Assembly (NCBI GenBank): GCA_034521515.1
Contig: JAXHMH010000002.1
Span: 280,379-344,378, forward strand
Source: Candidatus Saccharimonadota bacterium
GTDB taxonomy: Bacteria; Patescibacteriota; Saccharimonadia; Saccharimonadales; JAXHMH01
DNA length: 64,000 nt
Direction of reading: 5' to 3'
Position 1 is the stretch's first letter; every line of letters starts with the position of its first letter. The notes under the pieces were generated by a model, which saw only the letters and a program-made list of their open reading frames with translations, made no database searches and was not told the DNA's origin. Shown here one piece after another: positions 1-64,000 of the stretch. The translations under genes were made by a program, and so were the position numbers.

Positions 1-183
1 CATAGAAACCGGCTTTTCCCCGACCATAGCTGTACCAAGAACAACTGTATCACCATAGCGCACAATAACTGACGCAGATGAGCGAAAACCAACACGCCCA
101 ACTTCGAGCGATAGCTGGCGGCCGCAGAATTCCGTTTCTACTTTAATAATGTCTTTACCAAAAGGGTTTATAGTTCGTCCCAT
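1..183 (-). CDS. pnp: polynucleotide phosphorylase, N-terminal fragment (gene runs off the window start)
   Basis: Reverse translation from the ATG at 183 gives MGRTINPFGKDIIKVETEFCGRQLSLEVGRVGFRSSASVIVRYGDTVVLGTA, a typical PNPase N-terminus. It lies directly downstream of rpsO, as in the conserved rpsO-pnp operon. Confidence 0.8.
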   Translation of the reverse strand, partial: MGRTINPFGKDIIKVETEFCGRQLSLEVGRVGFRSSASVIVRYGDTVVLGTAMVGEKPVSM

Positions 184-315
184 TTGTCTCTCTTTCTTCG
201 AAGTAGCCATCAACAAGGTGCAAATATACACTGACTACCCCTTGTGCGTAACTGGGTGCTGTATATCTGGTATCTGTTGACGTCTACTGTTTAGTATTTA
301 ATGTGCACAAGTTCA

Positions 316-339
316 TCCCTCACCTTAAGTGGTGAGGGA
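316..339 (-). promoter_or_regulatory. stem-loop between rpsO and pnp (attenuator or processing hairpin candidate)
   Basis: TCCCTCACC (316-324) pairs perfectly with GGTGAGGGA (331-339), a 9-bp stem. No U-run follows on the minus strand, so it is not a classic terminator. Confidence 0.4.
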
Positions 340-353
340 CTAATCTATGCAAA

Positions 354-620
354 TTACCTTCTAATACCGAGTTTCTTGATTAGATCTAGATACTCTTGAC
401 TATCATGTTTAGCGATGTATTTTAGCAATCGTTTGCGCTTCCCGACAGCCTGTAGCAAACCGCGACGAGCCATAAAATCATGTTTATGTGTCTTTAGGTG
501 CTCAGTGAGCTCCTTGACTCTTTCGGTTAAAATACCGGCCTGAACTGCAGCAGAACCAGTGTCTTTCTTGTCTTTTTGCAGACTAGCAACTACTTTGCTT
601 TTCTTCTCGGTTGAGATCAT
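354..620 (-). CDS. rpsO: 30S ribosomal protein S15
   Basis: 88-aa ORF with an S15-like sequence (GSAAVQAGILTERVKELTEHLKTHKHDFMARRGLL) sitting upstream of pnp. Confidence 0.95.
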   Translation of the reverse strand: MISTEKKSKVVASLQKDKKDTGSAAVQAGILTERVKELTEHLKTHKHDFMARRGLLQAVGKRKRLLKYIAKHDSQEYLDLIKKLGIRR

Positions 621-727
621 TCACTTCCTTAAACTCTTAGACTAATAATAAAGAGAACTGATGGCGTTACTCAGGATTCTACCATACCTGTCCCTGTTAC
701 GCAAGCCTAGTAACCTGAATTATGTGT

Positions 728-2386
728 TCAACTGCCCACGTAAACTGTTTCGCCACCAATATTGTTCACAAAATAGGTGTCATGGCTGATATATAAAATG
801 GCGCCATGATACTGGTTTAAGGCACTCTCCAATTCTTCAATACTGGGTAAATCAAGGTGGTTAGTCGGTTCATCTAAAATGAGTACCTGGGGGTCATTCG
901 CAAGCATGCTGATCAGTTGAAACCGAGCTTTTTGACCTCCGCTAAGCAGTTTGAGAGGCATTGCGCCGTCGGTTTGTGGGTTAAATAAATAGTCGCTTAA
1001 AAGCTGTTTGATTTTTTGACCACCAATTTTCACATCTTTTTGAAGATATACTTGTTCAATAGCCTGTTCCAGCGTTTTTTCAAGTAACTTTGGAGCAATT
1101 TCTTGCTCGTAATTACCTAAGGTCAGCTCTTTCTCGGTTAGTATATCGCCCGCCAGCATCTGGCTCTCTGTCTTTTCGTCACCTGCATGAGCCAAAATTG
1201 ACTTTACTAGCGTGGTTTTGCCTGCGCCATTACGACCATGCAAACGTAGCCTATCACCTTCCCGTAGCTGGAAGTTCATATCATTAAATAACGGTATCTT
1301 ATTATAGCCTAGTGATAATTTACTAGCCTCAACGAGCAAACGGTTGGATTTTGTTTCAGCAGTACGAGCCCTGATTCTAATGTTTCGAGTTTTGTGCTCC
1401 TCGTAGGAGGCGCTCATTTTAGTATTAAGCCCCTGCGCTGATTCTTTATCTATCCAAAACGACGGCTTATCAATCTGTTGCAGCTGAGCAAGTTCTTTTT
1501 TAGCTCGAGCTTCTAGTGATTTAAAACGAGCAATTGTACCTGGGTCGCGAGCTCGCTCTTTAAGCCTTTTAAATCGCAGGACATCGTCTTGCAGGTTGGC
1601 AATGCGTCGCTGAGTAACTTCGTATTCGTTAACTTCGGAAGTAATTTTAGATGTATTTATTTTTAGATACGCGTCGTAATTGCCCGGCGAGCTAATGGCT
1701 CGGCCGTCTCGGACTTCTACAATCCTATCAACCTTGCTCAATACATCGCGATCATGCGTAATCACTACCACTGCCTCTGGAGTCTTGCCAAACCAGCTCA
1801 AGAAACGTTCTTTTGCTATAAAATCCATGTGGTTGGTTGGCTCATCAATTAACGCCAAGTCGGCCTTAGCGTGCTGCACTTTAACGAGCTCCACGAACCG
1901 CTTTTGCCCTCCAGAAAGCTGACCAATCTGACCGCGAATTTGTAATTCATCCAAACCATACGCTTCTAGGCTCTGAATAATCTCCTCCTCAACCATAAAA
2001 TAACCAAGTGTAGAGAACTGCTCTAATGCATCGCTATATTGACTGATTTTTTTATTGTTTGGACTCATCGCATCGGGAAATGTGTCAATTATATGCTTCA
2101 GTTCAGCGTACTTAGGTAGGTCATCTAATATGTATCCCAATACAGGGGTGTCTTCAAGACCCTGATGCTCTTGCCGGGAAGAAATCGTGATAAGGTTTTT
2201 TCTATATTCAATCGTGCCGTCAAAGTCTTTATCTAGTCCAGTCATCATGTTAAACAACGTGGTTTTTCCCGTACCATTACGACCAATCAGCCCAACCTTT
2301 TCCTTAGATTGTAGCTGCAATGAAAGCCCTTGGTACAGGACATTACCTCCAAAGGATTTTTCAGCTATATTAATGTTGGCAATCAT
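728..2386 (-). CDS. ABC-F family ATPase (two tandem ABC domains, no transmembrane domain)
   Basis: Two Walker A sites (GRNGTGKTT, GRNGAGKTT), two LSGGQ signatures and an inter-domain charged linker. Confidence 0.85.
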   Translation of the reverse strand: MIANINIAEKSFGGNVLYQGLSLQLQSKEKVGLIGRNGTGKTTLFNMMTGLDKDFDGTIEYRKNLITISSRQEHQGLEDTPVLGYILDDLPKYAELKHIIDTFPDAMSPNNKKISQYSDALEQFSTLGYFMVEEEIIQSLEAYGLDELQIRGQIGQLSGGQKRFVELVKVQHAKADLALIDEPTNHMDFIAKERFLSWFGKTPEAVVVITHDRDVLSKVDRIVEVRDGRAISSPGNYDAYLKINTSKITSEVNEYEVTQRRIANLQDDVLRFKRLKERARDPGTIARFKSLEARAKKELAQLQQIDKPSFWIDKESAQGLNTKMSASYEEHKTRNIRIRARTAETKSNRLLVEASKLSLGYNKIPLFNDMNFQLREGDRLRLHGRNGAGKTTLVKSILAHAGDEKTESQMLAGDILTEKELTLGNYEQEIAPKLLEKTLEQAIEQVYLQKDVKIGGQKIKQLLSDYLFNPQTDGAMPLKLLSGGQKARFQLISMLANDPQVLILDEPTNHLDLPSIEELESALNQYHGAILYISHDTYFVNNIGGETVYVGS

Positions 2387-3168
2387 ACGCTGGCCTCTGG
2401 TAATCCTTTTAGATGTTCCTCGATAACATCAGCGTTTATGTTGTCCAAGGAAACGGCGTCATCAATGTTAAAGTCGCCCACTGCGGTGCGGCGTAAATCT
2501 GCCATGTACGCCCCCGTGCCAAGCTCTTTGCCTATGTCATCTACCAAACTTCTAATGTATGTACCAGAGGAAACGTCAGCCGTAAACGTAAGCTCTGGGT
2601 AATCGTAGCCCGTAACTTGTGCGCTATAGACTTTTGCTCGCCTTGGCTCTAGCTCTACCTTTTTACCAGCTCGAGCCAATTTATACGCTCGCTGACCATC
2701 CACCTTAATTGCCGAGTACGCCGGTGGCACCTGCCAATACTCATAACCCTGCCTCTCAATAAACTGTGCGATGGCATTTTTTATTGTGAGTTCTGTTGGT
2801 TGCGTAGAGGATATTGTGGTGAGTTGACCCTCTTTGTCGCCAGTTGTACTAGTTTTGCCTAGCTCTACAGTGACCTGATAGGTTTTATCAAGCTTAGAAA
2901 ACTCGCTGGCTCGTTTGCAATAGGTGCCGATTGTCAAAACCAACAATCCTGTTGCCAAAGGGTCAAGTGTCCCAGTATGACCAACTTTTGTCTTCGGTAA
3001 ACGAGTTGAGGGTTTAAAAGTTTGAAAGTCTAAGGGCTCTGAGCTCTTTTCACTTTCTACTTTATACCTTTCTACGAGCGCATGCTGTCTCAGCATGCCA
3101 CGTACTTTGGCGACCACATCAAAACTAGTCCAACCTTTGGGCTTATCAACCAATAGAATTCCATTCAT
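2383..3168 (-). CDS. truB: tRNA pseudouridine(55) synthase
   Basis: N-terminus GILLVDKPKGWTSFDVV plus the HTGTLDPLATGLL catalytic motif. Confidence 0.9.
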   Translation of the reverse strand: MNGILLVDKPKGWTSFDVVAKVRGMLRQHALVERYKVESEKSSEPLDFQTFKPSTRLPKTKVGHTGTLDPLATGLLVLTIGTYCKRASEFSKLDKTYQVTVELGKTSTTGDKEGQLTTISSTQPTELTIKNAIAQFIERQGYEYWQVPPAYSAIKVDGQRAYKLARAGKKVELEPRRAKVYSAQVTGYDYPELTFTADVSSGTYIRSLVDDIGKELGTGAYMADLRRTAVGDFNIDDAVSLDNINADVIEEHLKGLPEASV

Positions 3169-3183
3169 CAGGCGCAGTATAAC

Positions 3184-4986
3184 CTATAACGGCGCATCAA
3201 ACTGTGTGTTCGGCTTATCCTGATTATGGTTAGGCTGGTTTTTAGACTGGCCAAAAGATGGTGGCATCATAGGCGGCGGCACGGCTGGTGGAGCTGTTGG
3301 ATCATTTACCTGTGGCTTTTGCGGCGAAGGTGTGGAACCTTGCGAGTTAGCGTTTGGTTGCTGGCTAGAATTTGGTAAACCCGTGCTCTCATCAATGCTA
3401 GAAACGTCAAAATACTCTTGTTTTTGTGGTTTATTGTCGGGGCTCTGTTTTTCGTGAGATAGATTAAGCTCGCCAGTTGCTCCAATATCCTCTTTTGGTG
3501 TTGCAACCGGTCCCTCTGGTGCAGCCGACGTTGCTGCTTCAACCGCCTGGCGTGCTGAATCAAGATCCGGTGTCGCTGGCGGCGCTTCTGACGAAGAAGC
3601 ATCCTGTGTGCTGGGACTATCGTGTGGTGCATTATTTTTTACATGTGGACTATGTACAGACTGCTCAATTTCCTCGAGCGTTTGTTTTGGCTCCTGTGGC
3701 GAATTTAACTTTGGAGTATTATCAGACTTTTGATCTGTAGCTTTTTTAGCTGGAGTATCCGTGCTACTTGCAGGATTTACCCCATTTTTATGAATTGACT
3801 GTTTGTCGGTCTCGGGTGCCGGTGATTCAGCCTTATCACCACTTGATTGTGGTTTATTATTATCGTGACTTAAAATTGGCGCATCGACTGGTGGCAAGCT
3901 AAGAGGATCGACTGTTTGTTCTTTATCCTCATGCTGTGTACTGCCCGTCAATGTGCCGCCTCTCGACGGAGGCTCATTTGCAAACCGGTTTGATTGTTCT
4001 GTTGGTTTTGTTGGCTTTGATTCCGATTGTTGAGTTTCCTGAGCGGTTTGCTCAGTCGTACCAGCAGGCTCGTCGTGGTGTTTTAATGTACCTTCTTCGT
4101 CAATATGGATATTTTGCACTGGTTGTTCTTTAGGCTCTTTATCATGAGCAATACTCAGCGAGCCATCAGTAGCCGGCTTGGTCTGCTCTGATTTATCATA
4201 AGTGTCAGTATTTGTTTTTGTATCAGTCGACTCTGGTTTTGGTTCTGATTTTTGCAACTTACTAGCAACCAGTTGTTGGTTGGCACCAGCATTCATAAGT
4301 TGAGCACTAATGTTCATAGTTGCCGAGGAAGTTTTATCATTACTAAACCGATCGGTCTCAGCAACAATACCAGTAAGTAGTGCCGTTGCCATCTGTGCAT
4401 CAATAACATCTTTTTTCAGATTCATTATAATGTCGGTGAGCATTTCACTTAAACTACTCGCATTTTGATCCACCCAATCAACCGAACCTAACTGGCCGGC
4501 ATCTTTTGTATTAATTGTGATAACCGTCGCATCATGCAATATGCGCCCATGGGAAACAATTGCCTGATCTAAATCTTTTTGTTCATGTACCCCGAGCGCC
4601 AAAACTGCATCAACGTTAAAGTCGCCTTGACTAAACACAAGGTCTTTCTCGCTTATAGATGTGTGATATGGAGTAATAAAAATTTTGACCTGAGTGTCTT
4701 GAACTTTATAGCGTAGCTTGTCGGCTTTGGACTTATCGAGCGCAATAATAAAATCACGTAAACTGTCGGTGTTTTTCTCAATGGTGTCTTCTGGCTTCAA
4801 AAACTCGATAGTAGAAGGTATTGAACCACTAAAAACAGCCGTCGCGTGCTTGCCAAGCTTATTTAACGCCAAAGTTATACCGATAGCACTCGCTAGCTGA
4901 TCAACCGACGGGTCGGAACTCACGGTCACGAGGACATTGTTCGATTCCTTGACACGTTCAATAATTGAGGTTTTTGTATTTTCCAT
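3184..4986 (-). CDS. DHH/NrnA-like protein with degenerate catalytic motifs and a ~360-aa low-complexity C-terminal tail
   Basis: The first ~235 aa follow the NrnA layout (VLVTVSSDPSVDQLASAIG..., TALLTGIVAETDRFS). The DHH position reads NTK. The rest is a P/Q/S/T/K/E-rich tail. The position upstream of truB matches the common nrnA-truB linkage. Confidence 0.5.
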   Translation of the reverse strand: MENTKTSIIERVKESNNVLVTVSSDPSVDQLASAIGITLALNKLGKHATAVFSGSIPSTIEFLKPEDTIEKNTDSLRDFIIALDKSKADKLRYKVQDTQVKIFITPYHTSISEKDLVFSQGDFNVDAVLALGVHEQKDLDQAIVSHGRILHDATVITINTKDAGQLGSVDWVDQNASSLSEMLTDIIMNLKKDVIDAQMATALLTGIVAETDRFSNDKTSSATMNISAQLMNAGANQQLVASKLQKSEPKPESTDTKTNTDTYDKSEQTKPATDGSLSIAHDKEPKEQPVQNIHIDEEGTLKHHDEPAGTTEQTAQETQQSESKPTKPTEQSNRFANEPPSRGGTLTGSTQHEDKEQTVDPLSLPPVDAPILSHDNNKPQSSGDKAESPAPETDKQSIHKNGVNPASSTDTPAKKATDQKSDNTPKLNSPQEPKQTLEEIEQSVHSPHVKNNAPHDSPSTQDASSSEAPPATPDLDSARQAVEAATSAAPEGPVATPKEDIGATGELNLSHEKQSPDNKPQKQEYFDVSSIDESTGLPNSSQQPNANSQGSTPSPQKPQVNDPTAPPAVPPPMMPPSFGQSKNQPNHNQDKPNTQFDAPL

Positions 4987-5165
4987 TTTTTATTTTATTT
5001 GACCTCTGTTATTATCCTACCACAATTGCTTATGGTTGTCCATATCATTTAGCCATATATCGTAAAACTCCTATCAATCTCTTGAATCCTCTCTTTACAA
5101 TCAGAGGTAAAAGTGGTACATTCAATTCCGACATTTAATTATAAAATACGTAACTGAGGAACCAG

Positions 5166-5528
5166 ATGCCGATTATTCAGTCAGCCAAGAAGCGCGTGCG
5201 AGTCGCCCGCAAAGCAACCGTGCGGAACTTCAAAACTAAACGAACAATGCGTAGCGCAATAAAAGACTTTCAAGGTGCCCTATCCAGCGGTAAGAAAGTT
5301 GAGGAGGCACGAAAAACTGCCCAAAGCACTATCGATACTGCTGCCAAAAAAGGCATTATGCACAAGAACAAAGCTGCTCGTAAACAACGCCAGCTCGCAG
5401 CTCAAGCGAAAAATGCTAAAGGCGCCAAGAAAACAGCCAGCGCAGCAAAATCATCTACGAAGAAAACATCTACTGCTAAAAAACCAGCCTCAAAAAAGAC
5501 TACAACCAAGAAAACCACAAAAAAGTAG
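5166..5528 (+). CDS. rpsT: 30S ribosomal protein S20 with a lysine/alanine/threonine-rich C-terminal extension
   Basis: MPIIQSAKKRVRVARKATVRN is a canonical S20 start. At 120 aa it is longer than the usual ~86 aa, because of the tail AKKTASAAKSSTKKTSTAKKPASKKTTTKKTTKK. Confidence 0.9.
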   Translation: MPIIQSAKKRVRVARKATVRNFKTKRTMRSAIKDFQGALSSGKKVEEARKTAQSTIDTAAKKGIMHKNKAARKQRQLAAQAKNAKGAKKTASAAKSSTKKTSTAKKPASKKTTTKKTTKK

Positions 5529-5556
5529 ATAATTTATAGTCTACAATTAACAGCTT

Positions 5557-5581
5557 ACCCGCTCACCGGAGCGGGTTTTTA
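5557..5581. terminator. hairpin terminator shared by the convergent rpsT and holA genes
   Basis: ACCCGCTC (5557-5564) pairs with GAGCGGGT (5569-5576) and is followed by TTTT. Confidence 0.6.
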
Positions 5582-6499
5582 TGTACTAACCTGTAGTAAG
5601 TAGTATTGAATCGCTTCATCAGCATCAATCGATGTTGACTTAAGCCGAATATCGAGTATGTGCAATTCGTGAACGAGTTGTTTTATCCGAGAAAACGGTA
5701 TTTTTTTTGCAATTGTAGTGGTTTTTTGTAGAACAAAAGGGCTGATTTTCGCCTCTTTAACAATTTCTGATTGAGACTTCTGACCAGCAGCCTTAATAAC
5801 CGACAAGACATGTAATTGCCAGGCAATCATCGGCACAATTGCCATCGGATCAACGCCTTGTGATCGTTGGTCTTCATACAGTTGCTGCACACGCTTTTTA
5901 TCGCCCGAGAATGCGGCGTCAAGTAATTGGAAAATAGTGCTTTGTGGCATCCTCTCACATAAAAGCTCAATTGACTGGCGAGTTACATTAGTATCATAAG
6001 TAATAAGCTTGCGTAGCTCAGCATCAAGAAGCTGCTGATTTGCACCAACGCGGTCAATTAAGTATCTAGCGTCTGAAGACTTAAGCGTAGCTTTACGTTC
6101 TTTAGCTGTTTTAACCAACCAGTCTGCAAGTTGGTAAGTGTCTAGTTCGTTATACTCCTGATAGCTCGTCAATTTCTTTAAGTTTTTAAAGTAGCTCGAT
6201 CGCTTATCAAGTTTAGGCTCAATAATAAGTACGTCGTTGCTGTCTGGAATAATATCTAGCAACTGCTCAAGTTTTTCGGTAAACTCTTTCTGAGCACTGG
6301 GCTTATGTAGCACAATCAGTCTCTTGTCGGCCAAAAAAGGCAGCGCTTGAACCGCTTCCACAATGCGCTGATAACTAGCCTCTTCTCCGTCAACTCGCTC
6401 CAAAGCAATGTCGCCATACTTAGCCAAAAAGGCGTCGGTTTGCCGGCTAAGCTCTTGCTGTAGCAAAAAAGTATTCGACCCAGTTAACGTAGTAATCAT
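5579..6499 (-). CDS. holA: DNA polymerase III subunit delta
   Basis: The protein is about 306 aa and starts MITTLTGSNTFLLQQELSR. Size and layout fit the delta subunit. The ORF extends to 6529, but the internal Met at 6499 is the likelier start. Confidence 0.75.
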   Translation of the reverse strand: MITTLTGSNTFLLQQELSRQTDAFLAKYGDIALERVDGEEASYQRIVEAVQALPFLADKRLIVLHKPSAQKEFTEKLEQLLDIIPDSNDVLIIEPKLDKRSSYFKNLKKLTSYQEYNELDTYQLADWLVKTAKERKATLKSSDARYLIDRVGANQQLLDAELRKLITYDTNVTRQSIELLCERMPQSTIFQLLDAAFSGDKKRVQQLYEDQRSQGVDPMAIVPMIAWQLHVLSVIKAAGQKSQSEIVKEAKISPFVLQKTTTIAKKIPFSRIKQLVHELHILDIRLKSTSIDADEAIQYYLLQVST

Positions 6500-6590
6500 G
6501 CAGCTAGCTCCTGTTGGCATTTTAGGCATACGTGGGTTCCACCCCAGTAGTAAACTCCTCCTGAGTTACTACGAGGCAAGCGCCCAGCAA

Positions 6591-7640
6591 CTACTCTTTT
6601 TGGCATTTTGTACATATGTGCGTTCCTCTTCCAGCAACTCTTATTTTCTGAATGAATATACCCGGATGACGTGGGCATTGTTGCCCTTCGCGCCTAAATA
6701 CTCGCGCAAAACTGAGATAACTACCGCGCTTTCCCTCGGCGCTGACATAATCTTTATCAGTGCTGCCGCCTTTTTCTATAGCCAGCTCCAGCACATAGCG
6801 CAGTTCTTGAAATAATGTGTTCAGCTTGGCTGCAGGCACATTCTTGACCAGCGTTTTTGGATTAATTTTTGCCCCCCAAAGCGACTCGTCGGCGTAAATA
6901 TTGCCTACTCCGGCAAGAACCGTCTGGTCTAATATTGCTGCTTTTATGTTGGTGTTCTTACGCCGCTGCAAACGTTCTATAAATTGATCGGCAGTAAAAC
7001 TAGTTTCTAGCGGTTCTGGCCCAACTTTTTTCATAAAATCAATGTTAGGAACTTCAATTGTTGGGATAAGTTTGACCCACCCAAACTTGCGTTGGTCATT
7101 AAAGAAAAGATGCGCACCACACTGCTGTGCTTTTTGGCCAAGCCAAAAATCTTGCCAGTGTTCTTGACCTACTGCGGTGTCAACTGCTCCAGTACTCAGG
7201 CGCCGTACGTCATGTACGACTTCTTCCGTGCTTCGCAGTTTCCTTACATTAGACTCAAGTGCATCATCTCTTCCTTGCAGACAGAGTATTACCCTTGTTG
7301 ATTTATCCGGCAGTCTATCAACTAAGCTACTGTTAGGGTGTCCGGCACCAAACCGTTCCTCTTGACGCTTGACGCTTGACGCTTGACGCTTGACGTACAC
7401 CATCTGGCCGGTCATTTTCAAGTGACATACTAGTGAATACTGGCTATCCAGCTCAATCAATAAGACCTTAGCCCGACGCTTCACAGCCGTCACGCAAGCG
7501 CCAATTAAAAACTGCTCAACATCTGACTCGGCGTTCGGAAACGACTTAGCCCAATCATGCCAAACCGCAGCCACTCGTTTTCCAACAATTAGCTCTGATA
7601 ACCCACGCCTGACGGTCTCAACTTCAGGCAACTCTGGCAT
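6591..7640 (-). CDS. mutM: formamidopyrimidine-DNA glycosylase (Fpg/MutM) with a large internal insertion
   Basis: MPELPEVETVRRGL is the catalytic N-terminus (Pro2, Glu3). A C-terminal zinc-finger-like CPRH...CTKC is present. At 349 aa it exceeds the usual ~270-280 aa. Confidence 0.85.
   Translation of the reverse strand: MPELPEVETVRRGLSELIVGKRVAAVWHDWAKSFPNAESDVEQFLIGACVTAVKRRAKVLLIELDSQYSLVCHLKMTGQMVYVKRQASSVKRQEERFGAGHPNSSLVDRLPDKSTRVILCLQGRDDALESNVRKLRSTEEVVHDVRRLSTGAVDTAVGQEHWQDFWLGQKAQQCGAHLFFNDQRKFGWVKLIPTIEVPNIDFMKKVGPEPLETSFTADQFIERLQRRKNTNIKAAILDQTVLAGVGNIYADESLWGAKINPKTLVKNVPAAKLNTLFQELRYVLELAIEKGGSTDKDYVSAEGKRGSYLSFARVFRREGQQCPRHPGIFIQKIRVAGRGTHICTKCQKE
7363..7397. repeat. heptanucleotide tandem repeat (TTGACGC x4 plus one imperfect copy) inside mutM
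   Basis: Read directly from the sequence: ttgacgc ttgacgc ttgacgc ttgacgc ttgacgt. It encodes YVKRQASSVKRQ on the minus strand. Confidence 0.95.
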
Positions 7641-7824
7641 ACTCGCCCCTCACACCACACCAGCATACAACCGAACCAGTAGCCTGTCCTGTTGGTGTTC
7701 TTGACACATTTTGCATCTTTTCTCTCCAGTACTCAGTCACGGTACCTATTGTACCGCTAATTGCGGTGCTTCAAGAATAAAATCCAAACTGTACACAAGT
7801 GTGAAATGCGAAAGACAATATATA

Positions 7825-8070
7825 ATGGTCAACATGTCCGATAATATTGGCGATTTACTAAAGCAACGTAATTACGACGAGCCGCCAGAAGTTACGGCAA
7901 TCAAAAAGTTCATGCACGAAAAGTTTAATGCCGCTGGCACAGTTTCTGTACGCGACTCCCAAATTATTATCGCAGTCCAGTCTGCAGCACTCGCTGGTAC
8001 ACTCCGTATGCATCAGCCAGAGCTGCAAAAATTAGCCGGTGACAAAAAGGTTATTCTGCGGATTGGATAG
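7825..8070 (+). CDS. DUF721/DciA-like small protein
   Basis: From the internal Met the protein reads MVNMSDNIGDLL...VSVRDSQIIIAVQSAALAGTLRMHQPELQKLAG..VILRIG. This resembles the DUF721 pattern, recalled from memory. Confidence 0.5.
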   Translation: MVNMSDNIGDLLKQRNYDEPPEVTAIKKFMHEKFNAAGTVSVRDSQIIIAVQSAALAGTLRMHQPELQKLAGDKKVILRIG

Positions 8071-8272
8071 AACGAACTTCTGTTGACGCATGAATTACTA
8101 GTGCGCCTGCACACCACTCACCCTCTGGAACTCTTGTAACTTCTTGCCCTCGACGAAGAGCGATGAGGGCAGCACTATCCCAAGGCAAACCAGAGAACTC
8201 TGCTGGAACGTCTTCTTCCTGCTCATAGCTAAAGCTATCGGCTCCTGAACCAGCTTTTTCTAACAGTGACAT
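8051..8272 (-). CDS. hypothetical small acidic protein
   Basis: 73-aa ORF with an AAGGAA-like ribosome-binding site upstream of the ATG. No recognisable family. Confidence 0.35.
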   Translation of the reverse strand: MSLLEKAGSGADSFSYEQEEDVPAEFSGLPWDSAALIALRRGQEVTRVPEGEWCAGALVIHASTEVRSIQSAE

Positions 8273-8380
8273 ATTTGTTTTCCTTTTTTAATTTATAGGA
8301 ACTATATAACAGTAAAAACCTCGCTACATCCACTGTCAATAGCGTCCCATAAAGTTATCAAACAACCATCGTTTTTTATA

Positions 8381-8962
8381 TCACTTATGGTCTAAATCGG
8401 CCAATATTCGCTTAAGCTCTTGCTTAAGCTGTTTTAAATCACGGTAAACAACTGCCTGCATACCAATATCTCGAGCCGCCTCACAATAGCGCTCAATGTC
8501 GTCAATCATGACTGCTTCTTGTGGCTCGACATTAAGCTTTTTGCAAACCAATTCAAAAATCTGTGGATCCGGCTTTGTCATTCCCGTCTCATAAGAAAAC
8601 ACCATGGCATCAAATAACTCTTGCTCGTCTGGGGTTAAGAATGAATCGGTAATCCACGGGGTTGCCACGTTGCTAAGCAAACCGATTTTATAGCGCGGCT
8701 TTAACTGCTTAATATAAATAAGCAGTTGTTCATTTTTTATGGTGTTTTCTACCCTTATGTCTTCCAGCTCAGTGAAAGTACTTCCTGTTGCTTGTTTAAT
8801 CTGTTCTGCTGCCGTTTCTTTGTCTAGTAACCCAGCATCGTACGCCCTGTGTGTTTCACGTGCCGCATTAGTATCGGCGCTCTCTGGCAAGCTATCAATA
8901 AAAGCCCGCCACGTATCAGTAGTCAAAACACCGAAGCAATCAAAGATTATCGCTTTAATCAT
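8381..8962 (-). CDS. HAD-superfamily hydrolase
   Basis: Motif I IIFDCFGVLT, a later LLSN motif and a MIDD motif. Confidence 0.8.
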   Translation of the reverse strand: MIKAIIFDCFGVLTTDTWRAFIDSLPESADTNAARETHRAYDAGLLDKETAAEQIKQATGSTFTELEDIRVENTIKNEQLLIYIKQLKPRYKIGLLSNVATPWITDSFLTPDEQELFDAMVFSYETGMTKPDPQIFELVCKKLNVEPQEAVMIDDIERYCEAARDIGMQAVVYRDLKQLKQELKRILADLDHK

Positions 8963-8979
8963 ACCTCTAGTCTAGCAAA

Positions 8980-9582
8980 CTATCTGATGCCAAGACCGCT
9001 GGTAAGATCTCGGTAATCCGTAATCTGTGCCTCAAAGAGTTTCCGTACAGTACTCATGTCGCCACCGAAGCTTCCGTCTCTACGGGAACAAGATGTCGCC
9101 CACAATCTAGATACCTCATCGCCTTCTTCTTCAATTTCCATAATAAACCGGCGTCCAAAAGGACACATCCCACGTTCGTCATCGCTACGAGCTACCTGCT
9201 CCTCCGTATAACCGGCTTTGTCTAGAGCGTATAAGAACGCCTCGAACGCCGCCTGGTTATTTGGATAAGTTTGTCTGTTAACAACCGACCCTGTGTAACC
9301 ACTAAGCTGTTCGACAGTTCGTCGACCCTTAGTAACACTAATACGCACCGCGTTAAACTCATCTTGACCAACAATATTACCTTGCACCGTATAGCGCACA
9401 GTTGCTGAGGTATCAACATAATCAGTCACGTCAACTTGCTCGACTGGTATATCGGCACTGGGAGTCATTAACCTAACCGCAATCAATACAACGATTACGA
9501 TTACAGCAATTATTGCTCCCAATAGCGCCAATCCATACCTGTTCATAAGCATTATTATAACACGCTTATAGCTATTTTTCAA
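8980..9582 (-). CDS. membrane-anchored hypothetical protein
   Basis: N-terminal hydrophobic helix LALLGAIIAVIVIVVLIAV followed by a soluble domain. The start codon is uncertain (Met1, Met11 or Met13). Confidence 0.5.
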   Translation of the reverse strand: MKNSYKRVIIMLMNRYGLALLGAIIAVIVIVVLIAVRLMTPSADIPVEQVDVTDYVDTSATVRYTVQGNIVGQDEFNAVRISVTKGRRTVEQLSGYTGSVVNRQTYPNNQAAFEAFLYALDKAGYTEEQVARSDDERGMCPFGRRFIMEIEEEGDEVSRLWATSCSRRDGSFGGDMSTVRKLFEAQITDYRDLTSGLGIR

Positions 9583-10049
9583 TAGTTTCTACCCTTAAAT
9601 GTCACAAACATTCGTTATAAATTAACAATCGACGCCTACCTTAGTGGTAAACGCCGATTGTAAGCGGGTGTGACGGTGTAAGAATCCTATAAAACGTGTT
9701 TTACTCTCGCGGGGACAAGATTACGTAAAACAGCGATTTATAGTTGAGTTTTGGCCTGTCGTTCCCTAGCACACATCACCCTGCTGCAATTGAGTAAGAA
9801 GGGAGTTAGATCGGTTACGCCACTTGCTCGGTTATCACATAGGCGTCCATCTAATAGTGATAACGTCAACGCACCCTAACTCAATTGTGCCCACATTATA
9901 GTACTTTTTGTAATTTATGTCAATGCTTGAGCAGCGTTTACTTAAGCAGTTCCGTAAACTCTGCGGGATACTTATGACTTAGGCGTGTGACTGCCGCCTT
10001 CGCAAACCGGACACCAAAATCAATAATCTCTTTTTCTAGTACCTGCATA

Positions 10050-12712
10050 TTATAGTTCGCCCCAGTTTTTGCCGGTTACTACGTCTACATCTAGTTTTAC
10101 AGGTAAGGTGTGAATGCTTTCCATAGTGGTTTTTAGCATGTCGGCCATGCCTTCCGCCTCTGATTCCGGACATTCAATCAGGATACTGTCGTGGATTTGC
10201 AGCAGCTGCTTGCATGGCGTCCCTTCCAGCTTTTTCTGCACTTCTATCATGGCCATTTTCATCAAATCTGCCTCGGTACCTTGTATCGGCATATTAATGG
10301 CAGCGCGTTCAGCTGCTTGGCGCACCGCAAAATTACTAGAGTGAATATCCGGCATTGGGCGACGGCGACCAAACAGTGTCTCCACATAGCCGTCTTCACG
10401 AGCCTTTTCTTTAAGATGATTCATGTACTCCAAAAGTGGTTTGCGTAGCTCGAAATATTTTTCGATAAAGTGCTGGGCGGCATCGCGCGTCATACCCGTA
10501 GCAATACTTAACCCATGTGGGCTCATGCCATAAAGTACACCAAAATTAATCACTTTAGCGTCACGGCGCATGCTCTTGGTCACTTCATCCGGTTGACGAT
10601 TGTACACTTGGGCGGCGGTAGCGGTATGAATATCGGCACCACCATTAAACATCTCGATTAGCTCGGTGTCGTTTGCCAGATATGCTGCCAAGCGGAGTTC
10701 AAACTGCGAGTAGTCAGCACTGATAAGTACCTTGCCTTTGCCGGCCACAAAAGCAGTGCGAATTCTACGGCCGAGATCTGTGCGAGTTGGTATATTTTGT
10801 AAATTAGGGTCGGTGCTGGATAATCGGCCAGTCTGAGCAATTGTCAGGTTAAACGTGGTATGCAAACGCGAGTTCTCGTCAACCATTTCTGGCAAGGTAT
10901 CAACATATGTATTTTTAAGCTTGGTGACCTCACGATAGTGAGTAATTAAATCAATTATTTCATGCTGTCCACGTAGTTTATCTAACTCACTGGCAGCAGT
11001 TGAGTAACTGGTTTTTCCTTTTTTAATACCTTGAGTTGGCAACTTCAGTTTATTGAACAAAATTTCACTCAATTGTGCCGGGCTACCGATGTTAAACTCT
11101 TCGTCAGCATATCCATAAATCTGCTGCTGCAAATCGCTTATCATGTCATCCAGCTCGTCATTCATCTCTTTTAGGTATTTTGTATCTAGCTCAATACCCT
11201 CGTATTCCATGGCTGCAAGCACCGGAATTACTGGCCATTCTATATCGTGCGCAAGTTTTTTAACTTTTGGCAGACTTTCAAGATCTTTGGCTTGCTGTTT
11301 ATATAACTCATTTATAATCGACAGCACTTCACCGCTACGAGTCACCAAATCTTCGTTAGGCATCTCTTCTAGTGATGAGCCTTCGTAGCCCAGGTCAGCA
11401 CTGGCCAGTTCGGTAAGTGTTTGTTCTCTTCTTAAGCTATTAATCAAAAAGGCACCGACCAGTACATCATGGCCAACATTATGCAGTTGTACTCCAATCG
11501 AATAACAAGCCTTGATAAATGACTTAACATCATAGCCAACCAGCTTCATTGCCGGTAATAAAGCTGCCAAAACAGTCTTGAGCTTATCTGCCGACACCTT
11601 ATCTACGTCAATAACGTACACTGTCTTTCCATCAAAACTAAGTAGCAAGAATTTTGGGTCACGGCCGTGCTTACCAGCGCATCGAGCGTGCACCAGAACA
11701 CTTTCTGACTCAATCCCAGCTATTTTATCTAGAGCCTTGTCTGACTGAATCACAATATGTTTCAAGGGCTTGTTATTCGCATCAGACAAATCAACTTCAT
11801 GGTGTTCTAACACCTGCATAGCTTCAGGTAATTGCCTTACCAAAGTGCGAAACTCAAATTTTTGGAGTGATTCACGTATCTTGTGCGGATCGCAGTTTTT
11901 TACGTCTAAGTTCTTTAAATCAAGCTTGATAGGCGCATCCGTCCAGAGCGCTCCGATTTTTTTGCTCAAATATGCAAGATCTTTACCAGCTACTAATTTT
12001 TTGCGCACACTTTCTTTAATCAGGTCGATGTTTTCATAAACTCCGTCTAGAGTTTTATGATCCTGGAGCAAAGCAACGGCTGTTTTTTCACCAATTCCCG
12101 GAACACCTGGAATATTATCCGAACTATCGCCTTTGAGTGCTTTTAGATCCAAAAATTGTTCCGGCTCTAACCCATATTTCGCCGTGAAGCTTTTTGGACT
12201 GTATAGCTCAATGTTACTTAAGCCTTTTTTAAGCGCAAACACGTGCACGTGCGGATCGATTATTTGAAGCATATCCAGATCAGACGTTACCAACATTGTT
12301 TCGATGTCCTTTTGTTGTAGCTTGAACCGCTGAAGCTGCCCATAATATCGTCCGCCTCATAATCATCTAGCTCATATAGCGGCCAGCCAAAGGCCTGCAA
12401 TAACTCCTGTAATAATGGGATTTGTTCATAAAAATCTGGTGGTGGTGGTTTGCGGCCAGCTTTATATTCGGGGTATATCTCGACACGTTTACGTATATTA
12501 GTTTTGGGCTTATCCCACGCCACACAAACATAGTCTGGCTTAAGCCGCTTGATTACTTCTAGTGCCATAACCGCAAAACCAAAAACCCCGCCAGTTGGCG
12601 TACCATCTTTTGTGCTCAAATACGGCATCGCATAATAACCACGATAAAAAACACTCTTGCCATCTATAATGGCGAGTTTTTTCTTCCTAGTATTCACCGC
12701 CGACTCACTCAT
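10050..12712 (-). pseudogene. polA: DNA polymerase I, split into two ORFs by a frame break inside the 5'-nuclease domain
   Basis: ORF 12287-12712 carries the 5'-nuclease N-terminal half (ending EADDIMGS). ORF 10050-12296 continues with LVTSDLDMLQ, the H3TH motif GIGEKTA and polymerase motifs DYSQFELR and RRDAKVINFGVLYG. The frames join if one A is added to the AAAA run at 12310-12313. Confidence 0.7.
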
Positions 12713-12930
12713 ACTGCACCTCCTGTGGAGGTAATTTTCAATTTACAATTAACAATGTTCAATGATTTAACAATTTCCAGTCTACTCGCCCGGCTCTTGT
12801 ACGTTCTAACCACAAAGGTGTTCGCCGCTACTAAGAAACAGACATCCTGAATATATTGCACACATTTAGTACGACACCTAGCGTATATCATGCCTTCAAG
12901 TATACGCTACCGCCTTAGAGTTGAATATTA

Positions 12931-13449
12931 CTACTGGTTAGTCTTTTCAGTAACTATCCTATCTAGGCGCACATCATGAGCTTCAACTGGTATTTTATCT
13001 ACTTTGCTAAGCTCAAACGCCAGCCCAATTTTTTGTGCACTTAGATGCGATGCCAAAAACTTGTCGTAGTAACCGCCACCGTACCCAAGCCTATTATTAT
13101 TTGTATCAAATCCCAAGCAAGGCACTAAAACAACATCCAGCTTGGGCAGTTCAGATATTATTTTAAACTCGCCTGCTTCCAACAACCCGTGCTGCCAGCT
13201 ACTTTCAACTTTTCTTGACGTAAAAACTTTAATCTGCGGATAATTATCCTCAAGGTAAGCAAATATAGCGATAGTATCCGGTTCATTCATTTCAGCGATA
13301 GATGTAAAACAGTGCAGAGCCGAAACACTGCCCCAATCAATAATCTGCTTTACCCGCTCAACAATCACCCCACTTTTATTTCTCACATCATTAGGCATAA
13401 GAGATCGACGCTTGTTCAGTAGTTTTTGACGTAGTGATTTTTTAGTCAT
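12931..13449 (-). CDS. 5-formyltetrahydrofolate cyclo-ligase
   Basis: VLVPCLGFDTNNNRLGYGGGYYDKFL is the family signature. Confidence 0.85.
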   Translation of the reverse strand: MTKKSLRQKLLNKRRSLMPNDVRNKSGVIVERVKQIIDWGSVSALHCFTSIAEMNEPDTIAIFAYLEDNYPQIKVFTSRKVESSWQHGLLEAGEFKIISELPKLDVVLVPCLGFDTNNNRLGYGGGYYDKFLASHLSAQKIGLAFELSKVDKIPVEAHDVRLDRIVTEKTNQ

Positions 13450-13501
13450 ACAGACTAGTGTAATTTAAATGGTTCTTGAAACCATGCATATTTGCTACTC
13501 T

Positions 13502-14071
13502 ATGTCTGTGAAAGATGTAAAAATTATCGCTTTAGTGGGCATGCCGGGTTCTGGTAAAGGAACCTGTACGGATTATTTGCATGAAAAGTACGGTTATCCC
13601 GTCGTACATTTTGGCAATATGGTATATGAAGAGGTTCAGCGACGCGGACTAGATAACGTAAAAGATGAAAAGTTTGTCCGGGAAGACATGCGCAAACAAG
13701 AGGGGTCAGCTGTACTAGCCAAGCATGCGTCTAAAAAAGCTGATGACTACCTAGCTAATAATTTGGAAACGGTGGTATTTGACGGACTTTACAGTTGGAG
13801 CGAATTTAAGTACTTGTCAAAAAAATACGGATCTAGCCTGCTGGTTATCGCCGTTGCTGCCCCGCGCCAAGAACGCTACAGACGAATACTCGACCGACAT
13901 GATTCACATCGCAAGTACAAATCCCCAGACCAAATCGAAGAGCGCGACATTGCAGAAATAGAAAATTTAGAAAAAGGTGGCCCGATTGCTTTTGCAGACT
14001 ACACAATAGTAAACGACAAAACGCTTGATGATATGCTTATCAAACTCAAATCAATCATAGAAAACCAATGA
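13502..14071 (+). CDS. P-loop nucleotide kinase (UPF0200 / dephospho-CoA-kinase-like family)
   Basis: Walker A GMPGSGKGT near the N-terminus, and the size and layout of small nucleotide kinases. The ORF opens at 13469, but Met at 13502 is the likelier start. Confidence 0.55.
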   Translation: MSVKDVKIIALVGMPGSGKGTCTDYLHEKYGYPVVHFGNMVYEEVQRRGLDNVKDEKFVREDMRKQEGSAVLAKHASKKADDYLANNLETVVFDGLYSWSEFKYLSKKYGSSLLVIAVAAPRQERYRRILDRHDSHRKYKSPDQIEERDIAEIENLEKGGPIAFADYTIVNDKTLDDMLIKLKSIIENQ

Positions 14072-14252
14072 CTATCCCAAGGATGCGAGACGTTGCGCTT
14101 GGATGCAGTGCACGAAAAGGCGCGAAGCACGGATCAAGACGTATTGAAATACGGCGAGGGAGTACTGGAACGGCTGACACAGCAATGCGCCAAGAAGCCA
14201 GTAGTGTTTCTGGCTCTGCCAGAAAGCAGGCTGGCTGGGGCGCAGCGTCTCG

Positions 14253-15344
14253 CTATTTTATGTAATCGTGCAGTCGTTTACTGTCACGGTGTTTCCGCAG
14301 CTTGGCAAGAGCTTTGGCCTCGATCTGGCGAATACGTTCGCGGGTAACTGAAAATTCCTGGCCTACCTCTTCTAAAGTGTGGTTTTTGCCATCCTCTAGG
14401 CCGAATCGCAATTTTAGGATCTTTTGTTCGCGCTCGGTCAGACTACCTAACATATCTTTAACGTGCTCTTTAAGTAACTGTCCGGTAGCCGATTCTTCCG
14501 GGCTAGCCGTGTCTTCATCTTCAATGAAATCCCCAAGAACTGAATCTTCCTCATCGTCACGTACACTTGCATCAAGACTTGATATGTCTTGCTTAATTTT
14601 CATAATGTGTACCACTTTTTCGACCTCAATCTCCATCGCATCGGCAATCTCTTTGTTGGTTGGCTCACGGTTTAACTCCTGGGTTAACCGACGTTGAGTG
14701 CGTAAGAGCTTATTAATCGTCTCTACCATATGCACCGGAATGCGAATTGTTCGTGCTTGATCCGCAATTGCTCGAGTAATCGCCTGGCGTATCCACCACG
14801 TAGCGTAGGTGCTAAACTTAAAGCCTTTATCAGGATCAAACTTTTCAACTGCTCGCAACAGCCCGGTGTTCCCTTCTTGTATAAGGTCGAGCAAGTCAAG
14901 ACCACGGCCGACATAACGTTTGGCAATAGATACTACAAGCCGCATATTGGCTTCTGCCATTTTGTCTTTGGCGCGTTTATCGCCTGAAACGACTTTTTGC
15001 GCCAACTCCAGTTCTTCTTCGGCTGTCAGAAGAGGTATCTTCCCAATTTCGCGTAAATACAACCGTACAGAATCATCGGCCACGTCATCAATATAAGCTT
15101 GCGCTTGAGCGTTCACCTCATCTTCATCGTCTTCTACCCATTCATCTGTAAATGCGCCGCCAGCGACACCCGTGATAGCAATTCCAGAATCAGCCAACTC
15201 TGTATACAAGCTATCCAGCACGTCGGCGTTATCTGGTGTATCGGGTATGGCGGCAAAAATTTCCTTTTGATCTAATTTGTTTGCTTTTTTGGCCTTCTCA
15301 AGCAATTCATTCTTTGCGTTTTCTAAAGCGCCATCTTCAGCCAT
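14253..15344 (-). CDS. rpoD: primary RNA polymerase sigma factor (sigma-70 family)
   Basis: Region 2 [27 protein letters not shown], region 4 [24 protein letters not shown], and the position downstream of dnaG. Confidence 0.9.
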
Positions 15345-17310
15345 TCATGGCCTCCTTCTGTTTATCCATTAATAATGCATCAAGTTCTCGAACTTCTTCG
15401 AGTAATTGTTTTGTTCGTGTTTCATTTGCGTTTTCTAACTCTTTGGTTAGCGAAAGTTTTTTCGTTCTGACATATTGTTCTATCAGTCGAGTTCTAAGCC
15501 GCCGAGCTTCATACTCGAGCTCCAGCTCGTCGATATCTTGATAGAGTGTCTCGTATTGTAACCCCAATATTTTAACATACTCCTCCAAACCACGCAGCGT
15601 GTCGCCCTGCTGACGAGCAGAGCTCGACACTCTGGCGTCACTGTCGGCACTCCGCTGTGTTGTATCCTCCGCTACTCCCTCGCCGTATTCTATATGCGGC
15701 TCGATCCGTTGCTCGGTTTCGCCGTGCGTAGCACTCGGCTGCGTGTTTTGGGCTGCAGTTTTGAGTTTGGATAAATTTTTGCCGTTAAAGTCTGGATTGT
15801 TGCGCAAAAACTCAAGCAAAGTTCGAGCTTGTTCAACTGGAAGCATTTGCTTATCTATGCCCTGAATAAATGTGCGCAAAGACGGCTTATAAAACATAAT
15901 CGCAAGTAAGTGATCCTGTAATTTATTCAGTTCTACCAGTGCTTTTTCCGCCTGCTGCGGCGAAGCGGTCTTTTTCTGCTTTAGACGCGATTGATTATTA
16001 GTTGATGACTCACGCAATTTTGTACGCATAGCCTCCTCACTAACACCTACACGTTCAGCCAATTTTTGTAGGTAATGATCTTGTTCTACACTATCTTTGA
16101 GCTGGCGTACTACAGCTAGCAATGTATCGCTAAAACGACGTTTCCCTTCAGCGGTACTTAAGTTTTCGTTGACTGCGTGCCGCTCAATCAACCAGTCAAG
16201 CGCATACTGATTTTGTCCGAGTATCTTTTCCCAAAGCTTAGGATCTTTCTTAATTAAATCATCTGGGTCTTTGCCGTCTGGTATTGTAATGATACTTAGT
16301 GAAACGTCCGTTTTGCTAGCCAGCGGAATTGTACGTTCTGCAGCAGCCTGACCCGCTTTATCTTGATCAAATGCAATACGTATGTCCGTAGTTAAGCGTC
16401 CTAGTGTCTTAAGATGCGATTCTGTCATTGCGGTTCCTGCAGTAGCTACAACCTGTTTAATGCCGGCTTGGTGGCTGGCAATAACATCCAAGTTCCCTTC
16501 AACCACAACTGCAAACTTACTTAGCCTAATAGCCTCTTTAGCCAGATGCAAACCAAACACATGTCGACCTTTGTCATACAGTAGTGTCTGCGGTGTATTG
16601 ATGTACTTTGGTGCATCGGGGTCATCGACCAATAATCTTGCCGTAAACCCAATCACTCTACCCTGCGCATCCATTAGCGGTACCATAATCCGGCCTCTAA
16701 ACATATCTCCTGCCCCACGATATCGATGCGTGATTAGACCGGCTTTTTTCATTTCTTCTTCAGAAAAGCCTTGTTTTTTTAGAAATTTCATAAGCGCATC
16801 GCCAGTATTTGGTGCATAGCCAAGCCTAAATGCCAGCGCCACTTCCTTAGTAAATTTCCGCTTTTTAAAAACATAATCAAGTGCGTTGCTGTTCTTAGAA
16901 AACTGTACCTGATAAAACTTAGCCGCCTGATCAAGAGCTGAATATAATCGTTCTTTTAGCTTACTTCTGTCGGCCGAGTGACCGCTACGATATTGGCTCA
17001 AGTCAAGTCCGGCTTTACGGGCAAGCAGTTCCAGTGCACCCTTAAAATCAAGCCCCTCCATCTCCATGACAAAGCTAAACGCATCACCGCCTTTACCGCT
17101 GCTAAAATCGTGCCATATCTGTTTTTCTGGGCTAACCATAAAACTCGGCGTCTTCTCGTTACTAAACGGGCTGAGCCCTTTATAGTTACGCCCAGAACGT
17201 TTTAATTGCACGTATTCGCTTACTACGTCCTCAATACTCAAACGAGTCTTTATGTCTTCTACAGCATCCATCAGTCGCTCCCCCCAGGAGCCCCAATTTT
17301 CAATGTCCAA
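15337..17310 (-). CDS. dnaG: DNA primase
   Basis: Primase N-terminal domain [30 protein letters not shown] and Toprim region [10 protein letters not shown], in the dnaG-rpoD operon order. The start could be Met14 (17271). Confidence 0.9.
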
Positions 17311-17495
17311 TTTTCAATAGCCGATAAAACATCGGGTAGCAACTTATGATATTCCCAGAAAGACCTCTCAACCATCATACCCACAGTTTAAAGTGAAACG
17401 GATAAAGTAGAAAGCATGAAAGGAAAGCTTGGTTTCTGCAAAGTGAATTTACTCTATTTTTAACTTTTAACTTTATGACTTTCCACTCTTAAGCT

Positions 17496-18095
17496 ATGCT
17501 TATGGTAATGCAAAACGAACAAGATCAATACGATTTTATTTTAAACGATAAAAAAGGTTCCAAAAAAAGCTTACTACCCGCCATGGATCCCAAAAAGAAA
17601 CGCCTGCTCTTAATATTTGGGGGTGGCGTATTATTTATCACACTTATAGTTATTATTTTTGGACTCATTAGCAGCTTAAACAACAAAGACCGAGAGTTTT
17701 TAATTAACATGGTGCAACAACACGCTGAGATTGTGCGCGTGGCAGAGATTGGGGAGGATAAAGCACGCAATCAGGCAACCCGTAATCTTGCCGTTACTAC
17801 TAAACTAGCCCTGCAATCATCACAAGACGACATAGTAAACATAGCTAATAAAACTGGTAAAGTCAGCAGCGCGGATATTGCTGGCGGCATGAGCGTTCAA
17901 ACAGACGAAGAGCTCGAAACCGCCGAACAAAACAACAGTTTTGACGAGGCGTTCGAAGAGATATTGTATGAACTCCTTGAAGAATATCGGGCAACTCTTG
18001 TTGAAGCTTATGATATTTCCACCTCAGAAGCTAACAAGCAAGTTTATAGCGATACTTTCAATCAAATTCGCGCTCTACTCCCGCCTGAAGATTAA
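17496..18095 (+). CDS. membrane-anchored hypothetical protein
   Basis: A single N-terminal transmembrane helix (LLLIFGGGVLFITLIVIIFGLI). No recognisable family. Confidence 0.5.
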   Translation: MLMVMQNEQDQYDFILNDKKGSKKSLLPAMDPKKKRLLLIFGGGVLFITLIVIIFGLISSLNNKDREFLINMVQQHAEIVRVAEIGEDKARNQATRNLAVTTKLALQSSQDDIVNIANKTGKVSSADIAGGMSVQTDEELETAEQNNSFDEAFEEILYELLEEYRATLVEAYDISTSEANKQVYSDTFNQIRALLPPED

Positions 18096-18203
18096 CCAAA
18101 TAAAACTCTAGCAACTTATTAAATAATCGCTAATCAGTGCCGAGTTAAAGGCGCTTCACCCGATAAAAATACTGCTTATTGATACAGTTGTTTTGCAGTG
18201 GTG

Positions 18204-18611
18204 TCAAATTTTTGGAATTTCGGTTCCGGCTTTTGTAACTAAATCGTAGCTATGCCTAATAAAACCTTGAATTTCTTCCCACGGCAATTGGCCACTTAAA
18301 ATAATCGTGTTCCAGTGTTTTTTGTTTAGATGATAACCCTCCAGCACGGTCTCGTATTTTTCACGTAGTAGCTTGGCGAGCTGCGGATCACACTTGAGAC
18401 TTAGCCGAACTGGGTCTTTCCCCTCCGCCACCAATGCAAACATCTTCCACTCGCCCTGCGCTACATCAACGTCCGCGCCACCGGACGGCACAAAAACTTT
18501 ATACACGGCCACTTCCTCGCCAAAAGGATAATCCAACTTGGTATTTGGCATACTTAGTAAGTACTCTTCAACAGTCTTATGATCCACAGTTAACTTTGCT
18601 CCTTGAGCCAA
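18204..18611 (-). CDS. YjbR/MmcQ family protein
   Basis: KLDYPFGEEVAVYKV...KMFALV...LKCDP...GYHLNKKHWNTI matches the family pattern. Confidence 0.7.
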   Translation of the reverse strand: MAQGAKLTVDHKTVEEYLLSMPNTKLDYPFGEEVAVYKVFVPSGGADVDVAQGEWKMFALVAEGKDPVRLSLKCDPQLAKLLREKYETVLEGYHLNKKHWNTIILSGQLPWEEIQGFIRHSYDLVTKAGTEIPKI

Positions 18612-19147
18612 TTTAGGTAGTGCTCTAGCTCGGCTATTGAGGCTTGTATGTCATCGAAGGCGCGATGAACTTCTTGTTTTTCAAACACTACGCCGTATTT
18701 GCCTTGCATTAGAACCTTAAGGGCACTTACATCCAACATGCGGTAATGAAGCTTTAAATCAAGCGACGGCCACCAACGGGCAATAAATTTTCGATCATTA
18801 TGGATCGAGTTACCCGCTAGTATTGCCGGTTCATCGCCAAAATGTTTCTTAACCAGCTCTATAAGCTCATCCTCGACCACCCCAAGCGGCTGAGCCTCGT
18901 TAAGCTTATCCAAAAAATCGTCACGGTTTGCTGGGTAATCCTTCCACCAGACATTGGCTTGCATGCGGTTGACCACCGTATTGCGGTTGCCGCCGCGCAC
19001 TCGCGCCTCATAAGACTCTAGTGTCTTGAAGTTAAAATCCGTCACCTCCACGGCGACCTCCAAAATCACGTCCTTATCAGGGTCAAGCCCAGTCATCTCC
19101 AAATCCATCCATAGTAACTTCGTTGGTACAGGGTTTGTGTTCTTCAT
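18590..19147 (-). CDS. orn: oligoribonuclease
   Basis: LLWMDLEMTGLDPDKDVILEVA (DEDD exo I motif) plus the later H-x4-D motif HRAFDDI. Confidence 0.85.
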   Translation of the reverse strand: MKNTNPVPTKLLWMDLEMTGLDPDKDVILEVAVEVTDFNFKTLESYEARVRGGNRNTVVNRMQANVWWKDYPANRDDFLDKLNEAQPLGVVEDELIELVKKHFGDEPAILAGNSIHNDRKFIARWWPSLDLKLHYRMLDVSALKVLMQGKYGVVFEKQEVHRAFDDIQASIAELEHYLNWLKEQS

Positions 19148-19809
19148 TTAATTCTCCTTATAAGTCTCGGGTTTTTCTGGACAAATCTATGCACCCAGGG
19201 CGCAATAAAACCTCTCTTTGGTTTATCAATATACTGTACTGCAGCAACTGCCACAACCAATGCGCCTACAGCATTCACAATCATATCCCACATTGTATCG
19301 TCGAGATCACGCTGCATATTAAATCCAAGCAAACCATCAACCACAAATTCATAAATCTCCCAGATAGCTCCTAGAGCTACCGCAAACAAAAATATACATA
19401 TGCCGATAAACCACCTGCCAGCACGAATTTTTCTCTGACGCATGTTCAGGTACAGTGCCAAAAATCCGGCAAACCCAAGTATAAATCCTGCACTTATATG
19501 CAGCATTGCATCCCACCACCAAAACTGGTAATAAGCCCCGCCAACACTACCTAAAAATACCGACAGATAGACAAACAGCGCCAGAATCAGATCAAACTCA
19601 ACCGGTAATTTAATACTTATCTTTGAACTAATAAACGCCGGAAGAAGCATAAGTATAAGAGTTAACATATAAAAGAAAAGCTCTTCCCACATACTGGCGC
19701 TAAAGGCCACAAAAATTGCTGCCACAACCGAAAGACGCAAAAATGTCACAAAATAATGCATTATCCGATGTTCAATCGGCCACTCACGTTTCGGCAATAT
19801 ACCAATCAT
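19144..19809 (-). CDS. multi-pass membrane protein (possibly DUF2238/YjdF-like)
   Basis: Several hydrophobic helices. The motif DDTMWDMIVNAVGA resembles the YjdF family, recalled from memory only. Confidence 0.5.
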   Translation of the reverse strand: MIGILPKREWPIEHRIMHYFVTFLRLSVVAAIFVAFSASMWEELFFYMLTLILMLLPAFISSKISIKLPVEFDLILALFVYLSVFLGSVGGAYYQFWWWDAMLHISAGFILGFAGFLALYLNMRQRKIRAGRWFIGICIFLFAVALGAIWEIYEFVVDGLLGFNMQRDLDDTMWDMIVNAVGALVVAVAAVQYIDKPKRGFIAPWVHRFVQKNPRLIRRIK

Positions 19810-19833
19810 GCCTTGATTATACCCTAACCTGCC

Positions 19834-21012
19834 TTAGCGAAGCTGCTGTAATGTTTGTTGCCAATTCATACGCTCCTCAACCGCTCGTTGAACCTCAGCT
19901 GGTGCGCGTTCTGTTACAATCTTATATCCGTTTACACTAGCTATCATGTCAAACTCAAAATCCGGGTTAAACTTTTCTAGCCTTTGATCACGAGCCATCT
20001 CTAAACAATTATTTATTCGTTTATGAGCTTCACATTTATCACCAAGTTCGACCCAACGCTTAATATTATCGGTATAGTCAAGCTTCATTGTTACGTCAAT
20101 ATTGGCAGCTCGATTAGTCTCCTTATCAAGCTGATCAAAAATAAAATTACCGGTTGAATACACAATCAACTTGTCTTTATACGCCTCAGTATTTTGTACC
20201 CAATGTGGGTTGTTGCCTATAACAAACTCGGCTCCGAGGTCAATTAGTTTACGATTAAGCTCCACTTGGTCTGACTGCGCCGTTGCATAGTATTCAAGAC
20301 CCGAGTGAGTAAAAGCAAACACCGGCATAACTTCTGCGTAATCTTCCATAACCTCGAGCTCACCGGGCTGCGGTTCACGTAAAAAATAGTGCCAGGCACA
20401 GAATGCAAACGGCAAAGCTGAGGCTTGTTCAGCTCCATCAGACATCTGTAGTCTGACTGGCAGGTCAACAACCCTGCAGGTTTCGTCTTTTACCGCTGGA
20501 TCATAGTGGCCAAATGCCTGGCTCTCTGTCTCATCAAACCGCTCCTGTGTCTCGCGGAAGGCCTCCTCACCCAGGTCTCCAGAGTGATTATTGGCGAGAT
20601 TTATCAGATTAAAATACTTAGTCACACCGGGCATGAATTTAGGAGGACAATTAAACGTTAGTGTGTTCACTTGCTCACGGAAAGACAGTTGCCTGTCAGT
20701 TACGGGACACTCAAAATCCACAGACCAAGCGTCGTATTTTTCCGGCGAAAACGTATCAAGCCTAGAGAACGGTTGCATAGGATCACCGAAAGCTTGCTGC
20801 TCAACACCACGAGCCGGCACGATAGTTCCGCTTAATAGGTACCGCCCTTCAACTGTTTCAAATTGAAGCTCCTCGCTATTGGCCGGTGTTTTCTTCGTGA
20901 CACTCTCATCACTGGTTGATGAGTTTAGATCAGCATAATAGTACATAGCAACAAAGCCGGCCGCTACAAGCAGACCAATAATAACGATAATTCCAAGTGT
21001 CTTGCGCTTCAT
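19834..21012 (-). CDS. CapA-like metallophosphoesterase, membrane-anchored
   Basis: N-terminal transmembrane helix, LANNHSGDLGEEAF, and a later GNNPHWVQ motif. Confidence 0.6.
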   Translation of the reverse strand: MKRKTLGIIVIIGLLVAAGFVAMYYYADLNSSTSDESVTKKTPANSEELQFETVEGRYLLSGTIVPARGVEQQAFGDPMQPFSRLDTFSPEKYDAWSVDFECPVTDRQLSFREQVNTLTFNCPPKFMPGVTKYFNLINLANNHSGDLGEEAFRETQERFDETESQAFGHYDPAVKDETCRVVDLPVRLQMSDGAEQASALPFAFCAWHYFLREPQPGELEVMEDYAEVMPVFAFTHSGLEYYATAQSDQVELNRKLIDLGAEFVIGNNPHWVQNTEAYKDKLIVYSTGNFIFDQLDKETNRAANIDVTMKLDYTDNIKRWVELGDKCEAHKRINNCLEMARDQRLEKFNPDFEFDMIASVNGYKIVTERAPAEVQRAVEERMNWQQTLQQLR

Positions 21013-21056
21013 TACTCCCCTTATAATGTTCTATTATAACGTGACCTTGCCATGAG

Positions 21057-21941
21057 ATGGCGTATTATATATATATGACTCGCATCAAAACTAAATTTGT
21101 TCGTTATTTGCTTACTGTTTTTGGGATTTTATTCATTGCGACCATAATTGCGTTATTTTGGACAAACAATACCGGCGCTCCCGGCCAAAACGAATCTCAA
21201 CAGAACTCTCAGCCTGCCGCTATTGAAGAAGTGGAAGTAGTTGAGCCCCTTGAACCGGTTGTCGATTTACAACCTACGGTTGATACATGGACTTCTGAGC
21301 AATCCGGTGTTGCAAGTGTTGTAATCTATGACCTGACCGCCGAGGAAGAGGTAGCGTCGCATAATCCAGACAAGATTTACTTTGGTGCCAGTATCTACAA
21401 ACTTTATGTAGCTTATATCGGCTACCAGAAGATTGCCGACGGTACATATAGTCAAGCTGAACCTTATTATGGAGATTTGACCCGTGGAGATTGCTTGGAC
21501 GAAATGATACGGACATCTCATAGCCCTTGCGCAGAAAAGATGCGCTTGGAGCTTGGAATAGATTGGCTCGATAAAACTTTGCAGGACTACGGTATTCAAC
21601 ACTCCGCTATGGGTGATATTAGTACATCGGCTAGTGACGTATCGCGTATACTTCGCCGCTTATACGAACGCCGTGATCTTACCAATGAACACGCGGATGC
21701 AATGCTCGCATCCTTGAAAGACCAGATATATCAAGATGCACTAAAGGCTGGTTTTTCAGAGTCAACCGTACATAACAAAGTGGGCTTTCGAGGGTTAGTC
21801 GAGTACCATGATGTTGCAGTTGTGGAGTTCCAAAGTGGACAAGCTTATGTTATGAGCGTCCTTTCAGAAAATATCGGCGCACAAAATATTGCAGATCTGG
21901 CTACTCGCGTTGAGACAGCCGTGCTAGATGCAATCGAATAA
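21057..21941 (+). CDS. serine hydrolase, class A beta-lactamase-like
   Basis: N-terminal transmembrane helix and the S-x-x-K motif in FGASIYKLYVA. Confidence 0.55.
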   Translation: MAYYIYMTRIKTKFVRYLLTVFGILFIATIIALFWTNNTGAPGQNESQQNSQPAAIEEVEVVEPLEPVVDLQPTVDTWTSEQSGVASVVIYDLTAEEEVASHNPDKIYFGASIYKLYVAYIGYQKIADGTYSQAEPYYGDLTRGDCLDEMIRTSHSPCAEKMRLELGIDWLDKTLQDYGIQHSAMGDISTSASDVSRILRRLYERRDLTNEHADAMLASLKDQIYQDALKAGFSESTVHNKVGFRGLVEYHDVAVVEFQSGQAYVMSVLSENIGAQNIADLATRVETAVLDAIE

Positions 21942-21971
21942 GCCATAAATATATCGTATACTTGACTATAC

Positions 21972-22739
21972 ATGTCAAAAAAAGCTGTACTAATCACCTC
22001 TATTGTTAGCCTAGGCCTTCTGTTAGCCGGATTGTTTTTATACTTCACACAAATAGTAAAAGAGGATGCGCCACGTGAGACTTCTCACCAAGCTCCTGTT
22101 TCTAATACAGAGGAGGAGTCAAATGATGAACCGGACGAAGCGGCGTTTGATAAGACAACTTACTCGCTAACCGAACCCGGCAGTATCTGGCAGGTTGTTA
22201 ATAAGCAACGAGCCATATCAGCCAATTATGTGCCTGACGATCTTGTGGTGCCAAATGTTCGCCTACGTTTAGCGGCTAGCGCTGAACAAATGCAATTTAG
22301 AGAGGTGGCTACTGACGACCTAGAAACTATGTTTTCTGCAGCAGACCAAGAAGATATCATTTTGGTGTTTGGTAGCGGGTATCGTTCATACCAGCTACAA
22401 AAACAGTTCTACGACAGCTACGTTGCTCGTGATGGTCAAGCTGCGGCCGACCGTTACTCTGCCAGACCAGGAACCAGCGAACACCAAACTGGTATAAGTT
22501 TTGATGCCACTATCCCAGACCAGACATGCCACCTAGAAATTTGTTTTGAGGATACACCACAAGGCCAGTGGTTGGCTGAAAATGCTCACAAATACGGCTT
22601 TCATTTGCGCTACCGTGAGGGCAAGGAAAGCATTACTGGCTACCAGTACGAACCGTGGCACTTCCGCTACGTCGGCAAGGATCTCGCCAACGAGCTTCAC
22701 CGGCTCGATCTCACCATGGAAGAATTCTTCAACCTCTAA
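21972..22739 (+). CDS. D-alanyl-D-alanine carboxypeptidase, M15B/VanY family
   Basis: SGYRSY, ARPGTSEHQTGISFD and EPWHFRYVG are the metal-site motifs. Confidence 0.8.
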   Translation: MSKKAVLITSIVSLGLLLAGLFLYFTQIVKEDAPRETSHQAPVSNTEEESNDEPDEAAFDKTTYSLTEPGSIWQVVNKQRAISANYVPDDLVVPNVRLRLAASAEQMQFREVATDDLETMFSAADQEDIILVFGSGYRSYQLQKQFYDSYVARDGQAAADRYSARPGTSEHQTGISFDATIPDQTCHLEICFEDTPQGQWLAENAHKYGFHLRYREGKESITGYQYEPWHFRYVGKDLANELHRLDLTMEEFFNL

Positions 22740-22786
22740 AAAGGCTTATGCTTGCGGTGCGCCCCTTGAAAGCGTACTGTAAAAAT

Positions 22787-23053
22787 ATGGAGAATATCAC
22801 AGAACAACCATTCGATGCCTCACTGGGTGAAACAACCGTTGCACGACACCCAGGCGTATTTGGTAGATTGGGTAACCTCGTATGCTTACCTGACAATAAC
22901 GAAGAATACTCTACCTACCGCGAAAAGCGCGATATGGCCTGGGAGTCAACATTCGATGCAGACGGTCAAGCGCCGCACTGGGTACATGACTATCGCTACG
23001 AACCGGCTGACTGCCCCCGTTTAAATAAATGCGGCGACTGCCCAAACAAATAG
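22787..23053 (+). CDS. hypothetical small protein
   Basis: 88 aa counted from the internal Met (MENITEQPF...). The upstream part of the ORF overlaps the VanY gene. No family recognised. Confidence 0.35.
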   Translation: MENITEQPFDASLGETTVARHPGVFGRLGNLVCLPDNNEEYSTYREKRDMAWESTFDADGQAPHWVHDYRYEPADCPRLNKCGDCPNK

Positions 23054-23059
23054 AACCAA

Positions 23060-23850
23060 TAATTGTATAGTTTGTCGGCTTCATGCCGAACAGTCTGAAT
23101 ACGCAAGTCGGCTTGCGTATTCAGCAAATTCGAAATTTTAGGCTAGCGAAAGACGTTTCGACGGTCGCTTACAGCGACCTGTCCGACATACTTTCTTGTG
23201 TTGACAAGAAAGTAAGCAAAGAAACAACTGGCGACTGAAAAACACTGTAGCCTGTCTGAGCACGTCCAGGTCGCGGTCGCAAAGAACTCCCGCTGGTCGG
23301 TTCTGTTCTATTTTCTTAGTTACCTCGAACAGAACTGACTTTGCAGCAATTACTCGACCTGGTCGAACTCGCCAGGCTCCGGTTTTTCAGAGCCAGAACT
23401 CCGTGATGTACCAAACGGTACATCACGTATAGGAGTGTTCTTAGTTAAGAACACATTTAGTTGGGGTCACATCTGAAAGACAGAAGCGAAGGAGTGCTGG
23501 TTGGACGAGTCAAGCCGGTAGTCAAGCTCCGCCAAAGTAACTAGAAAAACTGGCGGAGCCGCTTGTCGTTCTGCCGGCGCGGCCAACCAGTGCTGCTTCG
23601 TGCTCTTGTTCTTTCAGTCGTGACGAGGTTTTTGGTTACTTTTGTCGGTAAAAAAGTAACAGGGTATTTGATTCTCCCGGCCTTCGCAGCAGTAAGCCTA
23701 TTTCCAAGACCTGGTCTTGGAAATAGCGATAATATTGTATAACTATCTTGTTGTTCGCTATGGCGGAGTAGGCTTGGAAGAGAAGGTTAACAGAAGCTTT
23801 CGTTTGCGGTGTTTTACTAAACGCGCCAGTCGAGTGGCGCGTTTAAATTG
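23060..23850. other. hairpin-dense non-coding tract (candidate large structured RNA or decayed palindromic-element cluster)
   Basis: At least 11 perfect or near-perfect stems were read directly. They lie at 23095-23124 (13 bp), 23163-23179, 23190-23213, 23300-23335, 23402-23427 (11 bp), 23435-23454, 23526-23559, 23635-23660, 23698-23726 (14 bp) and 23818-23845. A long imperfect pair joins 23466-23504 with 23583-23624. Confidence 0.6.
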
Positions 23851-24039
23851 CAGGCTATTAACGCTGCGTTGTTAGGTGATAGCCAGAACAAACCGGGCAT
23901 CTGTAGACACGGGTAGGTTTTTGGATATTTTTTAAGGTAAAAATTCAACGAGATAGAAGGTCGCCTAGGAGACAGCCGAAAGTATTGCTGAATCAAAGTG
24001 GAATATATTTTGTATTCTAGAATAAGCTGAAAAACAATT

Positions 24040-25227
24040 TTAGTATTCATCCGAACCAATAACCGGTACCTCTATATATCGGTTGAGAATTTGTTGCACC
24101 CATTGCGTCTGAGCTTCAACCGTAGTGTCGTGCGTACTTTGACGCAAAAGCTCGTCAGCTTGGTCTAGTGGCACCATAGAAAAGTTGTGGCGAGATAATA
24201 AATCTTCTTCTTCGCGCTGCTGAGCCGTCCATTCATAGTGTTGATACACCGGCATAAATTCTACGTTTTCGACAAATAGCTCCTCCTGATTGATATCAAT
24301 TATTGCAAAGCCACCTATCAAAGTCTCAATATCAATCTGGGAGTTTAAGAAGTTACCAAGTGAGAACCAAACAATCCCTTCCCGGCCGTTTGTGTCAGCT
24401 ATTCGTTTAACTGGTTGCAACACATGTGGGCCGTGTCCAAAAACAAAATCCGCGCCGGCGTTCACAACTTCTTGGGCAATCTCATTTTGCTCAGTATTTA
24501 TTTCAGTGCTGTACTCGGTGCCCCACCGCATACTCACGATTACAAAATCAACTTCGTCACGAGCGGCAGAGATTTCTTGCTGTGCCGTCTGTGAGTCATA
24601 CATGTTTAGCCCGTACGGCGTTAGATTCTGGTTATTGCTATAGGTTGTGTAAGCCAAAAAGCCAAAACTTACGCCATCAACTGTAAAAGTTCTAAGCTGT
24701 GCCTGTTCTTCTGCCGATCTGTTAGCTCCAGCATACGCCAAAACACCATCTTGGCGCTCCCATTCAGCTACCGTAGCATCAATCTGTCGCTTCCCCTTAT
24801 CGTTAATGTGATTTGACGCTAAATTAACGACGTTGCAACCAACTTTCACCATGTCTTGAGTGAATGCAAATGGTGCATTAAATACCGGGTAACCACTGAT
24901 GCCAAGCCTTTCGCCCCCTGCAGCGGTAGCTTGGTTGCAAAATCTCACATCAGCTTGCTGAAAGAAAGGTTGCATATCACTCATAAGCGATAAATAATCA
25001 TAGCTACCATCATCTTGACGAGCGTTTTCATTGATAGAGTCATGGGCGATCATGTCACCGGTCGCCACAATTCTGAGCAGACCATCGTCAGCCTCTGTTT
25101 CAGACTGCCCAGACTCAGGCTGCTCACTCATTTCCGTACTGTCATCACGAATCGCAAACCACCAGCCGGTAAAAACTAATCCGCCGGCCACAAGAGCAAC
25201 CAGTACGATTAAAGCAATCTTTTTCAT
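24040..25227 (-). CDS. CapA-like metallophosphoesterase, membrane-anchored (paralog of 19834-21012)
   Basis: N-terminal transmembrane helix, IVATGDMIAHD, NLASNHINDKG and FGHGPHVLQ motifs. Confidence 0.65.
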   Translation of the reverse strand: MKKIALIVLVALVAGGLVFTGWWFAIRDDSTEMSEQPESGQSETEADDGLLRIVATGDMIAHDSINENARQDDGSYDYLSLMSDMQPFFQQADVRFCNQATAAGGERLGISGYPVFNAPFAFTQDMVKVGCNVVNLASNHINDKGKRQIDATVAEWERQDGVLAYAGANRSAEEQAQLRTFTVDGVSFGFLAYTTYSNNQNLTPYGLNMYDSQTAQQEISAARDEVDFVIVSMRWGTEYSTEINTEQNEIAQEVVNAGADFVFGHGPHVLQPVKRIADTNGREGIVWFSLGNFLNSQIDIETLIGGFAIIDINQEELFVENVEFMPVYQHYEWTAQQREEEDLLSRHNFSMVPLDQADELLRQSTHDTTVEAQTQWVQQILNRYIEVPVIGSDEY

Positions 25228-25230
25228 AAA

Positions 25231-25620
25231 CTACTTGACCTCCTCTGACTTAAAATCAAGACTAAGTGAATTTACGCAAAACCGCATACCAGTCGGCTGA
25301 TCCGGAGCATCGTTAAACACATGGCCCAAATGCCCGCCACAATTCACGCAAGTTATTTCAACGCGATGCATACCCTGGCTGGTATCGTGAGTTAATTTTA
25401 CCGCTTTGGGATCTGCCACATCATAAAAGCTTGGCCAGCCCGATCCTGAGTCAAATTTTGTTTCACTATGAAACAGCTTGTTGCCACAAGCTGCGCAGAC
25501 ATACAGGCCAGCAGATTTATTGTGCAAAAATGCGCCAGAAAAGGGTGTCTCGGTTTGGCGGTTAAAAAGCACGTCTTTTTGCTCCGGTGTAAGGTGTGTG
25601 TACTTTCGCTTACTAGCCAT
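25231..25620 (-). CDS. msrB: peptide-methionine (R)-S-oxide reductase
   Basis: Two CxxC pairs (CAACGNKLF, CVNCGGHLGHVF) and the catalytic RFCVNS. Confidence 0.9.
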   Translation of the reverse strand: MASKRKYTHLTPEQKDVLFNRQTETPFSGAFLHNKSAGLYVCAACGNKLFHSETKFDSGSGWPSFYDVADPKAVKLTHDTSQGMHRVEITCVNCGGHLGHVFNDAPDQPTGMRFCVNSLSLDFKSEEVK

Positions 25621-25732
25621 TGTTACCTCTATAAGTTTGCAATGATAGCGTTTTTAATTTTGAGACAGCTTGTATAGTTAATCTATCTCGCCAACTTCTC
25701 GCTATCTATGAGGTGCATTATAACTTGGTTGA

Positions 25733-26974
25733 TTAGTTTGGCAACTGCGCCTCTCTTTGGCGTTTGGCAGCAATAATTCGTTCGACTGCAACCGTATAGG
25801 CCGCCTCCTTGAATGAGCAACTATGTTGTTGGCTGGCCTTATAAATTGATTCAGTGGCTGACTCCAGATATTCACGAAGCATTGTATTAACTCGGTTTTC
25901 TTCCCAGTGCTCCCGCTGCTTGTTTTGCAGCCACTCGATGTAGCTTACTGTAACACCACCAGCATTAGCTAGGATATCTGGTATAACGTCTACACCCCTG
26001 TTCGTGAGTAACTCATACGCCTCACCATCAACAGGCCCATTAGCAAGCTCGAGTACATAACGTGCTCGTATATCGTGGGAATTTTTTTGTGTAACCACTC
26101 CAGCAGCAGCAGCCAGCACCATTACATCACAATCAATACTGTAGATACTCTCCGGCTCAATCTCCTCACTACTGTCTGTCTTATAGCCGGCAAAGCTTCG
26201 ATTATTGTTTTGCTTATATTCCAGTAAATCTTGAGCATCAAAGCCATTTTCATCATACAAACCGCTGACTGAATTGGTTACTGCCACAAGCTTCCATTTG
26301 GGGCGTTCTTCCTGCATAACAGTTGCGAAAAATGAGCCGACATTACCGTACCCCTGCAAAGCAATCTTTAGAGGTTTATTGCCCTTTCCAGTTAGATCTA
26401 ACAAGCGCTCCAAAACCATCAGCCCGCCTCGCCCGGTTGCTGCCTCACGCCCTTGGCTACCATTATTGTTAAGCGATTTACCTGTAAAACTTGCTTTGGT
26501 TTTATCTCCGGTTTTCTTCTCAAACTCGTCTACCATCCAGTCAATAACTTTGGCGTTGGTATTCATATCAGGAGCTGGGATGTCCTTATCAGGTCCAATG
26601 TACTCATATAATTGAGCAACATACTTGCGCGAGACTTCCTCTAGCTGCTTATCGTCCAAATGTCTGCCGTCAATCTGCACTCCCCCTTTCGCTCCGCCCA
26701 AAGGCAGGCCTATTGCAGCTGTTTTAAGGGTCATAAGCAATGCTAACGCACGTACCTCATCAAGTGTGACGCCTAAACTAAACCTGATTCCTCCCTTATA
26801 CGGACCCAGTTCGTTGTTATGCTGCACGCGATAAGCCTTATGTATATTTCCATCATCAAGCTTAAACTTGAAACTATGCTCCGCATTTGCTTTCAACAAG
26901 TAATCTGTTTCTTGGTTTGTTAGATCGAGTTTTTTGGCAACACGACGAACGGCCTCATGAGCGGTTTGAAGCAT
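25733..26974 (-). CDS. Glu/Leu/Phe/Val-family amino-acid dehydrogenase
   Basis: GPYKGGIRF, GLPLGGAKGG and the Rossmann motif QGYGNVG. Confidence 0.85.
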   Translation of the reverse strand: MLQTAHEAVRRVAKKLDLTNQETDYLLKANAEHSFKFKLDDGNIHKAYRVQHNNELGPYKGGIRFSLGVTLDEVRALALLMTLKTAAIGLPLGGAKGGVQIDGRHLDDKQLEEVSRKYVAQLYEYIGPDKDIPAPDMNTNAKVIDWMVDEFEKKTGDKTKASFTGKSLNNNGSQGREAATGRGGLMVLERLLDLTGKGNKPLKIALQGYGNVGSFFATVMQEERPKWKLVAVTNSVSGLYDENGFDAQDLLEYKQNNNRSFAGYKTDSSEEIEPESIYSIDCDVMVLAAAAGVVTQKNSHDIRARYVLELANGPVDGEAYELLTNRGVDVIPDILANAGGVTVSYIEWLQNKQREHWEENRVNTMLREYLESATESIYKASQQHSCSFKEAAYTVAVERIIAAKRQREAQLPN

Positions 26975-27029
26975 CTGTCATTTCTCCTCAGGATTTATAA
27001 TTTTTAAAATGGAGCGGTGCATGATCGTT

Positions 27030-28688
27030 TTATAGCCTATCTGGCGCCGGTATACCAAGAAGCTGCAAACCATCTTTTAAAACGTCGGCATATTGTTTAA
27101 CTATCGCCACCCGGATAGATTCTCGCTTATCACCGATAACTCGGTTGTGTTCATAAAACCGATTAAACTGCTGCGCAAGTTCATATAGATAGTTACAAAC
27201 ATGGTGCGGCATTAATTCTACGACAGCTTTTTGTAACATATCTTCGTATTCAGTAATCTTGCGGACAAGTGTTCGCTCATCTGATTCAAGTTCAACTTCC
27301 TGTTTTGTAGTCTGTTTGGCTTTCGCAAGAACACTTCGAGCTCGAGCGTGGGCATATTGCAAATACGGGCCAGAGTTACCTTCCAGGCTTATAGCATCGT
27401 TAATGTCAAAAATAACATCGCCACCAACACGTACCCTCAACATTGTGTAGCGTAAGGCACCGATAACTCCGTCAGCAACAGTTGATTCATTTTTAGTCCG
27501 ACGACGAATCGCCTTTTCAAGCTCATCAAACAACCAACCAATATTTATGGCTGTCCCTTTACGTGAACTCATTTTTCCAGTAGCCAACTTCACCATACCG
27601 GTCGATATATTATACGTCTCGCTGTTGATATCCGTCATAGAAAGCTCGGCTGCTTTTAAAACAACTTTAAAATATTCTTGTTGTTCATTGGCTGTCACAA
27701 CGTAACTTGATTGCGGGCGAAACTCGTACTCTTTCAATTGTATAAGACCGAGATCGCGAGCTTCATAAAGCGTGTTGTCACGAGCATTGATAAAAACCCT
27801 GGTGTGTAAATCGTACTTCTCGCCTGGGAAAATCACTGCACCATCGCTTTTTTCAAAAACCTTTCCAATATGACGTTCCACGATAGATCGACCTACTCGG
27901 TCTGTTTCGCGTTCCAGATATTGTCGTTTTGTAGGCTTACTGCCCAACGCTTTAAAAGCTTGGTTAAAATAATCAAAACTCCATTGCTTACAAGTTTCGT
28001 AAACTTGTTCAAACAACGGGTCATCAAGCACAAAGGATTGTTGAGCCAACACTTCAATTTGCTCCTTTGCCAAATCATCTTTTTCGTAGGTGTCAGCTCC
28101 TTCAGCATACATTTTGCTCAGAAACGTCGAGCGCTCGCTTTCTGCTATAGCACCAAGCGAAGCCGGATTATTATCAATTGATCTGAGTATCGCCCACATG
28201 CTTTTGCCAACATGTAAACCAACGTCGCCGTGATAGCTAACTCGATGAACGCTACCTTGACCCGCCTCAAGTAAATTGGCAATGCTATCAGCAACAATGG
28301 AATTGTAAGCATGGCCTATGTGTAAATCCTTGAACGGATTAGGGTTATTTGTCTCGATGACAATATCTTGTTCAAAATAATTTACTGGTGGCCTTATACC
28401 GGCATACAACTCGTCTAGTAACGCTTGGTCGCTTAACCTAAAGTTTATAAAACCCGGCCCGGCAACACTAATGTCATCAATATCTGTATTTAGTATATCT
28501 CGTAATTTACCAACTAACTCTTCGGCGACTGTTTGTGGTGATTTACCGACTTTTTTACTCAACTGCAGTGCAATATTGGTTGCATAATCACCAAATTGTT
28601 CATCCGTACGATTCAGTTCCGGATTTATGTCAATATTGTATACATTTTTTGCTGTTTCCCGTAAGCTGGTGGATATTTTTTTCCTCAT
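27030..28688 (-). CDS. argS: arginine--tRNA ligase
   Basis: HIGH-type motif NPFKDLHIGHAYN, an MSSRKG (KMSK-like) motif, and a C-terminal anticodon-binding domain with a terminal RL. Confidence 0.9.
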   Translation of the reverse strand: MRKKISTSLRETAKNVYNIDINPELNRTDEQFGDYATNIALQLSKKVGKSPQTVAEELVGKLRDILNTDIDDISVAGPGFINFRLSDQALLDELYAGIRPPVNYFEQDIVIETNNPNPFKDLHIGHAYNSIVADSIANLLEAGQGSVHRVSYHGDVGLHVGKSMWAILRSIDNNPASLGAIAESERSTFLSKMYAEGADTYEKDDLAKEQIEVLAQQSFVLDDPLFEQVYETCKQWSFDYFNQAFKALGSKPTKRQYLERETDRVGRSIVERHIGKVFEKSDGAVIFPGEKYDLHTRVFINARDNTLYEARDLGLIQLKEYEFRPQSSYVVTANEQQEYFKVVLKAAELSMTDINSETYNISTGMVKLATGKMSSRKGTAINIGWLFDELEKAIRRRTKNESTVADGVIGALRYTMLRVRVGGDVIFDINDAISLEGNSGPYLQYAHARARSVLAKAKQTTKQEVELESDERTLVRKITEYEDMLQKAVVELMPHHVCNYLYELAQQFNRFYEHNRVIGDKRESIRVAIVKQYADVLKDGLQLLGIPAPDRL

Positions 28689-28730
28689 TGTTCATTTAGT
28701 ATAACAGGATACGCTATACTAAAGCCTATC

Positions 28731-29375
28731 GTGGCCATAATTGATAATGTTTTAGACATACCTAGAGATCTTATTCGCTCTCTTATGCGAAGAGTGGCTA
28801 GCTGGCTTCATGCCGTTAGTGGCGGTAGGTTAAGTCCTAACCTAGTAACGTACACCGGGCTAATTGCCCACTTGCCAATCGCCTGGCTTATATCCCAAGG
28901 TTACTTTGGATATGCGGCTTTTGGTTTAGTTTTTTTTGGTCTGTTTGACACGCTCGATGGCGAACTGGCACGCCTGCAAAACAAAGCCAGCAATGCTGGT
29001 ATGTTGCTAGATGCCACCACTGACCGCATGAAAGAAACCATCCTATACGCTGGTGTTGCCTACGTGTTTGTTTTGAGCGGACAGCCATACTACGCAGTTT
29101 GGGCTGTGACTGCTGTAGGCGGTAGTATATTGGTTAGCTACGTCAAAGCAAAAGGCGAAACCGCCGTAAAAGACCTGAAACTAACACCGAACCAAATTAA
29201 CCGGTTATTTTCTGATGGACTTATGAGATTTGAGGTTCGTATGGCCTTACTGGTTGTTGCGCTACTTCTAAACTACCTGGCGGCAGCAATCGTTATTATC
29301 ACGTTGCTGACTTGGGTAACAGCGTTGGGGAGACTTTTCAAAATTAGCCGAAAGCTGACCGCTCATGAAGATTGA
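28731..29375 (+). CDS. CDP-alcohol phosphatidyltransferase
   Basis: DTLDGELARLQNKASNAGMLLDATTDRMKE matches D-G-x2-A-R-x8-G-x3-D-x3-D. Multi-pass membrane protein with a GTG start. Confidence 0.8.
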   Translation: MAIIDNVLDIPRDLIRSLMRRVASWLHAVSGGRLSPNLVTYTGLIAHLPIAWLISQGYFGYAAFGLVFFGLFDTLDGELARLQNKASNAGMLLDATTDRMKETILYAGVAYVFVLSGQPYYAVWAVTAVGGSILVSYVKAKGETAVKDLKLTPNQINRLFSDGLMRFEVRMALLVVALLLNYLAAAIVIITLLTWVTALGRLFKISRKLTAHED

Positions 29376-30015
29376 TCTCCACACTCATTCTATTGCTTCG
29401 CATGACGGCGGCATTTCCGCCGAACAGTATAAAAATTCTCTCCACAACGGACAGCTAGACTATATTGCCATTACTGACCATAATCGCATAGATTTTGCGA
29501 CACGACTTAATGATGAACTCGGCGAACAAATCATCGTTGGCGAAGAAATCATGACTACGGCTGGTGAAGTTATTGGTTTATATCTAAAAAAGCCAGTGTT
29601 GGCTGGACTATCACTGCGTCAAGCGGTTGATGAAATCAAAAAGCAAGACGGGCTGGTTTATATACCCCACCCGTTTGAAAATGCCCGCAAAGGTCTTCAG
29701 TCTGAAGCTCTCGAACAAATCTTGGATGACATTGATATTTTTGAAGTTTGTAATGGACGAGCCTTTTTGCAAAATCGTGGCCAACAAGCGGTGGTTTGGG
29801 CACGACTCAATCGTGTAGCTACAGCTGCCAGTAGTGACGCTCATGGGTCACGTGGTCTGGGCAAGACTGCCACACTCATAGATGAACCACCTGCCCGAGA
29901 TAACTTAGTCCAAGTTCTCGGCAGAGGAACGCTACTGACTGACCGACCAGGAATCCGAAGTCTCCTCTATCCGAAGTATCATCGTTTACGTAAAAAAATA
30001 GGACGAACGGAATGA
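29365..30015 (+). CDS. PHP-domain phosphoesterase
   Basis: MKIDLHTHSIASHDG, ITDHN and a later SDAHG metal-ligand motif. It overlaps the upstream gene by 11 nt, which suggests translational coupling. Confidence 0.75.
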   Translation: MKIDLHTHSIASHDGGISAEQYKNSLHNGQLDYIAITDHNRIDFATRLNDELGEQIIVGEEIMTTAGEVIGLYLKKPVLAGLSLRQAVDEIKKQDGLVYIPHPFENARKGLQSEALEQILDDIDIFEVCNGRAFLQNRGQQAVVWARLNRVATAASSDAHGSRGLGKTATLIDEPPARDNLVQVLGRGTLLTDRPGIRSLLYPKYHRLRKKIGRTE

Positions 30016-30100
30016 GAAATTTTACATTTTATATTTTACATTTCACAATTAATTATCATTGGGTACGCAAGGATAATTTCAAAATGGCAACTGCAAAATC

Positions 30101-30128
30101 AATGGCAAATGGCCAATGGCCAATGGCC
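30101..30128. repeat. heptanucleotide tandem repeat (AATGGCA, then AATGGCC x3) at the 5' end of the CarS-like gene
   Basis: Read directly from the sequence: aatggca aatggcc aatggcc aatggcc. Each unit contains an ATG. Confidence 0.9.
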
Positions 30129-30151
30129 AAATCTTACCTTGGAGGTGCAAG

Positions 30152-30676
30152 GTGAATGAATGGTGGGAAGCGTTTTGGTTCTTTTTACCAGCCGGCTTTG
30201 CTAATATGAGTCCGATTTTGGCCGCACGACTGCCTCTTTTAAGACACTGGGGCACACCGATTGACTTCGGTGTTAAGTACAAAGGCGAACGATTACTGGG
30301 TGCCAACAAAACCTGGCGTGGCTTATTGTTTGGCGTGCTGGTTGGAGTTTTAGTAGCACTATTTCAATATCGTTTCATTGCCAGCAGTGCAGAATCAGTC
30401 GGTTTTATTGTTTTAGTTGGGGCGGCGCTAGGCTTTGGCGCACTGGTTGGCGATGCGGTTGAAAGTTATTTTAAGCGTCGCAGCCAGGTACCGGCCGGTG
30501 AAAGCTGGTTTCCATTTGACCAAACCGACTATATCGTCGGTGGCGTATTATTCGCTAGCTTGTTTGTCTCACTTGGTCTAGCTGACATTCTCCGTATCAC
30601 ACTCATATATTTCGGACTGCACCTAATGATGAGTTATGTCGGCTACCTAACGGGAGTCAAAAAGCGCCCTATCTAG
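30152..30676 (+). CDS. CDP-archaeol synthase-like protein (CarS/DUF46 family)
   Basis: FLPAGFANMSP, GANKTWRG, GDAVESYFKRR and FDQTDY match the CarS pattern as I recall it. The GTG at 30152 follows GGAGG by 6 nt. The ORF itself opens at 30116, inside the heptamer repeat. Confidence 0.65.
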   Translation: MNEWWEAFWFFLPAGFANMSPILAARLPLLRHWGTPIDFGVKYKGERLLGANKTWRGLLFGVLVGVLVALFQYRFIASSAESVGFIVLVGAALGFGALVGDAVESYFKRRSQVPAGESWFPFDQTDYIVGGVLFASLFVSLGLADILRITLIYFGLHLMMSYVGYLTGVKKRPI

Positions 30677-31446
30677 TGTTCTGACCGAGGTCTGCTCCAA
30701 GTGATATCAGCTCTGTCCGCTCGCACGTAACCTTCTTTTGACAACGCTTCGCATAGCCGTTTGGCGCCAACCTGTTTAAACATACCCTCGGTTTGCGAGG
30801 GCATTACCCTAAGAGCCTCACACTTAGTCCGCGCGATATTCTCGGGCAACTGTAAGAACATGTCGCAATCTTTTGCCTTAACAAGATTAGGCTCTTCTAA
30901 GTTGAAGTAGATGTCAAATTGCTCATCCAACTCTTTAAAATAACGTTCGTATTGTTCTTTGAGATCTACCGTAAAATATACTGTTGCTGACGGGCAATAC
31001 TGCTCAGCAGCTTGGAGCGCCCAGCGCGAAACACTCACGTGATCCATATGCCCTGTGCCGCCGCTTGGCGGAAAAGTAATAATACTATCCGGCTGATAAA
31101 TTTTTAATAGCTCACCGATCTTACTGATTGCTTCATGGTGCGGCACGTCTTGACAGGCACCGTCTTTATATCCTAGCCAGTGGTGATGCTTAACACCGAT
31201 TACCTTCATCGCTGCGTTCATCTCAGATTCACGTACAGCGTGAAGTTTGTCGGCTGGCCATTTAATCTCATCCTGCACGCCAGCCTCGCCTCGCGTTGCA
31301 GTTATACAGGCGACTGATTGCTCATTGGCTGTTGCAATAGACATTAACCCGGCAGATGTGAAAGATTCATCATCAGGATGCGCCCACACACCAACAATTG
31401 TGCCGAGATTTGCAACGCGTTGTCTAATATCTGACATACCGGTCAC
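30673..31446 (-). CDS. PIG-L/LmbE family deacetylase
   Basis: VGVWAHPDDESF signature plus a later HMDH motif. Confidence 0.8.
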   Translation of the reverse strand: MTGMSDIRQRVANLGTIVGVWAHPDDESFTSAGLMSIATANEQSVACITATRGEAGVQDEIKWPADKLHAVRESEMNAAMKVIGVKHHHWLGYKDGACQDVPHHEAISKIGELLKIYQPDSIITFPPSGGTGHMDHVSVSRWALQAAEQYCPSATVYFTVDLKEQYERYFKELDEQFDIYFNLEEPNLVKAKDCDMFLQLPENIARTKCEALRVMPSQTEGMFKQVGAKRLCEALSKEGYVRADRADITWSRPRSEH

Positions 31447-31452
31447 ACCTAT

Positions 31453-32493
31453 TTACTTATTTAATTGCTTTTTGAATTTTTCTATCAAATCAACAGGAGC
31501 TGGATCAAGCCCGTTAAGTAAACCTAGATACATACTGACAAAATCACCAAGCATCATTGTCCACAGCAGTTGTTCAAGTAACGTGCTGCCTTTGGCTTGC
31601 ACGATTTCCGGAGCTGGTCGTTTACCAGATAGTAGACGCTCAGTTACCTCAAAACGTTTTTGAACTCGTTCGTGCTCCAGATCGCTGCGTAAATCTATGA
31701 CTGTGTATGGTTTATCCACCGGGTGCGATGACCAGCCTAAAAACTCGTTATGATTAAACTCCGGAAACGCGTTACACCACGCCACATTTTTGGCATTCTC
31801 GTTAAAATTTATCTTCCATTTATATGCCGCCGGATAGAGTTTTGGACCCGCGTAAATCACCGGTGATCGACCCATACATTCTTGTGCAAGACGTTTAGCG
31901 GGATTCTTTGCCGTTGGCACTGTTGGCAACCAGTCGGCAGTTTGGTTGCTCAACCATTTTGCAGCCTCGTGCAGCTCGTTCTCTGTTTTATCATTCGCCG
32001 TAATACCAGCACGCTCTAAAATAGTAATCAGTGCTTTAAAGTTATACAGCACCGCGTGACGTGGCTGAATACCGGATGGCAGCTGAGCCAGTGGGTAATT
32101 ATGCTCTTTGGCAATTTCTGCTAGCTTACCACCTGCACTAATAACTGCAACGTGGGCACCCTTGTCTGCCGCTTGCTTAAGAGCGCTGATAGTTTCCTCG
32201 GTGTTACCAGAGTAACTACTGGCGATAAATAACGTTTTGTCAGATACGTAAGCTGGAACGTCGTAGTTCCTGCAGATTTCAAACGGTAGATTATAGCCCG
32301 GCCAACTCAAAGATAACGTGGCCGCCAAAGCTGATCCACCCATACCGGCAAACACGATATTATCTACCGGAAACTTCATCTCAGGCAGATCAAACTCATG
32401 CAACAACTGCTGAGCTTGTTTTTCGGTTATGCCAAGCGCGTCACTTTTATCTTTGTCGTGTATGTATTTAATATCATCCAGCATATTACCCAT
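31453..32493 (-). CDS. bifunctional phosphoglucose/phosphomannose isomerase (SIS domain)
   Basis: GMGGSALAA and SYSGNTEET SIS motifs. The size and C-terminal region are typical of the PGI/PMI family. Confidence 0.7.
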   Translation of the reverse strand: MGNMLDDIKYIHDKDKSDALGITEKQAQQLLHEFDLPEMKFPVDNIVFAGMGGSALAATLSLSWPGYNLPFEICRNYDVPAYVSDKTLFIASSYSGNTEETISALKQAADKGAHVAVISAGGKLAEIAKEHNYPLAQLPSGIQPRHAVLYNFKALITILERAGITANDKTENELHEAAKWLSNQTADWLPTVPTAKNPAKRLAQECMGRSPVIYAGPKLYPAAYKWKINFNENAKNVAWCNAFPEFNHNEFLGWSSHPVDKPYTVIDLRSDLEHERVQKRFEVTERLLSGKRPAPEIVQAKGSTLLEQLLWTMMLGDFVSMYLGLLNGLDPAPVDLIEKFKKQLNK

Positions 32494-32617
32494 TCTACCC
32501 TCACCTCTTTGAAATTACTATTTATGACTTTATTTAATATCGCTTATGCCGTATTATAGGACTCGTAACATTAGAAGTTTTGGAACAGCCGTTACAGCGG
32601 TATAAGGGGGTGGAAAT

Positions 32618-33136
32618 ATGTTTGGTGACGATAAACAAAAAAATGATGAGCAATCGCAGGATATGAGCACAATGGCGCTGCCTCCACAGCAGCAACCGGA
32701 ATCTCCTGACAGCTCTGAAGATAGCAATGGGCAAACACCAACAGATTCGAACCAATCAGATAATTCGACTCCGCCAGCCGATCAACCAAAAAAATCTGAT
32801 GACAAAAAAATCGATGATATACAAATGACTGCCCCAGAACCCGTAGCTGACACAAACACTCCCCCACAAGCCTCTCATGACGATGACGAAACAGGCCTGC
32901 TGGACATCAAAAAAGAAGCTTTATCACAACTCGGACCATTAGTTGGGCACCTAGATCAGTCGCCGGAAGAAAAGTTCCGCACCACTATGATGATGATTCA
33001 GGCGACCGATGATCAAAGCATGGTCAAAGACGCGTATGATGCCGCCCAGGCAATATCTGATGACAAAGCTCGCGCCCAGGCACTCCTGGATGTTATCAAC
33101 GAAATCAACTACTTCACCCAAAAAGATAGTAACTAG
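32618..33136 (+). CDS. hypothetical acidic protein
   Basis: 172-aa ORF with a low-complexity D/E/P/Q N-terminal half and a helical C-terminus. No family recognised. Confidence 0.45.
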   Translation: MFGDDKQKNDEQSQDMSTMALPPQQQPESPDSSEDSNGQTPTDSNQSDNSTPPADQPKKSDDKKIDDIQMTAPEPVADTNTPPQASHDDDETGLLDIKKEALSQLGPLVGHLDQSPEEKFRTTMMMIQATDDQSMVKDAYDAAQAISDDKARAQALLDVINEINYFTQKDSN

Positions 33137-33207
33137 TAGACAGAAACTAGCGGGTAAACACTCCTGTAAAATGCTAGTTTCTAGTTGCTAATTCCTGATT
33201 ACCGCAA

Positions 33208-33651
33208 TCAAAGATTGCTTGAAGGGCCGGTGCTCGGTAACGCACTCGGGCCAGTTGTTGGCGTTGTGGTCGGTGTGGATTCTGATTGCGTTGCATCGTC
33301 CTGATCAGCGTCCGTATCGTTATCATTGTCGTCGCTCTCGTCAACATCATCGCCTGGCAAACGAACCGGTTCATCGGTCGAACGCGGCGCGTTATCAACA
33401 CTACCGTCGTCCTGAACTTCTTGCTCCATCTCTGTCTCGGTTGTTGTGTCGTTATCAAAAACCGCGCGGTATGCCCAACGCCCACCAAGAAAAATTCCTA
33501 GTGCAATCAGGAGTGTTGCAAGCAAAGTAACGACCGCCAATAGCCATGCCATGCCAGTTTTTTCACGTCGTTGTGCTTGATAATACTCCTGCGCTTCATC
33601 AGGCAGAGGTTGCTGATCTTGTTTGGTTCGCCTAAAAGGTAGTCGTGCCAT
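33208..33651 (-). CDS. membrane-anchored acidic hypothetical protein
   Basis: A transmembrane helix (WLLAVVTLLATLLIALGIFLGG) followed by a D/E/T-rich tail. The overlapping ORFs in other frames are rejected. Confidence 0.5.
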   Translation of the reverse strand: MARLPFRRTKQDQQPLPDEAQEYYQAQRREKTGMAWLLAVVTLLATLLIALGIFLGGRWAYRAVFDNDTTTETEMEQEVQDDGSVDNAPRSTDEPVRLPGDDVDESDDNDNDTDADQDDATQSESTPTTTPTTGPSALPSTGPSSNL

Positions 33652-33795
33652 AATTTCTCCCGTTATTCTCTAACTCTACCATAGTACAAATTGGCATATA
33701 TTGCAACTTTTTATAAAACCTACTTTTTGTTTAATAAAAGAAGGCTCGGGCATTACACCCGAGTCTTCTGCAAAACCTAACGATGTGGCGGACTT

Positions 33796-35457
33796 TTACA
33801 TGCCCATCATACCGCCGCCCATACCACCCATTCCACCTGGGTCAGGCGCTGCTGCAGATTCTTTGTTTTCAGGCACGTCAACTACCAACGCACCCATTGT
33901 TATTGCCGTACCGGCAATACTTGTAGCGTTCTGAATCGTCCCTTTTGTGACACGAGCTGGATCAACCACGCCAGCTGTTTTAAGATCAACCAGTTTTTTT
34001 GGATTGTTGACGTCCAGACCTTGACCGGCTTTAGCTGCTTTGACCAGCGGCAACCATTCATCTGCATTGAGCCCAGCATTTTCTAGCAGGTTCCTAAACG
34101 GTTGTTCAAGCGCCTTCTTTAGCAATTGAGCACCAGCGTCGGCTGAATCACTTCCACCTGCCTTGATTTCTTTTATAAGATTAACTAGCGTTACGCCGCC
34201 ACCGGGAACAATACCTTCATCCAAAGCAGCTTTCACAGCTGCCACGGCATCATCAACCCTAAACTTCTTCTCTTCGATCTCTGTCTCGGTTGCCCCGCCA
34301 ACTTTAATGACTGCAACCTTACCTTGAAGTGCCGCACGGCGCTTTTCAAGGTTTTCTTTATCGTATTCGCTGGTTGCTGCCTCAGCTTGGGCACTAATTT
34401 GATCAATCCGTGCTTTTAGCTCGGTGACCGTGCCGTCACCCTCAATTATCGTCGTCTCGTCCTGGGTAACGATAACACGACGCGCCGAACCAAAATCATT
34501 GTCCGTAAAGTCGTCAAAGTTACCGGCTGTATCATCGCTAATTACGCTACCGCCAGTTAGTATGGCAATATCGTTCAGTACATCCTTACGGCGGTCACCA
34601 AATGCCGGTGCTTTAACAGCCACAACGTTGAGTACGCCTTTGAGCTTGTTTAATACCAAAGTGCCTAGCGCCTCACCTTCGAGATCTTCGGCGATCAAGA
34701 TGATATCTTTTTTGCCAGCCTGGGCGGCACGCTCTAATACCGGCAAAAATTCTTGAATAGAACTGATTTTCTTATCGGTTATGACGATTTGTGGCTTATC
34801 AAGCACTGCTTCCATGCGAGCCGTATCAGTAACCATGTACGGGCTAACAAACCCACGGTCAAACGTAAATCCTTCTACCACTTCTGATTCAAGCGCCAAG
34901 CCTTGACCTTCTTCGACAGTCACCACGCCGTCTTTGCCAACCTGGTCAATTACGTCAGCGATTAGCTTACCGATTTCGCCGTCACCGGCACTGATAGTGG
35001 CAACTTCAGCCACGCGCTCTTTGTTGGCCTTAATGTCCTCGGCCATAGTCCCAAGTTTTTTAATGACGTCCTGGGATGCAGCTTCTAACCCTTTCCTAAG
35101 CTCCATTGGATTGTGCCCAGCAGCAATCAACTTGTTGGCTTCACTCAAAATATGGTAGGTCAGTACAGTTACGGTGGTGGTCCCATCACCGGCTACATCA
35201 TTCATTTTGTTAGCGGCTTGTTTGATAAGCTCAGCGCCAACTTTATAGCCAAGCGTTTCGTCATCAACATCGGCAATCTCAACACCTTTGGCGACCGTAA
35301 CACCGTCGTGCGTTACAGTTGGCCCACCATATGATTTACCAATCACCGCGTTGCGACCCTTCGGCCCCATTGTCGTCTTTACTGCGTCGTATAGTATTTG
35401 TGCTCCGCCAAGAATTCGGCGACGAGCGTCATCATCGTAAAATACTTTCTTTGCCAT
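33796..35457 (-). CDS. groL: chaperonin GroEL
   Basis: MAKKVFYDDDARRRILGG...AVKAPAFGDRRK, with a C-terminal GGM repeat. Confidence 0.95.
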   Translation of the reverse strand: MAKKVFYDDDARRRILGGAQILYDAVKTTMGPKGRNAVIGKSYGGPTVTHDGVTVAKGVEIADVDDETLGYKVGAELIKQAANKMNDVAGDGTTTVTVLTYHILSEANKLIAAGHNPMELRKGLEAASQDVIKKLGTMAEDIKANKERVAEVATISAGDGEIGKLIADVIDQVGKDGVVTVEEGQGLALESEVVEGFTFDRGFVSPYMVTDTARMEAVLDKPQIVITDKKISSIQEFLPVLERAAQAGKKDIILIAEDLEGEALGTLVLNKLKGVLNVVAVKAPAFGDRRKDVLNDIAILTGGSVISDDTAGNFDDFTDNDFGSARRVIVTQDETTIIEGDGTVTELKARIDQISAQAEAATSEYDKENLEKRRAALQGKVAVIKVGGATETEIEEKKFRVDDAVAAVKAALDEGIVPGGGVTLVNLIKEIKAGGSDSADAGAQLLKKALEQPFRNLLENAGLNADEWLPLVKAAKAGQGLDVNNPKKLVDLKTAGVVDPARVTKGTIQNATSIAGTAITMGALVVDVPENKESAAAPDPGGMGGMGGGMMGM

Positions 35458-35567
35458 AATTGTTCTCCTTTCAGTCAAGAATTGTCACTTTGCATTTACC
35501 ATTTTTCAATGCCTAACAAATGGTAATTTGGTAAATAAATGAAAATTGTAAACTGTTAAATGTTAAA

Positions 35568-35840
35568 TTATTTTATCGTTGCAACAATATGCTCTTGTTT
35601 GATAATAGTATAGTCTTGTTTATTCATAGTCACGGTCTTGGTTTTACCATACTCTTCTACGAATAAAACCATGTCGCCAATTTTTACGTCTTTGACGTCT
35701 TTACCGACTGCTATAACTTTGGCAGCTTCAGGTTTTTCCTGGGCACTGCCAGCTAATAAAATGCCGCTGGCGGTTTTTTCGGGTGCCTTTTCTTGTTGAA
35801 GCACCACATAACCAGCTCGGGGCTGAATCTTTACGCTCAT
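35568..35840 (-). CDS. groS: co-chaperonin GroES
   Basis: MSVKIQPRAGYVVLQ...ASGILLAGSA, with a GGAGGA ribosome-binding site upstream of the ATG at 35840. Confidence 0.9.
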   Translation of the reverse strand: MSVKIQPRAGYVVLQQEKAPEKTASGILLAGSAQEKPEAAKVIAVGKDVKDVKIGDMVLFVEEYGKTKTVTMNKQDYTIIKQEHIVATIK

Positions 35841-35877
35841 TGGTTCCTCCTCTGTTTTACCCTGTCTTTTCACAAAA

Positions 35878-35904
35878 TTAGCACTTCCACATTGAGAGTG
35901 CTAA
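35878..35904. promoter_or_regulatory. CIRCE operator (HrcA binding site) upstream of groES
   Basis: TTAGCACTT-N9-GAGTGCTAA, a near-perfect match to the CIRCE consensus TTAGCACTC-N9-GAGTGCTAA. Confidence 0.85.
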
Positions 35905-36025
35905 TATCACCTTCAATCATACGAACGCGCGCTACGACTGTCAAGACCCCAGGCAGAACACAGGCAGTAGTTAGGGATAAAGGTCGTATACTTTTGGGTC
36001 GCCTTCAATGATGCGTCGCTGCGGG

Positions 36026-36298
36026 CTAGCATTCTCCGTTAACTGCGTGCATCTGAATAAGCGTGCTACATACCGGTAATTTAGTGTCTACACGTTTGGG
36101 CTCTGTTATCCAACGAATAATTTCATCTTCTACATCAATCACGCTAGTATCGAGTATCGCTTCAACCACACCTTGTTTTGAAATTACACGCCTCTCAACT
36201 CCGTTTTTCCAAACTTGTTCAACAAATATTTCGTTGGATTTGACAGCCCACAAATAGTGTCTGGTTCCCAATATCAGCTTCTGTGGGTACTGGCACAT
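36026..36298 (-). CDS. hypothetical protein (possibly the 3' part of the same gene)
   Basis: 90-aa ORF. A 1-nt shift near 36255-36265 would fuse it to 36219-36620. Confidence 0.3.
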   Translation of the reverse strand: MCQYPQKLILGTRHYLWAVKSNEIFVEQVWKNGVERRVISKQGVVEAILDTSVIDVEDEIIRWITEPKRVDTKLPVCSTLIQMHAVNGEC

Positions 36299-36620
36299 AC
36301 GCCTTAACGGCTTCTAGTACCCCTGTTTTATCAAAATCTTTGAGACGTACAAGCATTGATAATGTGAGTTTTGTCGCGTCTTCTACCTGAGAGGCATTAA
36401 AGGGCTCAACGACTGTGTATAACTCCGTTTCCTGACCTAGTGTTTTTGATTTATTAATCTCTTCAATATCCTCAAGCCTTAGCACGCAAACGGCGTCAAA
36501 TACAAAATCGAGCACCTGCTCACGCATTCGCTCAGCTTCTACATTAAGCTCTTCGCTGCCCCTCTCATTGAGCCTTTTTAGCTCAAAAGAGCGCCCTGAC
36601 TCTGGATAATGTTCTGTCAT
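36219..36620 (-). CDS. hypothetical protein (possibly the 5' part of a frame-broken gene)
   Basis: 133-aa ORF whose last 80 nt overlap the next ORF in a different frame. Confidence 0.4.
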   Translation of the reverse strand: MTEHYPESGRSFELKRLNERGSEELNVEAERMREQVLDFVFDAVCVLRLEDIEEINKSKTLGQETELYTVVEPFNASQVEDATKLTLSMLVRLKDFDKTGVLEAVKAYVPVPTEADIGNQTLFVGCQIQRNIC

Positions 36621-36720
36621 TGTTTATATATAACACCAAATATTTTTGGTATTGTCAATTATTATTTGCGGGTGTCATGATCCCAGTCATCCTGCCCCTA
36701 CAACAGTAAGGATGCACCTT

Positions 36721-37038
36721 ATGGGTTCAAGAACAGCGCCAGCAGTGAGCCAGTCGAAGCGCTTCAAGACGAAGGGTGTTCGTCCAATTGATCGAGATGC
36801 TCTCGCAAAATCGATCATGAACATTCGGGAGGTCTGCGAGGTCAGCATCGACGGCAACCACATGGTGGTCGTGTACGATACGACTGGCTGGAGCCGCCAG
36901 ACACGCAAGAAGCGAATTCCCGACTTGGACAGCATGGTTTGCAAGCTGATCGCACACCGGTCAGCCAATCCGCGACCAACCAAGAAGCGAGGGAACAAGT
37001 TCAACAACCGACCGCCAGCAATGCTGGGCAAGAAGTAG
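36721..37038 (+). CDS. hypothetical basic protein in a locally GC-rich segment
   Basis: AAGGA lies 9 nt upstream of the ATG at 36721. The protein is K/R-rich. A 168-aa ORF on the opposite strand makes the strand assignment uncertain. Confidence 0.35.
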   Translation: MGSRTAPAVSQSKRFKTKGVRPIDRDALAKSIMNIREVCEVSIDGNHMVVVYDTTGWSRQTRKKRIPDLDSMVCKLIAHRSANPRPTKKRGNKFNNRPPAMLGKK

Positions 37039-37204
37039 GGCCGGAACCCGGACGGGCGACGTTGCAAACACGTGATGCAACGAAACCCGTCCGGGACCCG
37101 GGCTTGGTAGAAGAACGTCTTTTGGACAAAACGTCGCAGGCCATCGCCTCCGTTTCTTCTCACTATTACCAATTCAACCAAGCCCACACTCACTTTTTGT
37201 ATTT

Positions 37205-37232
37205 AAACAGCCCCTAAAGCTAGGGGCTGTTT
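37205..37232 (+). terminator. hairpin terminator candidate
   Basis: AAACAGCCCCTA (37205-37216) pairs with TAGGGGCTGTTT (37221-37232), a 12-bp stem, followed by a T-rich tail. Confidence 0.5.
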
Positions 37233-37356
37233 ATATTTAGCGTTCAGTTTATTACTGTCTACGGCCAGATGAATATGCTCCACTCTGTTCTTGATCGCCA
37301 CTAAGAATGGGCTCCGCCTCTTTCGTGGAAGCTATAGCTCCGTCAGGTTAGCTGAA

Positions 37357-37512
37357 CTAGCTCCACGGAAGTGGCTGCGCTCCCGATCCAGCAGCACGGT
37401 CTTGCGCGACTTCTTCACGCCAAGCCTCAACCGTAGCTACCTCATCTGGAGTTTTTGCTCCAGCTGCTAATTCATCAACAGCTAATTCTGCGGGAGATTT
37501 TTCTGCACTCAT
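37357..37512 (-). CDS. small ORF (51 aa), hypothetical
   Basis: Hand translation gives MSAEKSPAELAVDELAAGAKTPDEVATVEAWREEVAQDRAAGSGAQPLPWS, with AAAGGAA upstream of the ATG. It falls below the ORF-track length cut-off. Confidence 0.25.
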   Translation of the reverse strand: MSAEKSPAELAVDELAAGAKTPDEVATVEAWREEVAQDRAAGSGAQPLPWS

Positions 37513-37599
37513 TTGTAGTTCCTTTTTGATTTTTTATGTTAGTGATAACGATAACTATACTATCAGTTGTTTATCGTTTTGTCAAGTTTGTGTTATTAA

Positions 37600-37887
37600 C
37601 TACTCCTTCGTCGGTGAGCAGTTTCTGTCATACTTCTTCGTTATTTGGTGTCTGTGATCGAAGATGCGCCTCCAGAGCCCAGTTTGAGCAAGCCGCAAGC
37701 CCGCAATAAGACCTTGAGCATAATTATAATCAGGATCAGTGTCAGGTAACCTGGTAGCCGGAGAGGCTTGAAGTGAGTCTATCCTATTCTGACGCTGGTC
37801 TGTTGATCTCTTTAATTCGTTATGTAAATCAACCGTGTCGTCAACAAATTGGCGTAGTTCTGGGTTTACTTTTCCATTGTTAAGCAT
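37600..37887 (-). CDS. hypothetical protein
   Basis: 95-aa ORF with no recognisable family. Confidence 0.35.
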   Translation of the reverse strand: MLNNGKVNPELRQFVDDTVDLHNELKRSTDQRQNRIDSLQASPATRLPDTDPDYNYAQGLIAGLRLAQTGLWRRIFDHRHQITKKYDRNCSPTKE

Positions 37888-37920
37888 TTCTATACTATAA
37901 CTGAGTAATTTGCAAGCTTT

Positions 37921-39216
37921 CTACTCCTCCGTTAATGCGCTTCTGCGGGCAATCTCCCGTTCATCCCACTCCTGCTTTTCGCCACCCATATTGCGGTAAT
38001 TTTGATGCCCTATGCCTGTTAGCAGCACCGTGTCTCCTGGTTTCGCAGAGCCCAGAGCTGTCTTAATGGCCTCTAGCCTGTCGTCGATCACCGTAGTTTT
38101 TGACTTGCCACCAGCTTGCTCTATACCGGCAAACACCGCCTGACGAATAGCTTCTGGAGCCTCGGTGTAAGTTTCATCGTCTGTTAAGTAAACTTTATCG
38201 GCCAGCTCAGCGGCAATTTTACCCATAATCGGTCGCTTGTCTTTATCTCTATCGCCAGTTGCGCCAAAAACCAAGTGAACATTACCTTTGGTGACAGACT
38301 GCACAGTGGTAAGCACCACTTTGAGAGCCTCTGGCGTGACGGCGTAATCCACAATCACATTAAACGGCTGACCAACCTCAATCCGCTCCATCCGCCCCGC
38401 CACACTTTGCAGTGAAGCAATACCACGCTCTATATCTGTTTTGTTCAAGCCAACTGCACGGCCAACCGCTACCGCGGCCAGAGAGTTATAGATGTTAAAA
38501 TCACCTGGCAACCGGCACTCAATATCATAAGATTCATCTTTAATAACCGCTTTATAGGTGCTGCCATCCGGCCGCAGTTGAATATTTTGCGCCTGCAATT
38601 CACCATCTTTAGTGCCATAAGTTACTGGATTCTTGATAGCTCCGGCAAACTTCCGAGCACTTGGGTCATCAACGTTCACTACCCCTGTCTTAAGCCCTCG
38701 GTGGTGATTTGCTTGCTTAAATAATTTAACTTTAGCGGCCACGTAGCGCTCAAACGTTTTATGATAATCCAGGTGCTCGTGCGTCACATTGGTCATTACG
38801 GCAATTTCATATGGCACGGCCCATACCCGGTGCTGCGCCAAAGCATGGCTGGAGGTCTCTAATACTACCCACTCTGCGCCGTTTTGCCGGCACTTTTTTA
38901 ACATCCCCAGTAGCTGCCTCACGCTTGCTGTAGTCAGCCCAACGGTGCTAGGGCGCTCACCTTTGCCGTCCGCTATGTCTACCGATACGGTTGTCAGCAA
39001 CGAAGCTTTTACGCCCGATTCTCGCAACATCTGATAAATCATGGTGCACGTTGTGGTCTTACCGTCCGTACCAGTCACACCAATTACTTTGAGCCCACGT
39101 GTGGGCATACCCATGGCAAGGTTTACTAAGACCGCCTCACCCCAGTGACCAAGCGGCTCGATTTTCTCAAATACACCTTTGGGTATAAGTTTTTTTACAA
39201 TACTCCGTATTCTCAT
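37921..39216 (-). CDS. murE: Mur ligase, MurE-like
   Basis: VIGVTGTDGKTTT P-loop plus the Mur ligase middle and C-terminal domains. The likely start is MRIRSIVKK at 39216. The residue-specificity motif is atypical (TDDETYTE where DNPR is usual). Confidence 0.7.
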   Translation of the reverse strand: MRIRSIVKKLIPKGVFEKIEPLGHWGEAVLVNLAMGMPTRGLKVIGVTGTDGKTTTCTMIYQMLRESGVKASLLTTVSVDIADGKGERPSTVGLTTASVRQLLGMLKKCRQNGAEWVVLETSSHALAQHRVWAVPYEIAVMTNVTHEHLDYHKTFERYVAAKVKLFKQANHHRGLKTGVVNVDDPSARKFAGAIKNPVTYGTKDGELQAQNIQLRPDGSTYKAVIKDESYDIECRLPGDFNIYNSLAAVAVGRAVGLNKTDIERGIASLQSVAGRMERIEVGQPFNVIVDYAVTPEALKVVLTTVQSVTKGNVHLVFGATGDRDKDKRPIMGKIAAELADKVYLTDDETYTEAPEAIRQAVFAGIEQAGGKSKTTVIDDRLEAIKTALGSAKPGDTVLLTGIGHQNYRNMGGEKQEWDEREIARRSALTEE

Positions 39217-39238
39217 AACTTCAAGTATACTAGTTAAC

Positions 39239-40504
39239 GTGAAAATACTAGGGATTGAAACCAGTTGTGATGAAACTGCAGCTGCGGTAGTTGAGGATGG
39301 CAAGCGACTATTGTCTAATGTTGTACTGTCTAGCATGGACTTACACGCAGCCTACGGCGGCGTAGTCCCGGAGATTGCCGCCCGCAGCCATATAGAGTCA
39401 ATCATCCCAGTTATCGAAAAGGCTCTTGCTGACGCTTTTTCTCTAGAGAATGGAGGAAAGAGGTTAGAGGTTAGAGATAATAGTCCGAACTCCAATCTCT
39501 CTACTCCATCCTCTACTTCTGATCCGTGGGATCAGATAGACGGCATTGCGGTGACATATGGTGCTGGACTCGGCGGCAGTCTACTCGTCGGCGTCATGAC
39601 CGCTCGTACCTTGGCGATTACTAAAAACAAGCCGCTGTACGCTGTTAACCACGTAGAGAGCCACATCTACGCCAATTTCTTAACAGAGACTTCCCCTTCC
39701 CTATCTACTAGCTACCAACTACCAACAACCAACCCTAAGTTCCCGATGCTTGGGCTGATAGTCAGCGGTGGGCACTCGCAAATCGTCTTGTGGCGCGACC
39801 ATTTTGACTACACTTTACTTGGTCAGACCCGCGATGACGCCATCGGCGAAGCGTTTGATAAAGTCGCTAAAATCATCGGCCTACCCTACCCTGGCGGCCC
39901 GAGCATCAGCGAATATGCCAAAAAGGGCGATCCGCATAAGTTCAAATTCCCAAAAGCAAAAGTCAACTCTGTATCTCCAGCTCTTGAGAAGCTTAGAAAT
40001 GAAATGCAAGCCACCAGCACCTTGCGCCACAACAGCAATGGCAGGAGCTTTGCTTCAGGGAGGACTGGTGTGGCGCAAGGTGCTGGGTATGATTATAGCT
40101 TTTCTGGGGTCAAAACAGCCGTCTTAAGGGCTGCTCAAGAGCTAATCGGTGAAGATCACCACTTCCCTTCCCATAAGCTATCAGAGCGGCTCTCTGACAC
40201 CCAGAAGGCAGACATTGCAGCCAGCTTCCAGCGTATAGCCGTCGAAACAGTGGTAGATAAGTTAGTCGAAGCCTTTGACGAGTTCCAGCCCAAATCGGTT
40301 GTGATCGGCGGCGGTGTGGCCGCCAACACTGAACTACGACGCCAACTGGCGGATCGATTACCGCTACCAATTGAGTATACAGACATGAAACTCTGCACCG
40401 ACAACGGCGCCATGATCGCCACCCTTGGCTGCTATAAAGTGGCGCTGAATCAACCCGCAGCCGATCCATTTACGCTAGATATCGCTCCCAATCTCAGTAT
40501 GTAG
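39239..40504 (+). CDS. tsaD: tRNA N6-adenosine threonylcarbamoyltransferase with several insertions
   Basis: The GTG start gives KILGIETSCDETAAAVV, followed by HIESI and GGVAAN motifs. Low-complexity inserts (for example ENGGKRLEVRDNSPNSNLSTPSSTSD) bring the length to ~421 aa. Confidence 0.85.
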   Translation: MKILGIETSCDETAAAVVEDGKRLLSNVVLSSMDLHAAYGGVVPEIAARSHIESIIPVIEKALADAFSLENGGKRLEVRDNSPNSNLSTPSSTSDPWDQIDGIAVTYGAGLGGSLLVGVMTARTLAITKNKPLYAVNHVESHIYANFLTETSPSLSTSYQLPTTNPKFPMLGLIVSGGHSQIVLWRDHFDYTLLGQTRDDAIGEAFDKVAKIIGLPYPGGPSISEYAKKGDPHKFKFPKAKVNSVSPALEKLRNEMQATSTLRHNSNGRSFASGRTGVAQGAGYDYSFSGVKTAVLRAAQELIGEDHHFPSHKLSERLSDTQKADIAASFQRIAVETVVDKLVEAFDEFQPKSVVIGGGVAANTELRRQLADRLPLPIEYTDMKLCTDNGAMIATLGCYKVALNQPAADPFTLDIAPNLSM

Positions 40505-40619
40505 CCGTACCCTCCCGTTTGCCGATTCCGAGCAGCAAGCAATCAGGTTGTGAAAAAATGAAAAAGCGCGGGAATCCTTACACCCTAGCCATCGCTGCCC
40601 ATATTTCCGTGTAGATAAA

Positions 40620-41174
40620 CTATACTTCGTCAGGCAACAATAACTCGACACTGTTATGAAAAATCAATCTCAACACCTCTGTATAGCCATAAATATGCTG
40701 AGGTTGCAATTTCTCTCCATATACTGCGTCAAGTAATTCGCCTGCTTGTAGCATACGCGCCATATAGGCATTGCCATATAGACCTATATCATCAGGAGTT
40801 GCTTCTGCTACGTCAGGCATTTTTGGTATGTATGTAAACCAATCCCCTCCGGGCTGTGCTGGTTTATAAATTGCAAATTCTTCGTATGCTGCCGGTTCAT
40901 CACCTTTCGGCTCGTATGTTATATGAACAGAACTTTCTACCGTTTGCTCACCGGCAACAATTCGCCCTACTTCAACCGCTGCGTCAGTATCAGGGTGTTT
41001 ATAGCGTTTCAGCAGTACTGACCGGTTGAAGCGAAGCGGTGCGTGCATAAGCTCCTCGTCTGTAACGAGCATACGCACGATGCCATGAAACCGCCGCGCT
41101 TGATCACGAAGTTCAGCCTCATATTTAGCTCCAGATTCGTCGGGGTTTTCTTGTGAATGACATACATCCCGCAT
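40620..41174 (-). CDS. hypothetical protein
   Basis: 184-aa ORF with no recognisable family. Confidence 0.45.
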   Translation of the reverse strand: MRDVCHSQENPDESGAKYEAELRDQARRFHGIVRMLVTDEELMHAPLRFNRSVLLKRYKHPDTDAAVEVGRIVAGEQTVESSVHITYEPKGDEPAAYEEFAIYKPAQPGGDWFTYIPKMPDVAEATPDDIGLYGNAYMARMLQAGELLDAVYGEKLQPQHIYGYTEVLRLIFHNSVELLLPDEV

Positions 41175-41281
41175 AATATCATATTAGCATAAGTAGTTCA
41201 GTTTGTCAATGTTGCGCCTCTGTTACATTTTTGTTATGCTTATTTTTGAAAACAAAAACCATGATCCCCATTTGTCCGGGG

Positions 41282-41369
41282 TTTTCGACAAGAACGTATC
41301 GTAAAAAGGGTTCACCCTGAGCCAGTTGAAGGGTTCATCCTGAGCGAGCGAAACGAGTCGAAGGGTGGG
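41282..41369. repeat. dispersed short-repeat copy related to the tRNA-Ser trailer units
   Basis: ttttcgacaag followed by gggttcaccctgagcc...gggttcatcctgagcg...tcgaagggtggg. The cores ttcgacaag and ccctgag also occur in the units at 47275-47424 and 60084-60240. Confidence 0.5.
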
Positions 41370-41685
41370 CATGTACTTTGTGAAAGAAAAACCGGTTGTG
41401 GACAGTTTGATTGAGAGGTTTCTTGTGAAAACCTTTGAGTTATTTTGTTCAAATTTCACATGAAAATTACCTCTGTTTTACCTTTTGATAACTGAGGCGA
41501 GTCGTGTTATTCTGTTAGTGATACACGCTTCTTGCACGTAAGTGCAATACACGGAAGATGTGAGTAGCAAAACGAGGCATACAATCACAACAATACGCCA
41601 GCGAGCAACAAAACATTTGACACAGTAACATGCAGAGTCACGAGCTCTGCTCAGAAGCAAGCAAGCGTGATGCAAGGAGTTAGCC

Positions 41686-44247
41686 ATGAAGCTGCCAAAG
41701 GTATACGAACCACATTTATACGAATCTGATATATACGCACTCTGGGAAAAAACCGAGTCTTTCAAGCCAAAACATCGTGGATCCAAAGATAATTACAGTA
41801 TTGTCGTACCTCCACCAAACGCAAACGGCGATTTACATCTTGGCCACGGCTTAACGCTGGCTCTTGAAGATATCGCTATTCGCTATCATCGGCTAAAAGG
41901 AGATGCAACATTGTTCGTACCCGGGGCAGATCATGCCGGGTTTGAAACCCAGGTTGTTTATGAGAAGCAGCTGGCCGCAGAAGGGAAGAGTCGGTTCGAT
42001 TTTACCCGAGAAGAGCTCTACGACCGTATATGGGATTTTGTTGCCCAAAACAAGCAAAACTACCTGTCACAGTTCCGTAAATTAGGCGCTAGTGCCAGCT
42101 GGGATCACTATACATTTACACTGGATGAAAAAATTGTTAAACAGGCCTACGGCAACTTTAAAAAGATGTGGGACGAAGGTCTAGTTTACAGAGGTGAAAG
42201 ATTGGTTAACTACTGTACACATCACCGCACAGGATTTGCCGATGTCGAGGTAGTCTATGAAGACGAAACTACTCCGCTATATTACATGCAATACGGGCCG
42301 TTTGAGCTGGCAACTACCCGACCAGAAACTAAGTTTGGCGACACCGCAGTAGCAGTACACCCTGAGGATGACCGCTATAAGCAATATGTTGGACAAGTCA
42401 TAACCGTCGAGGGCGTCAACGGTCCGTTTGAGATCCAAGTCTTGGCCGACGAAATGGTCGACAGAGAATTTGGAACAGGGGTAGTTAAGATAACACCAGC
42501 CCATGACCCTAACGACTGGGAGGTTGCCCAGCGCCATAATCTACCCGCCGTACGCGTTATAAATCATGACGGCACCATGAACGAACACGCCGGACGTTTC
42601 CGAGGAATGACAGTTATGGATGCCCGCCAAGCCGTTGTTGATGCGCTCAAAGAAAAGAATCTGCTCATTAAGGTAGACAAAGATTATACCAACAGAGTAG
42701 GGAAGTGCTATAAATGCGGTACAGTAATCGAACCAATGTTGATGAAACAGTGGTTCATTAATATGCAACCACTAGCCAAACCTGCCATCAAAGCTCTTAA
42801 ACAAAAGAAGATTATGTTCTATCCAGACTCTAAGAGAAAACAACTCATCAGCTATCTAGAGGGGTTGCACGACTGGAACATTAGCCGTCAAATAGCCTGG
42901 GGTATCCCTATCCCGGCTTTCCAGAACGTTGATGACGAGGATGATTGGATTTATGACGAGCACGTAACAGAGGAAATCATAACCGTAGACAACAAAACTT
43001 ATCATCGTGATCCGGACGTCTTTGACACTTGGTTTTCTAGCAGCAGCTGGCCGTACGCCACACTTGGCGGATCGGGCACCAAGGACTATGAACAGTTCTA
43101 CCCATTGAGCCTGATGGAAACCGGTGCCGATATTCTCTACCCCTGGGTAAGTCGCATGATAATGTTCGGCCTATACAACACCGGTAAAGTACCGTTTGAA
43201 TCAGTATATCTGCACGGTTTAGTACTGGATCCGCACGGCGCCAAAATGAGCAAAAGCAAGGGCAATGTCGTCGACCCGATGGAAAAGATAGATACGTTTG
43301 GTTCTGACGCCTTTAGGATGGGGATTGTCGCTGGCCAAACACCTGGTAACAACCAACCATATGACGAAAGTAAATTGATTGGCGCGAGAAATTTTTGTAA
43401 TAAATTATGGAACATTGCCCGCTACGTTGAAGGCAAGCTTGGCGATGAATTTAAGCCGGGTAACTCACCTCATCCCAAATCGGTGGCCGATTACTGGGTG
43501 ATTAATAGAATTAATTATATTTCCAAGCAAGTTTCGTCTCTGTTAGATGAATACCGCTTTAGCGAAGCCTACGAAACGCTCTATCATTTCGTGTGGGACG
43601 ATTTTGCCGACTGGTATATCGAGGCATCTAAAGTACATCTCAACAAAGACACCATAGCCTACGGGTTAGAATCTATCCTCAAACTGGCACATCCGTTCGC
43701 ACCATTCGTAACCGAAACAGTCTGGCAAACCCTCGGCTGGCGCGGCGATAAGCCGTTAGCAATTTCTGACTGGCCAAAAACAAGCGATTCAAATACCACA
43801 AAAGCTGATACTTTTGAAGAAATTAAGCTCATTGTGAACGAAGTACGATTTATTAAAAACGAGCTTGGTGATGCCGATTTACAGCTGTTTTACACCGATG
43901 AGAAATTCTTGGACGAAAACGGCATTTTAATTCAGAAACTTGCCAAACTCAAAGGCGTACAAAACGTGAAAGACGGTTATGGATTGCACCTAACCCAAAC
44001 CCGCTATCAATGTTGGCTCAACGTTGATGAACAAGCCGCTCAACGATTTATAACCTCGCTGGCTAATAAAAAAGCTCAGCAAGAAAAGAACGTCGATCAA
44101 CTGGAAAAGCGCCTAGCTAACAAAGCCTACGTAAAACAGGCACCTAAGGAGTTAGTCGCACAAAGTAAACAGCAGCTAAAAGAGGCTAGGGAACTGCTCG
44201 AAAAAGTCACCGAGGAATATAAACGATTCAATAAACCGAGCGCGTGA
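41686..44247 (+). CDS. valS: valine--tRNA ligase
   Basis: PPPNANGDLHLGH (HIGH motif), KMSKSKGN, and a C-terminal coiled coil. Confidence 0.95.
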   Translation: MKLPKVYEPHLYESDIYALWEKTESFKPKHRGSKDNYSIVVPPPNANGDLHLGHGLTLALEDIAIRYHRLKGDATLFVPGADHAGFETQVVYEKQLAAEGKSRFDFTREELYDRIWDFVAQNKQNYLSQFRKLGASASWDHYTFTLDEKIVKQAYGNFKKMWDEGLVYRGERLVNYCTHHRTGFADVEVVYEDETTPLYYMQYGPFELATTRPETKFGDTAVAVHPEDDRYKQYVGQVITVEGVNGPFEIQVLADEMVDREFGTGVVKITPAHDPNDWEVAQRHNLPAVRVINHDGTMNEHAGRFRGMTVMDARQAVVDALKEKNLLIKVDKDYTNRVGKCYKCGTVIEPMLMKQWFINMQPLAKPAIKALKQKKIMFYPDSKRKQLISYLEGLHDWNISRQIAWGIPIPAFQNVDDEDDWIYDEHVTEEIITVDNKTYHRDPDVFDTWFSSSSWPYATLGGSGTKDYEQFYPLSLMETGADILYPWVSRMIMFGLYNTGKVPFESVYLHGLVLDPHGAKMSKSKGNVVDPMEKIDTFGSDAFRMGIVAGQTPGNNQPYDESKLIGARNFCNKLWNIARYVEGKLGDEFKPGNSPHPKSVADYWVINRINYISKQVSSLLDEYRFSEAYETLYHFVWDDFADWYIEASKVHLNKDTIAYGLESILKLAHPFAPFVTETVWQTLGWRGDKPLAISDWPKTSDSNTTKADTFEEIKLIVNEVRFIKNELGDADLQLFYTDEKFLDENGILIQKLAKLKGVQNVKDGYGLHLTQTRYQCWLNVDEQAAQRFITSLANKKAQQEKNVDQLEKRLANKAYVKQAPKELVAQSKQQLKEARELLEKVTEEYKRFNKPSA

Positions 44248-44257
44248 CCCTAAATAA

Positions 44258-45115
44258 TCAGTTGTCAAACTCTAGGGCAGAACGTACTCGTTCTGAACTC
44301 TCATCGGGACGGTAATCGTCAAACCACAACACCTTCCAGCCAATGCGTTGTGCAGCCATAATATTAGCTCGCGAATCATCGACCAACAGTATTTCCTCTG
44401 GTGAAACTGCCGCTTTAGTGGTAGCTATCGCAAAAATCTGCTCTTCTGGCTTGATACTCCCGACCTCTGATGAATCAACAATCGCATCGTAATCCAGCTT
44501 GGGCAATAAACCATTCTCTAACATTGATGCTATCAACCCCGGCATGATATTACTCAACAGACCAACACGGTAGTGTTTAGCTACCCACTCAGCCAGTTCA
44601 TGCATTTCCTGAATTGGTTCGATTGCTTCCAGATAATAGTCCCGCCAATCGAACTCGGCCAACCTAAAACGCCCGCCTAGTGTCTCGTTGAACTCTTCCA
44701 TAGACAGCTCGCCGCGACATACCGCATCATTAAAATGCCAGAATGTAGTTTCAATAATATCTGCCGAGAGGCCGCTCGCCTCTGATACTTTGCTGAACGC
44801 CCGATGATAAAACCTAACCAGACAACCGTTGACATCAAAATAAACAAACCGAACACCGCTTTTTGAACGTTTCTTAGCGTCTACAGGCTCTTGTACGTCA
44901 GCAGGCGGTAAATCACCCACCAAACCGCTTAAAGTCACTCCAAGCACTGCCGCAATGCTCTGAATCGTAAAGATTGAGGGTGCCTTGATCGCTCCGCGCT
45001 CAATCTTAGCTAGTGTCGAGTAGCTGAGATCGGCTTTTTGGCACAGTTCTTGCTGCGTAATACCCGCCTTTTTGCGCGCAGTTTGCAGTGTTTTTCCAAG
45101 GCTTATCTCATCCAT
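44258..45115 (-). CDS. XRE-family HTH domain fused to a HAD-like hydrolase domain
   Basis: N-terminus LGKTLQTARKKAGITQQELCQKADLSYSTLAKIERG. The C-terminal half carries FDVNGCLV, LLSN and LVDDS HAD motifs. The likely start is MDEISLG at 45115. Confidence 0.65.
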   Translation of the reverse strand: MDEISLGKTLQTARKKAGITQQELCQKADLSYSTLAKIERGAIKAPSIFTIQSIAAVLGVTLSGLVGDLPPADVQEPVDAKKRSKSGVRFVYFDVNGCLVRFYHRAFSKVSEASGLSADIIETTFWHFNDAVCRGELSMEEFNETLGGRFRLAEFDWRDYYLEAIEPIQEMHELAEWVAKHYRVGLLSNIMPGLIASMLENGLLPKLDYDAIVDSSEVGSIKPEEQIFAIATTKAAVSPEEILLVDDSRANIMAAQRIGWKVLWFDDYRPDESSERVRSALEFDN

Positions 45116-45279
45116 GCCGCGTCTCACTTGTGCGAATCGATACAACACCACCACTGTCACACTGTTTCATCGTTTACATTCCACCCTTAACTACTATTCC
45201 TGCCAAAACTGCAGGTTGATAGCTCCATAATACTGATTACGGCGCAAAAAAGCTAGCAAAACTAGCCATTTAGTACTAA

Positions 45280-45453
45280 TTACATAATAAAGCCCAGCAA
45301 CGTAACTACAAATAGAAACGTGCCAAAGCCGGCAATTGCAGCAACAATCAATGCATTCTGAATATTACTACCGGTTTTTTGATAAGTCTTAGAATAAACC
45401 CAGGCTGCAAAACCTAGACCGGCGAATAACCCCACAACAGCGTTAGATAGCAT
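45280..45453 (-). CDS. small membrane protein (57 aa), hypothetical
   Basis: Hand translation gives MLSNAVVGLFAGLGFAAWVYSKTYQKTGSNIQNALIVAAIAGFGTFLFVVTLLGFIM, with two hydrophobic helices. Confidence 0.35.
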   Translation of the reverse strand: MLSNAVVGLFAGLGFAAWVYSKTYQKTGSNIQNALIVAAIAGFGTFLFVVTLLGFIM

Positions 45454-45517
45454 ACGCCCATTTTACACTGACTCGTTTTAACTCGCCAGAGTTTTACTTG
45501 CCAAATTACGAGTAACC

Positions 45518-45913
45518 CTAGAATGCCAACTTCTTAGCAGTTTTAGCAAGCGCTTCATGATCTGGTTCCTTTGAGGCTCGGTTCTTATCACCGTAAAAAT
45601 CTTGAGCATTATCGCAAGGATATACGTGTACGTGAGCGTGCGGTACATCAAAGCCTTCAATACGCAAACAGGCTCGCTGTCGTCCGAATATTCGCTTCTG
45701 TCGCTGCGCAATTTTTCGAACGACATCAAAAACCGCTTCATAAACCTCGTCCGGCAGCTCGTCAAACTGGTCAACCTGAACTTTTGATACCACTAAAACA
45801 TGCCCGGTCTGTATTGGGTGAATATCCAAAAAAGCCAGCACTTTGTCATCCTCATATACCTTATGGCAAGGAATCTCCCCCTTAATAATCCGCGTAAATA
45901 ATGAATCTTCCAT
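45518..45913 (-). CDS. HIT (histidine triad) family protein
   Basis: MEDSLFTRIIKGEIPCHKVYEDD plus the HAHVHV triad. The ORF extends upstream, but Met at 45913 fits the family N-terminus. Confidence 0.85.
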   Translation of the reverse strand: MEDSLFTRIIKGEIPCHKVYEDDKVLAFLDIHPIQTGHVLVVSKVQVDQFDELPDEVYEAVFDVVRKIAQRQKRIFGRQRACLRIEGFDVPHAHVHVYPCDNAQDFYGDKNRASKEPDHEALAKTAKKLAF

Positions 45914-45959
45914 ACGTTTAGTATAGCGCGCAGTGCAAAATATAGGGTAGACTGGGGGC

Positions 45960-47039
45960 ATGAAAGCCGCGCGTAAACTTGGCCGCATCCTTAGTGCCAT
46001 AGTTCTCAAACTGAGCCTGGTTGGGTTTGCCGTGGCATTTGCCCTATTAGCGGTTATCGGCACGCCAGAACCACTAAAAACTAGCCTGGGACAATCCGGA
46101 GTCTACTCTGCGGCCGTTGATAGTGTTATAGAAGCGTCAGCTGAAGAAACTGATCAGAGCTTGCCACTCGACGAGCCGGCTATACAACAAGCTGCCCGTG
46201 ACGCCTTCAATCCTTGGCTTCTGGAGCAATCGGCTCACCGCATGATTGACGGGCTTTATGCTTGGCTAGAAGGGGATACCGATGAGATAGAGTTTACGAT
46301 TGACTTAAGTGACGCCAAAGCTTTATTCATCGAACGTGTTGCCGATTATGCTGAGCAGCGTGTCAACAATCTACGTCCTTGCACGCAAGCCGAGGCCTTT
46401 CAGCTAGCCCAGCAAGACTCAATAGATCCGTTTGAGCTTGATTGCCGGCCGCCAGTGGTTATAAGTCAATACCGAGACGACATAATTCGTGAACTCGAAC
46501 AATCCGAGGATTTTTTGGACGACCCGGTTATCACAGCTGAATCACTTGCCGACCAAGAAGGAGCAACGACTAATGAACCGTGGCAAGAAGCACCGGCAGC
46601 ATTTCAACGGCTGCAATGGATGCCACTCGCGACAGGGTTATTTGCTTTTGCAGCCGCCGTATTCCTAATAGCATTGCACGCCAATCGCCGAAGCGGCTTG
46701 AGGCAGGTCAGCATGATTATCTTTTCTACTGGTGTATTGGTGCTCATCAGTGCACTTGTCTTGGACTATTTAATACGTCACAACATAGCTCAAGGCATGT
46801 TGTTTGATATGCAGGATACTGTCCTACAGGGCGCACTGGTAAGTACATCTGTGGCACTTTACGGTTACTTTAGCCGCGCTTTTATTCTCATATCAGCAAT
46901 TTACCTTATGTCTGGTGCAATTTCCCTCGGTATCTTTTGGTTACTCAGAAAACCAAAAAACACTCCAGATACAAGCCAACCTCCCCGCCAGCCAAACTCA
47001 GCCTCTCATGGCAAAAAGCCCACAAAAAATACCAGATAA
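45960..47039 (+). CDS. multi-pass membrane protein, hypothetical
   Basis: An N-terminal helix and three or four C-terminal helices. No family recognised. Confidence 0.5.
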   Translation: MKAARKLGRILSAIVLKLSLVGFAVAFALLAVIGTPEPLKTSLGQSGVYSAAVDSVIEASAEETDQSLPLDEPAIQQAARDAFNPWLLEQSAHRMIDGLYAWLEGDTDEIEFTIDLSDAKALFIERVADYAEQRVNNLRPCTQAEAFQLAQQDSIDPFELDCRPPVVISQYRDDIIRELEQSEDFLDDPVITAESLADQEGATTNEPWQEAPAAFQRLQWMPLATGLFAFAAAVFLIALHANRRSGLRQVSMIIFSTGVLVLISALVLDYLIRHNIAQGMLFDMQDTVLQGALVSTSVALYGYFSRAFILISAIYLMSGAISLGIFWLLRKPKNTPDTSQPPRQPNSASHGKKPTKNTR

Positions 47040-47115
47040 AATACGTGTACTTCGACTACGTACTCGACAATTAGCTACATAGCTTTCATAAATGAACCTC
47101 AAATAATCTCTTAAT

Positions 47116-47156
47116 CTCCCCCTTTGTTCACGATCGTGAACAAAGGGGGAGGTTTT
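47116..47156 (+). terminator. rho-independent terminator of the 45960-47039 gene
   Basis: CTCCCCCTTTGTTCACG pairs with CGTGAACAAAGGGGGAG (17 bp), followed by GTTTTT. Confidence 0.8.
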
Positions 47157-47219
47157 TGGTTGATAGTTTTATCTATTTGAACCTGCTAATTGCCTGATTG
47201 TTTAGATCTAAATTCAAAT

Positions 47220-47443
47220 CCACCGTTTCAACAGAAACAAAAAAACCCACCTGAACAGTGGGTTCTTTTCTTCCTGGCTTGTCACCCATCGATCTTGAGC
47301 CTCAGGGTCGAAAGATGAGCCTGTCGAATGGGCTTGCCGTGAGCCTGTCGAATGGACTTGCCATGAGCTTGTCGAATGGGCCTGCCGTGAGCCTGTCGAA
47401 TGGGCTTGCCATGAGCCTGTCGAATGGCGGAAGGAGAGGGATT
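47220..47443 (-). repeat. orphan tRNA-Ser trailer
   Basis: On the tRNA-sense (minus) strand the order is as follows. First ATCCCTCTCCTTCCGCCA-type 3' end (47425-47443). Then four TTCGACAGGCTCAYGGCARGYCCA units (47317-47424), then one long unit (47275-47316). Last comes a 58-bp block that also occurs at 47546-47603. Confidence 0.9.
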
Positions 47444-47600
47444 ATAGCCTCAGGCCAGGCAGCCTATTTTGTCTAGTTACTTTGGCTGCTTGGCTTCAGC
47501 ATATAATCTCGCTAACCGCTCGATTATCTGAACCCGGGTTCGAACCCACCGTTTCAACAGAAACAAAAGAACCCACCTGAACAGTGGGTTCTTTTCTTCC

Positions 47601-47691
47601 TGGCGGAAGGAGAGGGATTCGAACCCTCGGTGCCGTTGCCGGCACAACTGTTTTCGAGACAGTCCAGTTCGACCACTCCTGCACCCTTCCA
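47601..47691 (-). tRNA. tRNA-Ser (anticodon CGA), CCA encoded
   Basis: Hand fold: acceptor GGAAGGG/TCCTTCC, anticodon stem ACTGT/ACAGT, loop CTCGAAA, long variable arm, T-arm GAGGG TTCGAAT CCCTC. Confidence 0.9.
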
Positions 47692-47713
47692 CGGTTGCTA
47701 TTCTAACAAAAGA

Positions 47714-48223
47714 CTAACTTAGCGACACAATAGCGCCCATGTAGCTCGTCGGGATACGTCTTTTACAGATTTCTACCCGTCCGCGTTTTGCACTGGCGTG
47801 TATATACCTGACCGTTTCATCTTCTACCGTCAACACTATACCCATATGCCCTGGCATTTCAGTTTGCTGGTCGCCAATATCGTAGTACTTTTGTGTGATT
47901 AATAACGCTCCTGCCTCTAGAGCAGATTGCTTAAACATTACTTGCTCAGTTTGTGCGTCATTCCACATATCTCGCACATGCCGCACTTGATCAGGCCAAT
48001 CACTAGGCCTCAACCCTTTCACGTCGCAGATAGATTTTATAACAAAGCCTGAGCAATCAAATTCATCTGGTCCAATCCCTATTTCTGGGCAGTTTTCACG
48101 GGGCAGTGCAATACAATCACCGGCTACAAAATGATGGTAAATTGCCGGCTTATACAGGTACGCACCTGATGCTTGAATGAGTTCTTGCCCGAAGGTCTCA
48201 ATCTTGGTTTTGATATCCCCCAA
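47714..48223 (-). CDS. NlpC/P60 family cysteine peptidase
   Basis: FDCSGFV (catalytic Cys), PGHMGIV (His) and IHAS. No obvious signal peptide. TTG start. Confidence 0.6.
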   Translation of the reverse strand: MGDIKTKIETFGQELIQASGAYLYKPAIYHHFVAGDCIALPRENCPEIGIGPDEFDCSGFVIKSICDVKGLRPSDWPDQVRHVRDMWNDAQTEQVMFKQSALEAGALLITQKYYDIGDQQTEMPGHMGIVLTVEDETVRYIHASAKRGRVEICKRRIPTSYMGAIVSLS

Positions 48224-48282
48224 ATAAATTACAGCAAGTCTAGCACCGATATATACGTACAGTAAATTGCTCCCGCTTAAAG

Positions 48283-50016
48283 TTAAGAGCTATCAATAGG
48301 CTGCTTCTTAGTAAAACGCTCCTTTAGGTTAGCGATGTCATAACGCCATTCCCATACTCCATAGCCTGCAGCTAACGCCACCATAAAGCCGGCAAACCAC
48401 CAACTCAGCGGTGTCGGACGCGCCACCGTTGTAACATCACGCACGTTCATCTCCGGCAGTTCGGTCATCGCTGCTGCCACATTCCGGCAGCGGTTAGTTT
48501 CTGGATTGCGTTCTTGCCCAGGACTACACGGCTTTAGCCCGGACGTTTGATTAATATTACGGCAACGGTTAGTTTCTGGGTTTCTTTCCTGGTGAGGCTT
48601 ACAAGGTACCAGTTGGCGGGTACTACTTGTTACAGAACGGCATCTGTTTGTTTCTGGATTGCGTTCTTGCCCAGGACGGCATGGCACTAGGGAAGAGCCA
48701 GAGTCAATCTTCCGGCAACGGTTCGTCTCTGGATTGCGTTCTTGATCCGAATCACACGGCTTGAGCTCAGAGGTGCTGCTCACGATATTGCGACAACGAC
48801 CGGTATCTGGATTGCGCTCCTTACCTTCCTTGCAATCGGCGTATTCTTGATATTTATTCTCTTGACCCAGGGTTAGTTCATAAGTCTGCCGCCAGTCATC
48901 ATCACCAAACCAAGCCCATGAGGTTTCCGGCCGTAAATCAGAATATTTCTGGGCATCAACCTCTTCTTGTCCGTCAGATGACAATACATATACTGTGCCG
49001 GTAGTTGTTTTGGTAAGTGTCAGTTCCGTGTTTGCAATCTGTATCGTCAAATAATCATGCGGCTCTACAACCTCATCGGCAAACACATAGGTGTTATCGT
49101 TGCGATTGGTTTGCAACTGGCAACCATCCAACTCAGCTTCCTGGTTGGTCAGATTATGCAGCTCTATGAACTGTTCGTCTAAGTTAGCTCCAATTTCAGA
49201 TATCACTACACCCTCGCAAATGTTTATGTCGTCTTCTGGTGCCGTTTCTTGATCAGTATCGAGCTCTTTATCAACCTTTTGGCTTAAATCATCGTCGGGT
49301 TCATCCTCAGGCTTTTCACCGGACTGTTCTTCAGGTTCTTCCTCATCGTCTGGCTCAGGATCAGGCTCAGGCAAGGGACATTCCAGACCAGCTCCGGGCA
49401 TAGGTATCTCGTTGATGGTAAAATCAAGCGCGTTATTACCGGTATCAACTATCAGGCCATCCTGGCCAAAACACCGTATAAGGGACTGGTCTGGCTGCGG
49501 CGCCCCAGCTGGGCTCGTAAGGTAATGCTCGGGGTCACCGTAGCCAACCATATCTACAAGCTCCCCGTCGTTATCAAACAGCCTGATAGTCCCATCATGG
49601 TAGTTTAAGTAACCTGAGGCTGTCCGAGAATCGAGTAGGAAATTCGCCTCCGGCAGATAGCTTTCATAGCTCACCACAAAAAACCCATCAGGCTGTATTT
49701 CGTAACCTACATCTGCATCAGAATCATCCTCAAACAAGACTATAGAACGGGTTGTTGTGCCCTTTTCATTTGCAAACTCTAGCTCCCACCCATCAAGCGA
49801 TACGGTCTCATTGTGCGGGTTATATAGCTCTATAAACTCGTGAGTTCCAACTACGCTACCAGCATCTTCTCCGTCATCTACTGTGCCTCTGTTTTGAAAC
49901 TCACTAATCAAAATCAATGTTTCCGTTGCCGGGGAGTCCTCTGCAACGGCACCGGCAGCCCAAAATAACGGCAAAACAAATCCCAAAACCAGTGCCCATA
50001 CCCACCGTTTGTTCAT
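48283..50016 (-). CDS. surface protein with two lamin-tail-like domains, five Cys-bracketed repeats and a C-terminal membrane anchor
   Basis: Signal peptide. LTD-like segments (HEFIELYNPHNETVSLDGWELEF and EQFIELHNLTNQEAELDGCQLQ). Five copies of C-x4-(Q/K)ERNP(E/D)T(N/G)RCR. A terminal transmembrane helix. Confidence 0.7.
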   Translation of the reverse strand: MNKRWVWALVLGFVLPLFWAAGAVAEDSPATETLILISEFQNRGTVDDGEDAGSVVGTHEFIELYNPHNETVSLDGWELEFANEKGTTTRSIVLFEDDSDADVGYEIQPDGFFVVSYESYLPEANFLLDSRTASGYLNYHDGTIRLFDNDGELVDMVGYGDPEHYLTSPAGAPQPDQSLIRCFGQDGLIVDTGNNALDFTINEIPMPGAGLECPLPEPDPEPDDEEEPEEQSGEKPEDEPDDDLSQKVDKELDTDQETAPEDDINICEGVVISEIGANLDEQFIELHNLTNQEAELDGCQLQTNRNDNTYVFADEVVEPHDYLTIQIANTELTLTKTTTGTVYVLSSDGQEEVDAQKYSDLRPETSWAWFGDDDWRQTYELTLGQENKYQEYADCKEGKERNPDTGRCRNIVSSTSELKPCDSDQERNPETNRCRKIDSGSSLVPCRPGQERNPETNRCRSVTSSTRQLVPCKPHQERNPETNRCRNINQTSGLKPCSPGQERNPETNRCRNVAAAMTELPEMNVRDVTTVARPTPLSWWFAGFMVALAAGYGVWEWRYDIANLKERFTKKQPIDSS

Positions 50017-50063
50017 ATTATAAACAGCATACCGTTTATGCTTACTTTATGTCAAAAAGCTTA

Positions 50064-51518
50064 CTAAATCGGTGTTTCTTTTCTAAAATCATGGCCTGTT
50101 TTACGCCATATATACACCGCAACAAGCACCATAGCGATGTAGCTCATAACTAAACCAGGTATCGATAGCGAAGATTCATGATGCGCCCACGGTATTGATG
50201 ACAGCCAACCTGTCAGACTTGTCATATACCACAACACAGCGTAGGCCGGCAGTCCGATTAATCCCGCTAGCATTGGTAGTAGTGCGCTGCTCATGCCAGC
50301 CACTACCGTCAGTAGCATGACAACTGGCACCAGGGGTAGGATCAAAAGGTTAGACAACAACGCCAATGGCGAATAAAAACCAAAGGTCACTAAGACAATC
50401 GGCAGGGTGGTAATCTGTGCCGCTGTTGTCGCCACCAGCAAATCACGCACGTAACCCGGTTTTTTACTGCCCCAAAAATAACGGTGCAGTAACGGTGCCA
50501 GGATAATGACGCCCGAAAATGCTGCAAACGATAAAAACCAACCAACATCTCCCCATATAAACGATGGGTTTATCAGCAAGGTCATAGCAGCAACCAGTAA
50601 CAGCAAAACAACTGGGTGAACCACCCGTCCGTAATACCACGCGGTTAAACTCAAGCCTGCTACAAGCGAGGCTCGCGTCATGGACGTGCTAAAACCAGTT
50701 AGTAGTAAAAACCCTCCGATCATCAAGCCACTAAAAAACATTGCTAGATACTTGGAACGACCAGCCAATGCTTTACGCGTTGCTTTCACAATAATAGTCA
50801 GATGAAACCCGCTGGCAACCACCAAATGCGACAAGCCCAGAAGCCTAAACTCGTCGCTAAGGGTTTGTGGTAATGCTCGCTTTTGGCCGGCAACGTAACT
50901 CACTCCCAGGCTGGCTTCCGGCTCCGGTACGCTGCCGCGGACTTGCTCGGTAAACCAATCACGAACTTGCCGGGCAACATCTCCCGGCTCAGGCCGCTCG
51001 GCCTCAATAAGTTCTGCCCTAAACATCGAGCCTGACAAGGTACCGAAACCATCATTCAAAACCCCTTTCACGACCACTACGTCGCTACGTTTAATCTCGG
51101 CATTTGAGGTCGTACTAATCCAAACGTATCCAGGCAAAGGCTCGCCATCAATCACGACGTCACCTAATCTGAGCCGCTGATCACCGCTGGATCCGCGCGT
51201 TGTGTCATCGGCCACAACACCTTGCAGCCTAACTTGACGGCCATAAAATGGTTCGTAGCTTTGTAGCTGCCATAGCTCTGAAGTACCTCTATACAACCCG
51301 ACAAAACAACCGCTTATGAACGCCAAAAGCACAAACAATAACTCTCGCTTTAATAGCGCAATACTCAATAGTGCGCCAGCTACCACGAGCCAGGGCAGGG
51401 CGGCAAACAAGCCCGGTGGTATAAGCAACGAACCAGCTGCACCGACAAGCACGCCACCGGCAGTTGCAGCAAAAATCCATGACACATGAATCGGTTTATG
51501 GAACAGCCTGGCTCGCAT
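50064..51518 (-). CDS. comEC: ComEC/Rec2 DNA internalisation channel (membrane core only)
   Basis: Multi-pass membrane protein with LGLSHLVVASGFHL, the competence-domain signature. Confidence 0.8.
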   Translation of the reverse strand: MRARLFHKPIHVSWIFAATAGGVLVGAAGSLLIPPGLFAALPWLVVAGALLSIALLKRELLFVLLAFISGCFVGLYRGTSELWQLQSYEPFYGRQVRLQGVVADDTTRGSSGDQRLRLGDVVIDGEPLPGYVWISTTSNAEIKRSDVVVVKGVLNDGFGTLSGSMFRAELIEAERPEPGDVARQVRDWFTEQVRGSVPEPEASLGVSYVAGQKRALPQTLSDEFRLLGLSHLVVASGFHLTIIVKATRKALAGRSKYLAMFFSGLMIGGFLLLTGFSTSMTRASLVAGLSLTAWYYGRVVHPVVLLLLVAAMTLLINPSFIWGDVGWFLSFAAFSGVIILAPLLHRYFWGSKKPGYVRDLLVATTAAQITTLPIVLVTFGFYSPLALLSNLLILPLVPVVMLLTVVAGMSSALLPMLAGLIGLPAYAVLWYMTSLTGWLSSIPWAHHESSLSIPGLVMSYIAMVLVAVYIWRKTGHDFRKETPI

Positions 51519-51521
51519 GCC

Positions 51522-52268
51522 TTAAAAATCTCCAACAACTGGGAGTATTTGACCTGGGCAAGTTTGTAGCACTCGTTTTATCGCGTTATGCTCATTACGA
51601 GTTACCCATAGATCATACTCCAGCTTTATAGCAATTTGGCGAGCAACATATTGGCACCTATATCTTTCGTGGGGCAGCCAGTCGGCGGCATCTTTGTCGC
51701 CTTTCTCCATATTGGACGCACCATCAACCGCTATTAAAATGAGCGGGTCGTTATAGAACTCTTGTCTGCGTTTGTAATCAAGCTGCTGAGCTCCTTTCTG
51801 CCAAGCGTCCGAGACCGCCACTATATGCTCGATATGGATATCTCCGCTTGTTTCACGACCACGCTGGAAGGGGATTGTCTGGGCAGTAAACGGATCATCC
51901 GGCAAAACCCCCGACAAAACGGTACAATTATCATCATCCAACACAACTTCCTGTAGGTCGCGCTGCAAGATACGATTGCGCATATCACAACCAGCAACTT
52001 CCGCCCAGCCTGGGCTAAACTTATCACGTGCATAACCATCTAGCGATACACGATCTTTAACCGCCAGCTTTCCAAGCGATTCTATGGCTGACACGCGTAG
52101 CTCTTGGGGAACGCTTTGGACAGACAAGGTCTGCGGCGATTCAACAACTTGTTGGGGTTGAAGATAATCAAGCAAGGCTACGATTAAAAACCCCACAGCT
52201 AATAACAAAACTACCGTAAACCGTCGCCGTCTATGCGGCGAGGCTCGTCCCACCAACTTCATGCCCAA
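51522..52268 (-). CDS. membrane-anchored extracellular nuclease, DUF1524/HNH-type
   Basis: N-terminal transmembrane helix, then IHIEHIVAVSDAWQKG...NDPLILIAVDGASNMEKGDKDAADWLP, typical of the DUF1524 nuclease fold. Confidence 0.65.
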   Translation of the reverse strand: MGMKLVGRASPHRRRRFTVVLLLAVGFLIVALLDYLQPQQVVESPQTLSVQSVPQELRVSAIESLGKLAVKDRVSLDGYARDKFSPGWAEVAGCDMRNRILQRDLQEVVLDDDNCTVLSGVLPDDPFTAQTIPFQRGRETSGDIHIEHIVAVSDAWQKGAQQLDYKRRQEFYNDPLILIAVDGASNMEKGDKDAADWLPHERYRCQYVARQIAIKLEYDLWVTRNEHNAIKRVLQTCPGQILPVVGDF

Positions 52269-52312
52269 AACTATAACATAACACTAACTAAGCTGTTCTA
52301 ATCATCGATTAA

Positions 52313-52349
52313 GCTAAACGCGCCAGTCGAGTGGCGCGTTTAGCTTTTT
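52313..52349. terminator. hairpin (GCTAAACGCGCCA / TGGCGCGTTTAGC) with a T-run; its 29-nt core is also present at 23817-23845
   Basis: A 13-bp stem read directly, with TTTTT on the plus side. It lies 18-23 nt downstream of the minus-strand gene 52367-52696. Confidence 0.55.
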
Positions 52350-52366
52350 CAACAAATACCCTAACT

Positions 52367-52696
52367 TTAAGCCGCTCTATCTTGATCTTCAGCAGCTCGC
52401 TCAAGAACTGCTGCTGCATCCTCAAATCTTTGATAGTTGCCACCAATAAAATCTGGTGATAACTGGTTATCGTTATGTACGTTAATGTATACGTCGTACA
52501 CGTCGTCTTCTTCGACAAACCCACGAAGCCTACCGCCAGAATAGTAACCGTAAACTGCACCTAGACCAGCGTCAGGATTAACATACGCCCATATATCTTC
52601 GTTATTCTTTATTCGCACATGCGTCTCACTGGCACCGAACTCTAAAATTTCTATTTTACTCTGTTTATTTTCTTGTGGCTGTAGAGTTTCTCCCAT
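52367..52696 (-). CDS. hypothetical protein
   Basis: 109-aa ORF with no recognisable family. Confidence 0.45.
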   Translation of the reverse strand: MGETLQPQENKQSKIEILEFGASETHVRIKNNEDIWAYVNPDAGLGAVYGYYSGGRLRGFVEEDDVYDVYINVHNDNQLSPDFIGGNYQRFEDAAAVLERAAEDQDRAA

Positions 52697-53022
52697 GTTT
52701 TCTCCCTACATATGTTGTATACCAACCACAAACAAACCGCAAGGCGATACAGCAATATAAACCAGCCGACAAAGGCTAGTATTTACCTCTGTTCTATGCT
52801 AAAATCCACCCTGTTCGAGCCAGTTTGAGGCGAGTCATCGCCAATTGCGCACCCGTAGCCCCGCCTGCCTGTTCGAGCCCCCTGTCTTTCTGACAAGAAG
52901 GCCAGGCAGAACGGGCAGGTCAGCTGCCCCGATAGGGTAAAGACAATTAGCGTCACGCGCTCTATCCAGCTGATTTGCGAGAAGCAAGGTTAACAATCAA
53001 CGGTAAATTATTGCCAATTTAA

Positions 53023-53099
53023 GCACCCGTAGCTCAGCTGGATAGAGCGTCTGTTTGCGGTACAGGAGGTCGTAGGTTCGAATCCTGCCGGGTGTACCA
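53023..53099 (+). tRNA. tRNA-Arg (anticodon GCG by hand fold), CCA encoded
   Basis: Acceptor GCACCCG/CGGGTGT, D-arm GCTC AGCTGGATA GAGC, anticodon stem TCTGT/ACAGG, loop TTGCGGT, T-arm GTAGG TTCGAAT CCTGC. Confidence 0.85.
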
Positions 53100-53105
53100 C
53101 GTTAA

Positions 53106-53130
53106 AACCCGCCCATTTGGTCGGGTTTTT
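53106..53130 (+). terminator. rho-independent terminator after tRNA-Arg
   Basis: AACCCG pairs with CGGGTT, followed by a T-run. Confidence 0.7.
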
Positions 53131-53144
53131 GCGTGGTTCTTTTC

Positions 53145-53287
53145 GGCAGGTTCGGTTCTACGACTCAGCAGCTTGCTGATGAAAGTCGTAGGTTCGGCGT
53201 AGCGAAGTGCAGAAAAGAAAGCACCGTAGGTATTTTCTTTTCAAGCTAGCGGAGGAGGCTTTAGCCGCTATCCTGCCGGGTGTACCA
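53145..53287 (+). repeat. tRNA-Arg-derived structured module M1 (T-arm split by a 73-nt two-hairpin insertion, ends in the tRNA-Arg 3' end with CCA)
   Basis: gtcgtaggttcg (53185-53196) equals tRNA positions 53069-53080. atcctgccgggtgtacca (53270-53287) equals tRNA positions 53082-53099. The insertion 53197-53269 lies inside the T-loop. Confidence 0.8.
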
Positions 53288-53300
53288 GGAGAAATATAAG

Positions 53301-53323
53301 CCACCTTGCAAAAGGTGGTTTTT
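53301..53323 (+). terminator. rho-independent terminator directly after module M1
   Basis: CCACCTT pairs with AAGGTGG, followed by TTTTT. It starts 14 nt after the M1 CCA. Confidence 0.7.
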
Positions 53324-53372
53324 ATTTCTGCTCGATGCTCGAGCCGGGATTTGAACCGTCAAGCGAGCTTAT

Positions 53373-53523
53373 GCGGGCGGAAGGTTCGGTGTAGCGCCGC
53401 TCAGCCGAGAAAGCGCTTTAGCATTTTCTCGGCAAGCAAGCGGAAAAGGACTTTAGTCCGCTATCCTGCCGCCCGCCTGTCTTTCTGGCAAGAAGGCCAG
53501 ACAGGACGGACAGGGGTGTACCA
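53373..53523 (+). repeat. tRNA-Arg-derived structured module M2 (homolog of M1, with an extra 38-nt hairpin element before the final GGTGTACCA)
   Basis: gcgggcgg-aaggttcgg, then a 73-nt insertion, then atcctgccgcccgc. The 38-nt element follows at 53477-53514, then ggtgtacca at 53515-53523. Confidence 0.75.
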
Positions 53524-53687
53524 CTACTGAGTTTTCTGTCATTATGTTATTAAACATCCCCATAGAGCGGGGTCAATATGTCCTGGACGGATGTAAATGT
53601 AAAATATTGATATATATCGATGATTTTGCTAGTATTTCTGGTAAGACCTTCGGCCGTGGTTTCTAAGCCACACTGCGGAAGGCCTTT

Positions 53688-54065
53688 TTAATTTGCGTTT
53701 TTAATTGGGAAAACGGACATGAACTCTTTACGATTTGTACGCTTATTTTCTTTTATTTGCACACAAAAGCGTTCTCCGGTTGCGTTTTGACCATAGAACC
53801 TATGAAGTAATATATTTTTCTCTAAGTTGCTAAAAATAGTATCAGGCGTTTCTGTTGTATTGCGCATTACATCAATTGCACATACGTAGAGCTTGAGGCG
53901 TCTGATTCGTTCTTTTGGCGATTTTTGGTTTAGGTGCTCCCAAAAATTGTTAATAAATATCTTGTCTTTTGTAAAATACTTTGAACGAACATAGGGTGCT
54001 CTGCGCGGTGACCGTTTTTGAATGGCATGATATTTCCCACGCGCTAATTTCGTAAGTTCTTTCAA
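53688..54065 (-). CDS. hypothetical basic protein
   Basis: 125-aa ORF with no family that I can name confidently. Confidence 0.45.
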   Translation of the reverse strand: MKELTKLARGKYHAIQKRSPRRAPYVRSKYFTKDKIFINNFWEHLNQKSPKERIRRLKLYVCAIDVMRNTTETPDTIFSNLEKNILLHRFYGQNATGERFCVQIKENKRTNRKEFMSVFPIKNAN

Positions 54066-54358
54066 GTCAGTACCAGGCAGTTCTCCGTATTTTGATTTAT
54101 ATACACTAATCGGTTCATTCTAGCAGTTTAAATCTATTGCACAGTCATAACATCTCTTGCCATGCATAACACCTTACATATCTACATCCTAGCTTAGTTA
54201 CTCGCGTAAGGGAGTTCGAACCGTAAAAGGTTCGGCATATGTGAGTCCGCTAGCCAGCGGACGAACGAAGAAGCCCATCTTTTAGGGGAGCCCTGCCGCA
54301 GACATGAATAAATAGCTCATGCTTGTTATAAACCCCGATGCTCGTTTAAATTAAGTCT

Positions 54359-55057
54359 ATGGAGCATGGACAAAAGGCAACGCTACCATCAACTGAGCTA
54401 GGCGACTCTAGGTGTTTCCAGATCGAGTACTTTGGGCATGGCGATATATTTATGGTTGCCTGGGAGGGCTCTATTGACTTTGAACCATCTGCCGACGACT
54501 CTACATCTGCTTGCTTTGGGTTTTCACACGGCAGCGATGTGACAATACTTGCGGCACTGGGTGGATATTTGAGGCGTATAGGACACACCGTAGACGAAAC
54601 AAGAGATGTACTTCTTGAAGCCGGTACTGACGTATTAACCGCCAACTATCCTGAGTACCAGCTTGACCGCAGCAGGCACAATAGTTTGCTCGGGAAAGTT
54701 GCAGTCGGTCAGGAGTTTAGGAATTATGACCTCGATGGCATCACAGGTTTTGAGCACTCTTTATCCTGCCTTCTTCCTCCTGTGCCAGACAGACCCGGTC
54801 AAATTGGAAAAACAGGGGGAACCGGTATTTACACAACTCCGTCGCAGGCAGACCAAGAACATCTTGTCTTTGTGTCGCTTGCCCCAAACACAGCCTTACC
54901 GCACGAAGAAAACTTAACGGTCAGCCATACGGCCGAGTTCTGCGAGCAAGACGTCCAAACAATCGCTAAACTGGTGTGCGACGTTGCATTAGGTGAGTAC
55001 CGGATAGACGTCTATGCGTTTTTAAAAAATTTCGGGATGGGGAGTGAAGAAGCCTAG
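54359..55057 (+). CDS. hypothetical protein
   Basis: 232-aa ORF with no recognisable family. Confidence 0.45.
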   Translation: MEHGQKATLPSTELGDSRCFQIEYFGHGDIFMVAWEGSIDFEPSADDSTSACFGFSHGSDVTILAALGGYLRRIGHTVDETRDVLLEAGTDVLTANYPEYQLDRSRHNSLLGKVAVGQEFRNYDLDGITGFEHSLSCLLPPVPDRPGQIGKTGGTGIYTTPSQADQEHLVFVSLAPNTALPHEENLTVSHTAEFCEQDVQTIAKLVCDVALGEYRIDVYAFLKNFGMGSEEA

Positions 55058-55091
55058 ACTACTATCCGTTTATACTTTTTTGCCGTAGGGG

Positions 55092-56252
55092 TTACTCCCC
55101 AGCCAGAGCAACATCGCCGAGCTGGTTGACGTAGCCTATCTCTAAAACGCGCTTACACAACACTATGTATTGATAGAATGTTTCGGTAGTTTCTGGTGGC
55201 AAATTATGTATGTGGCTGCGCACATGGGAAAAGAATGTGTCTGAGATAAAATCACCATATTGCTTACGAATCTCATTACCGTCATGAAAGTGCATGAAAG
55301 CCTCGTGCAGCTTATCTAAGGTGTTTTTATCCTGTATGCCGGCTAGCTCAAACAACGTTCGCAGAAAGGCTTCATTTGGCTGGTTAAACGGATTGAGCGT
55401 AAAAACGCCGTACTCTGGATTGTGGCCAGCATCGGTATCCCAATCGCCAAGCTCATCAGCAATCCGCACCACCACGTTACATATCTGGATCAACTCCACC
55501 ATTATCGGGTCATCATAAACTTCCTGCAGGGAAGGTAGCGAAGAATCGTGCTGCCGATAGATTGCGTAAAGTGAGGATGAGACGCTTGGGAACCCCGCAT
55601 CCACCGTAATAAGCTGAGCTAACCTCTTGCCGTGCTCGTCCATAAAAGCTTGTTTATCAACTGCTCCTTGATAATCTTCACTTAAGTTACGCACATATAC
55701 TTCGTTGAGTAGCACCTGTTCACTAAAACAAGCCAAAACAAACGGGTAATCTTCTGGTAGTGCCAGCTCATCAATTTTGGTCTCTATGTTTTTTAGAGAG
55801 GCTAAACGTGCCTGAACTTTATCGGCTATATCTTTTGGAACAGGAATGTCTTGACCGGCCAACAGCTGCACAGCGTATGACATAATGTCGTCGCCTCTAT
55901 CCATTGTTTGATCTCCCCAATACATCAGCCCTATTGCTACCGATATGGCCTGAAGACGTGTAGTGTCGTCCAGTTCACCAGCAACCAAGGCAGGACAAAA
56001 GCCTACGGTTTTTGGCGCAATCTGCCCGACAAGGTCAGCTACTTCTTTTGCTGAAAATTCTGGCACGCCTTGAGCTATAAATTGCTGTAACTCATTACTA
56101 AACCCACTAGAAATAGTGGCAATTTGGTGTTTTATGTCGTCCATTTTAGCCATCGATTCTGAATCAAAGGAGTCACCGAAAATCGGGCTTTTGTAGGTTT
56201 CTTCTAGTAACTTCTGTAAAATTTTGGCAGACATTAAATATAGAACTTTCAA
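55092..56252 (-). CDS. terpenoid-synthase-fold protein (candidate class I terpene synthase or head-to-head prenyltransferase)
   Basis: Asp-rich segment YWGDQTMDRGDDIMSY and a second acidic segment RIADELGDWDTD about 150 aa later. Predicted to be all-helical. It lies in a cluster with idi and a polyprenyl synthase, separated from them by a small opposite-strand gene (56302-56709). Confidence 0.35.
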   Translation of the reverse strand: MKVLYLMSAKILQKLLEETYKSPIFGDSFDSESMAKMDDIKHQIATISSGFSNELQQFIAQGVPEFSAKEVADLVGQIAPKTVGFCPALVAGELDDTTRLQAISVAIGLMYWGDQTMDRGDDIMSYAVQLLAGQDIPVPKDIADKVQARLASLKNIETKIDELALPEDYPFVLACFSEQVLLNEVYVRNLSEDYQGAVDKQAFMDEHGKRLAQLITVDAGFPSVSSSLYAIYRQHDSSLPSLQEVYDDPIMVELIQICNVVVRIADELGDWDTDAGHNPEYGVFTLNPFNQPNEAFLRTLFELAGIQDKNTLDKLHEAFMHFHDGNEIRKQYGDFISDTFFSHVRSHIHNLPPETTETFYQYIVLCKRVLEIGYVNQLGDVALAGE

Positions 56253-56301
56253 GTATTATTTTGTTGTTTACTCGTTACGTTTATGCCTATAGTATACCTG
56301 T

Positions 56302-56709
56302 ATGGGTGCGAAAAATACTGACAAAAACAAAACTGTAGATAAAGGTGACCACGGCTACTCAGTCGAACATAAAGGTGATTACATTCACCTAAAGACATGG
56401 GGGCGTCTCCATCTAGAAGATTTAAGTGAACCGGCTGAAACCGCACTTAAACTTGCTAAAAAAGAGAAGGCCAAAATGTTGATAGATGATATCCGTGAGG
56501 TTCACTCCCCATTTGTTGACCTGCAAGTTCAAGCCAAAGGTGTCAGTGTTTTGTGGAAACTAAAAGAATTCCACAAGGTCGCGATTGTTTTTAACGAAGG
56601 TGAGCTAGAGAAATTGTTTTTCTCCTCATTAGAAGCACTGCGACTGGGCGGTAATTTCAAAGGCTTTGATAACGTTGACGATGCAGTTGCCTGGCTAAAA
56701 GAAGATTAA
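56302..56709 (+). CDS. STAS/SpoIIAA-like small protein, hypothetical
   Basis: 135 aa. The layout KMLIDDIREV...KVAIVF... resembles the SpoIIAA-like fold families. Weak call. Confidence 0.3.
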   Translation: MGAKNTDKNKTVDKGDHGYSVEHKGDYIHLKTWGRLHLEDLSEPAETALKLAKKEKAKMLIDDIREVHSPFVDLQVQAKGVSVLWKLKEFHKVAIVFNEGELEKLFFSSLEALRLGGNFKGFDNVDDAVAWLKED

Positions 56710-57278
56710 ATAGCCGCTTCATTTAGTTGCTTGAGCCATGTGTTGAAAGCAGACGAATTCTCCAGGTGCTGGAGTTGATCTTTAGCCCAGTAAGAATATT
56801 CAGCTGCTCTTTCACGTAGCTCTGTTTTGTAAACTTCCCAATTGAGCCACTTATAATTAGCAACTTCCTCAAAGTTCAAGGCTGGGTCGGTGGTGGTTCG
56901 GGACACATAAATCGGACAAAACTCGTGTTCTATCACGCCATTCATAGCCGGAGTTTTATAGATATAATCTGGCACAACGCAGGTGAGGTCTGTAAGATCC
57001 GTTAAGCCGAGCTCATGTGCTGCCCGGCGGCTAATAGCGTCTTGTTGCGGCTCTCCCGGAGCAGGGTGGCCACAGACGCTGTTTGTGAGCACACCCGGCC
57101 AGACCTTTTTACTCAACGCGCGCTGCGTGACCAGAAATTGGCCTTTATCGTTAAAAATGTAGCAGGAAAATGCCAGGTGTAGCCGCGTCTTCATGTGGTG
57201 GCTAGCCAGTTTGGGACCAGTTTCGCCAGTAGGCTGACCGGACTCGTCTACAAATACAATACGTTCTTCTTCGGTCAT
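56706..57278 (-). CDS. idi: isopentenyl-diphosphate delta-isomerase, type 1 (Nudix)
   Basis: LHLAFSCYIFN, TNSVCGHP (catalytic Cys) and EHEFCPIY (catalytic Glu). Confidence 0.8.
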   Translation of the reverse strand: MTEEERIVFVDESGQPTGETGPKLASHHMKTRLHLAFSCYIFNDKGQFLVTQRALSKKVWPGVLTNSVCGHPAPGEPQQDAISRRAAHELGLTDLTDLTCVVPDYIYKTPAMNGVIEHEFCPIYVSRTTTDPALNFEEVANYKWLNWEVYKTELRERAAEYSYWAKDQLQHLENSSAFNTWLKQLNEAAI

Positions 57279-58381
57279 CGGTCGCGTTTCTCCAGAAACT
57301 CCACAAAACCGCGCAAAAAACGGCGCAAATCTTCCGGAATATCAATTTCATCCAACTGCTGTAAACACTCTGTTTTATAGTGTGACATCAACGCTTCTGT
57401 CTGGGATAACCCACCACTACGGTCAACGATATCGCGCACCTGTTGGGCTTGCTCTTTGGTAATATCAGGCTTGCCAACCAACTCGTTAAGTACTTGCTTA
57501 TCTTCGGCCGTGGCGCTAGAGAAAGCTAACCACATCGGCAGCGTTTTTTTGCCTTGTGATATATCGCCATCATTAGATTTACCGGTGTCATCAGGCTTGC
57601 CAAACAACCCAATTATGTCATCGCCGGTCTGAAACAATAGACCAAGCGTATCGGCTAGTTTTTCTAAGCCGGCTGGCGGGGGAACACCAGCAACTCCGTA
57701 GCCAAATAACAGTGGTAATTTTATAGAATATTTTCCAGTCACCCAGGCCATAGAGGTTTCTATACGCCCTTGGCTTAACTCCTCTGAGTCAAGCGGCAGA
57801 TAGTCCATTAAGAACTGGTCGTACCAACCCCAAGCTACTTCTTCCGTGGCCTCAATCAGTAAGCTTATGAGCTCAAGCTTGTTAGCGTTTGTCAGATGAC
57901 TGTTTAATACAATCTTATATGACCCAGCTGCAAGCAGGTCGCCACCAATAATTGCTAATGAATTACCAAAATGCTCCTGATCTGCCTTTTTACGGCACAA
58001 TTTGGCCAGATTTGCATGAACAGTTGACGCATTATAACGAACATCATCTCGATCAATAATATCGTCGTGAGTTAATAGAAACTTATGGAACGCCTCCAGT
58101 GCGAGATGAGGGGCGATATCTGACTTACCGAAGCTTGAGGCGGTCACATAAGCTAAAGCTGGACGGAACCGCTTACCTCCCTCTGTAGCAAACCGGCATA
58201 TTTTATCTCTTAACACGTCTTGTTCAGGAAACGAAGTCGCCAAGTACTGCTTAAGCTTCATATTCTGTTCCAATTGAGACACAGCATTTTTGTAGGTTGC
58301 CCAAAAGTAGCCCTGGCCAGATACGTTTTTTTCAGACTTTGACACGTTGTTGTCTTTTTTGTTTTGTGGGCTGGTCTTCAT
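57275..58381 (-). CDS. polyprenyl diphosphate synthase (short-chain, GGPP/FPP-synthase-like)
   Basis: GGKRFRPAL, first Asp-rich motif HDDIIDRDD, and a second motif FQTGDDIIG in which Gly replaces the usual third Asp. Confidence 0.75.
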   Translation of the reverse strand: MKTSPQNKKDNNVSKSEKNVSGQGYFWATYKNAVSQLEQNMKLKQYLATSFPEQDVLRDKICRFATEGGKRFRPALAYVTASSFGKSDIAPHLALEAFHKFLLTHDDIIDRDDVRYNASTVHANLAKLCRKKADQEHFGNSLAIIGGDLLAAGSYKIVLNSHLTNANKLELISLLIEATEEVAWGWYDQFLMDYLPLDSEELSQGRIETSMAWVTGKYSIKLPLLFGYGVAGVPPPAGLEKLADTLGLLFQTGDDIIGLFGKPDDTGKSNDGDISQGKKTLPMWLAFSSATAEDKQVLNELVGKPDITKEQAQQVRDIVDRSGGLSQTEALMSHYKTECLQQLDEIDIPEDLRRFLRGFVEFLEKRDR

Positions 58382-58399
58382 TACAGTAGATACTCTAGC

Positions 58400-59335
58400 T
58401 CAAAACCGGACTTTGCGCATCAGTTTATCGACCGTGTCTGGCGGACGATCTTCGTGCGGCAAGAAATTAGCAAGTGTCTCTACAATTTGATCGCCTTGCT
58501 CTGGCGGGAAATAGATTGTTATGCCGGGCATGAACCGTTTGAGCGGCATAAGCATAATCGACTCGATACCGCCTTCATCCTGAACAGTGAAGGTTCGAAA
58601 CATTTCATACGGATAATGATTTTGAGAAATAGTGATACCGCTGTCATCGATTTGATAATTTAGAACCTGTGGTTTACGCATCGCAAAAACTCCAAAAGTT
58701 ATCGCCACTACAATAATGACAATCGGCGTTATTAAATCACCAGTCAGTGCATAAAGACCGCCGGCCACTATCAGCGAAATAACGCCGAGAGCTACGTACC
58801 AGCCGGCGCCCTTATCATGGGCAACATATTCCGAGGCAGACCATTGGATCGCGGGTATATCGTCTTGAGTATCTGCACCAGCTTGATTGTTATTTGCTGG
58901 CGTCCAGGAAGGAGGGTTAGCCTCTGCCTGAGTTCTACCTGGCGGTTCTGTTGCAGGCTGGGTTTCATCCGCTTGAACCTGATTTGTAGCCGGTTGTATT
59001 GCCTCCGTAGCTGGTTTCTGCTCCATAGGTTGAGCTGGCTGAACTGGCTGTGTATCCTGCACACTTGAAGTATCTGTAGCATTATCAGCAGATGGTTGGC
59101 TATCTTGGCTTGATGCTGGGGTATTATTCGTGGCAGTTGGTTGTTGTATCGAAACATTATCCGTAGAAGACTGTTTTTCTGCCAAATCAGGGGTTGATGG
59201 TGCTGGCTGAGGAGACGGCTGCGCAGCAGGAGCGACCGGTTCTGGAGTCTTTGCCGGTTCAGTGCCGTTATTATCCGACTTATTAATGGGGTTGATTGTT
59301 TCACCTGGCTGCATACTAACCATATTGTACCGCAA
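58400..59335 (-). CDS. membrane protein with a P/Q/T/A-rich N-terminal region and a bacterial-PH-like C-terminal domain
   Basis: Two adjacent transmembrane helices (WYVALGVISLIVAGGLYAL, ITPIVIIVVAITFGVFA) followed by a ~90-aa domain. The family call is weak. Confidence 0.45.
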   Translation of the reverse strand: MRYNMVSMQPGETINPINKSDNNGTEPAKTPEPVAPAAQPSPQPAPSTPDLAEKQSSTDNVSIQQPTATNNTPASSQDSQPSADNATDTSSVQDTQPVQPAQPMEQKPATEAIQPATNQVQADETQPATEPPGRTQAEANPPSWTPANNNQAGADTQDDIPAIQWSASEYVAHDKGAGWYVALGVISLIVAGGLYALTGDLITPIVIIVVAITFGVFAMRKPQVLNYQIDDSGITISQNHYPYEMFRTFTVQDEGGIESIMLMPLKRFMPGITIYFPPEQGDQIVETLANFLPHEDRPPDTVDKLMRKVRF

Positions 59336-59563
59336 AGCCTTTTATGCTTACACCTCTTTACGAAACAGATGGAATACAAGCGGGTAGTTTGTTATAATCT
59401 ACTTCTGTTACAATCTGTAATTACAGCCCGGCCAATTGGCCAAACCAGGCAGCCTGCCCGCTGTTTGGAATTTTGAGAGGAGAAGACTTGTTTGGATAGC
59501 TATTTTTGCCGAGTAAACTTGTTTTGTCGGCGAATGAGCTATCCAAGCTTCACACTTCGACGA

Positions 59564-59869
59564 GGAGAGGTACCCAAGTGGCTGCTGCGTGAAACGTGAA
59601 TTGTTCGACGGTTTGCGGCAAACCAGATAAGGTAACAGGTATACTGCACATTACAATTCAAATACGGATAAATACCCGAGTGGCTGCTGCGTGAAACGTG
59701 AATTGTTCGACGGTTTGCGGCAAACCAGATAAGGTAACAGGTATACTGCACATTACAATTCAAATACGGATAAATACCCGAGTGGCTGCTCAAGTGAAAC
59801 GTGAATTGTTCGACGGTTTGCAGCAAACCAGATAAGGTAACAAGTATAATGCACGTACAGCTAGAATAC
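59564..59869 (+). repeat. three tandem 102-bp units, each beginning with a tRNA-Ser 5' acceptor/D-arm-like sequence
   Basis: The units span 59564-59665, 59666-59767 and 59768-59869. Unit 1 starts ggagaggtacccaagtggctg, identical to the first 21 nt of the adjacent tRNA. Units 2 and 3 start ggataaatacccgagtggctg. All three contain gacggtttgc, which also occurs in the tRNA anticodon arm. Confidence 0.95.
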
Positions 59870-59962
59870 GGAGAGGTACCCAAGTGGCTGAAGGGGACGG
59901 TTTGCTAAATCGTTAGGGGGTGGAAACACCCCGCGAGGGTTCGAATCCCTCTCTCTCCGCCA
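59870..59962 (+). tRNA. tRNA-Ser (anticodon GCT), CCA encoded
   Basis: Acceptor GGAGAGG/TCTCTCC, anticodon stem ACGGT/ATCGT, loop TTGCTAA, long variable arm, T-arm GAGGG TTCGAAT CCCTC. Confidence 0.9.
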
Positions 59963-59993
59963 TGAACCATATGGTTCATAGCTATGGTAGTAC

Positions 59994-60083
59994 GGAAGGG
60001 TGACCGAGTGGTTGAAGGTACTTGTCTTGAAAACAAGCGTGCCGGCAACGGTACCGTGGGTTCGAATCCCACCCCTTCCGCCA
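59994..60083 (+). tRNA. tRNA-Ser (anticodon TGA), CCA encoded
   Basis: Acceptor GGAAGGG/CCCTTCC, anticodon stem CTTGT/ACAAG, loop CTTGAAA, long variable arm, T-arm GTGGG TTCGAAT CCCAC. Confidence 0.9.
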
Positions 60084-60240
60084 TTCGACAAGCTCATGAC
60101 AAGCCCATTCGACAGGCTCATGGCAAGTCCATTCGACAAGCTCATCTTTCGACCCTGAGGCTCAAGATCGATGGGTGACAAGCCCGTTCGACAGGCTCAT
60201 CTTTCGACCCTGAGGCTCAAGATCGATGGGTGACAGGCCA
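60084..60240 (+). repeat. tRNA-Ser trailer repeats: two 24-nt units and two ~54-nt units, three of the four ending in CCA
   Basis: TTCGACAAGCTCATGACAAGCCCA (60084-60107), TTCGACAGGCTCATGGCAAGTCCA (60108-60131), and long units at 60132-60185 and 60187-60240. Confidence 0.95.
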
Positions 60241-60251
60241 GGAAGAAAATT

Positions 60252-60277
60252 ACCCGCCATGCAGGTGGGTTTTTTTG
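60252..60277 (+). terminator. rho-independent terminator of the tRNA-Ser operon
   Basis: ACCCGCC pairs with GGTGGGT (one G-U pair), followed by TTTTTTT. Confidence 0.75.
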
Positions 60278-60401
60278 TTTCTGTTGAAATGGTGGATATT
60301 AATTTAAATCCAAGCAAACAAGCTATTAGTCGATTCATACGGATAAACCGATCAATCAAAAAACACCCCTTTTGTTCACGATCGTGAACGGAGAGGGTAG
60401 T

Positions 60402-61064
60402 TTATTGTTTTTGGGCAAAGGCGGTAGCGTATACCTTTTTGGTGCCAGCTTGTTTAAGTTCTCTAGCAGCTGCTTCCAGAGTAGCCCCAGTGGTTGTTAT
60501 GTCATCAACCAACAGCACTGGTGACTTTATAACAGAAACTGGACGGAAGGCTCCTTGTAGCTGCTCAACTCGCGTCGTTTTATCAGATCCAACTTGCCGG
60601 CTGTGACCCTTCCTGGCCAACAAAGTTTTATGCCTTAATCCGCAACTGTTGGCTAACGACCTAGCAAGCAACTCTGCTTGATCATAGCCTCGCTGACGTC
60701 GCCTGCTAGTGGCAGTCGGCACATGAGTTACTAGAACATCCTTAGAAATATATGGCAGAGCCTCTATCATTAAACCGCTAATCACTTCCGCTGCAGCAAC
60801 TGTACGCTCAAACTTAAGCTTGTGGGTAAGATGGCGGGCGAGCGGAGTATAATCGGTGCGTATCCATACATGCTTTAACACTGATTTCTTTCGGCAACGC
60901 GAACAGGTTGCCGATTCTGTAGTCTGTGCCTGACACATATAACAACGTGGGGGCAGAGGATCGAATGCTTCAAACTCACACCACCTACACAGCAAGCTTC
61001 CTTCTTTCTTGCACAAGACACATCGATGAGGCGCCACCAAACCAATAAGCTTATCCACTATCAT
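60402..61064 (-). CDS. comF: ComF family protein (phosphoribosyltransferase-like, ComFC type)
   Basis: N-terminal Cys clusters (CVLCKK...CRWC, CYMC...CSRC) and the PRTase motif VLLVDDITTTGATL. Confidence 0.8.
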   Translation of the reverse strand: MIVDKLIGLVAPHRCVLCKKEGSLLCRWCEFEAFDPLPPRCYMCQAQTTESATCSRCRKKSVLKHVWIRTDYTPLARHLTHKLKFERTVAAAEVISGLMIEALPYISKDVLVTHVPTATSRRRQRGYDQAELLARSLANSCGLRHKTLLARKGHSRQVGSDKTTRVEQLQGAFRPVSVIKSPVLLVDDITTTGATLEAAARELKQAGTKKVYATAFAQKQ

Positions 61065-61089
61065 GTACGAGACATCGTACCATCAATCA

Positions 61090-61370
61090 CAAAGCTTCAG
61101 GCTTGAGTGCAGCATCCAGAGCCACGTGCTTGGTGGCTCTGCGCGGCGCAAATGAAGCACGGACCGGGTTCGTTGAACGAACACCGTAAGGCTCCGAACA
61201 GTGCGTCCAGAGGTTCAGGCTTGAGTGCGGTGTGGTCATATGACTGAGGAGGCGCAGTAAAGCGTACATTTAGTACGCTGCACGAGCACCGGAAGTCATA
61301 TGGCCGCAATGCGCCAAGAATATCGGCAGAGCTCGTGGCTCGGCCACGAGACAGACCGATATGACCTGAA
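61090..61370. other. GC-rich multi-hairpin intergenic segment (candidate ncRNA, strand unknown)
   Basis: Stems at 61120-61140 (GAGCCAC/GTGGCTC), 61168-61183, 61262-61278 and 61331-61349 (CTCGTGGC/GCCACGAG). The last of these is nested inside ATATCGG/CCGATAT at 61321-61361. The 15-mer ttcaggcttgagtgc occurs at about 61096 and 61213. Confidence 0.4.
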
Positions 61371-61508
61371 TCTCTGGGGTGTTGTTATTAATGTGTTGTA
61401 AATAATAGCTCAAACTGTTGCTACTCCGGCCCCATTCAAGCTATACTTACAACTAACAAAAAACGCAAACTGATTAACATATAATCTGAAACGTGGAGGG
61501 TACCACTT

Positions 61509-61997
61509 ATGGCGCGGAAAGATCGCGATGAAGATCTATTAATGGAAGACGAGCTGACAGCAGCTTTTCTTGGTGATGAAGATATGGCACCGGCACAAAC
61601 CGACAACGGACAACAAGCTCCTCAAGCGGGCGATGGCGGAGTTACAGAGGATTGGGACGAGGACGATGCAGTCCCAGGACAATTAGCAGTAGACGTATAC
61701 GAGACTAAAGAGAAGCTCGTCGTCAAAGCTCGAACTGCTGGCGTCAACAAGAGTGAACTAGATGTCAGTATCGCCGACAATACACTTAGTATCCGCGGAA
61801 CTCTGTCTGCAGGTAACGAGGAAGATGTTGAGAATTATTTTGTTCAAGAGTGTTACTGGGGCGAATTTAGCCGCAGCATCGCCTTGCCAGTACCCGTCAA
61901 AGAAGAAGAGATTGAGGCAGTCCTAAAAGACGGTGTGCTTACTATCAGCTTTACTAAGGTCAAGCAAGATACCGTCAAGAAAATTCAAATCCAGTAA
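61509..61997 (+). CDS. small heat-shock protein (Hsp20/alpha-crystallin)
   Basis: DVYETKEKLVVKARTAGVNKSELDVSI...GEFSRSIALP...GVLTISF. GGAGGG ribosome-binding site, and TATAAT at 61480-61485. Confidence 0.85.
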   Translation: MARKDRDEDLLMEDELTAAFLGDEDMAPAQTDNGQQAPQAGDGGVTEDWDEDDAVPGQLAVDVYETKEKLVVKARTAGVNKSELDVSIADNTLSIRGTLSAGNEEDVENYFVQECYWGEFSRSIALPVPVKEEEIEAVLKDGVLTISFTKVKQDTVKKIQIQ

Positions 61998-62021
61998 AAC
62001 AAACACTGATTACATAAAAAC

Positions 62022-62056
62022 ACCCGCAGCTACACGCAGCCGCGGGTGTTTTTATT
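62022..62056 (+). terminator. rho-independent terminator of hsp20
   Basis: ACACCCGC pairs with GCGGGTGT, followed by TTTTT. Confidence 0.8.
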
Positions 62057-62297
62057 TGGCGTGAGCACTTATTATAGCGTCAGCTTTAGTGACTATAATA
62101 TAGAACCACTGTGTCGCATGGACACCAGTAAACTACCCGTGTGAACCTCAGCTGAAACGTAAAAAAACGCAAACCATACATATAGACGCATAAACACCGG
62201 CTAAACCCAACAAAAGGCAGAATCAGAAGGTAGACTAGCCAAACATAAACCCCGCTAAAATTGAGCGGGGTTTATGATCTAGATCGAGTATTACTGT

Positions 62298-62717
62298 CTA
62301 GACATTACCGGCTACTTGGCCGAGCACGAACCGCACAATAATTTGCGCCAACGCTACCACGACTAGACCGACAATAGCATAGAGTATGGTGTTCTTAGCC
62401 CCAGTAACATTACCGGCATCACCGCCAGATATAATGTACTTAAGACCACCGATGATTATCATGATGACCGATACAACACCGACTACTAGTGAGAAAATAT
62501 TAATAACCAGCTGAATAAGATCCGAGACTCTTTCTTCTGCATTTGGATCAGCATCTGGATCGGTAGCTACGGCTCCTCCTGATAGACACTCCCCAATGCC
62601 GTCACAGTCTTGCAAGTTCTGTGCCCCTACGCCAGCTGGCGCAACCAATGCAAGTGGCGCAGCCAATAGACCAAAGATACCTATACTTAAAATCATCTGT
62701 TTCATTCTTCTCATCAT
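62298..62717 (-). CDS. VirB2/TrbC-like pilin paralog 1
   Basis: Signal peptide, two hydrophobic helices, and the shared motif IIGGLKYIISGGDAGNVTGAKNTILYAIVGLVV. Confidence 0.65.
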   Translation of the reverse strand: MMRRMKQMILSIGIFGLLAAPLALVAPAGVGAQNLQDCDGIGECLSGGAVATDPDADPNAEERVSDLIQLVINIFSLVVGVVSVIMIIIGGLKYIISGGDAGNVTGAKNTILYAIVGLVVVALAQIIVRFVLGQVAGNV

Positions 62718-62809
62718 TCTTTTTATGCCTTTCTTAGTTTGTTACTTACTTTATAGCAGGATTTCACATCTTAAACAACCCAAAAACATCATCTTATTGG
62801 CTTGTAGAC

Positions 62810-63187
62810 TTAGGAAAGCCTCCCAAGCACAAACCGCACCAATACCTGAGCAAGCGCGGCTATTACTAAACCGATAATCGCATATAAAATTGTGTTTTTG
62901 GCGCTGTTAATATTATTACTGTCACCGCTGGATATAATGTACTTAAACCCGCCAATGATGAGCATGATAACTGCAGCAATACCAACCACTAAGCTAAATA
63001 AGCTTATCGCGGTTGCAACAACACTTTCAACTTCCGGGGTACCACCAGGAGATAGGTCATCGACCCCACCACGAGCGCTGTCTATAGCAGACTGAGCCTG
63101 CACGGCAACAGTAAACAGGGCGCTGTATATTACCCCCAAGCTACTGGCCAACATAATTTGTTTAGTTTTATACTTTAGTTTCGTCAT
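62810..63187 (-). CDS. VirB2/TrbC-like pilin paralog 2
   Basis: Same architecture. Motif IIGGFKYIISSGDSNNINSAKNTILYAIIGLVI. Confidence 0.65.
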   Translation of the reverse strand: MTKLKYKTKQIMLASSLGVIYSALFTVAVQAQSAIDSARGGVDDLSPGGTPEVESVVATAISLFSLVVGIAAVIMLIIGGFKYIISSGDSNNINSAKNTILYAIIGLVIAALAQVLVRFVLGRLS

Positions 63188-63200
63188 CTATATATAGCTC

Positions 63201-63614
63201 CTATAATCTATTTAACACAAACAGTACAATAGCTTGAGCCATCGCTGCAACCGCCAGACCTACAATAGCGTAGAGTATAGTGTTCTTAGCTGCATTAATA
63301 TTGTTTGGATCTCCACTGGCTAGTATGTAGCGTAGACCGCCAATCATAATCACGACTACCGAGGCAAAACCTATAACGATACTTAGCAAGTTTAAAACTG
63401 TAGCTACTATACCGCCCGAGCCAAACACGCTTTCGGTTCCGCCGCCTTCACGGAGCTCTGTACAAAACGCCGCATCCGGGTTATCTTCACAGATCTCCTG
63501 ATTAAAACTTGTGCCTGCATTCTGAGATTGATCCTGTGCTTGCACGGGCAGAGCAGGGCTAAACAAAAACATGCTAGAAATTAGGCCTATGATTGTAAGC
63601 TTTACATATCTCAT
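63201..63614 (-). CDS. VirB2/TrbC-like pilin paralog 3
   Basis: The start MRYVKLTIIG gives a signal peptide. Motif MIGGLRYILASGDPNNINAAKNTILYAIVGLAV. Confidence 0.65.
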   Translation of the reverse strand: MRYVKLTIIGLISSMFLFSPALPVQAQDQSQNAGTSFNQEICEDNPDAAFCTELREGGGTESVFGSGGIVATVLNLLSIVIGFASVVVIMIGGLRYILASGDPNNINAAKNTILYAIVGLAVAAMAQAIVLFVLNRL

Positions 63615-63904
63615 AGCGCATCCAGCACAAAAGTTACAATCGCAAACGCCATTATACAAACCACCAGCCCAATAAGTGCATACAGTATGGTGTTCTTAGC
63701 CTTAGCCGTAGATTGCGGGTCGCCCATTGATAAAACATATTTAAGCCCAGCAATCATTATTATTATGACCGCTACCGCACCAGCCGTAGCAAATACAATT
63801 TGTAATACATTTTCCACAGTAGCATCGTTAAATGTTGCCTCTGGAATATTCACATCATCAGAGCTCAGTTGAGCCAATTTTGTAAGTGCTACCGGTATGT
63901 TCAC
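63611..63904 (-). CDS. VirB2/TrbC-like pilin paralog 4
   Basis: Motif MIAGLKYVLSMGDPQSTAKAKNTILYALIGLVV. GTG start with a 4-nt overlap with the upstream paralog. Confidence 0.6.
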   Translation of the reverse strand: MNIPVALTKLAQLSSDDVNIPEATFNDATVENVLQIVFATAGAVAVIIIMIAGLKYVLSMGDPQSTAKAKNTILYALIGLVVCIMAFAIVTFVLDAL

Positions 63905-64000
63905 GACAATATTGCTCCTGCTACAATATTTATAATTATAGTGCCTGATACGGCAATACCAAGTCCGATTAGCGCATTGATGATTGTGGTGCGGGCGCCT
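63901..64000 (-). CDS. VirB2/TrbC-like pilin paralog 5, C-terminal fragment (gene runs off the window end)
   Basis: Hand translation gives GARTTIINALIGLGIAVSGTIIINIVAGAILS followed by a stop, matching the C-terminal helix pattern of the paralogs. Confidence 0.5.
   Translation of the reverse strand, partial: GARTTIINALIGLGIAVSGTIIINIVAGAILS

Follow-up and report, generated by a model that had tools for sequence, protein, structure and literature searches.

A hairpin insert family in the T-loops of tRNA fragments behind Saccharibacteria tRNA genes

Several described systems share features with the modules reported here. REP, BIME and REPIN sequences with RAYT, as well as PATEs, are, like the class-1 insert described below, short, non-coding, multi-copy intergenic hairpin repeats that do not duplicate their target; these repeats also share with it compensatory stem changes, a short conserved motif beside the hairpin, and similar intragenomic copies. 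Islands and prophages at tRNA genes, as traced by Islander-type logic, leave the tRNA 3' end directly repeated downstream of a regenerated gene, as found here, and tandem arrays are possible (PMC4383910). Archaeal non-canonical BHB introns and split tRNAs likewise involve short inserts at odd tRNA positions, including the T-loop, and partial copies (PMC3293823). Group I introns of Patescibacteria belong to the same phylum and also insert in tRNA genes; they are ribozymes of hundreds of nt, found in the anticodon loop of functional genes (PMC13011429). Finally, 3'ETS-type sRNAs and tRNA-like RNAs (tmRNA, YrlA) share a position behind a tRNA gene and a tRNA-derived end. The genomes of Saccharibacteria are tiny and supposedly poor in mobile DNA, and, to our knowledge, almost no regulatory RNAs have been characterized in this phylum.

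Unlike REP, REPIN and PATE elements, the class-1 insert lies strictly in the T-loop of tRNA-gene fragments behind intact tRNAs, and the Y1 transposases of Saccharibacteria, which have other flanking repeats, are not linked to the modules. In contrast to islands and prophages (PMC4383910), the modules carry neither cargo nor integrase, their spacing is fixed at ~90 nt, and the displaced fragment follows an inverted T-arm copy and is split in its T-loop by a conserved, structured insert. The host is bacterial, unlike that of archaeal tRNA disruptions (PMC3293823); the interrupted copies lack the 5' half or have a broken acceptor, and an intact gene adjoins them. Whereas the group I introns (PMC13011429) are long and occupy functional genes, the insert measures 73-95 nt and sits in the T-loop of non-functional fragments. 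Unlike 3'ETS, tmRNA and YrlA RNAs, the module is separated from the tRNA by a terminator, and the tRNA-like end is kept in only 17 of 71 cases. Literature searches yielded no description of T-loop insert modules, and the class-1 insert is apparently an undescribed, widespread repeat that recurs behind many Saccharibacteria tRNA genes.

Anatomy of the tRNA-Arg locus

The window, i.e., the whole 64-kb stretch of DNA that was analyzed, contains four intact tRNAs according to ARAGORN, which recognized neither a tRNA nor a tmRNA in the modules. The relevant features are as follows.

47425-47549, reverse strand: like plan behind tRNA-Ser(cga), consisting of ggtgggttcgaa, a ~95-nt insert of other sequence, and aatccctctccttccgcca
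52849-52926, forward strand: upstream copy of the tRNA-Arg 5' end (direct repeats D7, D2; 11-mer match; fold z = -4.0)
52958-52973, reverse strand: inverted copy of the tRNA-Arg D-arm, 16/16 (inverted repeat I2)
53023-53099, forward strand: intact tRNA-Arg(GCG) gene, CCA encoded (ARAGORN; Rfam RF00005, 62.7 bits)
53096-53137, forward strand: long palindromic terminator hairpin starting within the ACCA end of tRNA-Arg (inverted repeat I1, 20-nt arms, 85% complementary)
53145-53164, forward strand: M1 left arm, an inverted copy of the tRNA T-arm that has diverged (ggcagg ttcggtt ctacgac; sequence reading)
53165-53179, forward strand: small apical hairpin "hp" of M1 (tcagc agctt gctga; folds)
53185-53196, forward strand: M1 copy of the tRNA T-stem 5' side and T-loop start, gtcgtaggttcg (direct repeat D11)
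53197-53269, forward strand: M1 class-1 insert, 73 nt (model R1, 87.7 bits, E = 2.3e-23; inverted repeat I6), comprising in order motif GCGTAGCGAAG, P2 (53212-53242), motif AGCGGAGGAG, P3 (53257-53266) and terminal CGCT
53270-53287, forward strand: M1 tRNA copy, T-loop to CCA, atcctgccgggtgtacca (18/18 with tRNA-Arg 53082-53099)
53298-53328, forward strand: terminator-like hairpin behind M1 (hairpin 53298-53321; terminator scan)
53347-53388, forward strand: M2 left part, made up of gggatttgaaccgtc, an inverted T-loop-like piece, and gcgggcggaaggttcg (inverted repeat I9; folds)
53389-53462, forward strand: M2 class-1 insert, 74 nt, with P2 at 53404-53433 and P3 at 53448-53459 (model R1, 80.7 bits, E = 2.7e-21; inverted repeat I7)
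53463-53471, forward strand: M2 tRNA piece atcctgccg, i.e., T-loop end, T-stem 3' strand and start of the acceptor strand (direct repeat D3)
53472-53514, forward strand: second-type hairpin insert "H", 43 nt, splitting the M2 acceptor 3' strand (88% identical to 52878-52919; D2)
53515-53523, forward strand: M2 tRNA 3' end piece ggtgtacca (sequence reading)
54210-54298, forward strand: M3, consisting of gggagttcgaacc (inverted T-loop piece), ggttcgg, an insert of other sequence (56 nt) and ccctgccg (pattern match)

The first-pass annotation had read M1 as the T-stem 5' side of tRNA-Arg, a 73-nt insertion and the tRNA 3' end. This reading was confirmed for 53185-53287: besides the 3' match, which includes CCA, gtcgtaggttcg is identical to tRNA-Arg 53069-53080 at 12/12 positions. 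In the folds, the M1 left arm pairs with 53272-53277 and 53185-53191; a left arm of this inverted T-arm type also occurs at L128, L136, L096 and L062. The hp hairpin has the family consensus TTTTGC-GAA-GCAAAA, with Watson-Crick pairs in 648 of 693 instances. M2 as a whole spans 53377-53523, with its T-stem 5' piece, aaggttcgg, at 53381-53389, and the stretch GCGGGCGGAAGG in its left part pairs with 53465-53476 in the folds. The plan proposed for M2 was confirmed; its insert, given before as 73 nt, has 74, and the second hairpin, H, had not been separated from the module. H is unrelated to the class-1 insert and was found in two copies within the window and in none of 272 loci. The stems of the two class-1 inserts do differ by paired changes, as had been noted (P2 arms 53212-53225/53229-53242 in M1 vs 53404-53417/53420-53433 in M2). 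M1 had also been credited with a terminator of its own, in the manner of tRNA-Arg; the hairpin is present, but its sequence is unlike that of the tRNA-Arg terminator, the design of which recurs in 59 related loci.

M3 had been presented as a third, divergent copy (54228-54298). Its flanks and general plan agree with this, but its insert is a different one and not of class 1, with no R1 match even at E≤10. Behind tRNA-Ser(cga), aatccctctccttccgcca equals the tRNA 3' end at 19/19 positions. The pattern AGGTTCGGYRTA-N50-80-CCTGCCG has three matches in the window vs 0 expected; these pattern counts and the R1 E-values exclude chance as the cause of the M1/M2 arrangement. Between M2 and M3 lies a low-GC stretch of 700 bp with one ORF; this 125-aa ORF and its neighbors had no match in Pfam, PHROG or NCBIfam. 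Within 53100-53523 the only ORF was a mechanical one of 74 aa without a family.

Distribution and structure of the class-1 insert

Model R1, a covariance model seeded by the class-1 inserts of M1 and M2, matched only these two in the window, both at tRNA-Arg, in agreement with their proposed homology (rounded, E=2e-23 and E=3e-21). A search of relatives with such a model, which the first-pass annotation had advised, uncovered homologs: 100 unbiased Saccharibacteria tRNA-Arg loci had 13 sites, and 100 metagenome contigs had, among the matches listed, at least 128, with two or three copies on several of the contigs. Absence of homologs from relatives was to have counted against a functional RNA; they are present, though close relatives whose tRNA-Arg is the same or nearly so (L091, L065, L121) have no module there. 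When synteny was followed via ComEC homologs, tRNA-Arg was nearby in one relative (L002), and in three others no tRNA occurred within 20 kb.

The context of the insert is narrowly defined. In 69 of 71 cases it starts 69-104 nt behind an intact same-strand tRNA, past the terminator of that tRNA. The preceding tRNAs (n = 71) were Ser (36), Gln (20), Arg (10), Asn (2), Tyr (2) and Met (1). The insert occupies the T-loop exactly between GGTTCG and (A)ATCC, i.e., between tRNA positions 57 and 58/59. Identity to the full 16-nt tRNA 3' sequence (T-stem/acceptor/CCA) is kept in 17 of 71 modules and elsewhere stops after 1-15 nt; the T-stem 5' strand of the module is that of the adjacent tRNA in 18 of 71. 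Among all copies seen, none lay away from a tRNA or tRNA remnant. Further, a tRNA-Ser(gct) copy that is full-length except for its broken acceptor strand carries the insert in its T-loop (L211, L234), exact tandem duplications of the unit occur (L120, L204, L224), and many copies, like M1, are followed by a terminator of their own. About 10% of tRNA-Arg loci bear a module, as do roughly 12-21% of Ser loci (neighboring-gene matches included), and tRNA 3' repeats like that of M1 occur at ~8 of 109 tRNA-Arg loci and at most 26 of 157 tRNA-Ser loci (neighboring-gene matches included). The class-1 insert is a discrete unit with a multi-copy, patchy distribution.

The hairpins of the insert are maintained through compensatory change, as expected of the selected secondary structure that had been proposed. 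In 109 distinct family members, P2 was 93% paired, P3 94.8% and the T-stem 80.5%, values obtained from an alignment that was fitted to the model, which inflates pairing. The covariation score for these members was 0.499, vs 0.179 for shuffled and 0.06-0.10 for slid controls. All 13 P2 pairs, and 21 of 22 pairs overall, show double changes; 90.2% of cells were paired vs 66.7% after shuffling, double-change cells numbered 501 vs 165, and 0 of 500 shuffles reached the observed values. A hand-seeded MAFFT alignment (A2) gave a similar covariation picture. In a plain MAFFT alignment the arms of the hairpins were out of register, for which reason RNAalifold predicted no pairs; it was replaced by a hand-given structure with model-based alignment. 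Covariation is statistically supported in the larger alignment, a generic mark of functional structured RNAs.

P2 lies 13-20 nt from the left end of the insert and is preceded by a GTAG/GAAG tetranucleotide; P3 lies 5-6 nt from the right end. The stems are almost purely Watson-Crick (P3, 223/223), with one fixed G.U position in P2 (64 GU, 21 GC, 9 AU). Loops are mostly GNA triloops, TTTA or CTTG, whereas flanking terminators mostly have loops of 4-7 nt. Unpaired motifs are conserved, including a Shine-Dalgarno-like GGAGGAG. A helix joining the insert ends (GTAGCG/CGCTAT), present in M1 and M2, was discarded; it is not kept in the family, most members of which end in GATATC.

Transcript, copied DNA or integration scar

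One explanation for such a structure is a functional RNA derived from the tRNA 3' trailer by read-through or processing, like the 3'-external-transcribed-spacer sRNAs, with P2, P3, the exposed GUUCGGCGUAGCG and GGAGGAG as working parts and concerted evolution keeping copies alike within a genome. The P2/P3 covariation, which no shuffle reached, the conserved G.U, the invariant unpaired motifs, the constant orientation on the tRNA's strand at a fixed distance, and the terminators behind M1 and many other copies all argue for a transcript and in this respect count against a DNA element. If real, this RNA would be new, since no family of Rfam 15 matched the modules at the gathering score or at E≤10, in line with what the first-pass annotation had anticipated; at E≤10 there was no tRNA-clan match on 53145-53523 or 54210-54298, and non-tRNA matches in 52700-54500 were at chance level (≤29 bits vs cut-offs ≥44). 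However, M1 and M2 lie downstream of a strong canonical terminator, and between it and the modules there is no promoter-like site. Close relatives with the same tRNA lack the module, which occurs at only ~10% of tRNA-Arg loci; the flanks decay, and tandem and truncated copies exist. The triloop-rich, perfectly paired hairpins fold equally well on either strand (for M1, z of about -4.6 on both DNA strands; RNA fold z -2.7), and the pair counts are inflated by the model-fitted alignment. A count of G.T vs A.C does not separate RNA from DNA because terminator controls show 31 G.T vs 34 A.C. We consider a functional RNA possible, though rather doubtful. Its more specific form, an RNA class ending in a tRNA 3' end, was not upheld: the full T-stem/acceptor/CCA sequence survives in a minority of modules, the T-stem is only 80.5% paired and its 5' strand rarely equals that of the tRNA, close relatives lack the modules, and no promoter-like site lies in the interval stated above.

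Comparison of copies within contigs points to DNA. Ten of 39 within-contig pairs had at least 81% core identity, vs a between-contig median of 50% and a 95th percentile of 71%. These include pairs at different tRNA species: Arg/Ser-cga, 89% (L160); Arg/Ser-gct, 84% (L187); and Arg/Ser-cga, 81% (L234). In L160 and L187 the similarity spans GGTTCGG to GATATC, i.e., it stops at the T-loop junctions, and the left arm, hp and terminator are not common to the paired copies. Judged by these similarities, the insert has been copied within a genome between loci that belong to different tRNA species. Equally sharp boundaries could come from gene conversion among functional copies, a point against reading the insert as a DNA element. 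No filled-vs-empty site pair was found among relatives with the same T-arm because their flanks do not align.

We favor, at a probability of roughly 0.5, the explanation that M1 and M2 are tandem members of a hairpin-forming, non-coding insert family that is mobile between T-loops of displaced tRNA fragments; the modules look more like copied DNA than like a working tRNA-like RNA. The inserts, ~75-95 nt long, reside in T-loops of non-functional partial tRNA copies just behind an intact gene, and would act at the DNA level as non-autonomous units, inserted into or converted between T-loop DNA. Single-stranded DNA whose palindromic T-arm is extruded as a hairpin could plausibly present the target, and a candidate enzyme would act in trans; in the loci examined, no transposase or recombinase was linked to the insert. 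As insertion in a working tRNA copy would be lethal, only inserts in spare fragments would survive. The tRNA-like flanks are remnants of the local tRNA in decay, which makes the CCA end of M1 incidental. The origin of the partial tRNA copy and of the inverted T-arm is left unexplained by this mechanism.

Alternatively, the modules could be scars of integrative elements (phage, plasmid or island) recombining at the tRNA T-loop. Each event would add a new tRNA 3' end and terminator, displacing the old 3' end downstream, and the "insert" would be a conserved arm of the element's attachment site whose cargo has since been deleted. Direct repeats of the tRNA 3' end do flank the units, as at tRNA-gene islands (18/18 at 53270-53287), each unit has a different terminator (in the window and L051), and the left boundary is always within the T-loop, reportedly a crossover sublocation of tRNA-targeting integrases. 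The low-GC stretch between M2 and M3 and the upstream tRNA 5'-end copies, with a GIY-YIG gene between copy and gene in L002, would also suit such events. Against this, the gap between tRNA and module holds only the terminator and ~45 nt, with no cargo or integrase, in 71/71 cases. A scar should keep a contiguous T-loop, yet here 73-74 nt part GGTTCG from ATCC; inspection of Saccharibacteria loci revealed no displaced fragment whose T-loop is intact, and the sole example came from L140, a locus outside those assigned to Saccharibacteria. The class-1 pattern had a single, chance match in 2.9 million viral contigs, and a scan of viral contigs for the tRNA 3' end yielded phage tRNA genes only. Finally, the insert is common to different tRNA species and the flanks are not, so the insert alone must move. 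Integration scars are thus an unlikely source, and decayed att-site duplications, the fallback of the first-pass annotation, fit poorly with the fixed spacing and with the lack of cargo or integrase between tRNA and module.

We also weighed REP/REPIN-like or IS200/IS605-type miniature elements (PATEs), mobilized as single-stranded hairpins by RayT-like Y1 transposases. Consistent with these are the subterminal hairpins P2 and P3 near both insert ends, insertion always 3' of the same GTTCG without target duplication, and the GTAG/GAAG before P2. With 1471 proteins, some of which JGI names RayT, the family is common in Saccharibacteria, and a Y1_Tnp gene (PF01797, E=1.9e-7) lies less than ~1 kb from modules in L062/L195, L215, L212/L226 and L155. 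However, RayT genes in L274 and L277 carry their own, unrelated inverted repeats (GGATAATCCCTTAACAGAT; GGGTTAGACCCTAAACAGAT), R1 found no module within 5 kb at four independently chosen RayT loci, the window has no RayT, and the modules are confined to tRNA flanks rather than dispersed through intergenic space. RayT as mobilizer is accordingly not supported by its flanking repeats or by those four loci, and an origin of this kind appears very improbable. In ~280 loci, tblastn and R1 detected no full-length IS200/IS605 relative with tnpA/tnpB and the same ends. A MITE was rejected since GCGTAGCG... and ...CCGCT / GCGAT, the two ends, form no inverted repeat and the GGTTCG / ATCC flanks show no duplication. 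An archaeal-type BHB intron was rejected on sequence and folds: only 0-1 nt lie between the end of the insert and the T-stem 3' strand, and only one between its last paired stretch (ccgcta) and that strand, so no bulge and 4-bp helix is possible at the 3' junction. Group I/II introns were rejected on anatomy, and no intron family matched in Rfam.

The modules might, though this is less likely than not, represent a new element type recognizing the universally conserved tRNA T-loop, whether a site-specific mobile element, probably of single-stranded DNA, or a new structured RNA of tRNA transcription units. If mobile, the insert would target a sequence among the most conserved short ones in biology, survive via spare tRNA fragments, drive nested duplication of tRNA gene ends, and account for partial tRNA copies that mislead predictors of tRNAs and islands. 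If an RNA, it would constitute a new Saccharibacteria family with strong covariation and a tie to tRNA genes, in which an anti-16S-like GGAGGAG motif is exposed. Roughly 10-20% of sampled tRNA-Arg and tRNA-Ser genes bear modules or related tail copies, to which standard annotation is blind. On either reading, R1 is a ready marker for Saccharibacteria, testable in the few cultivated strains.

The copy upstream of tRNA-Arg (52849-52926) consists of gcacccgtagc (tRNA positions 1-11), the H insert (52860-52919) and tcagctg (positions 12-18), just downstream of a promoter-like taaaat/ccctgtt at ~52800-52815; analogous 5'-end copies occur at ~10% of tRNA-Arg loci. The window locus looks nested, an older tRNA-Arg copy (the 5' piece at 52849 and M2) surrounding the present gene and M1.

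Modules behind the tRNA-Arg gene

In the window, from a Candidatus Saccharibacteria (TM7, Patescibacteria) genome, a tRNA-Arg(GCG) gene, on which ARAGORN and Rfam agree, is followed by M1, M2 and M3, partial copies of the tRNA-Arg tail in which the T-loop is split by an insert. The locus comprises:

52860-52919, H insert (a small hairpin insert), upstream copy
53023-53099, tRNA-Arg(GCG)
53185-53196, M1 copy of the T-stem 5' strand, gtcgtaggttcg, 12/12 identical to tRNA-Arg
53197-53269, M1 insert, 73 nt
53270-53287, M1 3' part, atcctgccgggtgtacca, 18/18 identical to tRNA-Arg including CCA
53463-53471, M2 atcctgccg, preceded by aaggttcgg and 74 nt
53472-53514, H insert, second copy, 43 nt
53530-54200, low-GC (~37%) stretch separating M2 from M3
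53688-54065, minus strand, ORF of 125 aa
54210-54298, M3

The layout of M1 is that given by the first-pass annotation, and its claim that M2 follows the same plan also holds, with an insert of 74 rather than 73 nt. The two inserts are, as it proposed, homologous at both ends; their hairpin arms are unlike each other yet complementary (inverted repeats). Three matches to the joint flank pattern of the modules occur in the window, where zero were expected. M3, offered as a third copy, has the flanks and plan of M1 and M2, but its insert is of another sequence and was not matched by R1, our covariance model of the M1/M2 insert. The 125-aa ORF between M2 and M3 had no match in Pfam, PHROG or NCBIfam, and the low-GC stretch around it may be small foreign cargo with modules at its bounds.

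Departing from the earlier account, the M2 acceptor strand is also split, by the H insert (cccgcctg...ctgtctttctgRcaagaaggccagRcag...cagg), which is unrelated to the T-loop insert. Exactly two copies occur in the window, bracketing the entire tRNA-Arg/M1/M2 block, and none was found in 272 other fetched loci. The upstream copy interrupts a duplicate of the tRNA-Arg 5' end, falling between tRNA positions 11 and 12. A promoter-like taaaat/ccctgtt (~52800-52815) stands before this 5' copy, not before the mature tRNA-Arg; in relatives the motif likewise precedes tRNA genes or their 5' copies. The pieces run: positions 1-11, H insert, positions 12-18, the intact gene, M1, T5'-like sequence (T5' being the T-stem 5' strand), T-loop insert, positions 58-67, H insert, positions 68-76. 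Taken in this order, the pieces suggest that an older tRNA-Arg copy (the 5' piece plus M2) now encloses the working gene and M1.

The gene itself is a CGN-box arginine tRNA with anticodon GCG; the usual anticodon of this tRNA in bacteria is ACG. All 120 retrieved tRNA-Arg loci also carry GCG, but they were selected on that anticodon.

A family of structured T-loop inserts

The insert carried by M1 and M2 (class-1) reads GYGWAGYG, hairpin P2 (A-rich/T-rich), RAGC.AGCGGAGGAG, short hairpin P3, then GCGAT or CGCT. The whole unit begins with the tRNA and a long palindromic terminator starting in its ACCA end, followed by an inverted, diverged T-arm copy, a small hairpin (consensus TTTTGC-GAA-GCAAAA), the T-stem 5' strand and GTTCGG; after the insert come ATC, the T-stem 3' strand, an acceptor strand of varying length and often a further terminator. 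Other inserts occupy the same T-loop position in M3, the Ser-cga module of the window, L002 and L051 (fetched relative or metagenome loci). Hairpin stems are nearly all Watson-Crick, with loops chiefly GNA triloops, TTTA or CTTG; terminators next to modules have loops mostly of 4-7 nt. The tRNA terminators of these bacteria (53096-53137 and 59 related loci) are long near-perfect palindromes of 17-22 bp whose left arm begins at the tRNA discriminator plus CCA; the right-arm part past the T-run (TGGT/TGGC) would stay untranscribed if termination falls at the T-run.

R1, built from 16 sequences, scored M1 at 87.7 and M2 at 80.7 bits and matched nothing else in the window. Relatives proved to have homologues: R1 matched 13 sites across the 100 unbiased tRNA-Arg loci and, among the matches listed, 128 across 100 metagenome contigs. 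The class-1 pattern occurred in at least 120 metagenome contigs, about ten of the 120 listed being chance matches in GC-rich coding DNA. The compensatory stem changes first noted between M1 and M2 extend across the family. Over 109 distinct sequences, P2 was 93% paired, with double changes at 13/13 pairs, and P3 94.8% paired; overall covariation was 0.499, versus 0.179 when shuffled and 0.06-0.10 with slid partners. A MAFFT-based seed alignment gave the same outcome. Rfam held nothing similar and we found no published description, in keeping with the first-pass annotation, which knew of no such RNA class. The window locus is one member of a large, real and apparently undescribed family.

The tRNA-Arg loci were sampled from species-representative genomes by the tRNA-Arg(GCG) 5' half, a query blind to modules, which yielded 120 loci, for the most part Saccharibacteria. 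A copy of the last 15 nt of the tRNA lay at most 600 nt downstream, usually at 130-190 nt, for tRNA-Arg (8/109), Ser-cga (10/58), Ser-gct (10/48) and Ser-tga (5/41), counts that include a few matches to the next tRNA-Ser gene. In three relatives (L091, L065, L121) tRNA-Arg is identical or almost identical, yet no module follows it. By ComEC, the nearest relative reaches just 61% identity; L002, a relative at that level, carries aaggttcga behind its tRNA-Arg, then 47 nt and atcctgtcgggtgtacca, the 3' part matching the T-stem of its own tRNA-Arg. Upstream (~16085-16413, minus strand), a tRNA-Arg 5'-end copy (gctcccgtagctc) and a GC hairpin precede an 88-aa GIY-YIG-like ORF that stops just short of the intact tRNA; this ORF matches homing-endonuclease models weakly (TIGR01453, E=2.7e-5). 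L140 (-105 to +280 around tRNA-Arg) repeats an intact T-arm and 3' end 245 nt downstream and has a partial tRNA copy upstream, inverted repeats (gtcctgtatttaacaactgaagttta / taaacttcagttgttaaatacaggac) bracketing this copy and the downstream repeat.

Elsewhere in the window, tRNA-Ser(cga) is followed, at 47549-47425 on the minus strand, by ggtgggttcgaa, ~95 nt and the tRNA's own 3' end (19/19 nt). A repeat of the 5'-most 21 nt of tRNA-Ser(gct) lies upstream of the gene and heads three 102-nt tandem units (59571-59890), each opening with a D-arm piece, tacccRagtggctg, then ctgcgtgaaacgt; metagenome locus L257 carries the same insert family after a tRNA-Ser(gct) 5' copy. Arrays of 24-nt tandem repeats (ttcgacaggctcatggcaagccca) and a 55-nt repeat lie at 47315-47427 and 60081-60239, one beginning right after the CCA end of tRNA-Ser(tga), the other coming after the displaced tRNA-Ser(cga) 3' fragment; each is succeeded by terminators homologous to one another.

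The tRNA-like ends

Among the class-1 matches listed, 71/127 had an ARAGORN tRNA (Gln, Ser, Arg, Asn, Tyr or Met) directly upstream on the same strand, with 69-104 nt from tRNA end to GTTCGG in 69 of the 71. Identity of the module's 3' part with the local tRNA extended over the full 16 nt in just 17 of these 71; in the others, identity starts at the T-stem strand and breaks off sharply after 1-15 nt. The T5' strand equalled that of the tRNA in 18/71, and only 80.5% of module T-stem cells were paired. Moreover, the modules stand behind a canonical terminator, and no sigma-70-like site was found ahead of M1 or M2. These results do not support the proposal of a structured RNA with a tRNA 3' end, terminating in CCA: the ends that resemble tRNA behave like remnants undergoing decay, and the perfect CCA end of M1 is the exception, not the rule. 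Each DNA strand of M1 folds equally well (z ~ -4.6). That the modules are a functional trailer RNA, the conserved stems notwithstanding, seems to us unlikely.

In L180 (3440-3490), a conserved ~33-nt piece ending tRNA-Gln-like (...gttcgaaacacatccactagccccagcca), with similar pieces in L157, L164, L207 and L216, stands between a protein gene and a terminator plus class-1 module; these pieces had no intact tRNA-Gln nearby and no Rfam match.

Proposed copying of the insert between T-loops

Several contigs are multi-copy, with two or three inserts each. Core identity reached at least 81% in 10/39 within-contig pairs, against a between-contig median of 50% (95th percentile, 71%), and three of these ten lie behind differing tRNA species (Arg/Ser-cga in L160, 89%; Arg/Ser-gct in L187, 84%; Arg/Ser-cga in L234, 81%). 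In L160 and L187 the similarity runs from GGTTCGG to GATATC, which is exactly the T-loop insert, while the inverted arm, small hairpin and terminators are unlike between copies. The same insert splits the T-loop of a tRNA-Ser(gct) copy in L211 and L234; this copy is full-length except that its acceptor strand is broken. The whole unit is duplicated exactly in tandem in L120, L204 and L224. The best-supported reading, to which we give a probability of about 0.5, is that the class-1 insert is a small non-autonomous structured element that would be copied from T-loop to T-loop among spare tRNA fragments.

Scars of phage or island attachment, the fallback of the first-pass annotation, account for the direct repeats but leave the missing cargo, fixed spacing, interrupted T-loop and sharing of the insert between several tRNA species unexplained; apart from a chance match, the class-1 pattern was absent from viral contigs in a pattern scan. 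We consider such scars less likely still than a trailer RNA.

For a copied element, mobilization by a RayT/PATE mechanism was considered, RayT being a RayT-like Y1 transposase (PF01797) common among Saccharibacteria. A RayT gene lies within ~1 kb of modules at four distinct loci; however, RayT genes bear their own inverted repeats, different from the module, and no module was present within 5 kb of four RayT loci picked independently of modules, so this mechanism is not supported as it stands. The RayT repeats were seen in L274 (4940-5640) and L277 (4880-4970) (GGATAATCCCTTAACAGAT; GGGTTAGACCCTAAACAGAT). RayT genes are frequently the immediate neighbours of tRNA genes, so that the flanks of tRNAs appear to be a general landing zone.

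Apart from the tRNA loci, the window of this Saccharibacteria genome contains a c-di-GMP-II riboswitch aptamer (9800-9885, minus strand; 58.8 bits, above the cut-off of 53.5).

Follow-up and report, generated by a model that had tools for sequence, protein, structure and literature searches.

Tandem 102-bp modules bearing partial copies of the tRNA-Ser(GCT) 5' end directly precede the intact gene in a Candidatus Saccharimonadota genome

The DNA analyzed here is a stretch of 64,000 nucleotides from a Candidatus Saccharimonadota bacterium (hereafter the window), in which a tRNA-Ser(GCT) gene is followed by a tRNA-Ser(TGA) gene and by a terminator-like hairpin that probably ends the operon (Table 1). 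Directly upstream of the first gene lies a tandem array, which Tandem Repeats Finder places at 59571-59890 with a period of 102, 3.1 copies, 92% matches and a score of 519. The units run head to tail from 59564, 59666 and 59768 at a constant period, and the same register continues to the start of the functional tRNA at 59870. An array in phase with the tRNA is what a sequence-only reading of this DNA had described, and Tandem Repeats Finder, ARAGORN and Rfam together show that it is real.

Table 1. Features of the tRNA-Ser(GCT)-tRNA-Ser(TGA) locus and of the tRNA-Arg(GCG) locus in the window
Feature	Coordinates	Strand	Basis or remarks
Likely operon promoter: extended -10 TGT-TATAAT, then CTACTTCTGTT	59390-59409	+	Match to the clade-wide motif (59393-59409)
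Native structured leader of tRNA-Ser(GCT), 154 nt	59410-59563	+	Folding; alignment to relatives' leaders
Stub A, tRNA nt 1-21, severed from the gene body	59564-59584	+	21/21; junction with native leader conserved with L027
Module 1: spacer B1 (59585-59665) plus stub A' GGATAAATACCCGAGTGGCTG (59666-59686)	59585-59686	+	102/102 with module 2; contains GACGGTTTGC, palindrome GGTTTGCGGCAAACC (59610-59624), TATACT (59640-59645), TACAAT (59652-59657)
Module 2: spacer B1 plus stub A'	59687-59788	+	102/102 with module 1; TATACT (59742-59747), TACAAT (59754-59759)
Spacer B3, gene-proximal	59789-59869	+	87/103 with module 2 (counted with tRNA nt 1-21); TATAAT (59845-59850), TAGAAT (59862-59867)
Functional tRNA-Ser(GCT); nt 1-21 make up the final partial repeat	59870-59962	+	ARAGORN; Rfam tRNA model, 52.2 bits
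tRNA-Ser(TGA), second operon gene	59994-60083	+	ARAGORN, Rfam
Intrinsic terminator-like hairpin with T run, probable operon end	60252-60270	+	
ComF-like gene	60402-61064	-	
Promoter-like TAAAATCCACCCTGTT upstream of tRNA-Arg(GCG)	52800-52815		
tRNA-Arg(GCG) 5' stub GCACCCGTAGC	52849-52859		GCCAATT at both 52840 and 53013
Perfect 16-nt inverted D-arm copy, tRNA-Arg(GCG)	52958-52973		
tRNA-Arg(GCG)	53023-53099		Same kind of flanks (52800-53287)
Pseudo-3' half behind tRNA-Arg(GCG), split in the T-loop	53185-53196 (GTCGTAGGTTCG); 53270-53287 (ATCCTGCCGGGTGTACCA)		

The neighbouring ComF-like gene has its best relatives in metagenome-assembled genomes of Candidatus Saccharimonadales. The highest identities are 54% among GTDB genomes and 53% among JGI metagenomes, so the genome has no close relative in these collections. 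In the relatives, the tRNA-Ser(GCT)/tRNA-Ser(TGA) pair adjoins ComF, with tRNA-Arg(GCG) and tRNA-Ser(CGA) nearby. The order, orientation and spacing of the pair (21 to ~1000 nt) vary among genomes (loci L003-L030), which suggests that rearrangements around these tRNA genes are frequent. Elsewhere in the window, on the minus strand at 9800-9885, we found a c-di-GMP-II riboswitch aptamer that scores 58.8 bits, above the Rfam gathering threshold.

Each unit of the array begins with part of the tRNA's 5' end. Nucleotides 1-21 of the tRNA (GGAGAGGTACCCAAGTGGCTG) recur exactly in unit 1, while units 2 and 3 open with the degenerate stub GGATAAATACCCGAGTGGCTG; the matches to the tRNA are 21/21, 17/21 and 17/21, respectively. 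The motif TACCCRAGTGGCTG occurs four times in the 64-kb window, always at an array or tRNA site, against a chance expectation of 0.01. In addition, GACGGTTTGC, which is nt 27-36 of the tRNA and belongs to its anticodon arm, is found in all three units behind an insert of 22-23 nt (shuffle p ~0.006). The exact 21-nt copy in unit 1, the tRNA-start motif common to units 2 and 3, and the anticodon-arm element after a 22-nt insert had all been claimed from the sequence beforehand, and all three claims are confirmed, as is the observation that the stubs are copies of the 5' end, an atypical side for integrase footprints.

The arrangement can be written A-[B1-A']-[B1-A']-[B3-A-rest of tRNA], that is, as three modules, each consisting of an 81-nt spacer and a 21-nt 5' end, placed after position 21 of the tRNA, in the D-loop. 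Copies of the 5' end, the tRNA's own start included, always outnumber spacers by one. Modules 1 and 2 are identical at all 102 positions, while the gene-proximal copy (59789-59890, spacer B3 together with the first 21 nt of the tRNA) agrees with module 2 at 87 of 103 positions (84%), and unit 3 carries one +1 and one -1 indel that preserve the 102-bp period. Two identical modules beside a diverged third point to stepwise amplification; judged by these identities, module 2 appears to be the most recent duplicate and spacer B3 an older copy.

Perfect identity of two modules also raises the suspicion that the repeat was expanded or even created by the assembler, because their number (one, two or more) is not fixable from short reads, and the only independent contigs found, Logan contigs of ~1 kb from SRR26473340 obtained by exact-protein look-ups, do not reach the array. 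We nevertheless consider an artefact extremely unlikely: three distinguishable unit types are present (A-B1, A'-B1 and A'-B3), the junctions to leader and tRNA are unique, and independent assemblies of other genomes show the same architecture.

The context upstream of the array bears on its origin. In related Saccharimonadales loci, the motif TGnTATAAT-(T/C)ACC(C/T)CTGTT precedes tRNA genes by 1-31 nt at 19 sites (loci L004, L006, L010, L013-L017, L027, L030, L086, L088, L095, L096, L098 and L099), a position suggesting that it is probably a tRNA promoter with a conserved discriminator or start region. The window holds a single good copy, which is located 460 nt upstream of tRNA-Ser(GCT) (Table 1). 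This placement would put the array inside a leader, and the array should thus be transcribed as leader sequence downstream of the conserved promoter.

The 154 nt between this motif and the array are strongly structured (MFE -56.4 kcal/mol, z = -5.4, with 0/200 shuffles folding as well). They can be aligned with the tRNA-Ser(GCT) leaders of L027, L016, L015 and L005, and the purine motif TTTWRAGGARAAGA is invariant in the window leader and these homologues. Lacking an Rfam match, the leader may represent a cis element or a small RNA that has not been described before. The junction between CTTCGACGA and GGAGAGG is common to the window and L027. Since the leader in L027 abuts the tRNA at this junction, the stub of unit 1 can be identified as the 5' end that the gene had originally, which the modules now separate from the gene body. 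The putative clade-wide tRNA promoter motif and the conserved structured leader are by-products of this analysis for studies of transcription in Saccharibacteria.

The units themselves show no tRNA-like, structural or coding signal. Neither ARAGORN nor Rfam (E<=10) detects a tRNA in 59564-59869, and the 3' strand of the acceptor, CCTCTCC, is absent throughout 59380-59900. We also considered a unit as the decayed remnant of a complete tRNA and rejected this, because only the 10-mer GACGGTTTGC is significant and the global alignment is not. Folding of the units reveals no excess structure relative to shuffles (z -0.04 to +0.57). A minus-strand ORF of 114 aa (59539-59883) was likewise rejected as coding: it overlaps the tRNA, it is open through the periodicity because 102 = 34 x 3, and the analogous array in L003 has a period of 119. 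Rfam assigns no family to the units, either at the gathering threshold or at E<=10, and at E<=10 the RtT model (RF00391, gathering score 45 bits) matches neither 59300-60300 nor 47100-53500 nor any of five related loci. The 102-bp unit gave no match in exact-pattern scans of metagenome and viral contigs. Pfam scans of the ORFs at 41-64 kb detected no tyrosine or serine recombinase; the domains found there are ValRS, HTH-HAD, NlpC/P60, LTD, ComEC, GmrSD_C, NUDIX, polyprenyl synthase, ComF, Hsp20 and pilin.

The sequence-only reading had also pointed to a -10-like hexamer near the end of each unit and had proposed that the array is a stack of duplicated units, each made of a promoter plus a tRNA 5' end. 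The hexamers are present at the positions it gave (TATACT in units 1 and 2, TATAAT in unit 3), and they are accompanied by further ones, TACAAT in units 1 and 2 and TAGAAT in unit 3 (Table 1). All of these boxes lie in the 3' part of their unit, 8-19 nt ahead of the next stub or tRNA start. They resemble the gene-proximal boxes of relatives, where (G/T)TACAAT, TAGAAT or TATAAT is found 10-31 nt upstream of tRNA-Ser(GCT) when this gene comes after another tRNA. Because the distances are comparable, the promoter plus 5' end idea is possible for the proximal module. As a simple duplication of local upstream DNA it does not hold, since the leftmost stub is native and the spacer is unrelated to the native leader.

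These boxes could also mean that the array was selected as a stack of tandem gene-proximal promoters that raises or buffers expression of the two tRNA-Ser genes, with the stubs as mere passengers. With the conserved promoter displaced to 460 nt, a proximal promoter could be useful, every unit offers candidate boxes at distances similar to those in relatives, and the older module has persisted at ~16% divergence. However, a sigma-70 scan finds no promoter inside 59564-59869, where the boxes have neither a usable -35 nor a TGn extension. The clade motif is absent from every unit, its ACCYCTGTT element following none of the array's -10-like boxes, and the TATACT of units 1 and 2 is weaker as a -10 box than unit 3's TATAAT. 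On this evidence we regard a selected promoter stack as unlikely, although plausible.

The spacer shares only ~25% identity with the upstream native leader and is thus unrelated to it, which excludes simple tandem duplication of local upstream DNA. No further copy of the 81-nt spacer exists in the window or in any related locus compared, and outside the 10-mer its comparison with the tRNA body reveals no significant collinear match (p = 0.07 and 0.28). Inside the spacer, GACGGTTTGC is followed by its own reverse complement, producing the palindrome GGTTTGC-R-GCAAACC. Nucleotides 29-60 of the spacer weakly match the 3' end of tRNA-Ser(TGA) and the spacer downstream of it in L027, L095 and L096, with p ~0.003 before correction in a set of 196 comparisons. 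This weak match is a hint, not proof, that the spacer may be a patchwork of pieces from the tRNA cluster. The possibility that the spacers constitute one mobile family was rejected, because the spacers of six loci share no sequence with one another or with the other loci compared.

The array is not a one-off: a layout of promoter, stub, spacer and intact tRNA was found at five other loci. The tRNA-Arg gene of L003 is preceded by 2 units of 119 bp that are 98% identical and that each open with tRNA nt 1-19. Stubs of 15, 19 and 16 nt were found at tRNA-Ser(GCT) of L003, tRNA-Arg of L026 and tRNA-Ser(TGA) of L009, respectively, and the fifth locus is the window's own tRNA-Arg (Table 1). Stub lengths in the six loci, the array included, are thus 11, 15, 16, 19, 19 and 21 nt, and the inserts measure 81-163 nt. 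A direct view of turnover is provided by L009 and L086, which are 99.5% identical over 5.7 kb and differ by a precise 134-bp indel, consisting of spacer and stub, inside tRNA-Ser(TGA) (L009 6715-6864, L086 5715-5730). A direct repeat of 16 bp from the 5' end of the tRNA borders the indel, which leaves the analogous module present in L009 and absent from L086; for the window genome, the searches found no relative of comparable closeness (best ComF identity 54%). This pair shows that modules are gained or lost within a species, through the repeats.

The same precise presence/absence difference between nearly identical genomes would be expected if the modules were inserted DNA, either by repeated site-specific integration of a mini-element with the tRNA 5' end as its attachment core (att-site accretion) or by transformation-linked, homology-facilitated illegitimate recombination anchored in the tRNA gene. 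A stub, an insert and an intact gene with direct repeats of the tRNA end are the product of integration into a tRNA gene (cf. PMC9897764). The spacers are unrelated to local sequence, the stubs always adjoin the conserved promoter, and genes for the competence proteins ComEC and ComF lie in the window. The L009/L086 indel, however, is equally explicable as a deletion between direct repeats, and most of the expected traces of insertion are missing: there is no integrase or recombinase gene within ~20 kb, the inserts are merely 81-163 nt long, the stub ends vary from 11 to 21 nt and so define no fixed crossover site, spacers of different loci have no sequence in common, and the unit was not found in the viral or metagenome collections scanned. 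We therefore consider DNA insertion distinctly unlikely. An integrase origin in particular is weakened by the absent recombinase genes and the variable stub ends.

The analogous loci also contain features that the window array lacks. In three analogous leaders the D-arm of the tRNA that follows recurs in inverted orientation within the spacer (p<0.001 each), perfectly over 15-16 nt in two loci and over 21 nt with three mismatches in the third, and the tRNA-Arg unit of L003 is strongly structured (z = -4.1). Such features would be expected of a functional leader RNA, in which the stubs and tRNA pieces would influence in cis how the pre-tRNA folds or is processed, serving for instance as decoys or as antisense to the D-arm or the acceptor strand. 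In the window, a predicted MFE fold of 59564-59962 places stub 1 in the acceptor helix instead of the true 5' end. However, any identical copy would displace the true 5' end in this way, so the fold is not evidence of function. Moreover, the window units have z values near 0 and contain no anti-D-arm segment, two of the three stubs (GGATAAA) are no longer complementary to the acceptor strand, and the spacers are not conserved between genomes. A leader RNA function of this kind is therefore very unlikely for the window array.

We carried out a census of end copies at 103 Saccharimonadales tRNA genes, all of them tRNA-Ser or tRNA-Arg, accepting 15-nt copies with at most 1 mismatch and covering 500 nt upstream for 5' copies. 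A copy of the 5' end lies upstream of 4/103 tRNAs and downstream of 0/103. Copies of the 3' end are commoner, being found downstream of 22/103 tRNAs, and the lone upstream 3' copy turned out to be a neighbour's downstream copy. At this stringency, inverted end copies number 0 among the 103 tRNAs. The 3'-end copies (in L005, L006, L014, L022, L025, L026, L030, L083, L090-L092, L097, L101 and the window) are situated ~90-170 nt downstream of their own gene, usually behind the terminator and after a segment that pairs with the copy. Between L090 and L092, the tip of the hairpin is swapped inside such a module. Within the window, no tRNA-derived fragment of at least 16 nt lies more than 310 nt from its own tRNA gene.

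Another kind of duplication was seen in L026, where the 167 nt behind tRNA-Ser(GCT) and behind tRNA-Ser(TGA) (6797-6963 vs 7269-7435) are 99.4% identical and include a 3'-end copy matching the GCT gene. By their identity, these repeats appear to be the result of a segmental duplication or gene conversion that extends beyond the genes.

Repeats and partial tRNA copies also flank other tRNA genes in the window. At tRNA-Arg(GCG), a promoter-like sequence, a 5' stub and an inverted D-arm copy precede the gene and a split pseudo-3' half follows it (Table 1), with the repeat reaching ~10 nt upstream of +1. Right behind the CCA end of tRNA-Ser(TGA) (60081-60239) there are 2.7 copies of a 24-bp unit, TTCGACARGCTCATGRCAAGYCCA, which has a T-loop-like start and a CCA end, and then 2.1 copies of a 55-bp unit. 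The region downstream of tRNA-Ser(CGA) (47230-47600, minus strand) contains the same repeats, with 4.7 copies of the 24-bp unit, and the same terminator module; here the repeats come after a 19-nt copy of the gene's own 3' end (47425-47443). On the basis of these common elements, the two downstream regions appear to be rearranged versions of each other.

Taken together, these observations lead us to favour the interpretation, with a probability of roughly 0.55, that the array is a neutral, amplifiable, non-coding duplication scar in the leader of the tRNA-Ser(GCT)-tRNA-Ser(TGA) operon. The proposed history would begin with the tRNA located directly behind the conserved promoter and the structured leader of ~150 nt, the arrangement seen today in L027. 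A module of ~100 bp, made up of the 81-nt spacer and a fresh copy of tRNA nt 1-21, would then have arrived after position 21 of the tRNA, in the D-loop. Such an event would keep the gene intact and leave the old 5' end behind as a 21-nt stub. Unequal recombination or replication slippage between the resulting 21-bp direct repeats could have raised the number of modules to three, the last event being recent. The array would now belong to a leader transcript that starts at the upstream promoter, with additional starts possible at the -10-like boxes of the spacers, and RNase P cleavage at 59870 would then discard it. The stubs are unable to give rise to tRNAs. The effect of the array on the cell would probably be small, amounting at most to some extra promoter activity.

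Two observations count against a duplication scar of this kind. The older module has been kept despite ~16% divergence, which indicates that the array is not short-lived and leaves room for selection. Furthermore, the inverted D-arm copies in three analogous loci are not predicted by a purely neutral scar. Together with the question of the spacer source and the frequent 3'-side modules with their shared architecture, these inverted copies keep alive a broader reading: a systematic, polar process acting on Saccharimonadales tRNA genes, which would leave 5' stubs between promoter and gene and 3' stubs behind the gene, often with an inverted arm copy and with turnover within species. We consider such a process quite unlikely. 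If it exists, there may be a mechanism, not described to date, that acts generally on the tRNA genes of distantly related bacteria, and the 102-bp array would be an amplified example of the process; alternatively, the elements could have a function in cis, either controlling the folding or processing of pre-tRNA or serving as decoys for tRNA-binding factors. Should the recurrent stubs and inverted arm copies prove functional, they would represent a class of cis elements, new to science, that act on pre-tRNA.

If instead the favoured reading as a duplication scar is right, the locus would be a clean bacterial example of tRNA stub repeats on the 5' side. It would mark rearrangement of tRNA clusters in the reduced genomes of the CPR, and it would carry a warning for annotators that partial tRNA copies in these genomes are not integrase footprints.

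It is instructive to compare the array with known systems that resemble it in part, of which the 178-bp repeats of E. coli tyrT (RtT) and the plastid trnF pseudogene arrays come closest. Several transcription starts ahead of a stable-RNA gene are known from the tandem promoters of stable-RNA operons, for example rrn P1/P2. The window may offer a comparable set of starts, judging from the boxes in its spacers, but rrn P1/P2 do not consist of a reiterated 5' end of the gene that they serve.

Partial tRNA copies in prokaryotes have otherwise been put down to mobile-element integration or to CRISPR spacers (PMC9897764). Integrases that target tRNA genes are normally associated with the 3' portion of the tRNA and with multi-kb inserts that include the integrase, ~9-23 kb in the examples given (PMC9897764). 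As in attL/attR duplications, where a direct repeat of the tRNA end flanks the insert and the incoming copy restores the gene (PMC9897764), the modules of the window are framed by tRNA-end repeats and followed by an intact gene. In contrast to those duplications, the window has a 5' stub, inserts of 81 nt and no integrase, and the ends of the stubs vary between loci.

Partial tRNA copies on the 5' side of a functional gene are known from plastids. In Brassicaceae, Solanaceae, Asteraceae and other families, trnF(GAA) pseudogene arrays consist of 1-7 tandem partial copies located just 5' of the functional gene; the copies follow sigma-70-type promoter motifs or lie between them, and their number depends on the lineage (PMC3786074). 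The plastid units are 32-73 bp long, centred on the anticodon domain and mostly without acceptor strands (PMC3786074). They are thus organellar and anticodon-centred, whereas the units of the window contain the acceptor 5' strand and the 5' half of the D-arm and are mostly non-tRNA spacer.

The 178-bp repeats of E. coli tyrT/tyrV (rttR/tpr) resemble the window array in that tandem units adjoin a tRNA in phase, each with a terminal tRNA stub. Direct inspection of E. coli K-12 downstream of tyrV gave a period of 178 and 3.1 copies, each unit ending in ATCCTTCCCCCACCACCA, which is the last 19 nt of tRNA-Tyr. As a positive control, the RtT covariance model (Rfam RF00391) matches four E. coli units at 133-138 bits, whereas it has no match in the window or the related loci, downstream modules included. 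One of the E. coli repeat units encodes rttR, as stated in a passage of PMC3318445 that cites Bosl & Kersten 1991. The E. coli units give rise to a stable RNA and contain the small tpr ORF, in contrast to the window units, which have no structure or coding signal; in both systems, the units belong to the transcript of a tRNA operon, in the window as a predicted leader. The E. coli units are a patchwork of direct and inverted pieces derived from the tRNA, and the downstream modules of Saccharimonadales show the same patchwork, in which an inverted 3' part is combined with the 5' half of the T-arm, an insert and a copy of the 3' end. The window array differs in polarity: E. coli tyrT has 3'-end stubs downstream of the gene and the window has 5'-end stubs upstream, so that the array is a 5'-side mirror image of the tyrT repeats.
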